Shown: positions 1 to 55,991 of the stretch, piece by piece | How positions within the stretch are numbered: the first letter of the stretch is position 1 | How the letters are laid out: every line of letters starts with the position of its first letter | Assembly: GCA_025361505.1 (NCBI GenBank) | Contig: JANYKZ010000103.1 | Location: 1-55,991, forward strand | Direction of reading: 5' to 3' | Origin: Coriobacteriia bacterium | GTDB taxonomy: Bacteria > Actinomycetota > Coriobacteriia > Anaerosomatales > PALSA-660 | Length of the DNA stretch: 55,991 nt | Translations under genes and position numbers: made by a program | The notes under the pieces: model-generated | The model's input: only the letters and a program-made list of their open reading frames with translations | Database searches by the model: none | Told to the model about the DNA's origin: nothing

Positions 1-706
1 CCGCTTGCCGATGGCGATGCTCCGCCAACTCCGCCTCGAGCGCTCCGGCGTCCGTGTCCCCGGCGGCCGCCGCCCTCGCAGCGTGCGCGAGCGCGCGGGA
101 GAGCACGAGCGCGTGCCTGCGGTCGTCGCGCGACAGGTACCGGTTCCGGCTGGAGAGCGCGAGCCCGTCCGCCTCGCGGACGATCGGACAGCCGACGATG
201 CGCGTGTCGATGTCGAGATCGCGCACGACGCGCTCGAGGACGCGCAGCTGCTGGTAGTCCTTCTCTCCGAAGAACGCGACGTCGGAGCCGACGATCCCGA
301 GCAGCTTCGTCACGATCGTCGCGACGCCGGCGAAATGCCCAGGGCGCGACGCGCCGCACCAGACCGTCGCGATAGGGCCGGGGTCCACGACCGTGGTGGC
401 GTCCGGCGGGTACATCACGGGCACGGTCGGCGCGAAGAGCACGTCGACACCCGCGTCCTCGAGCAGCGCGGCGTCCGCGTCGAGGTCGCGCGGATAGGAC
501 TCGAAGTCCTCTCCCTCGCCGAACTGCGTGGGATTCACGAACACGGACACCACGGTGAGGTCGCAGCGCTTCCGCGAGGCGGCCACGAGCGACAGGTGCC
601 CCGCATGCAGCGCCCCCATCGTCGGCACGAGACCGACGGTGCGGCCCTCCAGTCGTGGCCGCCGCAGGACACCGCGGACCTCTTCGATCGAGACGACACG
701 TTCCAT
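1..706 (-). CDS. panC: pantoate--beta-alanine ligase (pantothenate synthetase), C-terminus cut by window edge
   Basis: Absent from the ORF track because it runs off the left edge. The reverse complement from 706 reads MERVVSIEEVRGVLRRPRLEGRTVGLVPTMGALHAGHLSLVAASRKRCDLTVVSVFVNPTQFGEGEDF..., which contains the PTMGxLHxGH ligase motif. The ATG lies 7 nt after the panB stop. Confidence 0.9.
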   Translation of the reverse strand, partial: MERVVSIEEVRGVLRRPRLEGRTVGLVPTMGALHAGHLSLVAASRKRCDLTVVSVFVNPTQFGEGEDFESYPRDLDADAALLEDAGVDVLFAPTVPVMYPPDATTVVDPGPIATVWCGASRPGHFAGVATIVTKLLGIVGSDVAFFGEKDYQQLRVLERVVRDLDIDTRIVGCPIVREADGLALSSRNRYLSRDDRRHALVLSRALAHAARAAAAGDTDAGALEAELAEHRHRQA

Positions 707-713
707 GGGCGGC

Positions 714-1631
714 CTACCTCCCCGTCATCCGGCGCACGTCGCCGGTCCGGCGGGCGCGCACCTCGTCGATGACCGCGAGGTCGGCGTGCGTGGTCTGCTC
801 CTCGCCCGGGAAGGCGCCCGAGCGCACGTCGGCCGCGTAGGCCGAGACGGCCGCGCGAACCTGCTCGCCGAGCTCCGCGTAGCGTTTGGCGTGGCGGGGC
901 GTGAAGTCGCCGCCGAGTCCGAGCAGGTCGTGGAAGACCTGCACCTCGCCGTCGCAACCGGCGCCGGCACCGATGCCGATCGTGGGGATGTCGAGCTCGG
1001 CGCTCGCGAGCGCGGCCAGCTCGGCGGGGATGCACTCGAGCACGACCGCGAACGCCCCCGCGTCCTGGAGCGCACGGCAGTCGTCGAGCAGCCTCTCGGC
1101 GGCCGGCGTGTCCTTGGCCTGGACGCGGTAGCCTCCGAGCTGGTTGACCGACTGCGGGGTCAGGCCGACGTGACCCATGACGGGGATGCCCGCGGAGACC
1201 AGCCTGCACACCGTCTCAGCGACCTCCGCACCACCCTCGAGCTTGACCGCTCCGGCGCCGCCCTCGGCCATCAGGCGCCCGGCGTTGCGCAGCGCATCCT
1301 CGACGGAGGCCTGATAGCTCATGAAGGGAAGGTCGGCCACGACGAGGGCGTGCCGGGTGACGCGCGCGACCGCGAAGGTCGCGCGGACCATGTCGTCCAT
1401 GGTGACGGGGAGCGTGGAGTCGTAACCGAGCATGGTCATGCCGAGGGAGTCCCCGACAAGGATCGAGTCGACGCCGGCGGCGTCGACGAGCCGGGCGGAG
1501 GAGGCGTCGTAGGCCGTCAGCATGACGATGCGCTGCGAGGCGGCCTTGCGCGTACGGAAGGTCGCGGTGGTGACGGGCCGGTCGGAGCCGGCCGGGATGT
1601 GGACGCTCACGGCGTCCTCCTTTCCGATCAC
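714..1631 (-). CDS. panB: 3-methyl-2-oxobutanoate hydroxymethyltransferase
   Basis: 305-aa ORF with ...[47 protein letters not shown]..., typical of PanB. GTG start. Located upstream of panC. Confidence 0.93.
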
Positions 1632-1744
1632 ACCGTCCCAGCCCCGGTCGGGGGTCCAGGCGGTCCCATCGAAGCGAGCATGCCCGCGGGTGCGGGGCCG
1701 TCAGTATAGCAGCGCGAGCGGCCCCTTCACGCCGTGAAGGAGCG

Positions 1745-3196
1745 TCAGCCTGCGGCCGCGAGCAGGGTGACCCCGGCGACGCCCAGCACGACGGCGGCGA
1801 GCGCACAGGTCACGATCGCTGCCATCAGGGGCCGCGGCACGACGATACGGCCGGCTATCGAAGCGACGCCTTCGGACCCGGTCTCCTCAGGCTGCACCAG
1901 GGAGCCGTACATCCTCGACGCGACCCCGAGGTAGTAGCCCACGGCGATGACCGTGGTGACGAGCGCGATGAGCGCGAGCCACGCGTAGCCGCCGTCGACG
2001 GCAGCCTTGAACAGCGCGAACTTGCCGAAGAACCCTCCGAGCGGGGGCGTGCCGGCGAGCGAGAAGAGGCATACGGCCATGCCTCCCGCCAGCAACCCGT
2101 TGCGGCCGGCGAGCCCGGCGAAGTCCTTCAACGACACCGGCCGGTCGGGCCCGACGGCCATGGCCACCAGGAACGCGCCGAGGTTGCCGAAGGCGTAGAC
2201 GACCAGGAAGAACATGAGCGCCCGCGCGGACGCGGCCCCGCCGACCGCGAACGCGATCAGCATGTAGCCGGTGTTCGCCACACCCGAGTACGCGAGCATC
2301 CTGCGCACGTCGTCCTGCAGCAGCGCGACGACGTTGCCGTAGACCATCGAGAGTACGGCGACGATGAGGATAAAGGTCCGACCCACGGGGTAGGCCGCGG
2401 CGAAGCCGGGGCCCAGGACCCGCAGCAGCGCGAGCATCACGGCGACCTTGGGCACGGTCGCCACGTAGGCCACGATCGGCGCCGAACCGCCCGCGTAGAC
2501 GTCCGGGCTCCAGAAGTGGAACGGGAACGCCGTGGCCTTGAAGCCGAGGCCGGCGAACAGCAGCAGGAACGCCGCCATGGCGAGCCCGGCCCGGACCGCG
2601 CCGAGCGTCACCGGATCGGGGAACAGCCCGTTGACGTACGAGATCGTGTGGAGCGCTCCGTATGCGAGCGCCACGCCGTAGAGCATCACGATCGACGCGA
2701 ACGTGCCCAGCAGGAAGTACTTGAGAGCGGCGCGCACCGCGCCCGCCAGGTGCTTGCGCATGGCCATCAGCGCGTAGCACGGGAGCGCCAGCATCTCGAT
2801 GCCGACAAACAGGACGATCAGGGTCTGCGACATCACGATGACCGACTCGCCGAGCAGGGAGAGGAGCAGCAGCCCGTAGTACTCGGCGGTGGCGCCCTCC
2901 CCATCCCCGCCCCACGACGACAGCACCACGAGGGCGCCGGTCGCCATGAAGAGCAGACGGGCGAAGGTCGTCGTGGCGTCCACGCGCAGCGAGCCCGCGA
3001 AGTAGACCCCGTAGAGCTGGGGGCTCATGGCCACGAGGACCGCGCACGCCGCGGCGAGCGCCATCGCGGCGAGCGTGACCCAGCGCTCGACGCGGCCGCG
3101 GCCGGGCCAGATGGCGTCGAAGCACAGCACGCCGGCTCCGGCGAGCACGAGGACGATCTCGGGCGAGAAGGCGAGCACCGGACTCAAGTGCGTCAC
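1745..3196 (-). CDS. nuoN: NADH-quinone oxidoreductase subunit N (antiporter-like)
   Basis: 483-aa polytopic membrane ORF with FPFHFWSPDVYAGGSAP. It is the last gene of the nuo operon. Its GTG start overlaps the nuoM stop (GTGA). Confidence 0.9.
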   Translation of the reverse strand: MTHLSPVLAFSPEIVLVLAGAGVLCFDAIWPGRGRVERWVTLAAMALAAACAVLVAMSPQLYGVYFAGSLRVDATTTFARLLFMATGALVVLSSWGGDGEGATAEYYGLLLLSLLGESVIVMSQTLIVLFVGIEMLALPCYALMAMRKHLAGAVRAALKYFLLGTFASIVMLYGVALAYGALHTISYVNGLFPDPVTLGAVRAGLAMAAFLLLFAGLGFKATAFPFHFWSPDVYAGGSAPIVAYVATVPKVAVMLALLRVLGPGFAAAYPVGRTFILIVAVLSMVYGNVVALLQDDVRRMLAYSGVANTGYMLIAFAVGGAASARALMFFLVVYAFGNLGAFLVAMAVGPDRPVSLKDFAGLAGRNGLLAGGMAVCLFSLAGTPPLGGFFGKFALFKAAVDGGYAWLALIALVTTVIAVGYYLGVASRMYGSLVQPEETGSEGVASIAGRIVVPRPLMAAIVTCALAAVVLGVAGVTLLAAAG

Positions 3197-4677
3197 CGCC
3201 CGACCAGAGTGGCCAGAGCGCGGCCCACCGGGTCGACGATCGAGAAGAACAGCATCGGGTAGACGCCGAGCGCGAACGCGATCGCGGCGAGCGGCGCGAC
3301 GGCCGCCATCTCGGTGCCGTCCATGGTGTGCGGCCCTTCGTACCGGGCGGAGTCCTCCTCATGCGGCGCGAACACCACGGCCTGCAACGTGCGCAGGAAA
3401 TAGGCCGCCGTGAGCACGATACCGATGACTGCGAACGCCGTGATGACCGGGAAGACCTGCAGGCCGCCCATGAGCGAGGTGAACTCGCCGACGAACCCGG
3501 CCAGACCCGGCAACCCGAGCGAGGCGAACGACGCGAAGACCCACAGGATGCCGAGAGCCGGCACCGCGGTGATGAGCCCGCGCAGACGTGCGATCTCCTT
3601 GGTGTGGTAACGCTCGTAGATCATGCCGACCAGGAAGAACAGCATGCCGGTGATGATGCCGTGGGTGAACATCTGCATCGCCGCACCGTCGACGCCCGCG
3701 CTGTTGGCCGCGGCGATGCCGAGGACCACGAAGCCCATGTGGCTGACCGACGAGTACGCGACCATCTTCTTGAGGTCCTTCTGGGTCAACGCGACCGCAG
3801 CGCCGTACACGATGCCGATCACGCCGAGCACCGCGAGATAGGGCGAGAAGGCGGCGAACGCCTGCGGCAGGGCCGACAGCGACACGCGCAGCAGGCCGTA
3901 GCCGCCCATCTTCAGCAGCACGCCCGCCAGAAGGACCGATCCGACCGTGGGAGCCTCCACGTGGGCGTCGGGCAGCCAGGTGTGGAACGGGAAGATCGGC
4001 ACCTTCACCGCGAACCCGAGGAAGAGCGCGCCGAAGATCCAGCCCTGCTGCTGCAGCGTGAACTTGCCGGCCTGGCCCCAGGCGATGATCGCCTGCATGT
4101 CGAACGTGTGCGGGCCCCAGAAGAAGAGCAGCAGCAGCCCGAGCAGCATGACGACGGAGCCGATGAGCGTGTAGATGAAGAACTTCACGCTGGCGTAGCG
4201 GCGGTTGGCGCCGCCCCAGATGCCGATCATGAAGAACATCGGGACCAGCACGAGCTCCCAGAACACGTAGAACAGGACGGCGTCGAGGGCCAGGAACACC
4301 CCGAGCATGCCGACCAGCAGCAACAGCAGCAGGAAGCAGAACGCCTTGACCTGCTTGTCGAGGCGCCACGTGTAGATGCCGCACAGCAGCGTGAGCAGGC
4401 TCGTGAGCATGATGAGCGGCAGCGACAGTCCGTCGATCCCGAGCTTGAAGGACATGCCGATCGCCGGGACCCACGGGACCGACTGGATCATCTGCATGGC
4501 GCCGGACCCGATGGTGAACCGGGACAGCACCAGGAGCGACCAGCCGAACGTCAGCGCGACGGCGGCGATGGTGAACCCCTTGATCAGCCGTTCCATCCGA
4601 CCGGGCAGGAGCAGCACGACCAGCGATGCGACGACCGGGATGAGGAGCAGGACACTCAGCACAGGGATTCCTTTCAT
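3193..4677 (-). CDS. nuoM: NADH-quinone oxidoreductase subunit M (antiporter-like)
   Basis: The track ORF 3193..5016 has an Arg-rich false N-terminal extension. I take the start at Met114 (MKGIPVLSVLLLIPVV...), which gives an ATGA overlap with the nuoL stop. Motif: FPFHTWLPDAHVEAPTVGSVLLAGVLLKMGGYG. Confidence 0.9.
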   Translation of the reverse strand: MKGIPVLSVLLLIPVVASLVVLLLPGRMERLIKGFTIAAVALTFGWSLLVLSRFTIGSGAMQMIQSVPWVPAIGMSFKLGIDGLSLPLIMLTSLLTLLCGIYTWRLDKQVKAFCFLLLLLLVGMLGVFLALDAVLFYVFWELVLVPMFFMIGIWGGANRRYASVKFFIYTLIGSVVMLLGLLLLFFWGPHTFDMQAIIAWGQAGKFTLQQQGWIFGALFLGFAVKVPIFPFHTWLPDAHVEAPTVGSVLLAGVLLKMGGYGLLRVSLSALPQAFAAFSPYLAVLGVIGIVYGAAVALTQKDLKKMVAYSSVSHMGFVVLGIAAANSAGVDGAAMQMFTHGIITGMLFFLVGMIYERYHTKEIARLRGLITAVPALGILWVFASFASLGLPGLAGFVGEFTSLMGGLQVFPVITAFAVIGIVLTAAYFLRTLQAVVFAPHEEDSARYEGPHTMDGTEMAAVAPLAAIAFALGVYPMLFFSIVDPVGRALATLVGR

Positions 4678-6713
4678 CGGGCCAGCCACCACGCCACGTA
4701 GAAGATGGCGACTCCGAACACGATCATGAACAACGCGTAGTTCGCGGTGACTCCGGTCTGCAACCTCTTCAGCCCGCGCCCGAGCGCCATCGTGCCGCCC
4801 GCCACACCGTCGACCGCGCCGTCGATGCCGCGCGTGTCGACGAACCCGGATCCCCGGGCGACGCCCAGCCCCGCGCGCCCCACGGCCATGACCGCACCGT
4901 CGACGACCGTCACGTCGATGGCGGCGAGCGACGCCGCCACGCGACCGACACCGTTCACGAATACCGCGGTGTACAGGACGTCCGGGTCCAACCGGCTGGC
5001 GAGCCCGCACAGCCACAGCACCGGCGCGACCACGAGGTTCTCCAGGATGTAGTCGAGGTTCAATTCACGCAGGAAACGCGAGACGGCGAACACCGGCCGC
5101 AGGAACACGCCGCCGTAGAGCCGCTGCAGGTTGGGCGGGATCGGGCCCGTGCCGTGCAGCGCGCGGCGCAGACGCGTCGACTCCCACGCGATGTAGACGC
5201 CCGCACCCGCAGCGCACGCGGAGACCGCCATCAGCCAGGGGAAAGCGTGCTCGACGACTCCGGGCTCCAGCATCCCCGCGAGTGAGACGCGAAGCCCCGG
5301 AAGGTTGATCGCGCCGGCGACCACGGTCACGCCGGCGAGCGCGACCATCGGGGCGATCATCGCGCGCGGCGACTCGTGGTACTTCCGTCCCGGGCCCCTG
5401 AACACGCCGAAGTACACGCGGAACATGTAGAAGGCGGAGAGCACGGCGGTCATGAGCCCGACGACGAGCAGCGTACCGCCGAACACCGGCTGCACGGTCG
5501 TCGCACCCAGAAGCGACGCCAGCACGGCGTCCTTGCTGAAGAAGCCGGCCAACGGCGGGATGCCCGACAACGCGAGCGCGCCGATCAGGAAGCACGCGCC
5601 GGTGATCGGCATCGTCTTCCCCACGCCCCTCATCTCACGGATGTCCTGCGTCTTCGTGCCGTGGATGACCGAACCGGCGCTCAGGAACAGCAGGCTCTTG
5701 AAGAACCCGTGGGTGATCAGGTGGAACACGGCGGCGACCAGACCGCCGGTGCCGAGGGCGACCATCATGTAGCCGAGCTGGCTCATCGTCGAGTAAGCCA
5801 GTGTGCGTTTGATGTCCGTCTCGGTCAGCGCGAGCACCGCACCGTAGAGGGCGGTGAAGATGCCCGGCCACGCGATCATCGGCAGGAAGTCCGCACCCAC
5901 GAACAGCGGGTACGCGCGGCACACGAGAAAGACGCCCGCCGCGACCATCGTGGCTGAGTGCAGAAGACCGGACACGGGCGTCGGACCCGCCATCGCGTCG
6001 GGCAGCCAGATGTACATCGGGAACTGCGCGGACTTGGAGACCGCCGCGGCGAACAGCAACGCGCAGATCATCCACATGAACGCCTTCGGCTCCTTCGCGA
6101 GCTCCGCGAGCAGCGTCGGGATGTCGACCGTTTTGTAGCGTCCGAGCAGCAAGGCGACGGCGAGCAGGAGGCCCATGTCGCCGATGCGCGTGGTGATGAA
6201 CGCCTTGAAGGCCGCGCGACGCGCGTCGGGTCGCTCGAAGTAGTAGCCGATCAGCAGGAACGAGCACAGGCCCATGACCTCCCAGAAGAGCATGAGCTCC
6301 AGGAGGCTCGAGGAGGTCACGACGCCGAACATGCACGCCGTGAACAGGGAGAAGACAGTGAAGAACCACGGGTAGCGGGCGTCGCCCTTCATGTAGCCGG
6401 TCGCGTACACGAACACCATCGTGGCGACGGCGGCTACCATGACCAGCACCGACGCCGAGAGCCCGTCGACGAAGAGACCGAACTCGATGGGGACTCCGCC
6501 GACCACCGCCCACGGGACGGTCGCGTGAACGAGCGGCCCCTCGTGCCCGAAGGCGCCGACGAGCAGCGACACGGAGGCGATGAGGGACAGTGCCAGGGCG
6601 CCGATCGCCACGTGCGAGCTGCGCTCGCCCATGCGGCGACCGAACACGGCGAGGAACAGGGCCGCGGCGGCGGGCAGGGCGGGCACCAGGAACGCTGTGA
6701 GCGTGGGCGTCAT
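4674..6713 (-). CDS. nuoL: NADH-quinone oxidoreductase subunit L (antiporter-like, long C-terminal arm)
   Basis: 679-aa membrane ORF with SAQFPMYIWLPDAMAGPTPVSGLLHSATMVAAGVFL. It sits between nuoK and nuoM. Confidence 0.92.
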   Translation of the reverse strand: MTPTLTAFLVPALPAAAALFLAVFGRRMGERSSHVAIGALALSLIASVSLLVGAFGHEGPLVHATVPWAVVGGVPIEFGLFVDGLSASVLVMVAAVATMVFVYATGYMKGDARYPWFFTVFSLFTACMFGVVTSSSLLELMLFWEVMGLCSFLLIGYYFERPDARRAAFKAFITTRIGDMGLLLAVALLLGRYKTVDIPTLLAELAKEPKAFMWMICALLFAAAVSKSAQFPMYIWLPDAMAGPTPVSGLLHSATMVAAGVFLVCRAYPLFVGADFLPMIAWPGIFTALYGAVLALTETDIKRTLAYSTMSQLGYMMVALGTGGLVAAVFHLITHGFFKSLLFLSAGSVIHGTKTQDIREMRGVGKTMPITGACFLIGALALSGIPPLAGFFSKDAVLASLLGATTVQPVFGGTLLVVGLMTAVLSAFYMFRVYFGVFRGPGRKYHESPRAMIAPMVALAGVTVVAGAINLPGLRVSLAGMLEPGVVEHAFPWLMAVSACAAGAGVYIAWESTRLRRALHGTGPIPPNLQRLYGGVFLRPVFAVSRFLRELNLDYILENLVVAPVLWLCGLASRLDPDVLYTAVFVNGVGRVAASLAAIDVTVVDGAVMAVGRAGLGVARGSGFVDTRGIDGAVDGVAGGTMALGRGLKRLQTGVTANYALFMIVFGVAIFYVAWWLAR

Positions 6714-6716
6714 CCG

Positions 6717-7025
6717 CTACCCGCCCAACAGGTCGATGTCGTCGGTCGTGGCGTCCCCGTGGCGGCGGAAGTAGAGCATGACGATGGCGAGCCCCATGCC
6801 GATCTCGGCCGCTCCGATGACGATGACGAACGTGGCCATCGCCATGCCGCCCAGCCCGCCGTCGGGCATCGACCGTCCGATCGCGATGAAGGTCAGCGAG
6901 ACTGAAGCGGTCATCAGCTCGAGACACATGAGCGCCTGCAGCAGGCTGCGGCGTGTGAGGAACCCGAACATCGCGATCAGGAACACGATCGCGCCGAGGA
7001 CCATGAAGTAGACCGGAGGGACCAT
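6717..7025 (-). CDS. nuoK: NADH-quinone oxidoreductase subunit K
   Basis: 102-aa protein with three TM helices, in the canonical J-K-L position. It directly abuts the nuoJ stop. Confidence 0.88.
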   Translation of the reverse strand: MVPPVYFMVLGAIVFLIAMFGFLTRRSLLQALMCLELMTASVSLTFIAIGRSMPDGGLGGMAMATFVIVIGAAEIGMGLAIVMLYFRRHGDATTDDIDLLGG

Positions 7026-7508
7026 CTACTCCGCCTCCCTGGCCAGATAGACCGCACCGACGAGCGCTGCGAGGAGGACGACGGAGGCGAGCTCGAACGG
7101 CACCGCATAGGGCCCGAGCAGCGCGTACGCGAGGTCGCGGGTCGTCGCGACCGGCTGTGAGGTCGACGAGAGGGTGCCTGCCAGCGTCAGGAGCGTGCTG
7201 ACGAGCGGGTACGCCACGGCCACGACCACAAAGGCCGCGAGCCCCGTCTGGGGCTGCAGGAGAGTGCTGAACGCCGCCACCTTCGGCCGTGAGAGCATCA
7301 CGACGAACACGAGCACCATCGTGGTGGCGCCGGCGTAGACGAGCAGCTGCAGCAGCGCGAGGAACGTCGCGTCCAGCAGCGCGAACAGCCCTCCGAAGAG
7401 GATGAGGCTGAAGGCGAGCAACACCACGCTGCGAACGAACTGGCGCGTGAACAGCATCGCGATCGAGCTCGCGATGAGCGCGCCGGCGGCCGCGAAGAAG
7501 AGCACCAT
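7026..7508 (-). CDS. nuoJ: NADH-quinone oxidoreductase subunit J
   Basis: The track ORF 7026..7760 is over-extended. The hydrophobic protein starts at MVLFFAAAGALIASSIAMLF (Met85, position 7508). An alternative GTG at 7517 would give a GTGA overlap with the nuoI stop. Confidence 0.82.
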   Translation of the reverse strand: MVLFFAAAGALIASSIAMLFTRQFVRSVVLLAFSLILFGGLFALLDATFLALLQLLVYAGATTMVLVFVVMLSRPKVAAFSTLLQPQTGLAAFVVVAVAYPLVSTLLTLAGTLSSTSQPVATTRDLAYALLGPYAVPFELASVVLLAALVGAVYLAREAE

Positions 7509-7513
7509 CCCGG

Positions 7514-7939
7514 TCACTTCGGCTCGTCCCCCTCTCCGGTGTGCGCGCCCTCGTGGACGAGGTGGTAGATGAGCGTGCCGCGGTCGTAGGTGGCGCGCTC
7601 GTAATCGGGGGTGAAGTGCAGCGCGTCGTACGGACAGTTCTCGACGCACAGGCCGCAGAACGTGCACCGTCCCGAGTTCACGACGAACTCGAGCGGCTTG
7701 CGGTTGTCGTCGGGGTCCTTCTCGAGGCGGAGCACGTGGTCGGGGCATCCGACGATGCACGTGTTGCAGGCCTTGCAGGCCGGGCCGCCCTCCTCGTTGA
7801 CGTACATCGCGAGGAAGGTGCGCGAGGCCGGGGTCAGCACCTTGTGGTCGTACGGGTACAGCTCGGTCACGGGTCCGGCGAGGAGGCGGCGCATCGTGAT
7901 GCCGAGGCCCTTCGCGAGTCCTGATCCGAACATGGCCAC
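7514..7939 (-). CDS. nuoI: NADH-quinone oxidoreductase subunit I (2x[4Fe-4S])
   Basis: 141 aa with two ferredoxin-type motifs, CKACNTCIVGCP and CTFCGLCVENCP. Confidence 0.92.
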   Translation of the reverse strand: MAMFGSGLAKGLGITMRRLLAGPVTELYPYDHKVLTPASRTFLAMYVNEEGGPACKACNTCIVGCPDHVLRLEKDPDDNRKPLEFVVNSGRCTFCGLCVENCPYDALHFTPDYERATYDRGTLIYHLVHEGAHTGEGDEPK

Positions 7940-7949
7940 CCCTCCCTTC

Positions 7950-8924
7950 CTAGTAGACCTTCGGTCCCAGCCACAGCGCGAGCGCGGCGACCAGCATGAT
8001 GTTCACGAGCGCGGCCGGAAGCAGCCACTTCCACGACATCTGCGTCAGGGTGTCGACGCGCAGGCGCGGGAACGTACCCCGGAACCACATCGTCGAGGTC
8101 ATCAGCAGCACGATCTTGAGGGCCAGCCACAGCCAGGAGGCCGGCAGGAACGGCATGTTCCATCCGCCGAGGAACAGCGCGGCGATCAGGTACGAGCCGA
8201 CGAGGAGCACCGAGTACTCCGCGAGCTGCACGAAGCCGAACTTCATGCCCGAGTACTCGGTCATGTAGCCGGCGACGAGCTCGGACTCGGCCTCGGGCAG
8301 GTCGAACGGCGAGCGGTTCATCTCCGCGAGCATCGCGACCGAGAAGATCACGAAGCCCAGGGGCTGCTTGAAGACGTACCACCAGCCCGTCTGGGCGTTG
8401 ATGATCGTGGTCAGGTTCATCGACTGCGCCGTCAGCACCACGCCAAGGGCGGCCAGGAGCATCGGGATCTCGTAGCTTATGAGCTGCGCGGCGGCGCGCA
8501 GGCCTCCGATGAGGGTGAACTTGTTCGCGCACGACCAGCCGATGAGCGCGAAGGCCAGCGGCAGCATGGTCTCCCAGGCGAAGACGTAGAGCAGCCCGTG
8601 CTGCATGTCGATGAGCGCGATGCCGGGCGCAAAGGTCAGCGCGGCCAGCGCGGCGTAGGCCGGCACGATCGCGGCCACCGGGCCGAACTGGAAGAGGAGG
8701 GAGTCGGCCGCGGTCGGGACCGTGTCCTCCTTGGCGATCATCTTGATCATGTCGGCCGGCAGCTGCAGCAGCCCGTGCCAGCCATGGTGGAGCGGGCCGC
8801 GCCGCCGCTGCAGATGTCCGATGAACTTGCGCTCCCACCAGACGCCGAAGAGCGTGACGCCCGCGAGCAGCGCCAGCAGGGCCACGAGGCCGACGATCGT
8901 CCGGAGCCACAGCGCGGCGCTCAT
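7950..8924 (-). CDS. nuoH: NADH-quinone oxidoreductase subunit H
   Basis: The track ORF 7950..9800 is over-extended. The true product, MSAALWLRTIVGL...PKVY, is 324 aa. Its ATG overlaps the nuoD stop (ATGA). Motif: EMNRSPFDLPEAESELVAGYMTEYSG. Confidence 0.92.
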   Translation of the reverse strand: MSAALWLRTIVGLVALLALLAGVTLFGVWWERKFIGHLQRRRGPLHHGWHGLLQLPADMIKMIAKEDTVPTAADSLLFQFGPVAAIVPAYAALAALTFAPGIALIDMQHGLLYVFAWETMLPLAFALIGWSCANKFTLIGGLRAAAQLISYEIPMLLAALGVVLTAQSMNLTTIINAQTGWWYVFKQPLGFVIFSVAMLAEMNRSPFDLPEAESELVAGYMTEYSGMKFGFVQLAEYSVLLVGSYLIAALFLGGWNMPFLPASWLWLALKIVLLMTSTMWFRGTFPRLRVDTLTQMSWKWLLPAALVNIMLVAALALWLGPKVY

Positions 8925-10051
8925 CGGTCGATCTCCCCCATCGAGGTGTCGATGCCGCCGAAGATGACGAGCATGTCGGCGAGGAGGTGCCCCGGGAGCA
9001 GGCGCGGCATCGCGGAGAGGCCGTAGAAGATCGGCGATCGGACACGGTAGCGGTACGGACGCGTGGTCCCGTCGGAGGCGACGAAGACGCCGAGCTCGCC
9101 GCGCGGCGACTCGGTGCGCACGTAGCAGTCGCCCGCCGGAGGCTTCAGCGCCTTCGGCACCTTCACGGCGATATCGCCTTCGGGCATGCCGTCGATGAGC
9201 TGGATGCACATCCTGGCGGACTCGCGCAGCTCGCGCAGGCGCACGCGGCACCGCGCGAGGGAATCGCCGACGGGGTCGGTGCAGACCTCGAAGTCGAGCT
9301 TGGCGTAGGCGCCGTAGGGCGCGTCGCGGCGCAGGTCGCGCGCGAGCCCCGACGCGCGCAGGAATGGCCCGGTGATCCCGAGGTGGACACACTCCTCGGC
9401 GGTGTAGACGCCGACGCCCTTCATGCGGGAGACGACGATCTCGTTGCCCGTGAGCAGCGCCTCGTAGGTGTCGCACTCCTTGGGGAAGTCCCGCTCGAGG
9501 AAGGTGCGCAGGTCCGCGAGGAGCGCGGGGTCGATGTCCGTGCGCACGCCGCCGATCCGCATCCAGTTCGGCATCATGCGCGCGCCGGTCACGGCCTCGA
9601 AGAAGTCGAAGATGCGCTCGCGCGTCTCCCACGCGTAGATGAACGGGGTGCCGAGCGTGCCGATGTCCATCGTGACGCCCGCGTACCAGATGAGGTGGCT
9701 CGTGATGCGGTTGAGCTCGCCCATCAGAGTGCGGAGCCACTCGGCGCGCTCCGGGAGTTCGATGCCCGCGAGCCGCTCGACGGCGCGGCAGTACGCCCAC
9801 TCGTTCGAGAACTGGGCGACGTAGTCCTGTCGGTCCGTGAGCACGATGACCTGCTGCCAGGTACGGTTCTCGGCCAGCTTCTCGATGCCGCGGTGCAGGT
9901 AGCCGATGACCGGCTTCGCCGTGACGACCGTCTCCCCCGCCATCTCCAGCATGAAGTGGAGGACGCCGTGCGTGGACGGGTGCTGCGGCCCGACGTTGAG
10001 CAGCAGCGTCTCGGTGCCTCCGGTCGCTTCGCTGCGGGGGAAGTTCACCAT
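8921..10051 (-). CDS. nuoD: NADH-quinone oxidoreductase subunit D (49 kDa)
   Basis: Start taken at Met110 of the track ORF ([33 protein letters not shown]...), giving 376 aa. The ATG lies 1 nt after the nuoC stop. Confidence 0.92.
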   Translation of the reverse strand: MVNFPRSEATGGTETLLLNVGPQHPSTHGVLHFMLEMAGETVVTAKPVIGYLHRGIEKLAENRTWQQVIVLTDRQDYVAQFSNEWAYCRAVERLAGIELPERAEWLRTLMGELNRITSHLIWYAGVTMDIGTLGTPFIYAWETRERIFDFFEAVTGARMMPNWMRIGGVRTDIDPALLADLRTFLERDFPKECDTYEALLTGNEIVVSRMKGVGVYTAEECVHLGITGPFLRASGLARDLRRDAPYGAYAKLDFEVCTDPVGDSLARCRVRLRELRESARMCIQLIDGMPEGDIAVKVPKALKPPAGDCYVRTESPRGELGVFVASDGTTRPYRYRVRSPIFYGLSAMPRLLPGHLLADMLVIFGGIDTSMGEIDR

Positions 10052-10470
10052 GGTGTCTCCGCGAGCTCGAAGCTCTTGCGGAGCGGGAAGGTCGTGGCGT
10101 CGTCGGGCTGCAGGATGCGGCTCATGTCGGGATGGCCCTCGAACACCACGCCGAACAGGTCGTAGACCTCGCGCTCGCCGAACTCGGCGGGCGGATAGAC
10201 GTCCGACAGCGTCGGCGCCAGCAGGCGGTCGTTCAGACACGAGGTGCGTACCGAGAGCTGCTCCGAGGGGGAGGACAGCAGCCAGCACACGAGCTCGACG
10301 GCGTCGATTCGGTCGAGTGCCGTGATGTCGGAGAACTCGAGGCCGAGAGCGGCCAGATCGGCGTGAAGGCCCGCCCACGCGTCGACCGAGACGTCGGCGC
10401 GCGGGTCGAAGCCGCTCTCGTCGAGCGTCGCGGCATGGCGGGCGAGCGCGTCGAGGACGTCAGCCCTCAT
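10045..10470 (-). CDS. nuoC: NADH-quinone oxidoreductase subunit C (30 kDa), short form
   Basis: Contains [22 protein letters not shown]. Start taken at MRADVLDAL (Met21), which overlaps the nuoB 3' end by 11 nt. Confidence 0.8.
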
Positions 10471-11083
10471 CGCGCACCTCCCCGACGTCGCGGGATCCGC
10501 CTTCGGACGAGTCGTCGGCCGGGAGCACACCGAACTGCCGCAACAGCTCGTCCGGCCACTCCTCGCCCAGGTCCGGCGGCACGTAGAGCGCCTTGTTGCG
10601 CGCAGCGCTGCCGATGAAGCTCGTGTTCGCGATCTGCTCCTTGAGCTTGAGACAGCCGTAGATGAGCGCTTCGGGCCGCGGCGGGCACCCGGGGATGTAG
10701 ACGTCGACGGGCAGGAAGGTGTCGCAGCCGGGAAGCACGTTGTAGGAGTCGGCGAACGCGCCGCCGCTGATGGCGCAGCTGCCCATGGCGATGACCCAGC
10801 GCGGTTCCGCCATCTGGTTGTACACGCGCTGCACGATCGGCTGCATCTTCTTCGTGATCGGGCCGGGGACGATGAGCACGTCCGCCTGCCGCGGGGAGGA
10901 GCGGAACATGATGCCGAAGCGGTCGAAGTCGTAGCGCCCCGCGCCGGTGGTCATCATCTCGAGCGAACAGCACGCGATGCCGGCGTTCACCGGCCACATC
11001 GAGCGGCTGCGACCCCAGCGGAGGAGCTTGTCGAGGGTCGTCGTGATGAAGCCCGCCTCTTCGGCGCGGTCGACTATGCCCAC
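10460..11083 (-). CDS. nuoB: NADH-quinone oxidoreductase subunit B (N2 cluster), with acidic C-terminal extension
   Basis: N2-cluster ligand motifs are present: [15 protein letters not shown] and GCPPRPEAL. There is no in-frame ATG near the N-terminus, so I use the GTG at 11083 ([16 protein letters not shown]...), which overlaps the nuoA 3' end. The rest of track ORF 10460..11527 is an Arg-rich artefact. Confidence 0.85.
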
Positions 11084-11433
11084 TTGAGCACCCCCTTGCG
11101 CCAGGCGTAGAGGAGCCCGACCAGCAGGACGATGACGAATGCGGCCATCTCGATGTAACCGACCCATCCCAGCGAGCGCGCCACCAGTCCCCACGGGTAG
11201 AGGAAGGCCGTCTCGATGTCGAAGATCAGGAAGACCAGCGCTACGCCGTAGTACTGCACGCGGAAGGGCACGCGCGGATCTCCGACGGGCTCGTGGCCGC
11301 ACTCGTAGACCGCGTCCTTGAGAGGGTACGGGTTCTTCGGCGCAAGGAGCGCGACCACGCCGTAGAGCGCGAGCACGAAGATGACGCCGACGGCGCAGGC
11401 GAGAGCGGCGACGAGGATGGTGCTCGCAGACAT
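11074..11433 (-). CDS. nuoA: NADH-quinone oxidoreductase subunit A
   Basis: 119 aa with three TM helices and [10 protein letters not shown]...[14 protein letters not shown]. It is the first gene of the operon. Confidence 0.9.
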
Positions 11434-11544
11434 CGTTGCCGACCCCCTTTGTCACTCGCGTGTCCGGCGCTTTTGGTTGAGATTCGACCCCGGGAGGCGT
11501 TTCCCTGCCCGAAGACCGTGCCGTCATGCTCGCGCGAACGCGAA

Positions 11545-11576
11545 AAGGGCCCCCGGCGCGGATGCCGGGGGCCCTT
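11545..11576 (-). terminator. intrinsic terminator downstream of hppA
   Basis: Perfect 13-bp GC stem, aagggcccccggc / gccgggggccctt, with a 6-nt loop. On the minus strand the stem runs into a UUUUCG tract. It lies 19 nt after the hppA stop. Confidence 0.75.
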
Positions 11577-11594
11577 CGACTGCGAGGAGCGGCT

Positions 11595-13853
11595 CTACTT
11601 GGGGATGTTGATGAACAGCGGAGCCAGGACGAGCGTGATCGTCGCGAGCAGCTTGATGAGCACGTGCAGGGACGGGCCGGCGGTGTCCTTGAACGGGTCG
11701 CCGACCGTGTCGCCTACGACGGCGGCCTTGTGCGTGTCGGAGCCCTTGCCGCCAGCGAAGCCCATCTCGATGTACTTCTTCGCGTTGTCCCACGCGCCGC
11801 CGCCGTTGTTGAGGAACAGCGCCATCAGCACACCGACGATCGTGCCGACCATGAGCATCGCAGCGACGGTCTCTCCACCGGCGTTGAACACGACGCGGAA
11901 GAGGACGCCGACGACGACGGGCATGCCGACCGCGAGCAGACCCGGAAGGACCATCTCGCGCAGCGCGGACTTGGTCACGAGGTCGACGGTGCGGCCGTAG
12001 TTCGGCTTGGAGGTGCCGGCGAGGATGCCCGCGTCCTCCTTGAACTGCGCACGCACGTCGGCGATGACCGCGGAGGCGGCCTTGCCGACCGCGCGGATGG
12101 CGAGCGAGGAGAACAGGAACACGAGCATGCCGCCGAGCAGTGCGCCGACGAACAGCTTCGGGTCGGCGATGTTGACGATGTACTGCGTCTTCACGCCGAC
12201 GGCCTGCGTCATGCCGTTCGCGGTCACGGTCTGCGTGCCGCCGATGACGCCGCCCAGGTTAAGGCCGTAGTTCTTGAGCTCGTCCAGGTAGGCCGAGAAG
12301 AGCAGGAACGCGGCGAGCGCGGCGGAACCGACCGCGTAGCCCTTCGTGAGGGCCTTGGTCGTGTTGCCGACCGAGTCGAGGCGGTCGGACTTCTCGCGGA
12401 CCTCAGCGGGCTGGCCGGACATCTCGATGATGCCGCCGGCGTTGTCCGCGATCGGGCCGAAGGTGTCCATCGCGAGCACGTAGCCGGCGGTGGACAGCAT
12501 GCCCATCGTGGCGACGGCGGTGCCGAACAGGCCCGCGTCCGGCAGGCCGGAGGACTGGCCCAGCGCGTAGGCGGCAAGGATCGCGACGCCGATGACGATG
12601 ACGGGCAGCGCGGTCGACTCCATGCCGACGGCGATGCCGGCGATGATGTTGGTCGCGGGGCCGGTCTTGGAGGCCTCGGCGATCGACATGACCGGGCGGT
12701 ACCGGAACTCGGTGTAGTACTGGGTGATGAACACGTAGAGCAGCGCCGTGATGATGCCGACGATGCCCGCCAGCAGGAAGTGCCACCAGGCGTCAGGGGC
12801 GGTCGTCGAGTAGAGCAGCCAGCGGCTGGCGATGGCCAGGCCGATGATGGCGAGGACCGTCGAGACGTAGAAGCCGCGGTTGAGCGACTTCATCGGGTCC
12901 TCGTCACCGCGGACCTTGACGATCAGCACGCCGATGATCGAGGCGACGATGCCGAACGAGCGCGCGACGAGCGGGAACAGCATGACGCCGACCACGCCCC
13001 ACGCGAAGTTGATGTTCGACTTGATGGCCAACGTCGCCATCGCGGCGCCGAGGATCATCGCGCCGATGTTCTCCGCGGCGGTCGACTCGAAGAGATCCGC
13101 GCCACGGCCGGCGCAGTCGCCGACGTTGTCGCCGACGAGGTCCGCGATGACGGCCGGGTTGCGGGGGTCGTCTTCGGGGATGCCGGCCTCGACCTTGCCG
13201 ACGAGGTCGGCTCCGACGTCCGCGGCCTTGGTGTAGATACCGCCGCCGAGCTGGGCGAAGAGTGCGACGAACGAGGCGCCGAAGCCGTAGCCGACGATCA
13301 GCAGCGGGGTCTTGGCCAGGTCCGCGACGGCGACGCCGCCGAAGTAGTGCGCCGCGGCGTAGAGCCCGCCGACGCCGATGAGCGACATCGCGACGACCAT
13401 CAGGCCGGAGACGGCGCCCGCGCGCAGCGCGACCTGGAGGCCGTCATTGACGCTGCGGAGCGTTCCCGCGGCGGTGCGGATGTTGGCGCGGATCGAGATC
13501 CACATGCCGACGTAGCCCGCGATCAGCGAGCACAGCGCGCCGAGCAGGAACGACAGGGTGGTCCAGAACGCCATCGACAGCGCGTTGTTGGCCACCGGGT
13601 CGAAGGCCTGGCCCCCGCGGAGCAGATAGCCGCCGAACAGCACGACGGCGAAGCCCACCGCCAGGTAGATGATCGTCTTGAACTGCCGGGCCATGAAGGC
13701 CTCGGCGCCCTCTTTGATGGCATCCGAGATCAGGCGCATCTTGTCGGTGCCGGTATCCCGCTTCAGAACCCACCTTGCGAGCAGCCAGGCCGTGACAAGG
13801 CCCAGGATGCCGAATGCAAGGATCAGTACGAGCAGGATCTCCTGCTGTCCCAT
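11595..13853 (-). CDS. hppA: membrane-bound proton-translocating pyrophosphatase (K+-independent type signature)
   Basis: 752-aa polytopic ORF with [27 protein letters not shown] and [10 protein letters not shown]. The Lys and Thr in the GNTT(A/K)A.(G/T)KG motif are the established K+-independent signature. Confidence 0.95.
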
Positions 13854-13919
13854 TGACGCCCCTTTCCGAAGTCCTACCGCTTCCTTTGCCCCGCGTCCCT
13901 GCGCATATGCGGTGACGGT

Positions 13920-13948
13920 TTAGTAACACGCAGGATTGTGAGCGTCAA
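13920..13948 (-). promoter_or_regulatory. candidate sigma-70-type promoter for hppA
   Basis: The minus strand reads TTGACG, a 17-nt spacer, then TACTAA. It lies about 67 nt upstream of the hppA ATG, in an unusually AT-richer patch. A CGCATATGCG palindrome follows it. Confidence 0.4.
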
Positions 13949-14039
13949 CCGCGAAGGTCTGGTTTCGCACGGCGGGGCCCGGACCGCCACGGCCCGGACC
14001 CCGCTCGAACGCTCGCGGCGTGCGACGCCGCAACCGCGT

Positions 14040-14510
14040 CTAGTAGAGCTTCACCAGCCACACGCCGTCCTTGAGAAGGACCGTGACGGTCTCATCCCGC
14101 TGCGTGTAGGTCCCGTTCGCCGGGTCGCTCAGCCACTGCAGCGACAACTTCACGACGGCGGTGTTCTTGTCCTTGGGATCGGGGTACGTGGTGGACACGA
14201 TCTTGACGTCCTTGTAGTAGGGCTTGTCCTTGTAGAGCGCCTTCTGGTCCGCGGCCTGCTTCTTGAAGGCGGCGACGTCGGTGGCGGTCATCGAGGTGTG
14301 GGTGGCGTTGTCGAGGATGCCCTGCGCGTCGTAGGCGGCAGTCGCGGCGAACATGCGCTGGACGGCGCCCTCGGGCCCACCGACCCCGGCTCCCGCCCCT
14401 CCGGAGCACCCCGAGGCGAGAAGCGTCCCCAGAACGAGAGCGGCGAGAGCGATGATGAGCCACGCCGAACGCGTGGACGGGGCGCCTGCGAGGCGATTCC
14501 TACGAAGCAT
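14040..14510 (-). CDS. hypothetical secreted lipoprotein (small NTF2-like/DUF4878-like fold suspected)
   Basis: Start trimmed to Met150 of the track ORF. The sequence MLRRNRLAGAPSTRSAWLIIALAALVLGTLLASGC... is a signal peptide with a lipobox Cys. The product is 156 aa with good GC3 bias. Confidence 0.7.
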   Translation of the reverse strand: MLRRNRLAGAPSTRSAWLIIALAALVLGTLLASGCSGGAGAGVGGPEGAVQRMFAATAAYDAQGILDNATHTSMTATDVAAFKKQAADQKALYKDKPYYKDVKIVSTTYPDPKDKNTAVVKLSLQWLSDPANGTYTQRDETVTVLLKDGVWLVKLY

Positions 14511-14575
14511 CCTGTGCTCTCCCGGCTCGATCGAAGGTCGTGGAACGCAGGCGGAAGTATAGCACCGGCCCCGGC

Positions 14576-15100
14576 CTATCCCGTGCCGTCCGGACCCCCG
14601 CCGGGCGCCCGAAGGCGGCCCAGCACGCCGGTGACCCGGCCCTCGGTCGCGCGCTCCGCGGTGATCGTTCGACCGTCCGGCAGCGTGGCCCGCGGCGCGA
14701 TCTCGAGCAGCGGCCTCACCACGAACTCCCGTTCCAGCATGCGGGGGTGCGGGACCGTGAGCTCGGGGGTCCCCAGCGCCTCGTCGCCGAAGAGCAGGAT
14801 GTCGAGGTCGATCGTCCGGGGACCGTAGCGCACGCCGGACTCGCGACCCAGCGCCCGCTCGATCTCCTTGCACGCACGCAACAGCGACAGCGGGTCGCCG
14901 CCGACCTCGAGGGCCGCGACCGCGTTGGCGTAGGAGGGCTGCTCGACGCCGCCCCAAGGCTCGGTCTCATAGACGCTCGACACGGTGACGACCCTCACGC
15001 CGGGGAGGGCGTCAAGCGCGCGAAGCGCCGCCTCCAGCGTGGCGAGGCGGTCGCCGAGGTTCGATCCGAGACCGATGTAAGCACGGGTCACGGCGGTCAC
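14576..15100 (-). CDS. folK: 2-amino-4-hydroxy-6-hydroxymethyldihydropteridine diphosphokinase (HPPK)
   Basis: VTAVTRAYIGLGSNLGDRL...VYETEPWGG...GPRTIDLDILLFG...PHPRM. The GTG start overlaps the upstream ORF stop (GTGA). The upstream part of track ORF 14576..15898 is an Arg-rich artefact. Confidence 0.9.
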   Translation of the reverse strand: MTAVTRAYIGLGSNLGDRLATLEAALRALDALPGVRVVTVSSVYETEPWGGVEQPSYANAVAALEVGGDPLSLLRACKEIERALGRESGVRYGPRTIDLDILLFGDEALGTPELTVPHPRMLEREFVVRPLLEIAPRATLPDGRTITAERATEGRVTGVLGRLRAPGGGPDGTG

Positions 15101-15807
15101 CGGACCATGAGCACGTATACGACGACCCCGACGGCGACGAGGACGCCGATCAATGCGAACGCGATCGCGGCGCCCGAGGGTCCGCCGGCGGCCATACTCT
15201 GGAGCCGCTGGTTGTCGGAGATCGTGGGATCGCCGATCCGGGGCGTCGGGCGGGTCCCGGTGTGGGCGAAGCCGAACTCGGCGTCGGCAGGTTCGGTGTC
15301 CAGAGCGGACGCCGGCTTGGGCTCGCGCGCCCAACCGTACGTGACTCCCTGAGGAGCGATGCCGTAGAGCACCTCGCGCGCCTTCGCGACCTGCGATGCG
15401 GGCACCTGCAGCGAGTAGACGCGCGCGCTCATGCCCGGGGGCATGAACCCCACCTCGTCCCCCGGGGCGTAGGGGTCCCAACCGACCGTGATCCCTTCGG
15501 AGTCGAGCGCGCGGGCGACGTCCTCCAGACCGGCGAGGCCGCCGGCCCCGTCGTGGGTCGCGACCGTCTGCCACGCCTCGTCGATCGCCGGCTTGGAGAC
15601 GGCGGGCTGTCCCTCGTCCCGCGCCACCGCGGCCTCGGCGGCCCTGAGCAGCGCCGGGTCCTCGATGTCCTCGGGCGTCTCTCCCATCGCCTGCAGGCTC
15701 TGGAAGAAGCCGACGAGCCCGCCGCTCGCGAGGCCGGCAGCCCGCGTCCGCGCCTTCGGGTCCTCTCCGCCGGCGGCGTCCGGACGGATCCCTCTGTCGT
15801 CGCTCAT
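15097..15807 (-). CDS. hypothetical tail-anchored protein with DUF2007-like (PII-like 'putative signal transducing') core
   Basis: 236 aa with good GC3 bias. A disordered acidic N-terminus is followed by WQTVATHDGAGGLAGLEDVARALDSEGITVGWDPY...ARVYSLQVPASQVAKAREVL, and then a single C-terminal TM helix, AAIAFALIGVLVAVGVVVYVLMV. It has an ATGA overlap with the folP stop and a GTGA overlap with the folK start. Confidence 0.65.
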   Translation of the reverse strand: MSDDRGIRPDAAGGEDPKARTRAAGLASGGLVGFFQSLQAMGETPEDIEDPALLRAAEAAVARDEGQPAVSKPAIDEAWQTVATHDGAGGLAGLEDVARALDSEGITVGWDPYAPGDEVGFMPPGMSARVYSLQVPASQVAKAREVLYGIAPQGVTYGWAREPKPASALDTEPADAEFGFAHTGTRPTPRIGDPTISDNQRLQSMAAGGPSGAAIAFALIGVLVAVGVVVYVLMVR

Positions 15808-16649
15808 CGCTCTCCCATCCCATCGCGCACGGCCCGCGCGGTCGCGAGCGCCTGCACCGTCTCCGCCACATCGTGTACGCGCACGATCCCCGCGCCACGC
15901 TCGACCGCGGCGAGCGCTGCCGCGATCGATCCGGCCAGCCGCTCGCGCGGCTCGGCCACGCCCGTGATCTCCCCGAGGAACCGCTTGCGGGAGGCGCCTA
16001 CCAGCACGGGGTACCCGAGCGCCACGATCTCGTCCAGGCGGCGCAGCAACTCGAGGTTGTGAGCGGTCGTCTTGCCGAACCCGATCCCCGGGTCCAGGGC
16101 GATGCGCTCTCGATCGACGCCCGCGGCCACCAGCAGCTCCGCCTGAGCGAGCAGGAGCGCCGCGACCTCAGCGACGACGTCGTCGTAGTGCGGCTCGTCC
16201 TGCATCGTGCGCGGTTCTCCCCGCATGTGCATGACGACGAGTCCCGCGTCGCACGACGCGGCGAGCGCCCTCATCGCGGGATCGGAGAATCCGGAGACGT
16301 CGTTGATGACCGTCGCGCCGGCTTTCACGCACCCGGCGGCCACCGTCGCGTGCCGCGTGTCGACCGAGACGGCCACGCCGCGCGCCGCCAGGTCGCGCAC
16401 GACCGGCAGCACTCGCGCGAGTTCCTCGGCGGCCGGCACCTCACCTGAGCCGGGCCGGGTGGACTCCCCGCCGACGTCCACGAGATCGGCACCCGCGGCC
16501 ACCATGGCCCCGGCCGACAGGAGGGCGGAGCGCGGGTCGAAGTTCACGCCGCCGTCCGAGAAGGAATCGGGAGTGATGTTCACGATGCCCATGACAAGGG
16601 TGCGATCGAGCGAGAGCAGGTGCGCGCCGCAGCGCCAGACGCCCGGCAC
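15804..16649 (-). CDS. folP: dihydropteroate synthase
   Basis: MGIVNITPDSFSDGG...DVGGESTRPG...DPGIGFGKT...GASRKRF. Start placed at the GTG at 16649, which overlaps the folE TAG by 1 nt. The alternative ATG is at 16592. Confidence 0.9.
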   Translation of the reverse strand: MPGVWRCGAHLLSLDRTLVMGIVNITPDSFSDGGVNFDPRSALLSAGAMVAAGADLVDVGGESTRPGSGEVPAAEELARVLPVVRDLAARGVAVSVDTRHATVAAGCVKAGATVINDVSGFSDPAMRALAASCDAGLVVMHMRGEPRTMQDEPHYDDVVAEVAALLLAQAELLVAAGVDRERIALDPGIGFGKTTAHNLELLRRLDEIVALGYPVLVGASRKRFLGEITGVAEPRERLAGSIAAALAAVERGAGIVRVHDVAETVQALATARAVRDGMGER

Positions 16650-17212
16650 TAGCGGCCCTTGATGAGCGACATCGCTTCGGCGCGCGTGGCCGCCTTCGTG
16701 CGGAAGATGCCGCGCACGGCCGAGGTCGTCGTGATCGCCCCGGGCTTCTCGACGCCGCGCATCGACATGCACAGGTGCTCGGCCTCGATGACGACGATCA
16801 CGCCCTGGGGGGCGAGGTGCTCGACGATGGTGTCCGCTATCTGGGAGGTCAGCCGCTCCTGGACCTGCGGCCGTTTGGCGAAGACGTCGACCACGCGCGC
16901 CAGCTTCGACAGACCGCAGATGCGACCGTCGGCCCCGGGGATGTAGGCGACGTGTGCGCGACCCACGAACGGAAGCAGGTGATGTTCGCACACGGAGTAC
17001 AGCGGGATGTCGCGCACCAGCACCATCTCCTGGTGGCCCTCGCCGAAGGTCACGGACAGGTGGGAACCGGCGTCCTGAGCAAGTCCCGCGAAGATCTCCT
17101 CGTACATAGCCGCGACCCGGCGGGGTGTCTCGAGCAGGCCTTCGCGGTTCAGGTCCTCCCCGACACCCTCGAGGATGAGCCGGACCCCGGCCTCGATCTT
17201 GTCGCTGTCCAT
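16649..17212 (-). CDS. folE: GTP cyclohydrolase I
   Basis: 187 aa with [29 protein letters not shown] and HLCMSMRGV. Confidence 0.95.
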
Positions 17213-17333
17213 CGCACGTCCCTTCCCGGCCGTCGGGCCGCGCTGGAGACGCGACCCCTCCCTGACAGGGTACCCGACGTCGCGTAGGTGTCCCGCCGGG
17301 ACCGCGTGTCCGCCGGCGGACCAGAGATGGACC

Positions 17334-18257
17334 CTAGAAGAGCCCCGCGATCTTCACCGCCGCAGGTCCGAGGATCACGATGATCGTCGCCGGGAGGATG
17401 CATGCCACCAGCGGGATGACCATCTTGACCGGCGCCTTCTGGGCCAGCTCCTCGGCGCGCTGGCGTCGGCGCAAGCGCAGTTCGCCGGCCTGGGTGTGCA
17501 GCACGTGGGCGATCGAGATGCCGAACATGTCGGCCTGTATGATCGCGGCGGTGAACGCCGCCAGCTCGCTTACCTGCACACGCTCAGCCAGATCGCGCAG
17601 GGCCTCCTTGCGGCTGGACCCCGCTTGCACGTCCTGCAGCGCGCGCCCGAACTCGCGCGCGAGCGCCCCTCCGGTGTTGCGGACGAGCTTGGCCAGCGCC
17701 GCGTCGAACCCGAGCCCGGCCTCCACGCTGATGGTCAGCATGTCGAGCATGTCGGGCAGGTCGCGCACGATCTCCTCTTGGTACTTCTGCACGCGATGCG
17801 ACAGCCACAGATCCGGGACGAAGAACATGAACAGGGAGAGGCCGAGCACCGCGAGCACCTTGATCCCCGGCGCCCACGGCGCGACGATCGCGACGGCCGT
17901 CATCACGCCGGCCCCGCCGAGCAGACCCGCCACCTTCGCCACCAGCAGACGATCGACCGCGATACCGCGCGGGTTGCCGGCGCGCACGAGCTGCGTCGAC
18001 AGGCTCTCACGGTAGTCGGGTGGCCACAGTCGGCGTACGGCCGAGGTGAGCCCGGCCCCGAGTGGACGAATGACGCGCGTTCCGAAGGGCTGCAGCATCG
18101 GCTCCGCCACTGTTGCCTGACTGTGCTCGAAGGAGGTCAGGTCCTTCAGGCGACGGCGCACCCGGCGGTCTTCAGAGAAGACGAGGCCGAGCGTCGAGTA
18201 CGCGGTCAGCGTCACACCGGCGAAGACGAGAACGGCAATGATCGCTGGCGTCGCCAC
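17334..18257 (-). CDS. tadC: Flp pilus assembly platform protein TadC (T2SS F-domain)
   Basis: 307-aa membrane protein with a T2SSF-like region: [26 protein letters not shown]...[13 protein letters not shown]. Confidence 0.85.
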
Positions 18258-18258
18258 G

Positions 18259-20178
18259 TCACACCTCGACCTTCGAGACTCTGTTGATCCACACGATCCC
18301 GATCACGAGCAGCAGCCCGCCGACCGTCGCGATACCCAGGCCGACCGATGTGGTCAGCAGAGGCAGGAGGTACGTCGGGTTCAAGACCAGGAGCGCTCCC
18401 AGGATCAGGAACGGCAGCGCGATGAGGATGTAGGCGGAAAGCCGCGACTCCGCGGTCAGCGAGCTCACGTGGCGTCGGAGACCTGCGCGCTCACGGATGG
18501 TGGAGGCGACGATATCGAGCACCGCGGCGAGGTTGCCCCCGACCTCGCGCTGGATCGAGATCGCGGTCACCGCCGTCTGGAAGTCGGGGCTCTCGATGCG
18601 GTCCGCCATGCGTTGCAGAGACTGTTCCAGTGGCATCCCGAGACGGGTCTCCGCGTCGACGCGCTTGAACTCCGCGGCTGCGGGCTCCCCGGCCTGCTGA
18701 ACCACGAGGGCGAGCGCCTGCTGGATCCCCCACCCGCCCCGCAGCGACCCCGACACCATGTTGAAGATGTCCGGCAACTGCTCTTCGAACCTCTTACGGC
18801 GCGAGGATATGGCCATCCCGAGTGCAACGATCGGAGCGAGAGTCATGACCACCACCACGCCCAGTGACCACAGCAGTCTGCCGGACAGTACCTGGACCAC
18901 CGCCCCCGCGATCGCGACCACGACGATGTGAAGGGTCATGTACTCAGCGGCGCGCAAGGGCAGGCCTGCGAGCTCAAGGCGATGCGCCACGAGAGCGGTG
19001 ATGCCCCGCTTGCCCGCGGCCTGTCCGACCGCCTCGACGATGCGAGATCGCACCTGATCGGCCGCCCCACCGGTCTCGGGCCCCACCGCGGCGTCGGCGT
19101 GGAGTTGGTCGTAGTACTGGAGCTGGCCGAGGTTCGCCTTGCCGCGGACGAGCAGGAGGACCACCACCGTCACCAACAGCGCCACCGAGACGAACACCAG
19201 TCCGACGATGGTCAGCAATCGAACCGGATCCTGAGCGATCGTCACAGCGGTCGCCGCGACGTCCGATCGTGCGCCGATCGTCGCGTAGTCCGGGTTGGGA
19301 TACGCGACCAACGCCGTCTTGACCTCGCCGGAACCGGACGCGCTGACCTCGATCTCGATGTCCTTGGTGTGAGGCTGATCGCTGGTGTACTGCACGATCC
19401 ACGTGTTGCGGATCTCGGAAGCGATGCTCTGGAACAAGCCTGCGAGCTGAGAGCTCTGCGCAGCCGTGACGAGACGCCCGCCGCTGCTGTCCGCGATCGT
19501 CTGCAGCGCCTTGGGGTTGGCCTCCTTCGACTGCAGCGCCACGACGTAGACCGGGACACCGGCGTCGACGACAGCGGCACGCGCCGTCTCCAGATCACCC
19601 GCGCTGACGGTATCGCCACCATCGGAGAGCAACACGATGCTGCGCTGCCCCGCCGCGGTTCCCGGCATCATGCGCGCGGCGCGTATCAGGCCGTCATATA
19701 CGGCCGTCTCGCCCGACGCCCGCAGCGACAGGATGGCCGCGTCGAGAGCCGGACGGGACGAGGTGAAGTCGGCCACGACTTGGGCGGTGTCGGAGAATGC
19801 GACCACCGCCACGCGCGCGTCGGGGCCGAGCGAACCCACGAACGCACGCGCCGCCGCCCTGGCGTCCTCGAGGGGCTTGCCCGCCATGGAGCCGCTCGTG
19901 TCGATGAGCAGGATGACATTCGCCGGAGTGGCCTGTCCCGTGAGCGCTCTGGCGCTGACACCCACGATGGTCCGACCGTTCTCCTTCACGCTGAAGGCCG
20001 GCTCTCCTCCCCCCGCGGTGAGAAGGGGCGGCAGACCGACCTTGAAGGTCACGGACGGGTACGCCGAGGTAACGATGTCGTGCACCGCCAGGTCGGTCCC
20101 CTGTGCACCTGCGGCGGCCGGGATCGCGGCGATCGACGCGGCGCCGGCGAGAAGCAGGGCGAGAATGAGTCTGCGCAT
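18259..20178 (-). CDS. tadB: fusion protein: secreted von Willebrand factor A domain + TadB-type platform (T2SS F-domain)
   Basis: 639 aa. Signal peptide MRRLILALLLAGAASIAAIPAAAGAQG. VWA domain with MIDAS residues: VILLIDTSGSMAG...ASGETAVYDG...IVLLSDGGDT. TM segment LLTIVGLVFVSVALLVTVVVLLLV. C-terminal TadB-like region: EEQLPDIFNMVSGSLRGGWGIQQAL...ISIQREVGGNLAAVL. Confidence 0.85.
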   Translation of the reverse strand: MRRLILALLLAGAASIAAIPAAAGAQGTDLAVHDIVTSAYPSVTFKVGLPPLLTAGGGEPAFSVKENGRTIVGVSARALTGQATPANVILLIDTSGSMAGKPLEDARAAARAFVGSLGPDARVAVVAFSDTAQVVADFTSSRPALDAAILSLRASGETAVYDGLIRAARMMPGTAAGQRSIVLLSDGGDTVSAGDLETARAAVVDAGVPVYVVALQSKEANPKALQTIADSSGGRLVTAAQSSQLAGLFQSIASEIRNTWIVQYTSDQPHTKDIEIEVSASGSGEVKTALVAYPNPDYATIGARSDVAATAVTIAQDPVRLLTIVGLVFVSVALLVTVVVLLLVRGKANLGQLQYYDQLHADAAVGPETGGAADQVRSRIVEAVGQAAGKRGITALVAHRLELAGLPLRAAEYMTLHIVVVAIAGAVVQVLSGRLLWSLGVVVVMTLAPIVALGMAISSRRKRFEEQLPDIFNMVSGSLRGGWGIQQALALVVQQAGEPAAAEFKRVDAETRLGMPLEQSLQRMADRIESPDFQTAVTAISIQREVGGNLAAVLDIVASTIRERAGLRRHVSSLTAESRLSAYILIALPFLILGALLVLNPTYLLPLLTTSVGLGIATVGGLLLVIGIVWINRVSKVEV

Positions 20179-20186
20179 CGGGGCGC

Positions 20187-21555
<1,369 letters not shown>

Positions 21556-21566
<11 letters not shown>

Positions 21567-22707
21567 TGCCGGCCTCCTTGCTGACCGGGGTCGCGGCGTC
21601 CTTGGCGAGCCGCATCAGACTCTTGGCGACCTCGCTTCGCGGCAACTCCGTCACGACGGGGATCCCTTGGTTCACCGAACGCGGCACGATGCGGTCGCTC
21701 GGGATGCACGCGAAGATCTTGCCGCCGATAGCCTGCTCGACCTCCGCCGGCTGGAGGAGCACCTTGCTGTCCGAGCGGTTGAGGACGAGCCGGACGCGCC
21801 CGTTGTTGTAGCCCAGCTGGTGCAGCTTCTGAAGTGAGATCCGGGTGTTCTTGATCGAGGCGACGTCCATCGTGGTGATGACGTAGAGCGCGTCGCTGCG
21901 GTCGATCGCCGCCAGCACCGGCTCGGTGAACGCCGGACATGTGTCCACCACGACGTAGTCGTAGTTCTCGCGCACGAGGTCGAGTATCTGGCCGACGCGG
22001 GCCGCGGAGATGATGTCGGCGTCCTCGGGCAGCGTCGGGGCGAGCAAGGTGTGAAGACCTGAGGCGTGATGCTCCATGATGCCGGCGAGCATCTCGGCGT
22101 CGAGCCGGTCGAAGCCCGCCACCGCGTCGTTGATCGTGTGCTCGGGCTTGAGCCCGAGCATGATGCCCACGTCCCCGAACTCCAGGTCGAGGTCGACCAG
22201 CGCGACCTTGTGCCCCATCGACGCGAGCGCGACACCGAGGTTGGTGGCGATGACGGTCTTCCCCACGCCGCCCTTCGTGCTGAAGACCGTGACCACCTTG
22301 CCCTTGTGGGCTTCCTCCACCTCGGCGGCAACGGCGCACCGGAGGCGCGTCGCGATCTCACCGGCTCGCCTGATCGCTGATGCGACGTCTTCCGTGGTGT
22401 CGTTCGGTCCGACGACGTCGGTGACACCTGCTCGCATGGCGCGACGGAGGAGTACTGCGTCGACGTTCGCGGCGGCGACCACGGTGGCGACGCCGCTCGC
22501 TCTCTGCAGCCGGTCGGCCAGGTCGAAGGCCGCGTCGCACACGAGCGTAGGTCCGATGACCAGGACCTCCGCGTCCAGTTCGCCGACTGACTCCCGAGCG
22601 GACGAGAGGGTATCGGCGAACGCGGCCTCGCAGCCCGCGATCTTGACCGCGACCTCGAGCCGCTTCCTGTCGCTGCCGTCGGGCTCCGCTATGAGGATGG
22701 GGGTCAT
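21556..22707 (-). CDS. tadZ: Flp pilus assembly protein TadZ/CpaE (atypical receiver + ParA/MinD-like ATPase)
   Basis: 383 aa. The N-terminal receiver-like fold has Gly where the phospho-acceptor Asp is expected (VLVIGPTL). It is followed by the deviant Walker A motif VFSTKGGVGKTVIATNL. Confidence 0.88.
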
Positions 22708-22713
22708 CTCTTC

Positions 22714-23487
22714 CTACCTCTGCACGTTTGCGAACGAGGTCGGCGCGATCGTCGAGGTCGCCGCCGAGGTCTGTGACAGCAGACCCAGCTGCAGCACGCC
22801 GAGTTGCTGAGCGAAGGCGACCCGCTCCGCGTCCGACATCGAGAGGGCGATCGTGACCGACTTGTATGTCTGGCCCGCGCCGCTCTGGGTCTTCGAACCC
22901 GAGGACAGGACGCCTCCCTGCTGCTGGTCCTGGCTGGCGCTCGAGTCCTCGGCGGTGACGGTGCCGCCCACCGCGAGGACGCGCGCCTTCGGGACGAGCT
23001 GGGTCGTGTAGGCGGATTGGTCGTTGCTCTTCGGGCTCAGCGTGGCGAAGATCACGACACTGTCCCCGGGCTTGAGCAGTCCCGCAACACCGCTGAACTC
23101 ACTGACGGAGACCGTCACCCCGACGAGGCCTTCGGGGACCGTGTACGAGAGGCCCGCCTGCGAAGGGAACTGGAAGCGTCCCTTGGTCAGCTGCTCGCCG
23201 GCGCTCAGCGGCACGGCGAGCACCTGGCCTTCGACGATCCGTGCCGATGACACGGCATCGGCGGCCACGAACCTGCGCGGGACCTGCTCAGGCTTCACCA
23301 GTCCCTGCTGCGTCAGTTCCTCGATCGAGAGTCCTCGCGGAAGGTTGTCCTGCGCGACCAGTACCTCGATCGGTTCGCTCTCTGACGCGATCGACGTGCG
23401 CGCGCTGTTGATGTAGCCCACCGCGAGTACGGCGGCTACCCCGGCGAGCACCAGCGCGACGACCAAGATCACGATCTTGCTCCGCAT
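22714..23487 (-). CDS. cpaB: Flp pilus assembly protein CpaB/RcpC (SAF domain)
   Basis: 257 aa with an N-terminal TM anchor and the typical CpaB pattern: VLVAQDNLPRGLSI...VPLSAGEQLTKGRF. Confidence 0.85.
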   Translation of the reverse strand: MRSKIVILVVALVLAGVAAVLAVGYINSARTSIASESEPIEVLVAQDNLPRGLSIEELTQQGLVKPEQVPRRFVAADAVSSARIVEGQVLAVPLSAGEQLTKGRFQFPSQAGLSYTVPEGLVGVTVSVSEFSGVAGLLKPGDSVVIFATLSPKSNDQSAYTTQLVPKARVLAVGGTVTAEDSSASQDQQQGGVLSSGSKTQSGAGQTYKSVTIALSMSDAERVAFAQQLGVLQLGLLSQTSAATSTIAPTSFANVQR

Positions 23488-23572
23488 GGCCGATCTCTCC
23501 TCCCCAAGGGATCCAAGCCCGGCTCATACCGGCGCGAGATCCGTCCTGTCCACCGCCGCCAGGGCGGTCACC

Positions 23573-24652
23573 CTACTGAACGAGCGAAACGTGCACCTGC
23601 CCTGACGAGTTGTAGGCCCCGCCCGCGACCTCGTCGGGTGTCATGGTCCTCACGAAGCGCCCGGTGACGGTCGCGTTCTTGCCGCCCGAACCGACGTCTG
23701 TGATGAAGAACTGGGCAAAGCCCACGATCTCGACCTGCTTCTTGCCGCTGGGGGGCTGGTAGCGGGCTGCGCCCTGCCCGAACGGGTTGACGATGATCGG
23801 GATGATGACGAGGCGGGGACACTTCCCATCAGGGTCCAGCGGGGTCGGATTCAAGTGCACGATCCCGTTGGCATCCGGTGGCTGGCAGACGTCCGAGAAC
23901 GTATGGGTGTCCCCGCCCAGGTAGTCGATGAGGGCCTTGTTCGCGGCGGACTCGTTTCCCGGATCCGTGTCGGTGTACTCCCACAGCGTGGCCGATCCGC
24001 CCCCACCTGTGATCACGTCCTTGAGCCCGCCCGGTCCGCCTGCGCCGTTCTTGGTGCCGAGGACGATCCACCCGTAGTTGCCGGTGGTACCCGATCCGCC
24101 GCCTGCCTTGATGTCCACCGTGACGCCCCAGCCGAAACCGTAGCTGTCTGCCGGAGTCTCGTGCCCGCCCTGCGGGAAGACGCCGATCGGCATCACACCG
24201 CTGTCGTAGCTCGTCGGCGACATGATGCGTGCCGTCGCAGAGGTGCCGACAGGCGCCGAGTCCCTGCCCCACAACCCGGAGAAGGACAGCGGCGAGCTCG
24301 GTGTGCCGACTTCGACCTTCACCGTGTCGTTCGCGGCCAAGGAGGTGGAGACCGTGACCTTGGCCGGCCCGGCCTCGGCCGCATTCGCGGCGACGTACGC
24401 GGCCGCAACGGACTGCGCTCTCGTCGGACTACCGGGAAGCTCCTGCGCACCGGCCAACGCGGCAGCGTCGGCCGCGGTCTGCAGCTTCCGTCGCTCCGCG
24501 TACAGGGAGCCCACGTCGATCACGAGGGCCAGGAATGCGATCAGTGCGATCATCGAAAGGGCGACGATCACGGCGACTGCGCCGGTGTCGTCGCGAAGGA
24601 GCCGCGGTTCGTGCCGCGAGGTCTCCTGAGTGTTCTTCGTCATGGCCCTCAC
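23573..24652 (-). CDS. TadG-like pseudopilin / pilus assembly protein (TadE/G-like N-terminal domain)
   Basis: 359 aa. DDTGAVAVIVALSMIALIAFLALVIDVGSLYAERRKLQTAADAAALAGAQEL is the Tad_N-type hydrophobic N-terminus. Confidence 0.8.
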   Translation of the reverse strand: MRAMTKNTQETSRHEPRLLRDDTGAVAVIVALSMIALIAFLALVIDVGSLYAERRKLQTAADAAALAGAQELPGSPTRAQSVAAAYVAANAAEAGPAKVTVSTSLAANDTVKVEVGTPSSPLSFSGLWGRDSAPVGTSATARIMSPTSYDSGVMPIGVFPQGGHETPADSYGFGWGVTVDIKAGGGSGTTGNYGWIVLGTKNGAGGPGGLKDVITGGGGSATLWEYTDTDPGNESAANKALIDYLGGDTHTFSDVCQPPDANGIVHLNPTPLDPDGKCPRLVIIPIIVNPFGQGAARYQPPSGKKQVEIVGFAQFFITDVGSGGKNATVTGRFVRTMTPDEVAGGAYNSSGQVHVSLVQ

Positions 24653-24683
24653 CTCTGACCTCCGAGGCCGTACTCCTCGGTGC

Positions 24684-25079
24684 CTAGTTCTCTTTCCGCA
24701 TCTGCGCGGTGCTCTGCAGGCTGAGGCTCTTCGTGCCCCAGAGCGGGATGTCGAGCGTGTACGCGTACTTCACCGTGACTTCGTAGTAGTCGCCGCGGGT
24801 CGCGTCGTTCTTGAGAGTCGGACCGGTCAGGCTGACCTTGCTCGCGTCCAGACCGGTAGTCTGCGCCGCCACGGCGCCCGCGACATTCCCCCCGACGGCC
24901 GCCATCCGCGCACCCTCACGTGCGGCGTGGTCGACCGTGATCTGCGCGTCGTAGACGATCCCGAACTGCATGATCCCGAAGAGGAGCATCACAAGGATCG
25001 GCAGGACGAGTGCGAACTCGACCGCTGCCGCGCCCGCGTCGTCGCGGGCGTTCCTGATGGCCCTCCCCACCACGACCAC
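24684..25079 (-). CDS. TadE-like pseudopilin
   Basis: DDAGAAAVEFALVLPILVMLLFGIMQFG is the TadE motif. There is no in-frame ATG near the N-terminus. I use the GTG at 25079, which is preceded by AGGAG (alternatives at 25073 and 25070), giving about 131 aa. Confidence 0.78.
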   Translation of the reverse strand: MVVVGRAIRNARDDAGAAAVEFALVLPILVMLLFGIMQFGIVYDAQITVDHAAREGARMAAVGGNVAGAVAAQTTGLDASKVSLTGPTLKNDATRGDYYEVTVKYAYTLDIPLWGTKSLSLQSTAQMRKEN

Positions 25080-25198
25080 CCCCCACCCGTCACTCCTGCG
25101 TACCCACCGCCCCGCGGGCCGGTGCGACACCTGACTGGCGTCGCACCGGCACGCGAGAAGGCGGCTCTCCGAACGACCCGGACCGGACCGGACGGGAC

Positions 25199-25375
25199 CT
25201 AGCCGGGCCACTTGGTCACGGCACTTTGGAAGAGGCTCAACACCGCTTGGCCGAAGACCGTGACCGCACCGACTATGGTGAGAGCGACAAGCCCGACCAT
25301 CAGCGCGTACTCGACTGCAGTCGCGCCGTCGTCCGGGAGCCTCCCCCACCGTATCGTTTGCGATCTCGCGACCAT
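25199..25375 (-). CDS. flp: Flp/Fap family prepilin (copy 1, divergent)
   Basis: 58 aa: MVARSQTIRWGRLPDDG/ATAVEYALMVGLVALTIVGAVTVFGQAVLSLFQSAVTKWPG. It has the G/ATAVEY processing motif and a GGAG Shine-Dalgarno 7 nt upstream. It is embedded in the spurious 150-aa track ORF. Confidence 0.85.
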   Translation of the reverse strand: MVARSQTIRWGRLPDDGATAVEYALMVGLVALTIVGAVTVFGQAVLSLFQSAVTKWPG

Positions 25376-25422
25376 CGGAAGTCTCCGATTCCGTGTGCGG
25401 ACCACGTCCGTGCTGCGTGCGG

Positions 25423-25599
25423 CTACTTGAGAACCGAACCCGCGACGTTGGTGAACGTCGTGGACAGGTTCGTGCCGATGAGCGTCACGGCGGTGATGAT
25501 CACCATGGCGATCAGGGCGACCATCAGTCCGTACTCGACGGCGGTCGCGCCCTCGTCTGTCGCCATCCGGCTCTGGAAGCGAATGAGAGTCCTGAGCAT
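25423..25599 (-). CDS. flp: Flp/Fap family prepilin (copy 2)
   Basis: MLRTLIRFQSRMATDEG/ATAVEYGLMVALIAMVIITAVTLIGTNLSTTFTNVAGSVLK. I prefer the ATG at 25599, which is preceded by GGGAGG, over the track's GTG at 25611, which abuts the SD. Confidence 0.9.
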   Translation of the reverse strand: MLRTLIRFQSRMATDEGATAVEYGLMVALIAMVIITAVTLIGTNLSTTFTNVAGSVLK

Positions 25600-25628
25600 C
25601 GTGCGGAACACCTCCCGTGGGAGAGCGA

Positions 25629-25805
25629 CTACTTGAGCACCGCAGCGCCAACCTTGCCGAACGTCGTCGACAGGTTCGTGCCGATGAGCGTGACGGCGGT
25701 GATGATCACCATGGCGATCAGGGCGACCATCAGGCCGTACTCCACGGCGGTCGCGCCCTCATCGGTCGCCATCCAGTTCTGGAAGCGGACATAGGTCTTG
25801 AGCAT
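25629..25805 (-). CDS. flp: Flp/Fap family prepilin (copy 3, not in ORF track)
   Basis: Manual translation of the minus strand gives MLKTYVRFQNWMATDEG/ATAVEYGLMVALIAMVIITAVTLIGTNLSTTFGKVGAAVLK* (58 aa). GGAGG lies 8 nt upstream. It is a near-identical paralogue of copy 2. Confidence 0.88.
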   Translation of the reverse strand: MLKTYVRFQNWMATDEGATAVEYGLMVALIAMVIITAVTLIGTNLSTTFGKVGAAVLK

Positions 25806-26017
25806 TTCCGGAACACCTCCCCTCTATCCCGTTGGGCCGGCAACGACTGTGCGCCGGCGTACCCCCTGCTGGCACACATCCGTCCTCGGAGACCGGTTGT
25901 CGTGCCCATGCAGGGGGTTCATAGCCGAGGGAGGGTGGAGCGCGTATCGCCCGGCACGGCGCAACGCGTCATCCGGAAGGAGGAAGATCCCGCTCCGCCA
26001 TCGGTACGAGCGGCCCC

Positions 26018-26659
26018 TCAGGACCCGATGCGCACCAGGCCCGATTGGACGGCCGCCAGTACGGCGCTGGTGCGATCGGACTGCTTCAACTTGCGCAGGA
26101 TGTGACTCACATGGGTCTTGACCGTCGTCTCGCCGATCCACAGCGCGCGGCCGATCTCCTTGTTCGACATTCCTTTCGCCATCAGCTGCAGCACTTCGAG
26201 CTCGCGGTCCGAGAGCGCCTCGCCGTCGGTGTCGGGCCCGGTCCGTCCGTTGATGATCCGCGTCGCAATCCCGGAGTCGAAGACCGACTGTCCGCTGGCG
26301 ACTGCACGGATCGATTGGACCATTCGCTCCGGAGCCGAGTCCTTGAGAAGGAACCCGCAGGCTCCGGCGCCCACCGCGCCGAAGACCTCTTCGTCCCCAT
26401 CGAAGCTCGTCAGGACCACGACCGACACGGACGGAGAGGCATGATGCACTTCACGGCAGACTTCGATGCCGCCGCGACCGGGCATGCGCAGGTCGAGCAG
26501 AAGCACGTCGGGCACGACGTCGACGCAGCCGCGGACAGCCGACTCGCTGTCGCCGGCCTCACCGACGACCTCCATGTCCGGCTCCGCCTCCAGAAGCGAA
26601 CGCAGGGCGTAACGGACGAGCTCGTGATCGTCGGCCAGGAACACCCGGATCCGGTCCAT
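26018..26659 (-). CDS. NarL/FixJ (LuxR-type HTH) response regulator
   Basis: 213 aa with a receiver domain that keeps the acceptor Asp (VLLLDLRMPG), plus LSDRELEVLQLMAKGMSNKEIGRALWIGETTVKTHVSHILRKL. Confidence 0.93.
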   Translation of the reverse strand: MDRIRVFLADDHELVRYALRSLLEAEPDMEVVGEAGDSESAVRGCVDVVPDVLLLDLRMPGRGGIEVCREVHHASPSVSVVVLTSFDGDEEVFGAVGAGACGFLLKDSAPERMVQSIRAVASGQSVFDSGIATRIINGRTGPDTDGEALSDRELEVLQLMAKGMSNKEIGRALWIGETTVKTHVSHILRKLKQSDRTSAVLAAVQSGLVRIGS

Positions 26660-27987
26660 CAGTCGCTCCCTGTCTGCAGCGCGACCGTGACGGTCGTGCC
26701 CTCGCCGGACTGGCTCTCGATACCGAGCGAGCCGCCGATCCTATCGACGCGTTCCCGCATGCCGAGAAGGCCTAAGCACCCCGAGTCGCCACGTTCGAGG
26801 GCCTCGCCGAGATCGAAGCCATCGCCGTCGTCGACCACCGACAGCCGCACCTCGCCGGGCTCGTACTCAAGCCGGACTTGATAGCGATCCGCGTTGGCAT
26901 GACGCGCCACATTGCTCACCGACTCCTTGGCGACCGCGTAGAGGCAGGCCTCCGCCTGCGCCGTGAGCCGCCGTGGCTCGCCAACCACCACAAGCCGCCC
27001 GTGCGCCTCGGCCTGCTCCTCGACGCGGTGGATCCACCGGCTGATCCCGCCGGCAAGCCCGAAGGTGCGGACGTCCTGCGGGCGCAGGTCGTAGACGAAT
27101 CGGCGCAGCTCGCCCATGGCGGTGGCGAGTTCCTTCTGGATGTCCCCCAGTCGCGCGGCCACTCCTCTGGGATCCCGCAGGGTCTGCTTCCTGCACGCTT
27201 CAAGCCCCAGCGACACCGAGAAGAGCGACTGGACGATGCCGTCATGAAGCTCCCGTGCGATCCGCTCGCGCTCAGCCTCGAGCATCATGGAGCGCCCCTG
27301 TGCGGCGATGCGGGTGCTCTCGATGGAGGAGGCCGCGAACGCCGACAGGATTGCGAGAAGGGCGACCTGCAGGTCGGTGAACGGCCGCTCAGCGGAGTTG
27401 ATGACCGCGAGCAAGCCGACCGGGTGCTCGCGTATCCTCAGCGGCGAGCAGACGAGCCAGGCGCGGTCCGCCTCATGGAGCTCCATGACCGCCGCGCCGG
27501 TCGCGAACGCTTCTTCGCACAAAGCGTCGAGTCGCGCGAGCCACCAGTCCTGGAGGTGCCGCGCCAGCTCTCCACGGACCACTACCGTGTCGACGTCAAG
27601 GCTCTCGCCCGTCTCGTCCGTCAGGACGACGGCGGCCTTCTCCGCCCCGGTGATCCTTCGCGCGCGGTCGGCGATGGTCGCAAGCACGTCGTCCATGCAT
27701 CGTGCGGAGGCCACGGCACCCGCGACGTCGTTCAGCGCGGCCGCGATCTCGACGCTGATCGCGCCCCGTGGGTCCTCGCGCGGAATCGCACCACTGAACC
27801 TGCGGTACCAGGGGACGGAATCCTCCCGGGCGGCAGAGAACGCCGCCTTGACCACTTCGTCACTCGGCCTGTCCAGATGCGCCACGAGTGCCCCCGGTCG
27901 CGACCGGTCACCGCGTGCAATCGCTGGCGTCCCCCCGGCGCCCGCGTTCCTCATCATCTTAGTACCACTGTGTGACGTCGCGCTCAC
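26659..27987 (-). CDS. soluble GAF-domain sensor histidine kinase (HisKA_3/HATPase_c)
   Basis: 442 aa with no TM segments. A GAF-like middle region is followed by the H-box ERERIARELHDGIVQSLF and a C-terminal ATPase (DDGDGFD...GLLGMRERV). The stop overlaps the RR start (TGATG). The start is uncertain: GTG at 27987 or the ATG pair about 30 nt downstream. Confidence 0.88.
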   Translation of the reverse strand: MSATSHSGTKMMRNAGAGGTPAIARGDRSRPGALVAHLDRPSDEVVKAAFSAAREDSVPWYRRFSGAIPREDPRGAISVEIAAALNDVAGAVASARCMDDVLATIADRARRITGAEKAAVVLTDETGESLDVDTVVVRGELARHLQDWWLARLDALCEEAFATGAAVMELHEADRAWLVCSPLRIREHPVGLLAVINSAERPFTDLQVALLAILSAFAASSIESTRIAAQGRSMMLEAERERIARELHDGIVQSLFSVSLGLEACRKQTLRDPRGVAARLGDIQKELATAMGELRRFVYDLRPQDVRTFGLAGGISRWIHRVEEQAEAHGRLVVVGEPRRLTAQAEACLYAVAKESVSNVARHANADRYQVRLEYEPGEVRLSVVDDGDGFDLGEALERGDSGCLGLLGMRERVDRIGGSLGIESQSGEGTTVTVALQTGSD

Positions 27988-28019
27988 ATGGCGGTGTGCA
28001 GCCGCGCCGGAGGCGAACA

Positions 28020-28051
28020 GTGAGGGCCGGCGCGGATGCGCCGGCCCTCAC
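28020..28051 (-). terminator. GC-rich hairpin downstream of ftsH (probable terminator)
   Basis: Perfect 14-bp stem, gtgagggccggcgc / gcgccggccctcac, with loop ggat. It lies 27 nt after the ftsH stop. There is no clear U-tract. Confidence 0.55.
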
Positions 28052-28077
28052 GGGTTCCGAGCGATTGAAGGCCGAGC

Positions 28078-30078
28078 CTAGGGTGTCGGGGGCACCGGAG
28101 GCATCTGCGGCACAGGCGGCATCGGAGGCTGCGGAACTTCGGGTTCGACCGGAGTCTCAGCGGCCTCGGTCTTCTTGCCGCGCTTGCGCTCGGGCTTCGG
28201 CTCTCCCGCCGCCACGGCCGCCGCGTCAGCGATCGCCTCGGCAGCGAGGTACTCGTCCCAGTGGTCGCCCAGCAGCGCCTCGACCTCGTCCTTGTCGAGC
28301 GTCTCGCGGTCGATCAGCGCCTGCGCCATCAGGTCGAGCTGGGGGCGGCGTTCCCCGAGGATGGTCTTCGCGCGCTCGAAGGCGCCGTCGATGAGGCTGC
28401 GGACCTCCTTGTCGATCTCGAACGCGATCTCCTGGGAGTAGTCCGGCGTGGCTCCGAAGTCGCGACCGAGGAAGACCTCATGCTGCGGCTCGCCGAGCGT
28501 CATCGGACCCAGCTTGTCGGACATGCCGTACTGGGTGACCATCGCGCGCGCCAGCTTCGTCGCGCGCTCGATGTCGTTGCTCGCACCCGTCGTGACGTCG
28601 CCCAACGCCAGCTCCTCAGCGACACGCCCGCCGAGCAGGGAAGCGAGGTCGTCGAGCATCGACTTCTTCGAGCCGAGGAACTTCTCCTCCTCGGGGAGGT
28701 GCCACGTGCTGCCGAGCGAACGGCCGCGCGGGATGATCGTCACCTTGTGGACGATGTCGGTCCCGGGGAGCGCGAAGCCGACGATGGCGTGACCGGACTC
28801 GTGGTAGGCGATGACCTTCTTCTCGTCGTCGGAGATGAGGCGGCTGCGGCGCTCGGGGCCGGCGACCACGCGGTCGATGGCCTCCTCGAGCTCGACCATC
28901 TCGATCTGCTTGCGCCCGTGGCGCGCCGAGAGCAGAGCGGCCTCGTTGACGAGGTTCGCGAGATCGGCGCCCGTGAAGCCCGGCGTCCGCCGCGCGAGAA
29001 CCTCGACGTCGATGTCGGAGTTGATCGGCTTGCCCTTGATGTGGACCTTGAGGATGGCGATGCGGCCCTTGAGGTCGGGCCGGTCCACGACGACCTGGCG
29101 GTCGAAGCGGCCAGGGCGAAGCAGCGCCGGATCGAGGATGTCGGGACGGTTGGTGGCCGCGATCAGGATCACGTTGTCCTTGATGTCGAAGCCGTCCATC
29201 TCGACGAGCAGCTGGTTGAGCGTCTGCTCGCGCTCGTCGTGCCCGCCGCCGAGACCCGCGCCGCGGTGACGTCCGACGGCGTCGATCTCGTCCACGAACA
29301 CGATGCACGGGCTGGCCGCCTTGGCCTGCTCGAAGAGGTCACGCACGCGGCTCGCACCGACGCCGACGAACATCTCGACGAAGTCCGAGCCGGAGATCGA
29401 GAAGAACGGCACGCCGGCCTCACCGGCCACGGCCCGTGCGAGCAGCGTCTTGCCGGTGCCCGGAGGGCCGACGAGCAGCACACCCTTCGGGATCTTGGCG
29501 CCGAGTGCCTGGAACTTGCCCGGGTTCTCGAGGAACTCCTTGATCTCCTGGAGCTCCTCCACCGCCTCGTCCACACCCGCGACGTCCTTGAACGTCACGC
29601 GCGGCTGGTCGCGGGTCATGCGCTTGGCCTTGGCCTTCCCGAAGGACATGACCTTGCTGTTGCCGCCCTGCATCGAGTTCATGAAGAAGAGCATCACGCC
29701 GACGATCAGCAGGATGGGCAGGAACTGAAGGGCGAGCGCGAGCCACTCGTTGGGTTTCTGTGGATCGACGTTGAAGATCGTGGGGTTCGCGGCGACGAGC
29801 GCCGCCATCGAGTCCGAGCCCACGAAGTTCGCCGTGAACTGGGCGACGTTCTTCTTCGCCGCCAGGTCGGCGGCGGTCTTGTAGTAGGTGCCCTCGATGG
29901 TCTGGTCGCCTAGCTTGATGGTCGCCTGGACCACCTGGCTGGCTTCCAGCGCCCGATAGAACTGGCCCGTGGTGAGCTGGTCCGGGGCCTTGGCCGGGTT
30001 CGTGTACGTCGATACGACGTAGGCGACCGCCGCCAGGATCAGCAGATACAGCGCGACGGTGCGGACATTGCGATTCAA
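28078..30078 (-). CDS. ftsH: ATP-dependent zinc metalloprotease FtsH
   Basis: 666 aa with Walker A ([11 protein letters not shown]), the SRH region and the zinc site HESGHAIV. It has a proline-rich C-terminal tail: [24 protein letters not shown]. Confidence 0.97.
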
Positions 30079-30115
30079 ACGAAGGACCTCCTCGCGCGAT
30101 GCGCCTGGCTTGGTG

Positions 30116-30658
30116 TCAGTCCTGGTAGGCCGACGGCCTGAGCACTCCGATGTAGGGAAGATTGCGGTAGCGCTCAGCGAAATCGAGGCCGTAGCCGACG
30201 ACGAACTCGTCGGGCACCGAGAAGCCGCTGTACTTGCATGATATTGGTACCCGCTGCTTGCCTTCCTTGTTCAGCAGCGTGACCACTTCGAGACTCGCCG
30301 GCTTGCGGCTCGCCAGGTTCTTGAGGAGGTACTTGAGCGTGAGCCCGGTGTCGAGGATGTCCTCGACCACGAGCACGTGGCGGCCCTCGATCTGCTCGTC
30401 GAGGTCCTTGAGGATCCGAACGACGCCCGAGGACTTCGTGGAGGACCCGTAGCTGGAGACCGCCATGAAGTCGAGCTCGACCGGGACGGTCATGGCCCGC
30501 GACAGGTCGGCGAGGAAGATCGCGGCCCCGCGGAGCACGGCCACCAGCAGCACGGTCTTGCCCTCGTAGTCGGCGCTGATCTGCGCACCGAGCTCGCGGA
30601 CGCGCGCTTGGATCTGCTCGTCGGAGATCATCACGGACTCGATGTCGGGATGGATCAC
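30116..30658 (-). CDS. hpt: hypoxanthine phosphoribosyltransferase
   Basis: [14 protein letters not shown] is the PRPP-binding motif, and [13 protein letters not shown] is present. Start at the GTG at 30658 ([16 protein letters not shown]...), 15 nt after the tilS stop. The alternative ATG is at 30631. Confidence 0.9.
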
Positions 30659-30672
30659 GTGAAGGCCCGCTT

Positions 30673-32064
30673 TCAGGATCGTGGCGTCCAGTGCAGGTGG
30701 ATCGCCCGGCGCGTTCCCGGGCCGACCCGGTACTCCTCGCTCATCCGTACACCCGCGACCCACACGATCCGCTCCCCGTCGCGCACGACCGGGACGAGCG
30801 GGCGCTGCCTCGCGGGCACCTTCGCGTCGGTGAGCACGTCCTGCAGCTTGCGGCTGCCTTCCATGCCCAGAGGGCGCATCCGGTCACCGGGACGGACGGA
30901 ATCCACGACCAGCCCCCCGCGAACGGCGTCTCCGTCGATCAGAGCGCTCAGGGGATCGGAGTCGATGCCGTCAGGGCCGGCCGGTTCCGCGGTCAGACTC
31001 CCCGCGTCGCCGAGATCGAGCATCCCCGGGACGGTGAGCAGGGAGGGCGCCAGTGGCGCGACCGTGCCCGCCTCTCGGGAAATGATGAGTGTACCGTACT
31101 CGTCAAAGGCCCGCAGCCCGCCGGGAAGGTCCCGCGAGAACCCCTCTCGGGCGACCCCGTCGCAGACGGCCTCGAGGTGCTCGAAATCCAAGCGCGAGGC
31201 CTCCGGGAACGCTGCGAACAGCGCGCCGCGGAGCATCCGGCGCAGCAACGGTCGCGGGAGGGCCGCGGCGGCCCGGTCGACCCGCAGCTCGCCATCCCGG
31301 ACGACCGTGTGGTCGGCTTGCAGCGCCGTGGCCATGTCGTCGAGGAGATCGTCCTCGCCCCCGAGGACGGCGAACGTGCGGGCGAGCGCTTCGTCGAAGC
31401 GCGGATTCATGTCGCGCAACATCGGCACCACGTCGGCGCGTATGCGGGCGCGCAGGCGCGTCGTGTCGAGGTTGGTCGCGTCCTCCCGCCACGGCTGACC
31501 GAGCCCCGTGAGGTAGGCGACGACATGCGCGCGGCTGCAATCAAGGAGCGGACGTACCACGCGTCCGCGCCGGTACGGAGGCGAGACCAGCCCCGACAGT
31601 CCGGTCCCTTGCGCGAGGCGCATGACGAGCGTCTCAGCCCGGTCGTCGAGCGTGTGAGCCGTGGCGATCCGCCCGACTGCCGCGTCGACGTCGGCGGCGG
31701 CGCACCGCGCGTCGAGCTACTCGTCGGCGAAGCGGTAGCGCACGCGTCTCCCGGCGTCCTCGAGGTTGAGGCCGGCCTCCGCCGCGTAGGCGGCGACGTC
31801 GTAGCGCACCACGCGGCACGGGACGCCCAGTGACTCGCACAGCGAGGTCACGAACGCGGCGTCACCGTCCGAGGCGTCGCCGCGCAGCAGATGGTTCAGG
31901 TGGAGGACCGACAAGGGTGGGTCCGCCGGGCCTCTGCCGGCGAGCCAGCGCAGGAGGGCGACCGAGTCGGCGCCGCCTGACACCATCGCGACCATGGGTG
32001 CGCCGGGTTCGAGCATGGCGTGCGCGGTGACCGTGGCCGCAGCGATGTCAGGGAGGGTGCTCAT
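30673..32064 (-). pseudogene. tilS: tRNA(Ile)-lysidine synthase interrupted by one in-frame TAG (31717..31719)
   Basis: The N-terminal piece (31717..32064) carries the PP-loop VAMVSGGADSVAL. The remainder (30673..31716, same reading frame) continues with ...GRIATAHTLDDRAETLVMRLAQGTGLSGL... and a TilS C-terminal domain. The reading is ...RYRFADE-TAG-LDARCAAAD... Confidence 0.8.
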
Positions 32065-32122
32065 GCTCACAGGGTACCCGCCGTGGGCCGCGGGAGCGAG
32101 GTGCGCGAGCGGCGGTGCGGTC

Positions 32123-32860
32123 TCACGCCGTCGGCGCGACGGCTCGTTCCACCTGCGCGAGAACGGAGTCGGCCACCATCGCGAGCAGCGCGGCCGCCAC
32201 GGCGCCCTCAAGGACCCAGGCTCCGTTCTGCAGGTTGATGCCCGAGTAGATGGGCGAGCCGAGCCCTCCGGCGCCCGTCGCCGCCGCGACCGTCGCGGTC
32301 CCGATGTTGATGATGACCGAGGTCCGGATCCCCGCCATGATCACCCGCGCGGCGAGCGGGAACTCGACCGTGAACAGGATCCGCCACTTCCCCATGCCCA
32401 TTCCCGTGGCGGCGTCGAGCACGGAGGGTGACACGGCCTCGATCCCCGCGACCGTGTTGCTGACCACCGGGAACAGCCCGTAGAGGGACAGCGCCACGAT
32501 CGCCGGCGAGGTGCCCAGGCCGAGCAGCGGCATCATGAGCGCGAGCACGGCGACGGGTGGGAACGTCTGGCCGAAGTCCACGCTGGCAGCGACGAGTTCG
32601 CGGAACGCCCGCCCCGACGGCCTGGTCACCCACACGCCGAGCGGGAGTCCGACGAGCAGTGTGATCGCGCTCGAGATGAGCACGATCTGCAGATGCTGCG
32701 TCACCAGGTCCGCGACGGTGGCGCTCGGGAAGACCGCCTGCGTCAGGGTCGGGAACAGCCGGGTGAGCGCGGCGGCCCACCAGTCCTGGCGCGACACCAG
32801 GTAGGCGAAGGCGACGGCTGCCGCCGCCACGGCGGCGAGCCCTGTCCGACGGCGCTTCAC
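32123..32860 (-). CDS. osmoprotectant (glycine betaine/choline-type) ABC transporter permease, short subunit (YehW/OpuCD-like)
   Basis: 245 aa, counted from the GTG that overlaps the ATPase stop (GTGA). It has a BPD-transporter fold and the EAA-like region LDAATGMGMGKWRILFTVEFPLAARVIMAGIR. Confidence 0.85.
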   Translation of the reverse strand: MKRRRTGLAAVAAAAVAFAYLVSRQDWWAAALTRLFPTLTQAVFPSATVADLVTQHLQIVLISSAITLLVGLPLGVWVTRPSGRAFRELVAASVDFGQTFPPVAVLALMMPLLGLGTSPAIVALSLYGLFPVVSNTVAGIEAVSPSVLDAATGMGMGKWRILFTVEFPLAARVIMAGIRTSVIINIGTATVAAATGAGGLGSPIYSGINLQNGAWVLEGAVAAALLAMVADSVLAQVERAVAPTA

Positions 32861-34014
32861 GCCTCCGCCTCCCCCGCTCCGCCCAGACCACCGGGAACGC
32901 TGGCGATGTGCGCGTCGGAGTCCGTCATCGTCTCCTCGATGTCGGCCAGCCCCACGATGCCGAGAAGCACTCCCGTCCCGTCCACGACCGATATCGAGCG
33001 GAAGCCGAGCCCCAGCATCCGCGACAGCGCCTCCTTGAGCGAGGTGTCGGGCCGGACCGCGACCTCGCGCCAGTCCACCGTCGTGATCGCCGACTCGGGC
33101 GATGCGCCGTTGGCCAGGGCGCGGCAGTCGAACCACCCCTCGAGCCGGTGGTCGGCGTCGACAAGGTAGACGAAGCGGCTCTCCGAGCACGCCGCGCGCT
33201 CGGCGATCGCGTCAGCCGTCCGGTTCGCGGAGAGCACCGGGACGTCGGCGCGTATCACAGCGTCGACGCGCACACGACCCAGCCGCTTGAGCGCCCGGTC
33301 GGCTCCCATGAAGTCATGGACGAACTTGTTGGCGGGGTGGTCGAGGATCTGCTCGGGCGTGTCGTACTGCTGCAGCTGCCCGTCACGCATCACGGCGATC
33401 CGGTCAGCGAGCCTGATCGCCTCGTCCACGTCGTGGGTCACGAAGACCACCGTCTTGTGCAGTTCGCGCTGGATGCGCGCGAACTCGGCCTGGAGCCGCT
33501 CGCGCGTGAGGGGGTCGACGGCGCCGAACGGCTCGTCCATCAGCAGGACCGGCGGATCGGCCGCGAGCGCGCGGGCGACTCCGACGCGCTGCGCCTCTCC
33601 ACCGGAGAGCTGGCGGGGATACTTGTCCGCGTACTCCCGCGGGTCGAGGCCCACCAGGGCGAGCAGCTCGGTTGCGCGCGCATCCATGCGCCCACGATCC
33701 CATCCGAGAAGCCTCGGGACGGTGACGATGTTGTCGGCGACCGTGAGGTGCGGGAACAGGCCCACGGACTGGATGACGTAGCCCAAGCCTCGTCGCAGCA
33801 GCTCCGGGGACTGCTCGGTCACGTCGTGGCCGTCGACGACTATGCGTCCGCTCGTCGGCTCGATGAGCCGGTTGATCATCCGCAACGTCGTGGTCTTGCC
33901 ACACCCCGACGGCCCGATGAGCACGCAGATCTCACCGGCGGCGACCTCCAGACTCAGGCCCCGGACCGCGGTCGTCTCCCCGTAGCGCTTCATCACGTTC
34001 TCGAGCCGGATCAT
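32857..34014 (-). CDS. osmoprotectant ABC transporter ATP-binding protein with tandem CBS domains (OpuCA/YehX-like)
   Basis: 385 aa with GPSGCGKTT, LSGGEAQRV and LLMDEPFGAVD, plus a C-terminal CBS pair. Confidence 0.92.
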   Translation of the reverse strand: MIRLENVMKRYGETTAVRGLSLEVAAGEICVLIGPSGCGKTTTLRMINRLIEPTSGRIVVDGHDVTEQSPELLRRGLGYVIQSVGLFPHLTVADNIVTVPRLLGWDRGRMDARATELLALVGLDPREYADKYPRQLSGGEAQRVGVARALAADPPVLLMDEPFGAVDPLTRERLQAEFARIQRELHKTVVFVTHDVDEAIRLADRIAVMRDGQLQQYDTPEQILDHPANKFVHDFMGADRALKRLGRVRVDAVIRADVPVLSANRTADAIAERAACSESRFVYLVDADHRLEGWFDCRALANGASPESAITTVDWREVAVRPDTSLKEALSRMLGLGFRSISVVDGTGVLLGIVGLADIEETMTDSDAHIASVPGGLGGAGEAEA

Positions 34015-34024
34015 GTCTCTCTTC

Positions 34025-35191
34025 TCATCTGATGCCGGGGGATGTGGCGGCGCGCGCGAGCGCGCGCAGGCCGGCGTCGGCCACGACCGCCATCACGACC
34101 ATCGGGACCGCACCGAGGAGGATGAGGTCGTCGGCCTGGACGCCCCAGCCCTCGAACACGAGCACGCCCAGGGTGCCGACACCGACGAACGCCACCACGG
34201 CGGCGATGCCGATCACCAGGACCGCGGCGGACCTGACGCCCTCGATGACGAGAGGGAGCGCGAGCGGCGCCTCGACGCGCAGCAGGAGCTGGGACCCGCT
34301 CATCCCCATGCCGCGGCCCGCGTCGACGATGGCGGGGTCGACTCCCGAGAGTCCCACGTAGGTGTTGCGCACGATGGGCAGCAGCGCGTACAGGGTCAGG
34401 GCGATGACACCCGGGAGCGGACCGATGCCGGGTAGGCCGAGCGCCGCCAGCGGGAAGACGAGCAGACCCAGCAGTGCCAGGCTCGGGACCGTCTGGATGA
34501 GACCCACCACGCCGAGCGTCGTGGTGCGCAGCCAGCGCACGCGGAGCGACAGCACGCCCAGCGGCACGCCGATGAGCACGGCGAGCGCGAGCGAGCCTCC
34601 GGCCAGGGTCAGGTGCGTCCCGACCGCCGCCCAGAACTCCGCCGTGCGGTCGCCGTACTCGGTCACGATCGACAGCTGACCGAGCCCGCCGATCAGCGCG
34701 GCGCCGGCGAAACCGGCCGCGGCCAACCCTGCTGCGGCCCTGCGAAAGGAGGCGGCCCCGTCGTAGCTCCGCGACGCGAACCAGAGCACCGTGCAACCCG
34801 CGGCGACGAGCCACGCTCCGGCGCCGATCGAGACACGAGAGATGACGGGCTGCCCGGCGCGCAGCGTGACCGCGGCGCGTCCGAGCGCCCACGCGAGCGC
34901 GACGGTCAGCGCGGCCGCGGAGAGCGGCAGCACCCGCCCGCGAACGGAAGGACGAGCGAGGGCGGCGACAGCGAGCGCTGCGACGCAAACCGCGAGCAGG
35001 ATCCAGCCGGCCGGGCCGGCCGACAGGGCCGTGTGCGGAGAGCCCGCGACGATCCGGTTCGCGCGGAACACCGTGAGCGGCAGGAGCAGGCACGCGACGA
35101 CGGCGACGGCGGCGCCGAACGCGGCGACGCGGTCGATCCCGCGCTCCGGCGACTGAGCAACCTGGGCGTTCTCGGCGGCGGGCGGGGTCAC
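34025..35191 (-). CDS. osmoprotectant ABC transporter permease, long subunit (YehY-like)
   Basis: 388 aa. An extra N-terminal multi-TM region precedes the conserved permease core (VDAGRGMGMSGSQLLLRVEAPLALPLVIEGVR). Confidence 0.85.
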   Translation of the reverse strand: MTPPAAENAQVAQSPERGIDRVAAFGAAVAVVACLLLPLTVFRANRIVAGSPHTALSAGPAGWILLAVCVAALAVAALARPSVRGRVLPLSAAALTVALAWALGRAAVTLRAGQPVISRVSIGAGAWLVAAGCTVLWFASRSYDGAASFRRAAAGLAAAGFAGAALIGGLGQLSIVTEYGDRTAEFWAAVGTHLTLAGGSLALAVLIGVPLGVLSLRVRWLRTTTLGVVGLIQTVPSLALLGLLVFPLAALGLPGIGPLPGVIALTLYALLPIVRNTYVGLSGVDPAIVDAGRGMGMSGSQLLLRVEAPLALPLVIEGVRSAAVLVIGIAAVVAFVGVGTLGVLVFEGWGVQADDLILLGAVPMVVMAVVADAGLRALARAATSPGIR

Positions 35192-35192
35192 G

Positions 35193-36164
35193 CTACTTCA
35201 GGTACCCCTGCGACGTCAGCCAGTTCGCGGCGACCGTCTTCGGGTCGGTGCCGTCGATCGCGACCTGGCCGTTGAGCTTCTGCAGGGTCTCGAGAGTGAG
35301 GCTCTTGAACACGGGGTCGAGGATCGTCGCGATCTCCGGGTACTTCGCCATGATCGCCTTGGTGGCGGTCGGCGCGGGCTGGTAGATGGGCTGCGCGGCG
35401 AGAGGGTCCGACAGGACGACGAGGTTCAGCGCGGAGATCGTGCCGTCGGTGCCGTAGGCCATGGCGGCGTTCGCTCCGCTGGTGCCTTGGGAAGCGGCCT
35501 TCTCGGTCACCGCGGTGTCGCCGGTGGCGAGCGCCACGATCTGGTTCTTGGACAACTTGAACCCATACGCCTTCTCGAACGCCGGCATCGCGGCCGCGCT
35601 GGTGAAGAACTCCTGCGAGCCGACGATCTTCACGTTCCCGCCTTTGTTGATGTAGGCGGCCCAGTCGGTCATCGACGTGATGTTGTTCGCGGTTGCGAAG
35701 GCCTTCGGGACGGCGACCGCCCAGGTGTTGTTCGCCGGGGCCGGCTGCAGCCATACGATGTTGTTCAGTTGCAGGTCGAGTTGCTTGACCGTCTGGTAGG
35801 TCTGCGTGGCGTCCTTGAGGACGGTGGGGTCGATCTTCTGGTCCTTCAGGAAGACGAGGACGCCGTTGGCGGTGTACTCCGGGTAGATGTCGATCTGCCC
35901 TGACAACAGCGCCTTGCGCACCACGTCCGTCGCTCCGGTGCGCGTCTTGTCCTCGACGGTGAATCCGTTCATGCGGAGCATCGCGATGATGATCTGGCCG
36001 AGGACCGGCCCCTCGACATCGATCTTGCTTCCGACGCGGATCGGACCCTTGGTCGCGCCCGAGGCCGGGGTCGTCGGCGTAGCGGGCGCGGAGCACGCGA
36101 CCAGCGCGACGACGACCGCCAAGGTGACGAGTGCCACAGCAGTGCGCTTCATGAGGCTTCGCAT
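35193..36164 (-). CDS. glycine betaine/choline-family substrate-binding lipoprotein (OsmF/OpuCC-like)
   Basis: 323 aa. It has a signal peptide plus lipobox (VALVAC), and IYPEYTANG is typical of OpuAC-fold binding proteins. A GGAGGA Shine-Dalgarno lies 6 nt upstream. Confidence 0.88.
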   Translation of the reverse strand: MRSLMKRTAVALVTLAVVVALVACSAPATPTTPASGATKGPIRVGSKIDVEGPVLGQIIIAMLRMNGFTVEDKTRTGATDVVRKALLSGQIDIYPEYTANGVLVFLKDQKIDPTVLKDATQTYQTVKQLDLQLNNIVWLQPAPANNTWAVAVPKAFATANNITSMTDWAAYINKGGNVKIVGSQEFFTSAAAMPAFEKAYGFKLSKNQIVALATGDTAVTEKAASQGTSGANAAMAYGTDGTISALNLVVLSDPLAAQPIYQPAPTATKAIMAKYPEIATILDPVFKSLTLETLQKLNGQVAIDGTDPKTVAANWLTSQGYLK

Positions 36165-36344
36165 TGGTCATCCTCCACGGTCGTGCGGCCCGCGCTTCAG
36201 CGGCGTCCGCGTTCAGACTTCTCTCTTGGTCTATTCCCCACCGCGCCCGTGCTCGACAGGCAGGCCAAGGCTCCGGCCGCATGTGCGGGACCCGGGAATG
36301 GGAATCCTTGCTTAGAGGGTACCCCCAACGACAGGGAGCCGGCC

Positions 36345-37679
36345 GTGGAGCGCTTCGACGTCATCGTGATCGGGACCGGCGTCTCGGGAGAGGCCGCGGC
36401 GGCGGCGTTGGCGGCGACGGGAACGCGCGTTGCGGCGGTCGACCGTCGTGAGTTCGGCGGCACGTGCTCGCTGCGCGGCTGCGAGCCGAAGAAGGTCCTG
36501 TTCAATGCGGCCGAGGCGGTCGAGCGGGCCCACGGGCAGGCGTCCGGCGGTCTCCGCGGGAGCGTGGCCGTCGACTGGCCGGAGCTGATCGCCTTCAAGC
36601 GGACGTTCACCGACCCGGCGTCCGCGGGCATCGAACGGTGGCTGACTTCGTCGGGAGTCACCACACTCCACGGTACGGCGAGCTTCGTGGACCGCGAGAC
36701 GCTGCGAATCGGAGGGGAGCTGTTCCGTCCCCGCAACGTCGTCATCGCGACGGGTGCGCGCCCGACACCCCTGGACATCCCCGGCGCCGAACTCGTCATC
36801 GACAGCGAGCAGTTCATGGCGAGCGACCGTCTCGGCGCCCGGGTCGCCTTCATCGGGGGTGGCTACGTGTCCGTCGAGTTCGCGCACATCGCCGCCGCCG
36901 CGGGAACCGACGTCGTGATCCTGGGACGCGGTCCGCACCTTCTGTCCGGCTTCGACCCCGACCTCGCCGATCTGCTCGCGCGGGGCTACCTCGACGCCGG
37001 CATCGAGGTACGGACCGGCGTGACGGTCGTCGAGGTCCGCCGCCGCGGCCCGGCGCTCGAGGTCGTGCTCGCCGACGGCGCAGTCGTCGCGTGCGACATG
37101 GTGGTGCACGGCGCCGGACGCGTCCCGGACCTCGATGCGCTCGATCTGGCCGCGGGCGGCGTCACCTTCGGACCACGCGGCGTGACGGTGGATGAGGGGA
37201 TGCGAAGTGTGTCCAACCCACGGGTCTACGCGGTCGGGGACGCGGCCGCCTCCGGCCCCCCGCTCACGCCCGTCGGGATCGCCCAGGGGCGGATCGCCGC
37301 CCGCAACATCTCGGCGGAAGGTTCGGCCGTCTTCGAGGGCACGGTCATCCCTACCGCCGTGTTCGCCGACCCGCCGCTCGCTTCGGTGGGTCTGCGCGAG
37401 TCCGAGGCCGCCGCGAGGGGACTCGACGTCGACGTGCGCTTCCACGACACGTCCGACTGGGTCTCGTCGCGTCGCGTGGGCGTTCGCGCCTCGGGAGCGA
37501 AGATCCTCGTCGGACGCGACTCGGACCTCATCGTCGGCGCTCACCTGCTGGGACACTCCGCCGAGGAGGTCATCAACCTCTTCGCGCTCGCGATGCGCTG
37601 CGGCACCACCGCCACCGCGTTGCGCCAGGCGATGTGGTCGTATCCGACGGCGTCCTACGAGATCGTGGACCTGCTCTGA
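36345..37679 (+). CDS. class I pyridine nucleotide-disulfide oxidoreductase (glutathione/mycothione-reductase-like, substrate unknown)
   Basis: GTG start after AGGGAG. FAD motif VIGTGVSGEAAA, redox-active GGTCSLRGCEPKK, NAD(P) motif FIGGGYVSVEFA. The C-terminal interface region reads YPTASYE where HPTxxE is expected. Confidence 0.85.
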   Translation: MERFDVIVIGTGVSGEAAAAALAATGTRVAAVDRREFGGTCSLRGCEPKKVLFNAAEAVERAHGQASGGLRGSVAVDWPELIAFKRTFTDPASAGIERWLTSSGVTTLHGTASFVDRETLRIGGELFRPRNVVIATGARPTPLDIPGAELVIDSEQFMASDRLGARVAFIGGGYVSVEFAHIAAAAGTDVVILGRGPHLLSGFDPDLADLLARGYLDAGIEVRTGVTVVEVRRRGPALEVVLADGAVVACDMVVHGAGRVPDLDALDLAAGGVTFGPRGVTVDEGMRSVSNPRVYAVGDAAASGPPLTPVGIAQGRIAARNISAEGSAVFEGTVIPTAVFADPPLASVGLRESEAAARGLDVDVRFHDTSDWVSSRRVGVRASGAKILVGRDSDLIVGAHLLGHSAEEVINLFALAMRCGTTATALRQAMWSYPTASYEIVDLL

Positions 37680-39025
37680 TCCGCAGCCGCGTCCGACCCG
37701 GCTGGTCCGTTCCGGTCGCCCGTGGCGGCCTCCTCGGCCGCTGAGGCCCGCCCGCTGGCCCGGTAGAGCGGCGCCACGCCCGCCATGACGAGTGCGCCGA
37801 TCACCCAGGTCGGCGCGATACCGAATCCTTGGGCCGCGTAGCCCAGCGCGGGCTGACCGGCGACCCCGCCGGCGTCGCCGAACAGCGAACTCAGCGAGAG
37901 GACGGTCGCACGCTGGGCGGACGGGATGTGAGCGTTGATGTAGCCGGACGCCACCGGGCCGGCCATCCCCATCACGAAGCCGACCCCGACCCACAAGCCT
38001 GCGACCACGAAGAACGGGACGAACCCCGCGGGCCCTCTGGATGCCACGAGCCCGGCCACCCCGGCGGCACCGATCAGTCCCGCCGCCACGGCCCCGAGGG
38101 TTCCGAGAAGCCTGGCGGAGTCACCATGAGAGCCGTCCCCGCGCGCCGCGAGGCCCCGCCGGACCGCCACGTTCCCGGCGATCGAAGCGACAGAGAAGAC
38201 CGAGAAGACCGCGCCCGTCAGCCAGACGTAGTCCCTGCCGATGAGCTCCAGCAACCACGGCGACAGCGAGTAGAAGCCGTACATCATGAACAGGCCCTGA
38301 AGCGCCGAGATCCACAGCAGCGGCCGGACGGAGCGGCTCCGCCACCCGAATCGTACGCCCGCGTCGGCGATCTTCCTGGTCTCGGCGGCGAACGTCGAGA
38401 GCGACAGCGCGCGGGGGGTGAACCCGACCTCTCGCATGGAGACCGCCACTGCGATGAAGGCGCCGACCAAGGCCACCGACCGCACGTAGTACGGCAAGAG
38501 CAGGCTCACGCCGCCGAGTACTCCTCCGACCAGAGGCCCGACAACCAGCATTGCTCCCGAGGCCTCGGCGCTGAGAGCGAACACGCGCTCCTTCGGTCCC
38601 TCGTAGCCCGTGGCGTCGAGTGCGTCCACCATCCACGCATCGACGGCGCCCGTCTGGAACGTGAACCCGAGCCCGAGAAGCACGCTGCCGACCACGAACC
38701 CCCAGAAGCCCCAGTGGAGCTGGGCACTGAGAACGTAGATCAGTGTCGACAGAACGAGGATGCCGATCGAGAGAAGGAACGACAGCTTCCTCCCCAGGGT
38801 GTCAGCGATGACTCCGGTCGGCACCTCGAAGAGCATCTGGCTCGCAGTGAACACCGCGTTGATCACGAAGACCAGGGCGAACGACATCCCACCCGCCCGG
38901 ATGAGGAAGAGCGTGTTGACCGCCCATATGAGCGACGCGGACAGCGTGAAGAGGGCGTTGGTCACGACGTAGACCCTGATGATCCTGTCGGGCCCGTAGT
39001 GGACCGGGATGTCGTCCTCGACCAT
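37655..39025 (-). CDS. MFS transporter
   Basis: Start trimmed to Met111 (GGAGG 4 nt upstream), giving 456 aa and about 12 TM helices. It has the MFS loop motif ADTLGRK. Its 3' end overlaps the convergent oxidoreductase by 25 nt. Confidence 0.85.
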   Translation of the reverse strand: MVEDDIPVHYGPDRIIRVYVVTNALFTLSASLIWAVNTLFLIRAGGMSFALVFVINAVFTASQMLFEVPTGVIADTLGRKLSFLLSIGILVLSTLIYVLSAQLHWGFWGFVVGSVLLGLGFTFQTGAVDAWMVDALDATGYEGPKERVFALSAEASGAMLVVGPLVGGVLGGVSLLLPYYVRSVALVGAFIAVAVSMREVGFTPRALSLSTFAAETRKIADAGVRFGWRSRSVRPLLWISALQGLFMMYGFYSLSPWLLELIGRDYVWLTGAVFSVFSVASIAGNVAVRRGLAARGDGSHGDSARLLGTLGAVAAGLIGAAGVAGLVASRGPAGFVPFFVVAGLWVGVGFVMGMAGPVASGYINAHIPSAQRATVLSLSSLFGDAGGVAGQPALGYAAQGFGIAPTWVIGALVMAGVAPLYRASGRASAAEEAATGDRNGPAGSDAAADQSRSTIS

Positions 39026-39150
39026 CGAACCTCCAAGTGGGTATGTCCGTCGATGGGCCGCGCTCCTACGGGTTGATACCCGATGTCGGCCTCGGAGGTT
39101 CCGAAGGCGCATACTGCTTGTGAACGCACTCACGAGGAAGGGACGCACCC

Positions 39151-40422
39151 GTGGAATCCGTCGACCCGCTCCTGCTCGATCCCCGGCACCCGAGACGCGT
39201 CGTAGTGGTGGGTGGAGGCTACGCGGGCCTGACCTTCGCCGTGACGCTGGCGAACAGGATGCGCGCGACCGACGGCATCGAGATCGTGCTCGTCGACCCG
39301 CGTCCCTATCAGCAGGCGCTCTCGGAACTCGACCTGGTGGCGGCCGGTACGGCACGGCCGCAGTTCGCCGAGCTGTGGTACGCCGACGTCCTGCGCGGCC
39401 TGCCCATCAAGGTGGTGCACGACCGGCTCGAGCAGGTCCTCCCCGACCTCAACGTCATCCGGGTCGGGCCGCGCGGCGAGTCCGGGACGACCATCCCCTA
39501 CTGGCGGCTCGTGATCGCCACGGGTGCGATCCCCACGATCCCGCCGGTGCCCGGCCTCGCCGACCGCGCCATCACGATGTGGTCGGTCGACGACGCGCTG
39601 AAGCTCCAGCACGCGATAGAGGCCCAGTTCCGGTACGCGGTGACGCTGACCGACCCTGCAGCCCTCCGCCGCGCCCTGGCCGTGACGGTGGTCGGGGGAG
39701 GCGCGACCGGCGTCGAGATCATCGGCACCATCGCGAAGCGACTCCCTCCGATGATCCGGCGCGCCGGCCACGATCCCTCCGAGCTGACGATGACGCTGAT
39801 CGAGGCACGGCCCGACATCCTGTACGACCTCCCGGAGGTCCAGCGGGAACGTGCGCGCAAGCGCCTCGAGAAGCTGGGTGTCCGCCTGCAACTCGGCCGG
39901 AAGCTCGTCGCGGTCGACGAGACCACGGCCCACCTCGAGGGCGGGGTCGACGTGCCCTCGCCCGTGCTCGTGTGGTGCGGCGGCGCGCACGCCGATCCCG
40001 ACGCGATCTCCTGGCAGCTGATGTGCGACGTCTCGGGGCGCTTGGTGTGCGACCCCACGCTGAAAGCGACCGGCACCGACGCGATCTACGCGGTCGGCGA
40101 CGTCGCGGCGTTCCGCGACCCCAAGGACTCGCGCGTGCTGCCGATGCTGGCGCAGTTCGCCATCCGCGAGGCCGAGCACGCCGCCGACTCCGTGCTGGGC
40201 GAGGCCCGCGGTGTCGCACCCAAGCCGTTCGTCCCCAACATGCACGGCGAGTTCGTGAGCGTCGGACCCGGCTGGGGCGTCGGCTGGATGTTCGGGATCA
40301 ACGTCTCGGGCTGGTTCGCGATCGTCATGAAGCGGATCACCTACATCATGTACTGGATCCAAGTGGGCTCGTTCCGGCTGGCATGGAAGCGCACGGTGCA
40401 GATGCTGCGGCTGCGGCGGTAG
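39151..40422 (+). CDS. ndh: type II NADH dehydrogenase-like FAD-dependent oxidoreductase
   Basis: 423 aa with two dinucleotide folds (VVVGGGYAGL and VVGGGATGVE) and AVGDVAA. The C-terminus is an amphipathic/hydrophobic anchor. Confidence 0.85.
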   Translation: MESVDPLLLDPRHPRRVVVVGGGYAGLTFAVTLANRMRATDGIEIVLVDPRPYQQALSELDLVAAGTARPQFAELWYADVLRGLPIKVVHDRLEQVLPDLNVIRVGPRGESGTTIPYWRLVIATGAIPTIPPVPGLADRAITMWSVDDALKLQHAIEAQFRYAVTLTDPAALRRALAVTVVGGGATGVEIIGTIAKRLPPMIRRAGHDPSELTMTLIEARPDILYDLPEVQRERARKRLEKLGVRLQLGRKLVAVDETTAHLEGGVDVPSPVLVWCGGAHADPDAISWQLMCDVSGRLVCDPTLKATGTDAIYAVGDVAAFRDPKDSRVLPMLAQFAIREAEHAADSVLGEARGVAPKPFVPNMHGEFVSVGPGWGVGWMFGINVSGWFAIVMKRITYIMYWIQVGSFRLAWKRTVQMLRLRR

Positions 40423-40534
40423 CGGCTGCGAGGGCCGTTCGCTTCGCGGTTCGCGCTTCGAACGAGCCAGAGAGCGGTCTCGTTCGGCGCTCGCAAGCTT
40501 CGCTCTCGGGCCTCGCAACCGCTGCGGCAACACA

Positions 40535-40562
40535 GAAGGGCGCCGGTGTCCCGGCGCCCTTC
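40535..40562. terminator. bidirectional intrinsic terminator between convergent ndh and livF
   Basis: Perfect 12-bp stem, gaagggcgccgg / ccggcgcccttc, with loop tgtc. Confidence 0.7.
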
Positions 40563-40586
40563 GCGGTTCCGTGATACGTGCGGTTC

Positions 40587-41384
40587 CTATGACTCGCCGA
40601 GGTAGGTCTTGCGCACCTGCTCGTTGTGGAGCAGGTCCCGGCCGGGGCCCGTGAGGACGACGCTGCCGGTCTCGAGGACGTAGCCGCGGTCCGCGATCTG
40701 GAGCGCCATCGCGGCGTTCTGTTCCACGAGCAGGATCGTGATGCCCTGCGCGTTGAGGGTCTTGATCGTCTCGAAGATCAGCTCGACGATGACCGGGGCC
40801 AGGCCCATGGAGGGCTCGTCCAGCATGAGCAGCTTCGGGGCCGCCATCAGTCCGCGGGCCATCGCCAGCATCTGCTGCTCGCCGCCGGAGAGCGTGCCGC
40901 CCTTCTGCATGCGGCGTTCCTTCAGGCGCGGGAAGAGATCGTAGGCCTGCGCCATCGACGACTTGACGCCTTCGACGTCCTTGGAGCGCAGGAAAGCGCC
41001 CATCTCGAGGTTCTCCTCGACGGTCATCCGCGGGAAGATGCGCCGGCCTTCGGGCACCTGGATGATCCCCTTCGCCGTCACCTCGTGGACCTTCATCTCG
41101 GAGATGACCTCGCCCAAGAGCCTGATCTCGCCCGACTTGGGGTGCAGCAGGCCGGAGATGGTCTTCAGGGTCGTCGACTTCCCGGCGCCGTTCGCGCCGA
41201 TCAGGGTGACGATCTCGCCCTGGTGTACGTCGACGCTGATCCCCTTGAGCGCCTCGATCGCGCCGTAGAAGGTGTGGATCTTGTCGAGTTGCAGGACCAC
41301 GTTCTCGCTCACCTGACGCGCCGCGGCCGGCACCGTATCGACCACTGCTTCAGTCTGATCGCTCATCGGTTCTACCTCACTCAC
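40587..41384 (-). CDS. livF: branched-chain amino acid ABC transporter ATP-binding protein LivF
   Basis: 265 aa with GANGAGKSTT, LSGGEQQML and LLMLDEPSMGL. It has an ATGA overlap with the livG stop. Confidence 0.92.
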   Translation of the reverse strand: MSEVEPMSDQTEAVVDTVPAAARQVSENVVLQLDKIHTFYGAIEALKGISVDVHQGEIVTLIGANGAGKSTTLKTISGLLHPKSGEIRLLGEVISEMKVHEVTAKGIIQVPEGRRIFPRMTVEENLEMGAFLRSKDVEGVKSSMAQAYDLFPRLKERRMQKGGTLSGGEQQMLAMARGLMAAPKLLMLDEPSMGLAPVIVELIFETIKTLNAQGITILLVEQNAAMALQIADRGYVLETGSVVLTGPGRDLLHNEQVRKTYLGES

Positions 41385-42163
41385 GCCTGGGCCAGCATTG
41401 CCTCGGCGCCCATGCCGAGGTAGGCCACGATGACCTTGGGGTCCTTCTGGATCTCTTCCGGCTTGCCCTCGGCGATCAGCTCGCCGAAGTCCAGCACGTA
41501 GATACGGTCGGCGATGTCCATGACGACCTTCATGTCGTGCTCGATCAGGAGCACGGTCACGCCGCTCGCGCGGATGCGGCCGATGAGACGCGTCAGGTCG
41601 GCCGACTCCTGCGGGTTCATGCCCGCCGCGGGCTCGTCGAGCAGCAGCAGTTTGGGCTCGGTCGCGAGCGCGCGGGCGATCTCGAGCCGGCGCTGGGCGC
41701 CGTACGGGAGGTTCTTGGCCAGCTCGTTGGCCTTGTCGGCCAGACCGACGAACTGCAGGCGCTTGAGCGCCTCCGCGACGGTCGCGGCCTCCTCGCGCTT
41801 GAAGCCGCGGGTGCGCAGGACGGCCTGCAAGGGGCCGGCCTTGCTGCGCGTGTGCCGCCCGACCATGACGTTCTCGAGCGTCGTCATGTTCGAGAAGAGG
41901 CGGATGTTCTGGAACGTGCGCGCGATGCCCATACGGCAGATCTCGTTCGGCTTCTTGCCCGACACGGACCCGCCGGCGAAGGTCAGCTTCCCCGAGGTCG
42001 GCTTGTAGATGCCGGTGAGCATGTTGAAGAACGTCGTCTTGCCGGCGCCGTTGGGGCCGATGAGCGCGACGATCTCCCCTTCATCGATGTGCATGCTGAC
42101 GTCGTTGACGGCCTTCAGGCCGCCGAACTGCATCGTTGTGTTGGTGGCTTCGACGAGCGCCAT
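41381..42163 (-). CDS. livG: branched-chain amino acid ABC transporter ATP-binding protein LivG
   Basis: 260 aa with GPNGAGKTTFFN, LPYGAQRRLEIAR and LLLLDEPAAGM. Confidence 0.92.
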   Translation of the reverse strand: MALVEATNTTMQFGGLKAVNDVSMHIDEGEIVALIGPNGAGKTTFFNMLTGIYKPTSGKLTFAGGSVSGKKPNEICRMGIARTFQNIRLFSNMTTLENVMVGRHTRSKAGPLQAVLRTRGFKREEAATVAEALKRLQFVGLADKANELAKNLPYGAQRRLEIARALATEPKLLLLDEPAAGMNPQESADLTRLIGRIRASGVTVLLIEHDMKVVMDIADRIYVLDFGELIAEGKPEEIQKDPKVIVAYLGMGAEAMLAQA

Positions 42164-42188
42164 GGTGTCCTCAGCTCTCCGTCGGCGA

Positions 42189-43421
42189 TTACAGGTCGTG
42201 CTCGGAGCGGTCTGCTCCGTGCTTGAGGTCCCACAGCGACTGGTCCTCTTCCTCGAGGACCTTCTCGTCCTCGGGGTGCAGCTCCTGCGCTCGTCGCGTG
42301 GACGGGATCATGCCCTGCGGTCTGACCGCCATCATGATGACCATCAGGAGGCCGAACACCAGGTAGCGGTAGCCCGAGATCGCGGAGGCCAGGGTCGGAT
42401 CGATGACGCCGGCCAGCAGCGGTGACTGAGCGACGCCGCGGATCATCTCGGGGATGCCGGCGATGAGCGCCGCACCCACGATGACGCCCGGGATGGAGCC
42501 CATCCCGCCGAGCACGACCATCGTGACGATGAAGACCGACTCCATGAACGTGAACGACTCCGGCGAGACGAAGCCCTGCGCGTTGGCGAACACCACGCCC
42601 GCGAGACCGCCCCACAGCGCGCCGAGCGCGAACGCCCAGAGCTTCGAGGTCATGATGTTGACGCCGACCGAACTCGCGGCCACCTCGTCCTCGCGCATCG
42701 CGACCCACGCGCGACCGAGCCGCGAGTTGTCGAGGCGGCGGACGACGAAGACGGCGAGCACGATCAGCAGCACGACGATGTAGTACCAGTACAGGTTCAC
42801 CGAGAAGATGAAGTTGAACCCGATCGCCGGGATGGCGACGGGGAGCAGCTGCAGCTGCGAGAGCCCCAACGGCTGCGCCACGGGCGCCATCATGCCGTAT
42901 GCGCCCTTCGTCAGGCCCAGGAAGTCGTTGGTCGCGAGGATGCGGATGATCTCGCCGAACCCGAGCGTGACGATCGCGAGGTAGTCGCCGCGGAGGCGCA
43001 GTACCGGCGTGCCGAGAGCGAGTCCCGTGAGCGCCGCGATGATCGCCGCCACAGGGAGCATCACGATGAACTGGGAACTCACGAGGAAGTCCCTCAGCCC
43101 CACGTTGCTGATCATCTGGACCGCGGTGACGAACTTCTCACCGAGGATGACCGCCGCGTAGGCGCCCATGGCGTAGAACGCCACGTACCCCAGGTCGAGA
43201 AGTCCTGCGTAGCCGACGACGATGTTCAGGCCCAGGGCCAGCAGAACGTAGATGCCGATGATGCCGAGCACGCGGACGAAGAAGCTCATCGTCTGGAACC
43301 CCTGCAGCAGCACCGGTGCGAAGACGACCAACACGCCCAGGAAGATGGCGAACGCGATCTTGCCGCGACTCCACCCCTTGGACTGGACGTTGGTCCGGAT
43401 ATCCATCTTTGATCCGGCCAT
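42189..43421 (-). CDS. livM: branched-chain amino acid ABC transporter permease LivM
   Basis: 410-aa polytopic ORF with the LivM-type core LLDLGYVAFYAMGAY...REDEVAASSVGVN. Confidence 0.9.
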   Translation of the reverse strand: MAGSKMDIRTNVQSKGWSRGKIAFAIFLGVLVVFAPVLLQGFQTMSFFVRVLGIIGIYVLLALGLNIVVGYAGLLDLGYVAFYAMGAYAAVILGEKFVTAVQMISNVGLRDFLVSSQFIVMLPVAAIIAALTGLALGTPVLRLRGDYLAIVTLGFGEIIRILATNDFLGLTKGAYGMMAPVAQPLGLSQLQLLPVAIPAIGFNFIFSVNLYWYYIVVLLIVLAVFVVRRLDNSRLGRAWVAMREDEVAASSVGVNIMTSKLWAFALGALWGGLAGVVFANAQGFVSPESFTFMESVFIVTMVVLGGMGSIPGVIVGAALIAGIPEMIRGVAQSPLLAGVIDPTLASAISGYRYLVFGLLMVIMMAVRPQGMIPSTRRAQELHPEDEKVLEEEDQSLWDLKHGADRSEHDL

Positions 43422-43423
43422 AG

Positions 43424-44374
43424 CTACACCTTCTCCACGACGGACTCGCCGAGCAGGCCGCCCGGACGGAAGATCAGGACCAGGATGAGGATGACGAACG
43501 CGACGACGTCCTTGTAGCCGGTGGCCAGGAAGCCCGCCGCCAGCGACTCGATGATGCCGAGCACGAACCCGCCCAGCATGGCGCCACGCAGGTTACCGAT
43601 ACCACCGATAACGGCGGCGGTGAAGGACTTGATGCCGGGGAGGAACCCCATGTTCCAGTTCACCGTGCCGTAGTACATGCCGTTGAAGATGCCCGCCACG
43701 GCCCCGAGGGCGGGTCCGATGAAGAATGCGAGCGCGATGACCGTGTTGATGTTGACGCCCATCAGCCCGGCGGCATCACGGTCCTGAGAGGTCGCGCGCA
43801 TGGCCTTGCCGATGCGCGTCTTGCTCACGAACGTGTCGAGAACGATCAGGATCAGCACGACCGACACCAGGATGAAGATCTGGAGCGTGCTGATCGAGGC
43901 GTTGCCGAAGATCTTGATGTTGACGATCGGGAACACCTGCGGGAACGGCAGCGCCTTGCTGTCGACCCACAACAACACCGCGTTCTGCAGGAAGATTGAC
44001 ACACCGATCGCCGAGATGAGCGGTGCGAGGCGCGGCGCGTTGCGGAGCGGCCGGTAGGCGGTCCGCTCGATGATCACGCCGAGCAACCCGATCGCGACAC
44101 CCGCGATCAGGAACACGATGGTGAAGAGAAGCACCAGTCCGATACCGTTCTTCGTGAGGAAGGCGACGGTGCCGGACCCGACGAGTTTCGGATTGGTGAG
44201 GCCCGTGAGCGTGAACAGGCCGACGTAGGCACCGGCCATGAACATCTCGCTGTGGGCGAAGTTGATCATGAGCATGATGCCGTAGACGAGCGTGTAGCCG
44301 AGCGCGATCAGTGCGTACATGCCACCCAGCGTGATGCCGTTCACCATCTGCTGCATGAGTGTATCGAGAGCCAC
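43424..44374 (-). CDS. livH: branched-chain amino acid ABC transporter permease LivH
   Basis: QQMVNGITLGGMYALIALGYTLVYG. I prefer the GTG at 44374, which is preceded by GAGGAAGAC. The alternative ATG is at 44356. Confidence 0.9.
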   Translation of the reverse strand: MALDTLMQQMVNGITLGGMYALIALGYTLVYGIMLMINFAHSEMFMAGAYVGLFTLTGLTNPKLVGSGTVAFLTKNGIGLVLLFTIVFLIAGVAIGLLGVIIERTAYRPLRNAPRLAPLISAIGVSIFLQNAVLLWVDSKALPFPQVFPIVNIKIFGNASISTLQIFILVSVVLILIVLDTFVSKTRIGKAMRATSQDRDAAGLMGVNINTVIALAFFIGPALGAVAGIFNGMYYGTVNWNMGFLPGIKSFTAAVIGGIGNLRGAMLGGFVLGIIESLAAGFLATGYKDVVAFVILILVLIFRPGGLLGESVVEKV

Positions 44375-44493
44375 GTCTTCCTCGTTTCCCTGCCGCGGCC
44401 GCTTGAAAGACCGCCGGAATCGTAGCACGGTCCGGAGAGCCCCCGGTCTTCGAATGCGACGCGGGCGTCCGGCCGACCCCCTACTGCCGAGAA

Positions 44494-44529
44494 AGCCCGG
44501 GCGGGGCCTTTGGTGCGCCCGCCCGGGCT
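44494..44529 (-). terminator. intra-operon hairpin between livJ and livH (attenuating terminator / mRNA stabiliser)
   Basis: Perfect 12-bp stem, agcccgggcggg / cccgcccgggct, with a 12-nt loop. On the minus strand it is followed by TTTCT. It lies 38 nt after the livJ stop. Confidence 0.55.
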
Positions 44530-44566
44530 CCCGGAATCCTTCTACATCTGGAGCGTCAGAGCTGCG

Positions 44567-45781
44567 TTACTTGACGAACGGGATCCACACGCCGCCCTTG
44601 ACCACGTACAGCGTGATGGCCTTGTTGGTGGTGTCGCCCTTGGCGTCGAACGCGATCGCGCCGGTGATGCCGGTGTAGTTGGTGGCGGCAACAGCGGAGA
44701 TGATGGCAGCGCGGCCCTCGGGAGAGGTGACCTTCGCGGCGGTGACCTTACCCGCGGCGACGAGGACGGCCTTCATGATGACCGTCGCGGCGTCGTACGA
44801 GTACGCGTCGTATGCGGCGATCTCATCGTTGGGATACGCGGCCTTGAACTCGGTCGTGAACTTCTCGCCGGCCGGGAGCTGGGCCAGGGGGAGGCCGACG
44901 GAGGTGGCGAAGTCGCCCTCAGCGTTGGCGGCACCGGCGAGCTTGATGTACTGGCCGTCGTAGAGACCGTCGCCACCCATCATCGGGACCTTCACGCCGC
45001 CGTCCTTGAGCTGCTTGGAGAGCAGCGCGCCGGCGTTGTACACGCCGCCGTAGTAGACCAGGTCCGGGTTCGTGGCCTTGATCTTGGTGACGAGGGCCTT
45101 GAAGTCGGTGTCCTTGTCGCCGGTCTTCTCGCGACCGAGGACCTTGCCGCCCTTGGCGGTGAACTCCTTGCCGAACTCGTCGGCGAGGCCGGTACCGTAG
45201 GGAGTGGAGTCGTCGACGATGAAGACGGCCTTCTTGCCCAGGTCGCCCGTGGCACGGTCAGCGGCCGCGGGGCCCTGGACCGAGTCGATGGTGCAGACGC
45301 GGAAGACGTTCTTCAGACCCTGCAGGGTGAGCGCAGGGTTCGTGGAGGCCGGCGAGATCATGACGATGTTCGCGCGGCTGTAGACGGCAGAGGCCGGGAT
45401 GGAGACGCCCGAGTTCAGGTGGCCCATGACGCCCACGAGGTTCGGGTTCGAGGCGAACTGGTTGGCGACGTTGACGCCCGTCTTGGGGTCGCCCTGGTCG
45501 TCACCGGTGGTGCTGGTGAACGTGATGCCGGCGGCCTTCGCCTCAGCGGACGCGTTCATGTCCGTGATGGCGAGCTTCGCGCCGCGCTCCATGCCGAGGC
45601 CCAGAGCGGTCGCGCCCTGGGTGATCGGGGCGCCGATGCCGATCGTGACGCTGACGGGGCCCGTGCTGGTGCCTCCGCCTGTGGTGGTGGTCGTCGACGC
45701 TCCGCAACCGGTGACGACCAGCGCCACGGCAGCGAGCACGGCGACTACGGACAGGTACTTCTTGAACTTGCCCATGCTCAT
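44567..45781 (-). CDS. livJ: branched-chain amino acid ABC transporter substrate-binding lipoprotein
   Basis: Start at the ATG at 45781 (GGAGG 6 nt upstream) or at 45775. Signal peptide plus lipobox (VVTGC). The fold is a type I periplasmic binding protein: DDQGDPK...GHLNSG. Confidence 0.9.
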   Translation of the reverse strand: MSMGKFKKYLSVVAVLAAVALVVTGCGASTTTTTGGGTSTGPVSVTIGIGAPITQGATALGLGMERGAKLAITDMNASAEAKAAGITFTSTTGDDQGDPKTGVNVANQFASNPNLVGVMGHLNSGVSIPASAVYSRANIVMISPASTNPALTLQGLKNVFRVCTIDSVQGPAAADRATGDLGKKAVFIVDDSTPYGTGLADEFGKEFTAKGGKVLGREKTGDKDTDFKALVTKIKATNPDLVYYGGVYNAGALLSKQLKDGGVKVPMMGGDGLYDGQYIKLAGAANAEGDFATSVGLPLAQLPAGEKFTTEFKAAYPNDEIAAYDAYSYDAATVIMKAVLVAAGKVTAAKVTSPEGRAAIISAVAATNYTGITGAIAFDAKGDTTNKAITLYVVKGGVWIPFVK

Positions 45782-45868
45782 CCCTTTCCTCCGACTTGAC
45801 TGCCCTGATCTGCTGGCCGGGTGGCTCGAAAATCTCCCTGGATACACCCCGCCTCAGGATTCAGCGAG

Positions 45869-45885
45869 TGTATCAGAGTGATACA
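45869..45885. promoter_or_regulatory. 17-bp palindromic operator candidate upstream of livJ
   Basis: TGTATCA-gag-TGATACA, with perfect 7-nt arms. It lies about 90 nt upstream of the livJ ATG and is AT-rich for this genome. A third half-site, GATACAC, is at 45841..45847. Confidence 0.4.
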
Positions 45886-45929
45886 AGGACGAACAGCCCA
45901 TGAGCACCTGCGAGAATCGCCCCCGCGTG

Positions 45930-45951
45930 GCGTGTTTCGTGCGTGTTTCGT
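45930..45951. repeat. perfect 2 x 11-nt tandem direct repeat (gcgtgtttcgt)
   Basis: Read directly from the sequence in the livJ / rrf2 intergenic region. Confidence 0.6.
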
Positions 45952-46005
45952 ACGCTTCGGGCGTGGCTCTCGCCCCGGGGGCCGACGCCATGCGCCACCA
46001 CGGCT

Positions 46006-46037
46006 CGACGGCCTCCGAATGGATACGGAGGCCGTCG
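46006..46037 (-). terminator. hairpin downstream of the cysK-rrf2 operon
   Basis: Perfect 12-bp stem, cgacggcctccg / cggaggccgtcg, with an 8-nt loop. It lies 34 nt after the rrf2 stop. There is no U-tract. Confidence 0.5.
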
Positions 46038-46070
46038 AGTGTGACGCGATCCTATCGATCGATGAAGTGC

Positions 46071-46487
46071 TCAGATGTAGTACATGGGCGCCACCTGCGC
46101 GTCGAGCTCGCGCTGCCGCTCGGCCAGCGCGGCCAGCGTCGTATCGTCGAGCGCGAGTTCGAGGGAGGCCGACGCAGCCTCCCACATCTCGGACACGGCC
46201 GAGCCGGTCACGTGGGGCACGTCGAGCACGATGCGCTGCACCGCCCTCACGACCTCCGCCACCGTGACCTCGTTGGCCGGGCGCAGGAGCGCGCACCCGC
46301 CGCCCGCACCGCGGCGGCAGTCGACGATACCGGCCCGGGCCAACCCCGTGAACTGCTGCTCCACGAAGCGCCGAGGCAGGCCGAGGCCGTCCGCTATCTC
46401 ACCGGCCGCGATGTAGACGCCGGCGGGCTGCTGGGCCAGCGCGGTCAGGGCGCGGATCGCGTAGTCGAGGCGCTGCGAGACTCTCAC
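46071..46487 (-). CDS. Rrf2 family transcriptional regulator (CymR/IscR-like)
   Basis: VRVSQRLDYAIRALTALAQQPAGVYIAAGEIADGLGLPRRFVEQQFTGLARAGIVDCRRGAGGGCALL is a typical Rrf2 winged HTH. The GTG start overlaps the cysK stop (GTGA). No three-Cys cluster motif is evident. Confidence 0.85.
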   Translation of the reverse strand: MRVSQRLDYAIRALTALAQQPAGVYIAAGEIADGLGLPRRFVEQQFTGLARAGIVDCRRGAGGGCALLRPANEVTVAEVVRAVQRIVLDVPHVTGSAVSEMWEAASASLELALDDTTLAALAERQRELDAQVAPMYYI

Positions 46488-47443
46488 TCGCCGTATCCCT
46501 CCCACAGCGGGGTCGAAAGGTAGCGCTCGCCGGTCGAGGGTGCGACGGTGACGACGACCTTGCCGGCCGCTTCGGGTCGCGCGGCGAGCCGCAGAGCGGC
46601 CACGACGTTGGCGCCCGAGGAGATGCCCACGAAGACGCCCTCCTCGGCAGCGAGGCGGCGGGCCATCGCGATCGCTGCGGCGCTGTCCACGTGCTCGACC
46701 TCGTCGAGGACGTCCAGCGAGAGCGTCGCGGGGATGAAGTTCGCTCCGATGCCCTGGATCCCGTGGGGGCCGGGCGTGAGAGGCTCTCCCGCGATCCGCT
46801 GCGAGATGATGGGCGACTCGGTCGGCTCGACCGCGACCGCCAGGGAGCCGGGACGGGCCTCCTTGAGGAAACGCCCGCCGCCGCTGATCGTCCCGCCCGT
46901 GCCGACTCCGGCCACGAAGGCGTAGAGCTCCTCGTCGCCGAGGGCCTGGTCGATCTCGGGACCGGTGGTGGCGTAGTGGGCCGCGGGGTTCGCGGGGTTG
47001 TCGAACTGACCGGGGATGAACGCGCCCTCGATGCCGGCGGCCACCTCGCGGGCCTTTTCGACGGCGCCCTTCATCCCCAGTGCCCGGTCGGTCAGGACGA
47101 GCTCGGCGCCATACGCCGCGAAGACCTTCCGGCGCTCGAGGGAGAACGACTCGGGCATCACCAAGACCACGCGGTAGCCGCGCGCTGCACCGACAAGGGC
47201 CAGCGCGATGCCGGTGTTGCCGCTGGTGGGTTCGACGATGACAGACGTGCCGGCAGCGATGAGGCCGCGGGCCTCGGCGTCCTCGATCATGGCAAGACCG
47301 ATGCGGTCCTTGACCGATCCACCGGGGTTGCGCGACTCCAGCTTGATGTAGACGCGGCCGGGGAGTCCCGCGCCCAGCTTGTCGAGTCGGACGAGGGGCG
47401 TCGAGCCGATGGTATCGACCACGCCGGGGATGGTGTCAGTCAT
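46484..47443 (-). CDS. cysK: cysteine synthase A (O-acetylserine sulfhydrylase)
   Basis: Start at Met25 of the track ORF (GGAGG 6 nt upstream), giving 319 aa. It has the PLP lysine motif NPGGSVKDRIG and TSGNTGIALA. Confidence 0.93.
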   Translation of the reverse strand: MTDTIPGVVDTIGSTPLVRLDKLGAGLPGRVYIKLESRNPGGSVKDRIGLAMIEDAEARGLIAAGTSVIVEPTSGNTGIALALVGAARGYRVVLVMPESFSLERRKVFAAYGAELVLTDRALGMKGAVEKAREVAAGIEGAFIPGQFDNPANPAAHYATTGPEIDQALGDEELYAFVAGVGTGGTISGGGRFLKEARPGSLAVAVEPTESPIISQRIAGEPLTPGPHGIQGIGANFIPATLSLDVLDEVEHVDSAAAIAMARRLAAEEGVFVGISSGANVVAALRLAARPEAAGKVVVTVAPSTGERYLSTPLWEGYGE

Positions 47444-47582
47444 TGTGGACCTCCGTTGTGATGCGAGCGTGTGGAGCCTCAGCACGAATGTACCCGCGCG
47501 GCGGTGCCGGCACAACGGGAATCAGCGCACCATAGTTATGCGCTTCATGCGGTTCGGCACGATCCGAACCCGGCGCTGAGGG

Positions 47583-47897
47583 ATGCGGTACGCTTCCGCG
47601 GACGGGTCGTCGACGAGGGGACGCACGGTGCGGGTGTGGTTCTGGGCGTGGGTGATCGTGGCCGTCGGCATCGCAGCCGCGAGTGCCGCCGCGCGCGACC
47701 GCGCCTCCGCGCCCTTCGCGGTCGGGGCGATCGGCGCCGCGGCGCTCGAGGCCCTGGGGGGCACACCCGCGGCCGAGTGGCTCGTCTTCGCCGGTGTCTC
47801 GAGCGCGGTGTTCGTCGCGCTCAACCGCCGGCGTCATCGCCGGCGTCACGGCTGGACCGGAAGCGGGCGCCACAGCGTCGGCCGGGCGCAGGACTGA
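47583..47897 (+). CDS. hypothetical small membrane protein
   Basis: 104-aa ORF with high GC3 bias and two or three hydrophobic segments (WFWAWVIVAVGIAAASAAA, AAEWLVFAGVSSAVFVAL). The C-terminus is basic. No recognisable family, and the start is uncertain. Confidence 0.4.
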   Translation: MRYASADGSSTRGRTVRVWFWAWVIVAVGIAAASAAARDRASAPFAVGAIGAAALEALGGTPAAEWLVFAGVSSAVFVALNRRRHRRRHGWTGSGRHSVGRAQD

Positions 47898-47905
47898 CGC
47901 GCGCG

Positions 47906-48565
47906 CTAGACCTCGACGGTGATGAAGACCTCGCCGTCGCGCACGACGACCGGGTAGGTGCGGACGACGGAGTCCGGATGATCCGTACTCCCGTCGCGCA
48001 CGTCGTACCTCCAGCCGTGCCACGGGCAGGCCAGGTGGTATCCCTCCATGAATCCTTGCGACAACGGCCCGAAGGCGTGCCTGCAGAGATCGGACAGCGC
48101 GAAGAACTCACCGGCTGCCCGGACGAGGGCGATGTCGCGCTTGCCGATCTTCACGTGGCGCGCCTGGCCGTCGACCAGATCGCCGACCGCCGCAACGCGC
48201 ACGTCCACCGGGCCCGATGTCTCCTCGATGACCCCCTCGAGCGACGAACCGTCCTCGACGTCGGTCCGGATGAAGAGCCCGCACCAGCACTTGCGCAGAG
48301 CGGCGAACTCGTCGAGGTGGAACGGGATGCACGGACAGATGATGGCCACATCGGCCTTCGGGTCGCCGGTCCGTATGCGGCACGGGCAGTAGACGTCGCC
48401 CGTCTCGGCGAGGATCTCGAGTTCCGACGAGAGCACCGCGTCGACGAACCCGGAATCGGTGTTCAGCCGGTAGCCGAGGCGCGCCACGAACGGCACCATG
48501 AACTCCTTGAGATCGTCCTCGGTGGTGCCGGCGAAGAACCGTCGCCGCACGGGTGCGTCGCTCAC
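47906..48565 (-). CDS. fusion protein: ferredoxin:thioredoxin reductase catalytic-subunit-like domain + Rieske [2Fe-2S] ferredoxin domain
   Basis: GTG at 48565, preceded by GAGAGGGAAA, giving 219 aa. N-terminal half: FMVPFVARLGYRLNTDSGFVDAVLSSELEILAETGDVYCPCRIRTGDPKADVAIICPCIPFHLDEFAALRKCWCGLF, which has the six-Cys CPC/CPC/CxC FTR pattern. C-terminal half: FFALSDLCRHAFGPLSQGFMEGYHLACPWHGWRYDVRDG, which has the Rieske motif CxH...CxxH. The upstream part of track ORF 47906..48922 is an Arg-rich artefact. Confidence 0.8.
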   Translation of the reverse strand: MSDAPVRRRFFAGTTEDDLKEFMVPFVARLGYRLNTDSGFVDAVLSSELEILAETGDVYCPCRIRTGDPKADVAIICPCIPFHLDEFAALRKCWCGLFIRTDVEDGSSLEGVIEETSGPVDVRVAAVGDLVDGQARHVKIGKRDIALVRAAGEFFALSDLCRHAFGPLSQGFMEGYHLACPWHGWRYDVRDGSTDHPDSVVRTYPVVVRDGEVFITVEV

Positions 48566-48603
48566 GTGGGGTTTCCCTCTCGTCGGGGTCGGGGCTGCCT
48601 CGT

Positions 48604-48852
48604 TCAGAGACCGATGAGCTGCTGGATCCGGGCCTTGTTGTAGCCGACGACGACCTCGTCGCCCACCACGATCACGGGGAACGAGGTGCCGTTGGACAGG
48701 CGCTTTACCTCGTCGATCGCGTCGGTGCGCTCCTGGCCTGCGAGCTTGTCGACTTCGACGACATCGTAGACGACGCCGCTGTCGTCCAGGAACGTGCGTG
48801 CCTGCCGGCAGTACGGGCAGGTCGAGAGCGCGAATACCTTGATCTGCGGCAA
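48604..48852 (-). CDS. glutaredoxin-like / NrdH-like small thioredoxin-fold protein (CPYC)
   Basis: 82 aa: LPQIKVFALSTCPYCRQARTFLDDSGVVYDVVEVD...SFPVIVVGDEVVVGYNKARIQQL. TTG start at 48852, preceded by GAGAGGAG. The rest of track ORF 48604..49428 is an artefact that overlaps the divergent gene. Confidence 0.75.
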   Translation of the reverse strand: MPQIKVFALSTCPYCRQARTFLDDSGVVYDVVEVDKLAGQERTDAIDEVKRLSNGTSFPVIVVGDEVVVGYNKARIQQLIGL

Positions 48853-48952
48853 CTCGGACTCCTCTCGGGGGAGACGGCGCGGCGCTCCGCGCCGTCGTGC
48901 GTTGTGGTGTATGTTCCCCCACGACACGGCATCTCGGTCACAGGGAGAGCAG

Positions 48953-49564
48953 ATGGCACGCTCGCGGGGCGAAGCGATGGGCACGGACACCGGAGCCGCG
49001 TCCGCTGCCGCTCCCTCCGGAGCCGAGCGGCGCCGCGCCCTGACCATCGCACTGGTCGCCGCGGTCGTGCTGGCCGCCCTCGCAGCGGGAGCCTGGTGGT
49101 TGGCGACCACGCTCGCCGCGCCGAGACAGGACGCGACGCAGAGCGCGGAACTCACCGCGCTGGATGCCCGGCTCAAGGCGGTCCGCGCCGCCATCACGCC
49201 GATCGCATCCTCGTTCGGAACCGATACGGCCAAGGGGACCATCGACGTGGGAGCGTACCGCGCCCGCATCGCCGCGGCCCAGAAGACCGTCGACGACGTC
49301 AACGGCCTGGAGGTCACCGACCCGGAAGCGTTGACCGTCCGGGACCTCATCGTCACGGGAGGCTCCGAGGTCCTGACCGGGCTCAACCTCGCGCTCGACG
49401 CGCTCGTCAGCGACGAAGCGAGCGCCACGGCGCAGGCCGATCTACAGGTCGAGGACGGCCTGCAGCAACTTCAGGAGGCACGCGACACGCTCGACCGTCT
49501 CCTCGGCCGCGTATCTCTGACGCACCTTCCCTCGGGAAAGGGAACACGCACCACGACGACCTAG
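48953..49564 (+). CDS. hypothetical single-pass membrane protein with helical ectodomain
   Basis: 203 aa from the ATG at 48953, which is preceded by GGGAGAG. TM segment ALTIALVAAVVLAALAAGAWWL. High GC3 bias. No recognisable family. Confidence 0.6.
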   Translation: MARSRGEAMGTDTGAASAAAPSGAERRRALTIALVAAVVLAALAAGAWWLATTLAAPRQDATQSAELTALDARLKAVRAAITPIASSFGTDTAKGTIDVGAYRARIAAAQKTVDDVNGLEVTDPEALTVRDLIVTGGSEVLTGLNLALDALVSDEASATAQADLQVEDGLQQLQEARDTLDRLLGRVSLTHLPSGKGTRTTTT

Positions 49565-52068
49565 CCATGCGCCGGCGGACCCTGGAGCTCGATGCGGACA
49601 GCCTGCGGCGAGACGCGGCACAGCAGGTCCGCCATCGCCGGGTGACAGGTGAAGAACACGACCTGCCGCGTCTGCGCCAGCCCCGCGATGGCCTCGGCGG
49701 CGGGCTGGAGGCGATCGGGGCTGAAGTTCACGAGGACGTCGTCCATGAGTACCGGCAGTCCCGCACCGATCTCCCCGAGCTGGTCGACCAGTCCTATGCG
49801 CAGCGCCAGATAGAGTTGCTCCGCGGTTCCGCGCGACAACTTGTCGGTGCCGGCGGCTGCGGCGCTGGTAGTGAAGACCTCGAGGTCCTCCTTGCCCAGG
49901 GGTATCGCGATGTGCGGGTAGCGCCCGTTGGTCATGCGCGTGAAGGCCGCCTCGGCGCGCTTGACGACCTCCGGCTGGCGCTCGCGTTCGTAGCGCGCCT
50001 GCGCGCGGCTCAGCAGCTGCGAGGCCAGCGTGAGCACGGTGTACTCGCGCACATCCGCCGCGATGAGCTCACCGAGCGTCTCGACCTGGAGCCGCAGCGA
50101 GGCGAGCCGGTCCTCGCGCCCCTCGGCATCGATCCGGGTGCGCAGCGTCGCCTCCTCGGCGGTCAGCCGATCGAAGGTCTGGAGCGCGTCCTCCGCCTCG
50201 AGCCGTGCCTCCGCCTCGAGGTGCCGCACGTCTTCGAGCCCGCCGCCGGGCACGCATGCCTCGGCGAGCAGGTCTGCCACGGCGGCGGCCGACTTCTCAG
50301 ATACGGCCCGTGAGGCCTCAGCTTCGCGGTCCAGGCGCTCTGCTTCGCGGAGCGCATCGACCCGCGCACAGTCCGCGAGCGCGGCCGACTCGACGCGCGC
50401 CGTCGCGCGGCCGACGAGCTCGACGCACCGATCCGGCGTGACACCGGCGGGCTCCTCGCCCAGAAGCGGAGCGACCGACGTGCGGACACGCTCGACGTAG
50501 GATCCGACCCGCTGCTCTTCCCGAACGATCGCCTCACGGACGGCCGAGCGCTGATCGTCGGCTGCGCGCACCTCTCGCGCCGCCTGCAGCCGGGCGGCGA
50601 CTGCGGCCGGTTCCTCGCTCCCGTCCCCCAGCCCCCACGCGCGCACCCGTTCGCTCCAGGCCACGGTACGCTCGTCGAGCGCCCGCTGCGCGGCACGTAC
50701 GGCCGCCTCGGCGGCGGCCAGACGACTCCTCGCCTGCGCGGCGTCCGTCCCTCCGCCCATGGGATTGACACGGACGAGCGCGAGCACCACCCCGGCGATG
50801 GCGATCACAAGGGCGAAGCCGGCCAATGCGGTCTGGCCCAGGGCGATGCCCGCTGCGAACCCAGCCGCGCCCAGTCCCGCGGCCACAAGGCCGGGTACCG
50901 ACCACGGGCGCGCGGCCACAGCGATGGCGGCGGCTCCCGCGACGTCGGCCGACGCCCGGTCGCGCGCCTCGACCGCGAGGACCGCACGGGTGCTGAGGTC
51001 GTTCAAAGCGGCACGCGCGTTCTCGATCTCCGCCGCGATCCCCGCGTCCGCGGTCGCCGCGAGGGCCTGGGCCTCGGACCAACCGGCGTCGGAAAGGGCT
51101 GCGCGAAGGCGCTGTTCGACCGCCGCGAGCTTGCCCTGCTGCTCGGAAAGCACGCTCAGCCGGTCGCGGAACGAGGGAGACTCCGCCGACAGCCCGCGCA
51201 CGGCCTCTGCCGCGCGCAGCGCATCCTCGTCGACGGGTGCTGCCTCAGCGGCCCTGCGCGCGTTCGCGGCGTCGGCCGCGACGGCCTGAGCACGTGACGC
51301 CGCCTGAGCAGACTCGGTGAGCAGGCGGTCGACCTCGGCGACCGTGCGCGCGAGGCGCTCCGAGCGCGCCTGGGTCGCCGTTCGCTCAGCGCGGGCGCCC
51401 GACAGCCGCTCCTCGACCTCGACCAGACGCTCGGCGTCGGCGCGGACGGTGTCGGCCTCGCCCTCAAGCCGACGGATCTCGCTGCGCACGTCGATGCGTG
51501 CGGCGCGCGCTTTGTTGATCGACGGTGCGGACCCGCCCTTCTTCCACAGGGCGTCCATGCGCTCCGACAGCTTCGCGCGGATGTCGATCGGACTGACGGT
51601 CAGGCCCGCCCCGGCCGCGTAGAGCCGGGACATCAGGTCGTCGTCCTTGCCCTTGAGCTGCTCGATCTGCTGCATCTCCGCGAGGCCGAAGCCGAACACG
51701 ACGCGGTACGCGGCACGACTGACCCCCCTGGTCAGCTCGTCGACCAGACCGTCGCGCGGACGCCCCGACATCGCGCGTACCGTCACGGGTCCGCCGCGCG
51801 GACCCTCGGTCCGCTCGACGACCCACTCGCCAGCGGCGTCCGCGAAGACCAACCGTCCCTGGCGCTTGCCGCCGGAGGCCGAGAGATACGGGTTCTCCTG
51901 ACTGGCCGGGGTCGGGAAGCCGTACAGGACGTGTCGGACCAGAGCGGTCAGGCTGCTCTTCCCTGCCTCGTTCGGACCGAGCACGACGGTCAGCTGCGGC
52001 GACAGATCGCCGAGAGTCGTCTCGTCGATGCGACCGAACCTCTCCGCCTCGATGCGGACGAGCCTCAT
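49561..52068 (-). CDS. SbcC/YhaN-like AAA ATPase with long coiled coil and central hydrophobic hairpin
   Basis: 835 aa from MRLVRIEAERFG, with an ATGA overlap on the upstream stop. Walker A GPNEAGKSS, signature LSRGTAEQLYLALRI, Walker B PVLMDDVLVNF. Mid-protein hydrophobic stretch: PGLVAAGLGAAGFAAGIALGQTALAGFALVIAIAGVVLALV. Confidence 0.85.
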   Translation of the reverse strand: MRLVRIEAERFGRIDETTLGDLSPQLTVVLGPNEAGKSSLTALVRHVLYGFPTPASQENPYLSASGGKRQGRLVFADAAGEWVVERTEGPRGGPVTVRAMSGRPRDGLVDELTRGVSRAAYRVVFGFGLAEMQQIEQLKGKDDDLMSRLYAAGAGLTVSPIDIRAKLSERMDALWKKGGSAPSINKARAARIDVRSEIRRLEGEADTVRADAERLVEVEERLSGARAERTATQARSERLARTVAEVDRLLTESAQAASRAQAVAADAANARRAAEAAPVDEDALRAAEAVRGLSAESPSFRDRLSVLSEQQGKLAAVEQRLRAALSDAGWSEAQALAATADAGIAAEIENARAALNDLSTRAVLAVEARDRASADVAGAAAIAVAARPWSVPGLVAAGLGAAGFAAGIALGQTALAGFALVIAIAGVVLALVRVNPMGGGTDAAQARSRLAAAEAAVRAAQRALDERTVAWSERVRAWGLGDGSEEPAAVAARLQAAREVRAADDQRSAVREAIVREEQRVGSYVERVRTSVAPLLGEEPAGVTPDRCVELVGRATARVESAALADCARVDALREAERLDREAEASRAVSEKSAAAVADLLAEACVPGGGLEDVRHLEAEARLEAEDALQTFDRLTAEEATLRTRIDAEGREDRLASLRLQVETLGELIAADVREYTVLTLASQLLSRAQARYERERQPEVVKRAEAAFTRMTNGRYPHIAIPLGKEDLEVFTTSAAAAGTDKLSRGTAEQLYLALRIGLVDQLGEIGAGLPVLMDDVLVNFSPDRLQPAAEAIAGLAQTRQVVFFTCHPAMADLLCRVSPQAVRIELQGPPAHG

Positions 52069-53312
52069 CGCGTCTCCCCCTCGAGCCGGTCCAGACACAG
52101 GTCGCGGGCGCGCACCACCAGCTCCTCGGGAGTCAGGTCCGACTCGATGACGCCGACCGACCCCTCGACAGGCTCGAGGACCTCGGCGAGCAACGCGGCC
52201 ACCGCTTGCGGGTCGGCCACCAGCTCATCGACGAGCCGCACGAGGTCGCCCGTGAAGTCCTGCTGGACGCGCAGCGCGTCTATGTCGAGCGAGGCGGCGG
52301 TGCGGTCCGTGACCCGGTCGATCCAGACCCACGGATAGGCGGCGAGTTGCTCGTCGCGAAGGTCGCACAGGAGGTCGGTCATGGACGCGCCGCTCACCAG
52401 CGCCTCGTGCGCCTCGCAGCGTCCGGTCAGCTCGATGCGTGCGATCGCGGGCCGGCCCCCGGCGTCGGACCGTACCTCGTCGCAGACGCGGCGCAGGACG
52501 TCCCGCACGTCGTCGATGTTCGCGCACGAAGAAGCGTCCGCGCTACGGCGCGCCCACGTCACCGAGCACACGACCCTGAACTCGGGCATCGCCCCCGAGG
52601 CGTCGGCCTCCACGAGATAGCAGCCGTGGAGCCCGTCCTCCTTTGGGTTGAGCCCCTGCGGACTGCCCGCGTACACGATCGCGGGGGCGACGCAGAGCAC
52701 CTCGGGCTTGTGGATGTGGCCCAGGGCCCAGTAGTCCATGCCCGAACCGCGCAGCGTCTCCATCGATGCGGGGGCGTAGTCCTCGAAGTCCGAACGGCTG
52801 CCCACATTGGTGTGCAGGACGCCGACGGCGACCCGGTCGTCGGGCGAGCGGCGGTAGCCTGAGGCGAAGTCACGTTTCTCGGCGGCCCGCTCGTACCCGC
52901 GCCCGTAGATCGTGCAGATCGGCTCGCCGTCACGCTCGACGGTGAACGCCTCCACTGCGGCCGTGGAGAAGTAGTGGACGGTCTCGGGCAGGCGCAGGCC
53001 GGCCGACCAGCCGTCGGCGGGATCGTGGTTGCCCCGGGCGACGTAGACGGGTATTCCTGCCTCAGCGAGGCGTTCCATGGCGGCTTGGAACCTGAACTGC
53101 GCAGGTCGGCTCCGCTCGCGACTGTTGTGCACGTCGCCGGCGATCAGCAGGAAGTCGACCTTCTCGGTGAGGCACAGCTCGACGATGCGATCGAGGGCCT
53201 CGTAGGTCGACGCGAGCAGCGCGGCGCGGACGCGCGCGTCCGATGCGTCGACGCCCTGGAAGGGCGCGCCGAGGTGCAGGTCGGCGGCGTGCACGAATCT
53301 GACTGGCCGCAT
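52065..53312 (-). CDS. SbcD/YhaO-like metallophosphoesterase (DNA repair exonuclease family)
   Basis: 415 aa from MRPVRFVHAADLHLG, with the additional motifs GDVHN and GNHD. Confidence 0.88.
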   Translation of the reverse strand: MRPVRFVHAADLHLGAPFQGVDASDARVRAALLASTYEALDRIVELCLTEKVDFLLIAGDVHNSRERSRPAQFRFQAAMERLAEAGIPVYVARGNHDPADGWSAGLRLPETVHYFSTAAVEAFTVERDGEPICTIYGRGYERAAEKRDFASGYRRSPDDRVAVGVLHTNVGSRSDFEDYAPASMETLRGSGMDYWALGHIHKPEVLCVAPAIVYAGSPQGLNPKEDGLHGCYLVEADASGAMPEFRVVCSVTWARRSADASSCANIDDVRDVLRRVCDEVRSDAGGRPAIARIELTGRCEAHEALVSGASMTDLLCDLRDEQLAAYPWVWIDRVTDRTAASLDIDALRVQQDFTGDLVRLVDELVADPQAVAALLAEVLEPVEGSVGVIESDLTPEELVVRARDLCLDRLEGETR

Positions 53313-53403
53313 GCGGGTCCCCCAGGAAGACGGTTGGAGATGGCCGGGCGCGACCCATCGTAGCGCACGCCCCTGACACGTCAGGAGCGGCCGCGGACGA
53401 CGT

Positions 53404-54279
53404 CTAGCGCCCTGCCCCCGAGAACACCACCGCGAGCATCCCCGGCCCCACGTGCGAGCCGATGACGGGCCCGATCTCGGCCACGACCACGTCGGCGAAC
53501 TCCACGCGCGCAAGCAACCGGTCCCGCAGGGCATGCGCGTCCTCGAGAGCGTCGCCGTGCGCCACGAACGCGGTCTGCCCCCGCGGGTCGACGACCCGCT
53601 GGGCCGCGATGTCGACGAGCGCCTTCATCGACTTGCGACGCCCGCGCGCCTGCCCCGCGAACACCAGTTCTCCTGTGCCGTCGATGCGCAGGACGGGCCG
53701 TACGTCGAGCATCGTTCCGGCGAACGCGAGCGCGTCCGAGATCCGGCCGCCGCGCCTGAGGTGCTCGAGCGACTCGAGGGTGAAGTACCCGTTCACGCGC
53801 GTGCGCGCCGCCATCGCCCATTCGGTCAGCGTGTCGATGCCGGCGCCGTTCTCGAGAATCCGGGCCGCTTCGAACAGCAGGAAGCCCAACGCCGCCGACG
53901 CGTTGAGCGAGTCGATGACCCGGACGTCCGCCCCGGGATGGTCCGCGACGACCATGTCGCGCGCCGTGAGCGCGGTCTCGTACGTGCTCGACAGCGCGCT
54001 GGACAGCCCCAGCAGCAGAACAGGACGCCCCTGGGCGACCGCCGATTCGAACGTCTCCACGTACTCCGCGAGCGGGACGGCAGCCGTGGTCGGCGTCGCT
54101 CCGTCGCGCATCAGCCCGTAGAAGCGCTCGTGCGGCATGGTCTCGCCGAGGTCATCCACGTGCTCGTCGTCCCCGAAGCGGAACCGCAGGTTGAGCACCT
54201 CGACCCCGAGCCGTCCCACGAGCTCACGGGGCAGGTCGCAGCTGGAATCGGTGACCAGCAGCGGCGAGGGACGCGTCAC
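53404..54279 (-). CDS. DegV family fatty-acid-binding protein
   Basis: 291 aa with LLVTDSSCDLP and a DegV-like core. The GTG start overlaps the upstream degV stop (GTGA). Confidence 0.88.
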   Translation of the reverse strand: MTRPSPLLVTDSSCDLPRELVGRLGVEVLNLRFRFGDDEHVDDLGETMPHERFYGLMRDGATPTTAAVPLAEYVETFESAVAQGRPVLLLGLSSALSSTYETALTARDMVVADHPGADVRVIDSLNASAALGFLLFEAARILENGAGIDTLTEWAMAARTRVNGYFTLESLEHLRRGGRISDALAFAGTMLDVRPVLRIDGTGELVFAGQARGRRKSMKALVDIAAQRVVDPRGQTAFVAHGDALEDAHALRDRLLARVEFADVVVAEIGPVIGSHVGPGMLAVVFSGAGR

Positions 54280-55205
54280 AGCGCCGGCCCGGTGTTCTTG
54301 TGCAGGTCGGAGGCGACCTCGTAGACCACGCCGAGCGAACCCGGTCCCACGTGGATGCCGACGGAGGTGACCAGCAGTTGCACGGCGGGCCGGTGGCCGG
54401 TCCGCGCCTCGATGAGCGAGGCGAGCGCCTCCCCTTCGTCAAGGTCGATCACGTGGTGGACGACCGCTCCGACGAAGCCGTAGGCCTCGATGTCGGCGGC
54501 GACCATCGCGGCGATCCCCTCGAGCGCCCGACGCTGCGTGCGGACCGACTTCACGGTCGCGGTGACACCGTCGACCACGCTCAGGATCGGGCGGATCTGC
54601 AGCAGCGACCCGAGAAGGGCCCGCGCGTTGCCGATGCGGCCACCCATCCGCAGGTAGTCGAGCGTACGGGGCGTGAAGAGCCAGCGGGTGCGGCCGGTGG
54701 TCACGCGAGCGGCGGCGGCTGCATCAGCGGCGGTTCCGCCCGCGGCAGCGACCTTCGCGGCCGCGAGCACAGCGAAGCCCTCCTCCATGGAGTTGGAGCG
54801 GGAATCGACCACCTCGATCGTCGCGCCCGGGTGCCGTTCGATGACCTGGTCGCGCGCAAGCAACGCGCTCTCGTACGTGCCGCTCATCTTCGAGGAGATC
54901 AGCACCGCCACCACTTCGTCGCCGCGCGCGACCGGCTCCTCGAGCGCCTCGATCATCAGCGCGAGGGGCGGCTGCGACGACGTCGGGAAGTCGCGCGTGG
55001 TCAGCATGCGGCGGTAGAAGTCCTCGGCGTCGATCTCGAGATCGGACTCGCTGACGCCGCCGAGCGTCACGGACAGCGGGACGACGCGGATGCCGTTGGC
55101 GGCGGCCAGTTCGGCCGACATCGAACTCGTGGAATCGGTGACGACCTGGACGGCCAAGGTTCCTCCCCCGAGGGCTGACGCGCTGGTCCCCGCCGCGCGT
55201 GACAC
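54276..55205 (-). CDS. DegV family fatty-acid-binding protein (paralogue)
   Basis: 309 aa with VQVVTDSTSSM...FPTSSQP. GTG start. Confidence 0.88.
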   Translation of the reverse strand: MSRAAGTSASALGGGTLAVQVVTDSTSSMSAELAAANGIRVVPLSVTLGGVSESDLEIDAEDFYRRMLTTRDFPTSSQPPLALMIEALEEPVARGDEVVAVLISSKMSGTYESALLARDQVIERHPGATIEVVDSRSNSMEEGFAVLAAAKVAAAGGTAADAAAAARVTTGRTRWLFTPRTLDYLRMGGRIGNARALLGSLLQIRPILSVVDGVTATVKSVRTQRRALEGIAAMVAADIEAYGFVGAVVHHVIDLDEGEALASLIEARTGHRPAVQLLVTSVGIHVGPGSLGVVYEVASDLHKNTGPAL

Positions 55206-55317
55206 GATGGTAGCGCACCGCGAGGACCGCGGCGGTTCGCACCGCGCGGGTATACACTATTCGTGCTGGAGTATGCAGCGAGCGGTCGACAGCCGGAGCC
55301 GACGCAGGGAGCTGACG

Positions 55318-55991
55318 ATGGAACGTATACGGACCGTCATCATGGGCGCAGCAGGGCGCGACTTCCACGACTTCCAGGTCCTGTATCGGGACGACCCTTC
55401 TGTGGACGTCGTCGCGTTCACCGCGACGCAGATCCCGGGCATCGACTCACGCACCTACCCTGCGGTGATCGCGGGACCGCTGTATCCCGACGGGATCCCG
55501 ATCGTCCCCGAGTCCGAACTCGCAACGCTCATCCGTGACAAGCGCATCGCCAAGGTCGTGTTCGCCTACTCCGACGTCGCGCATGTCGACGTCATGCACA
55601 AGGCCTCGATCGTTCTTGCTGCCGGCGCGGACTTCGAGCTGATCGCCGCACAGCGCACGATGCTCCCGTCGACGAAGCCCGTCATCTCGATCTGCGCCGT
55701 GCGCACGGGAGTCGGCAAGTCGGGCATCTCCCGCTACGTTTGGGAGCTGCTGGCCGAGCACGGCCTCAAGGGCGTCGACATCCGGCACCCCATGCCCTAC
55801 CGCGATCTCACCGCGATGCGCGTCGAGCGCTACGCCTCGATGCAGGACCTCGACGACCTCGGCGTGACGGTCGAGGAGCGCGAGGAGTACGAACACCTCA
55901 TCGAGGTTGGTGCCGTCGTCATGGCGGGTGTGGACTACGCCGACATCCTGCACGCCGCCGAGTTCGAGTGCGACGTGGTCATCTGGGACGG
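55318..55991 (+). CDS. COG2403-type predicted GTPase / cyclic 2,3-diphosphoglycerate-synthetase-like protein, 3' end cut by window edge
   Basis: Absent from the ORF track because it runs off the right edge. ATG preceded by AGGGAG. MERIRTVIMGAAGRDFHDFQVLYRDDPSVDVVAFTATQIPG...ICAVRTGVGKSGISR... The family assignment is from memory of the MGAAGRDFHNFN-type N-terminus. Confidence 0.55.
   Translation, partial: MERIRTVIMGAAGRDFHDFQVLYRDDPSVDVVAFTATQIPGIDSRTYPAVIAGPLYPDGIPIVPESELATLIRDKRIAKVVFAYSDVAHVDVMHKASIVLAAGADFELIAAQRTMLPSTKPVISICAVRTGVGKSGISRYVWELLAEHGLKGVDIRHPMPYRDLTAMRVERYASMQDLDDLGVTVEEREEYEHLIEVGAVVMAGVDYADILHAAEFECDVVIWD

Follow-up and report, generated by a model that had tools for sequence, protein, structure and literature searches.

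Ferredoxin:thioredoxin reductase (FTR) and ferredoxin:disulfide reductase (FDR) are, to our knowledge, the only disulfide reductases to rely on an iron-sulfur cluster in place of a flavin. Their known electron source is ferredoxin, in FDR via an attached rubredoxin. The catalytic subunit of FTR (FTRc) carries a catalytic histidine and forms a heterodimer with a variable subunit; its donor is a free plant-type ferredoxin and its substrates are thioredoxins. Dai et al. (2000) is the paper cited for FTR. Studies by Kumar (2015), Wei (2015) and Prakash et al. (2018) reportedly deal with the biochemistry of FDR; in Prakash et al. FDR is reported to reduce Trx5 and a glutaredoxin (Grx)-like methanoredoxin in dependence on ferredoxin and to have a tyrosine in place of the histidine of FTR. 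The FDR of Methanosarcina acetivorans is represented in the PDB by the rubredoxin-fused entry 4tpu, deposited as 'Rubredoxin'. A further entry, 7pwe (196 aa, 'Ferredoxin-thioredoxin reductase subunit B'), is a Grx-FTR-like fusion on which a literature search found no paper. The classification of FTR and FDR is given in PMC7278568.

The window, i.e. the whole stretch of 55,991 nucleotides of Coriobacteriia DNA that was analysed, contains a two-gene module related to these enzymes (Table 1). Profile searches against Pfam matched PF02943 (FeThRed_B) to residues 19–106 of the 219-aa protein with 59.1 bits (cut-off 22) and PF00355 (Rieske) to residues 122–197 with 65 bits (cut-off 20.3), in agreement with the preliminary description, which had proposed from the sequence an N-terminal FTR catalytic domain followed by a Rieske domain. 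Its account of the gene layout was borne out as well: the 82-aa CPYC gene lies upstream on the same strand with a gap of 38 nt, both genes begin with non-ATG codons (TTG and GTG), and GAGAGG-type ribosome-binding sites precede both start codons by 7–8 nt. No curated family or solved structure for the Rieske-FTR fusion was found in NCBIfam or the PDB, and the full-text literature returned no published description of either the fusion or the four-gene cassette discussed below, Balsera 2013, Wei 2015 and Prakash 2018 being papers that could mention it; the preliminary description likewise knew of no account of this architecture. The kind of enzyme, FTR/FDR, is known, and what is new is the Rieske-fused or Rieske-partnered variant.

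Table 1. Positions of the features of the two-gene module in the window
Feature	Position	Strand	Basis or remark
grx, glutaredoxin-like redoxin gene	48604..48852	minus	TTG start, 82 aa, C12-P-Y-C15
CPYC active site of grx	48808-48819	minus	translation
Fusion gene, FTR-like catalytic domain then Rieske domain	47906..48565	minus	GTG start, 219 aa + stop
FTR/FDR-type catalytic domain, residues 19-106	48248..48511	minus	PF02943, E=5e-16
Six-cysteine motif CPC-x14-CPC-x13-CWC, residues 60-95	48281..48388	minus	sequence
Rieske [2Fe-2S] ferredoxin-type domain, residues 122-219	47909..48202	minus	PF00355, E=5e-18
Rieske cluster ligands C161-R-H163 ... C180-P-W-H183	48017..48085	minus	sequence, alignment
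GAGAGGAG, ribosome-binding site of grx	48859..48866	minus	sequence
GAGAGGGA, ribosome-binding site of the fusion gene, within the 38-nt spacer	48574..48581	minus	sequence
GGGGGAACATACACCACA, conserved element, possible -10 promoter region of the two-gene operon	48903..48920	minus	conservation
GC-rich 5'-UTR hairpin GACGGCGCG-GAGCGC-CGCGCCGTC, between conserved element and ribosome-binding site	48873..48896	minus	sequence

Relatives of the fusion protein are encoded in 182 GTDB species-level genomes, from which 80 loci were fetched, all in genomes named Coriobacteriia or close relatives; the counts out of 79 or 80 loci given below for the fusion gene and grx rest on these. Long-read assemblies of some stand-alone relatives (P0133, P0134, P0161 and L095) look frameshifted into a downstream Rieske gene, and a frameshift or assembly error joining two separate genes could in principle be suspected for the window too. 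Such an artefact is hardly conceivable here: the identical 219-aa protein was assembled independently from three sequencing runs, more than 120 clusters of differing source, and 80/80 species genomes, show one unbroken reading frame of 212–235 aa, the best 120 database clusters all contain both domains, and a homologue only 50% identical to the window protein has the same architecture. The fusion, whose genuineness and spread the preliminary description had left to be checked, is therefore real.

Within the catalytic domain the cysteines are arranged as C60-P-C62, C77-P-C79 and C93-W-C95. All six, together with W94, are invariant among 22 aligned homologues, the KC-W-CG motif around W94 is present in 80/80 loci, and both the CWC motif and the Rieske ligands are kept in every fusion checked (80 loci and 121 database proteins). 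By alignment to 2pvd and 4tpu, and from published FTR structures, C60, C77, C79 and C93 would ligate a [4Fe-4S] cluster and C62 and C95 would form a redox-active disulfide. A phmmer search against the PDB ranked 7pwe (8e-8) and 4tpu (2e-7) ahead of the plant and cyanobacterial FTRc entries at about 2e-3 (2pvd, 1.6e-3), so that the domain is nearer to the rubredoxin-fused archaeal FDR with its C-Y-C motif than to plant FTR with C-H-C. FTRc (1dj7, 2pvd, 7bzk) is, like the window domain, a member of PF02943 and shares its six-cysteine logic, so that the same cluster-assisted disulfide chemistry is presumably used; on the other hand, the similarity is distant and the motif of FTRc reads CPC-x16-CPC-x8-CHC (spacers as in 2pvd), whereas the spacers in the window are x14 and x13 and Trp stands for His in 80/80 loci. 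The likeness to FDR goes further. Both have an FTR-like catalytic domain of the [4Fe-4S]/disulfide type with a first spacer of x14, both hold an aromatic residue rather than His in the last CxC, and in both a domain for a one-electron metal centre is attached C-terminally after a short linker; FDR works with small Grx-like or NrdH-like redoxins, and a Grx-like partner is predicted for the window protein too. They differ in that the accessory domain, about 100 aa long in the window protein, is there of the Rieske [2Fe-2S] type, and in FDR a rubredoxin; in Trp instead of Tyr and a second spacer of x13 instead of x12; and in the tie of the window subgroup to Rieske proteins across phyla. The Rieske domain thus holds the position of the rubredoxin domain in the characterised archaeal FDR. 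The preliminary description had taken the change from CHC to CWC as a sign of altered chemistry, which we now regard as doubtful: among 150 FTR-like representatives the middle residue is H in 38, W in 28, Y in 21, F in 11, L in 10 and others in the rest, and it is Tyr in the nearest solved relatives, 4tpu and 7pwe. Given this variation, the Trp marks a subgroup and not a one-off.

The pattern CxH-x16-CxxH of the Rieske domain was found in 80/80 loci, its four ligands are invariant in the alignment, and directly after them follows a family-invariant stretch, GWRYDVRDG-x-TDHP. The extra Cys pair of the bc1 type is absent, the motifs being CRHAFG and CPWH and not CxHxGC and CxCH. The best NCBIfam matches of the domain are HcaC, AndAb and NirD, all under cut-off, and its sequence matches in the PDB are dioxygenase ferredoxins (NahAb 2qpz, CarAc 1vck, BphF 1fqt) with E of about 1e-12 and 26–32% identity; these share with it the fold, the spacing CxH-x15–17-CxxH and the lack of a bc1-type disulfide. 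In an AF2 model built from a 22-sequence alignment (mean pLDDT 73, pTM 0.55) the pLDDT of the Rieske domain is mostly 83–95, with a 10-residue block (161–170) at 66, and Foldseek aligned the modelled domain to the Rieske ferredoxins 1vck, 2qpz, 1fqt and 2e4q with TM scores of 0.66–0.79; the prediction confirms the Rieske fold at the level of the model. The cluster loops have pLDDT values below 50, giving no cluster-to-cluster distance. Dioxygenase-type Rieske ferredoxins are the low-potential class of Rieske proteins, and ferredoxin-type centres lie at about -150 mV. The high-potential centre expected in the preliminary description therefore finds little backing: the bc1-type Cys pair is missing, the best matches are of the dioxygenase type, and the relay in FDR is a rubredoxin. 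Whereas dioxygenase ferredoxins are free shuttles from NAD(P)H reductases to oxygenases, the window domain is fused to a disulfide reductase, belongs to an anaerobe lineage, has no Rieske oxygenase in the window neighbourhood and bears the family-specific stretch, which with the preceding ligand residues reads WHGWRYDVRDG-x-TDHP.

The 82-aa protein matches PF00462 (Glutaredoxin, E=6e-15), and its CPYC site lies on a thioredoxin fold, as in classical glutaredoxin. Its best NCBIfam match is a YruB-type Grx-like family (56 bits, cut-off 88.6), and the curated NCBIfam models of Grx1, Grx2 and Grx3, taken as a proxy for glutathione-binding motifs, all score under cut-off. In comparisons with classical glutathione-dependent glutaredoxin the C-terminal region is defined by the motif 'GG-x-DD'; here this region reads VVGYN. 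The closest structures are archaeal Grx-like proteins, the best solved relatives being 3ic4 and the Methanosarcina-type 3nzn and 5cax, to which the Grx half of 7pwe can be added. Indeed, the Grx-like protein matches residues 6–84 of 7pwe (E=1.4e-10) and the FTR-like domain residues 83–178 (E=8e-8), and 7pwe is therefore a solved case of both products in one chain; it differs in that the partner is a Grx and not a Rieske domain, of which it has none, and in its C-Y-C motif. Other fusions of Grx or Trx with an FTR-like domain (P0130, P0201, P0204 and P0172) join 7pwe_A as Rosetta-stone cases. In 79/80 loci the grx gene immediately precedes the fusion gene on the same strand, the 80th locus ending at a contig edge, and the arrangement holds in L091, whose fusion protein is 50% identical to that of the window. 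CPYC is kept in 76 of the 79 genes. The spacer to the fusion gene does not exceed 19 nt in 72/79 loci. Overlaps between the genes occur in 31 loci, 21 of them with 4 nt, 8 with 1 nt and 2 with 7–8 nt in common, and this suggests translational coupling. The Grx-like gene, whose conservation beside orthologues had been posed as a question, is thus a true partner by genomic linkage and by the Grx-FTR fusion proteins, and we predict that electrons are transferred between the two proteins, with the Grx-like protein as the disulfide substrate of the reductase.

Outside the Coriobacteria, the stand-alone CWC-type FTR-like gene P0274 sits in an operon Rieske-Grx-FTR-Rieske. This order, Rieske(A)-Grx-FTR-like(CWC)-Rieske(B), is complete in 68 of 80 metagenome loci and shorter in the other 12. 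The FTR-like gene of this cassette type occurs in metagenome-assembled genomes (MAGs) named Methanocella, Bathyarchaeota, Asgard archaea, Chloroflexi, Omnitrophota and Thermodesulfobacteriota; among these lineages the full cassette was checked, and verified by Pfam, in one Methanocella MAG and one Chloroflexi MAG. The FTR-like protein of the cassette falls in the CWC subgroup of the window protein (37–46% identity), and the Grx-like proteins are homologous. Gene order in the cassette is collinear with grx and the fusion gene, the 219-aa protein aligning first to the FTR gene and then to the Rieske gene next to it downstream. Whereas the cassette has four separate genes and two Rieske proteins, the Rieske domain of the window family is single and fused, and no further Rieske gene was found near the Coriobacterial fusion. 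The upstream cassette Rieske protein carries a bc1-type extra Cys pair (CxHxxC...CxCH) in 43/43 cases and the downstream one an insertion of about 25 aa; HMMs specific for the two types score the fused domain alike (63.0 and 63.5 bits), and it is collinearity that would favour the downstream type as its source. One of the Grx-FTR fusions, P0130, is likewise flanked by two Rieske genes, so that Grx-like, FTR-like and Rieske modules are linked in genomes in three different fusion states. The conserved operon and these alternative fusions lead us to regard the three as dedicated partners, and the Coriobacterial two-gene module as a condensed derivative of a four-gene cassette widespread among anaerobic bacteria and archaea. 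Rubredoxin-like domains are also fused to FTR-like ones, C-terminally in P0211, P0212, P0262 and P0269 and N-terminally in P0141 and P0168, which together with 4tpu sets a precedent for a one-electron relay joined to such an enzyme. Two stand-alone CWC-type genes from AT-rich MAGs of 27–31% GC (P0127 and P0271) have no Rieske or Grx neighbour and so are uninformative on the partnership; one of these MAGs bears the name 'Candidatus Nanoa...'.

Taken as a whole, we consider it reasonably probable that the module encodes a Rieske-fed reductase of the FTR/FDR kind which acts on the Grx-like protein and was condensed from the four-gene cassette. The two genes would make up an operon complete in itself, encoding a disulfide-reductase system of the iron-sulfur type in which the catalytic domain holds the [4Fe-4S] cluster beside the C62–C95 disulfide. 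The Rieske centre would take up single electrons from an external donor, by analogy with FDR most likely a low-potential ferredoxin and alternatively a flavoprotein, and would relay each in turn to the [4Fe-4S]/disulfide site; the resulting dithiol would reduce the CPYC disulfide by thiol-disulfide exchange, and the reduced Grx-like protein would in turn reduce cellular targets. A TGA(Sec)-peroxiredoxin gene lies immediately upstream of the cassette in L092 and L093, and in one relative stands at the start of the operon, a hint at one candidate target. The earlier suggestion that electrons enter through the attached Rieske centre remains the best reading. The further suggestion that it replaces the soluble donor does not follow, since a one-electron carrier joined to the enzyme must itself be supplied from outside and the Rieske proteins of the relatives are separate operon members. 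The presence of two different Rieske proteins in the cassette and of a single domain in the Coriobacterial version counts against the Rieske-fed reductase, as do the stand-alone CWC-type genes with neither Rieske nor Grx neighbour and the lack of a consistently linked ferredoxin or reductase gene.

The direction of flow has to be weighed against the potentials involved. Dithiol/disulfide couples lie at about -200 to -270 mV; ferredoxin-type Rieske centres, at about -150 mV, are likely above the couples of Grx and Trx, and in the reductive direction either one step would therefore run uphill or the cluster would have an unusually low potential. By the same values the reverse would be downhill: the enzyme would oxidise the Grx-like dithiol and pass single electrons to the Rieske centre as a thiol:Rieske oxidoreductase, with, for example, an oxidative-stress enzyme or a respiratory carrier as the acceptor beyond. 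The bc1-type Cys pair of the upstream cassette protein, typical of higher-potential Rieske proteins, and the lack of a consistently linked low-potential donor gene at the cassette would fit this. We nevertheless think it rather unlikely, as all characterised FTR and FDR enzymes that we know of run reductively, FDR even with a rubredoxin relay whose potential is typically above that of a Rieske ferredoxin; moreover, a peroxiredoxin, paired with the cassette in one relative, consumes reducing power, and no acceptor gene was linked in the neighbourhoods examined. The Rieske domain might instead stand off the main electron path, either shielding the [4Fe-4S] cluster like the FTR variable subunit or gating activity as a redox or oxygen sensor, in which case ferredoxin would dock straight on the catalytic domain. 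This would agree with its attachment where FDR bears its accessory domain, with the absence of an FTR variable-subunit (FTRv) gene among the neighbours of the window, L089 and L090, and with an AF2 model that does not fix the inter-domain geometry. Against it, and leaving it only a slight chance, speak the four ligands, strictly conserved in 80/80 genomes as a purely structural cap would not need, and the separate Rieske proteins, which are conserved operon partners in distant lineages, as fits diffusible or docking carriers.

Another alternative is that the module is no general disulfide reductase but a helper in sulfur assimilation linked to cysK-rrf2, reducing for instance S-sulfocysteine or persulfide intermediates. 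The preliminary description had seen in this adjacency a fit with thiol/sulfur homeostasis. Of the 80 loci, 25 have cysK and 29 have rrf2 within 6 kb. In 4/71 loci cysK comes immediately after the fusion gene and on its strand, as it does in the divergent L091 (CysK 56% identical). Most loci, however, lack the linkage, a convergent gene (47583–47897, plus strand) stands between module and cysK in the window, and the four-gene cassette of other phyla has no recurrent cysK neighbour. The shared surroundings, in which a liv ABC transporter and SPFH/NfeD genes are also included, look like inherited synteny. The adjacency thus says little about function, and we hold a dedicated role in sulfur assimilation to be very unlikely. 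No ferredoxin or reductase gene was consistently linked to the module or the cassette among the neighbourhoods examined. In 26/80 loci a gene for an NDH-2-like flavoprotein is oriented divergently from grx and is not operonic; it was set aside as a donor since this too looks like inherited synteny; in the window it lies at 39151–40422, 8.5 kb from the module. Three other candidates were not retained as general donors: a polyferredoxin gene occurs in L089 only, a flavoprotein with Fer2_4, Pyr_redox_2, Fer4 and BFD domains downstream of the cassette in just 6 loci, and an FMN_red gene in Methanocella only.

A conserved Rieske partner, fused in Coriobacteria and encoded by separate genes in the cassette, would be a third solution to electron entry in enzymes of the FTR/FDR kind, and would assign a role to the Rieske proteins of strict anaerobes without oxygenases or bc complexes. 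A broader and tentative idea, which we think has a limited chance of being right, is that CWC-type FTR-like proteins are a widespread class of their own among the iron-sulfur disulfide oxidoreductases, with Rieske proteins and not ferredoxins as their obligate partners. As Rieske centres are oxygen-tolerant and have potentials far above those of ferredoxins, such a system might link protein thiols to a pool of donors or acceptors at about the level of NAD(P)H or quinol; it might also run oxidatively, or use its bc1-like and ferredoxin-like Rieske pair to split or merge electron pairs. If such a class exists, the Coriobacterial fusion would be its simplest model in one polypeptide. In any case, a single-chain enzyme with a small substrate would offer a compact test system for the way one-electron carriers feed a two-electron disulfide reduction, for the role of the variable CxC residue and for thiol redox balance in uncultured anaerobic Actinomycetota.

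Upstream of grx, the GAGAGGAG element also precedes the gene in close relatives. The element GGGGGAACATACACCACA is kept in the close relatives L001–L004 and L021 and occurs in a degenerate form in others, and is possibly the -10 promoter region of the operon; a sigma-70 consensus scan gave no match, and the promoter/terminator scan gave nothing usable. The stretch 48853–48905 (53 nt), which contains the 5'-UTR hairpin, folds at -23.8 kcal/mol (z=-2.0). The hairpin has no match in Rfam, and at the equivalent position the relatives carry different GC-rich palindromes.

The fusion of a domain related to the catalytic subunit of ferredoxin:thioredoxin reductase (FTR) with a C-terminal Rieske domain is real and conserved. 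The identical 219-residue protein was assembled from three separate sequencing runs, and the best 120 database clusters all contain both domains (67–100% identity, mostly 212–235 residues, generic names only). The preliminary description of two genes, one of them encoding a two-domain product, was accurate: Pfam supports both halves of the fusion, FeThRed_B (PF02943) matching residues 19–106 (E=5e-16) and Rieske (PF00355) residues 122–197 (E=5e-18), each well over threshold, and places the 82-residue protein in the Glutaredoxin family (PF00462, E=6e-15). The six cysteines of the FTR-like motif are arranged as C60-P-C62 x14 C77-P-C79 x13 C93-W-C95 and the Rieske ligands as C161-R-H163 x16 C180-P-W-H183. 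The spacer between grx, the gene of the glutaredoxin-like (Grx-like) protein, and the fusion gene is 38 nt long, and each start has a GAGAGG-type ribosome-binding site ahead of it. Against NCBIfam both proteins stay below the cut-off of every model; the closest models are YruB-type Grx-like proteins for the shorter one and, for the fusion, dioxygenase Rieske ferredoxins, NirD and an 'FtrB double-selenoprotein' model.

Coordinates of the module, its surroundings and related loci (L-numbers, homologous loci)
Feature	Location	Strand	Remarks
grx	48852..48604	minus	TTG start, 82 aa, CPYC at residues 12-15
Fusion gene	48565..47906	minus	GTG start, 219 aa
GC-rich hairpin	48873-48896	minus	in the grx leader
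GGGGGAACATACACCACA element	48903-48920	minus	upstream of the leader hairpin; conserved in close relatives
Small membrane ORF	47583-47897	plus	convergent with fusion gene; separates module from cysK
cysK	46484-47515	minus	overlapped by the rrf2-family regulator gene
rrf2-family regulator	46071-46505	minus	overlaps cysK end by 22 nt
NDH-2-like flavoprotein gene	39151-40422	plus	Pyr_redox_2
Four-gene cassettes	L094:4454-5730; L092:5687-7016; L096-L175; L176:3356-4736; L177:3415-4724		
Peroxiredoxin gene	L092:5056-5667		directly upstream of cassette (P0130 case); same in L093
698-aa flavoprotein	L129:3721-6333		homologues in L109, L128, L134, L139, L161
282-aa polyferredoxin	L089:8048-8896		close relative, chromosome OY969691.1

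With one genome scanned per species, 182 genomes encode a relative, and locus counts were taken from 80 that were fetched. All 80 are metagenome-assembled genomes (MAGs), mostly named Coriobacteriia, Anaerosomatales, Actinomycetota or Actinobacteria, with some ten entered as 'uncultured Eubacteriales' and two bearing the names of other genera; one further record reads Coriobacteriaceae bacterium EMTCatB1. The CWC motif (C93-W94-C95 in the window protein) and the Rieske pattern CxH-x16-CxxH are present at all 80 loci, and an alignment of 22 homologues leaves invariant the six cysteines, W94, the four Rieske ligands and the stretch WHGWRYDVRDG-x-TDHP. The relative P0123 (locus L091), only 50% identical, has the same architecture as the window protein.

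Searched against PDB sequences, the N-terminal domain matches 7pwe (8e-8) and 4tpu (2e-7), and 2pvd and 7bzk at about 2e-3; in sequence it is nearer to the archaeal ferredoxin:disulfide reductase (FDR) type than to the plant and cyanobacterial FTR catalytic subunit. The cysteine spacing is x14/x13 in the window protein, x14/x12 in FDR and x16/x8 in the FTR subunit, and at the position of the catalytic histidine of the latter 4tpu and 7pwe have tyrosine whereas the window protein has tryptophan. The FDR of Methanosarcina acetivorans (4tpu) is fused to a rubredoxin, whereas the window domain carries a Rieske domain instead, which begins about 16 residues past the end of the catalytic domain, in the position that rubredoxin takes in C-terminal fusions. 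FTR-like domains are promiscuous fusion partners: rubredoxin-like domains occur C-terminally in the representative homologues P0211, P0212, P0262 and P0269 and N-terminally in P0141 and P0168, and further partners include Grx, Trx, CoA-binding, cNMP-binding and SLOG-type domains. A second CWC subgroup (P0141, P0152, P0162, P0168, P0179, P0193 and P0215), with the signature LLCPCNF...CWCGLFVKK, has a chain that stops just after the motif and frequently carries a single or double rubredoxin-like domain at its N-terminus; from subgroup to subgroup, the accessory one-electron centre is thus a Rieske domain, an N-terminal rubredoxin or a C-terminal rubredoxin.

Sequence and predicted structure together place the fused C-terminal domain with the Rieske-type ferredoxins. 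Its PDB sequence matches are NahAb, CarAc and BphF (about 1e-12), and its AF2 model, with a pLDDT of 83–95 across most of the domain and one block at 66, aligns with such ferredoxins at Foldseek TM-scores of 0.66–0.79. In Rieske proteins of the bc1/b6f type a ligand-adjacent cysteine pair forms a disulfide, whereas the window domain is without this pair. With a pTM of 0.55 and cluster loops modelled at low confidence, the AF2 model of the whole fusion is unusable for inter-cluster geometry.

The fusion has an obligate partner in grx, which immediately precedes it on the same strand at 79 of the 80 loci, the 80th ending at a contig edge, and the divergent locus L091 also retains the pair; CPYC is kept in 76 of the 79 Grx-like proteins. 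In 72/79 loci the two genes are no more than 19 nt apart, with overlaps of 4 nt in 21 loci and of 1 nt in 8, and this overlapping or near-abutting arrangement suggests translational coupling. Elsewhere the same modules are joined in single chains, as Grx+FTR-like (P0130, P0204), FTR-like+Grx (P0201) or Trx+FTR-like (P0172), and in the solved chain 7pwe_A residues 6–84 match the window Grx and residues 83–178 the window FTR-like domain. The grx leader contains a GC-rich hairpin; the 53-nt stretch 48853–48905 folds at -23.8 kcal/mol (z=-2), the leader has no Rfam match, and palindromes at the hairpin position differ among relatives.

Outside Coriobacteriia, the nearest relatives of the catalytic domain share the signature CPC-x14-(I/V)CPCIPFH...CWCGL(F/Y)(I/V), and their genes belong to a conserved operon. 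The stand-alone FTR-like protein P0274 (115 residues), one of these relatives, is encoded in an operon of overlapping or almost abutting genes in the order Rieske (98 aa)-Grx (81 aa)-FTR-like-Rieske (126 aa), and in P0130 the Grx and FTR-like domains are fused with a Rieske gene on each side. A metagenome scan yielded more than 508 relatives, and in 68 of the 80 loci fetched the full Rieske-Grx-FTR-Rieske order is found on a single strand; of the other 12, most end at a contig edge, and in a few the tblastn map misses one module although the neighbouring sequence is there. Source names for this subgroup of FTR-like proteins include Methanocella, Bathyarchaeota, Promethearchaeota (Asgard), Chloroflexi, Omnitrophota and Thermodesulfobacteriota, and the cassette itself was verified by Pfam annotation in one Methanocella MAG and one Chloroflexi MAG. 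The upstream cassette Rieske protein has an extra, bc1-like cysteine pair (CxHxxC...CxCH) in 43/43 cases, a pair absent from the downstream one in 52/52, which has an insertion of about 25 residues. The window fusion is collinear with the adjoining FTR-like and downstream Rieske genes of the cassette, and its Rieske domain scores equally well on the HMMs of both types (63.5 vs 63.0 bits); neither the window nor any of the 80 Coriobacterial loci, to a distance of 6 kb, contains a second Rieske gene. The occurrence of the same three modules in three states (separate genes, Grx-FTR fusion and FTR-Rieske fusion) argues strongly for a joint function. In the peroxiredoxin gene preceding the cassette in L092 and L093, an in-frame TGA takes the exact place of the peroxidatic cysteine codon (FFYPADFTFV*ATE), so that the gene was called as ORFs of 57 and 142 residues and presumably encodes a selenocysteine protein. 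At six cassette loci a 698-residue flavoprotein (Fer2_4, Pyr_redox_2, Fer4 and BFD-like domains) is encoded 3' of the downstream Rieske gene, adjacent to it or as much as about 1.5 kb away, and may be a lineage-specific electron source; in L129 it is followed by a DAO-type oxidoreductase. Several 'FTR-like' database proteins from long-read or metagenome assemblies (P0133, P0134, P0161 and L095:1410-2117) run into downstream-Rieske fragments and look like frameshift or assembly chimeras rather than true fusions.

The reading that we find best supported, and consider reasonably probable, is a reductive one: an external donor would reduce the Rieske centre, which would pass single electrons to the [4Fe-4S]/C62–C95 site; the resulting dithiol would reduce the CPYC disulfide of the Grx-like protein, and the latter would serve downstream targets. 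This scheme is favoured by the homology to FDR, in which rubredoxin is an internal relay, and is consistent with the peroxiredoxin link in one relative; the original idea of the Rieske domain as a built-in site of electron entry is retained as the best reading. FDR reportedly reduces a thioredoxin and a Grx-like methanoredoxin, and a pair of FDR and an NrdH-like protein is said to feed class III ribonucleotide reductase. Flow in the reverse direction, with the enzyme oxidising thiols, is thermodynamically plausible, ferredoxin-type Rieske centres lying near -150 mV, far below the bc1 Rieske centre and above ferredoxins and most Trx/Grx couples, and we regard it as unlikely. The preliminary description had pointed to a high-potential Rieske centre, an argument weakened by the ferredoxin-type matches and the missing bc1-type cysteine pair, and to altered chemistry from CWC. 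An exhaustive HMMER search with the N-terminal domain returned only 247 representatives, and among the best 150 the middle residue of the last CxC varies widely (H 38, W 28, Y 21, F 11, L 10, the rest other), so that tryptophan marks a subgroup rather than a unique departure and carries little weight as such an argument. With the reductive scheme, Rieske and rubredoxin centres, being more O2-tolerant than low-potential [4Fe-4S] ferredoxins, might suit a reductase of stress defence.

The kind of enzyme is already known, namely a cluster-dependent disulfide reductase of the FTR/FDR type with a small redoxin substrate. A Rieske partner of an FTR-like enzyme, fused or in a cassette, is undescribed in the sources searched: there is no curated family for the fusion in NCBIfam, the PDB sequence matches include no solved structure of it or of any CWC-type member, and the literature searched gave no published account of fusion or cassette, although a passing mention in the closest papers is possible. 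The wider four-gene cassette is a more significant lead than the window fusion.

Proximity to cysK-rrf2 had been taken to fit a role in thiol and sulfur homeostasis, but this loses force on comparison: cysK is a neighbour at 25/80 loci (rrf2 at 29/80, a liv-type ABC transporter at about 40/80), follows the fusion gene directly on the same strand at only 4/71, and also in L091, and in the window is separated from it by a convergent ORF. With its other neighbours loosely linked and its flanking ORFs convergent or, for the membrane-protein ORF upstream of grx, divergent, the module is a stand-alone bicistronic unit. The convergent ORF has no Pfam match and has homologues in 25 related loci; these often adjoin a gene predicted to be stomatin-like (SPFH), a pairing that suggests an NfeD-like protein, and in the window no stomatin-like partner occupies this position. 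The Rrf2-family regulator has just two cysteines (VDCRRGAGGGC) and, the C-terminal three-Cys cluster motif being absent, looks like a CymR-type partner of CysK that lacks an Fe-S cluster. The homologue of the NDH-2-like flavoprotein gene is divergent from and directly upstream of grx at 26/80 loci and within 10 kb at others; its product is either a candidate electron donor or the gene simply reflects inherited synteny. In L089 a polyferredoxin with multiple Fer4 domains is encoded two genes upstream of grx, with no counterpart in the window. The GC content of the window is 68.8% and the nearest locus belongs to a peat ('palsa') Coriobacteriia MAG. Judged by the sizes and N-terminal sequences of the ORFs, positions 1–45000 appear to encode Nuo/Mrp-like membrane subunits, a Tad-pilus-like cluster, glycine-betaine-type and Liv-type ABC transporters, a membrane pyrophosphatase-like protein (11595–13853) and an FtsH-like protein (28078–30078).
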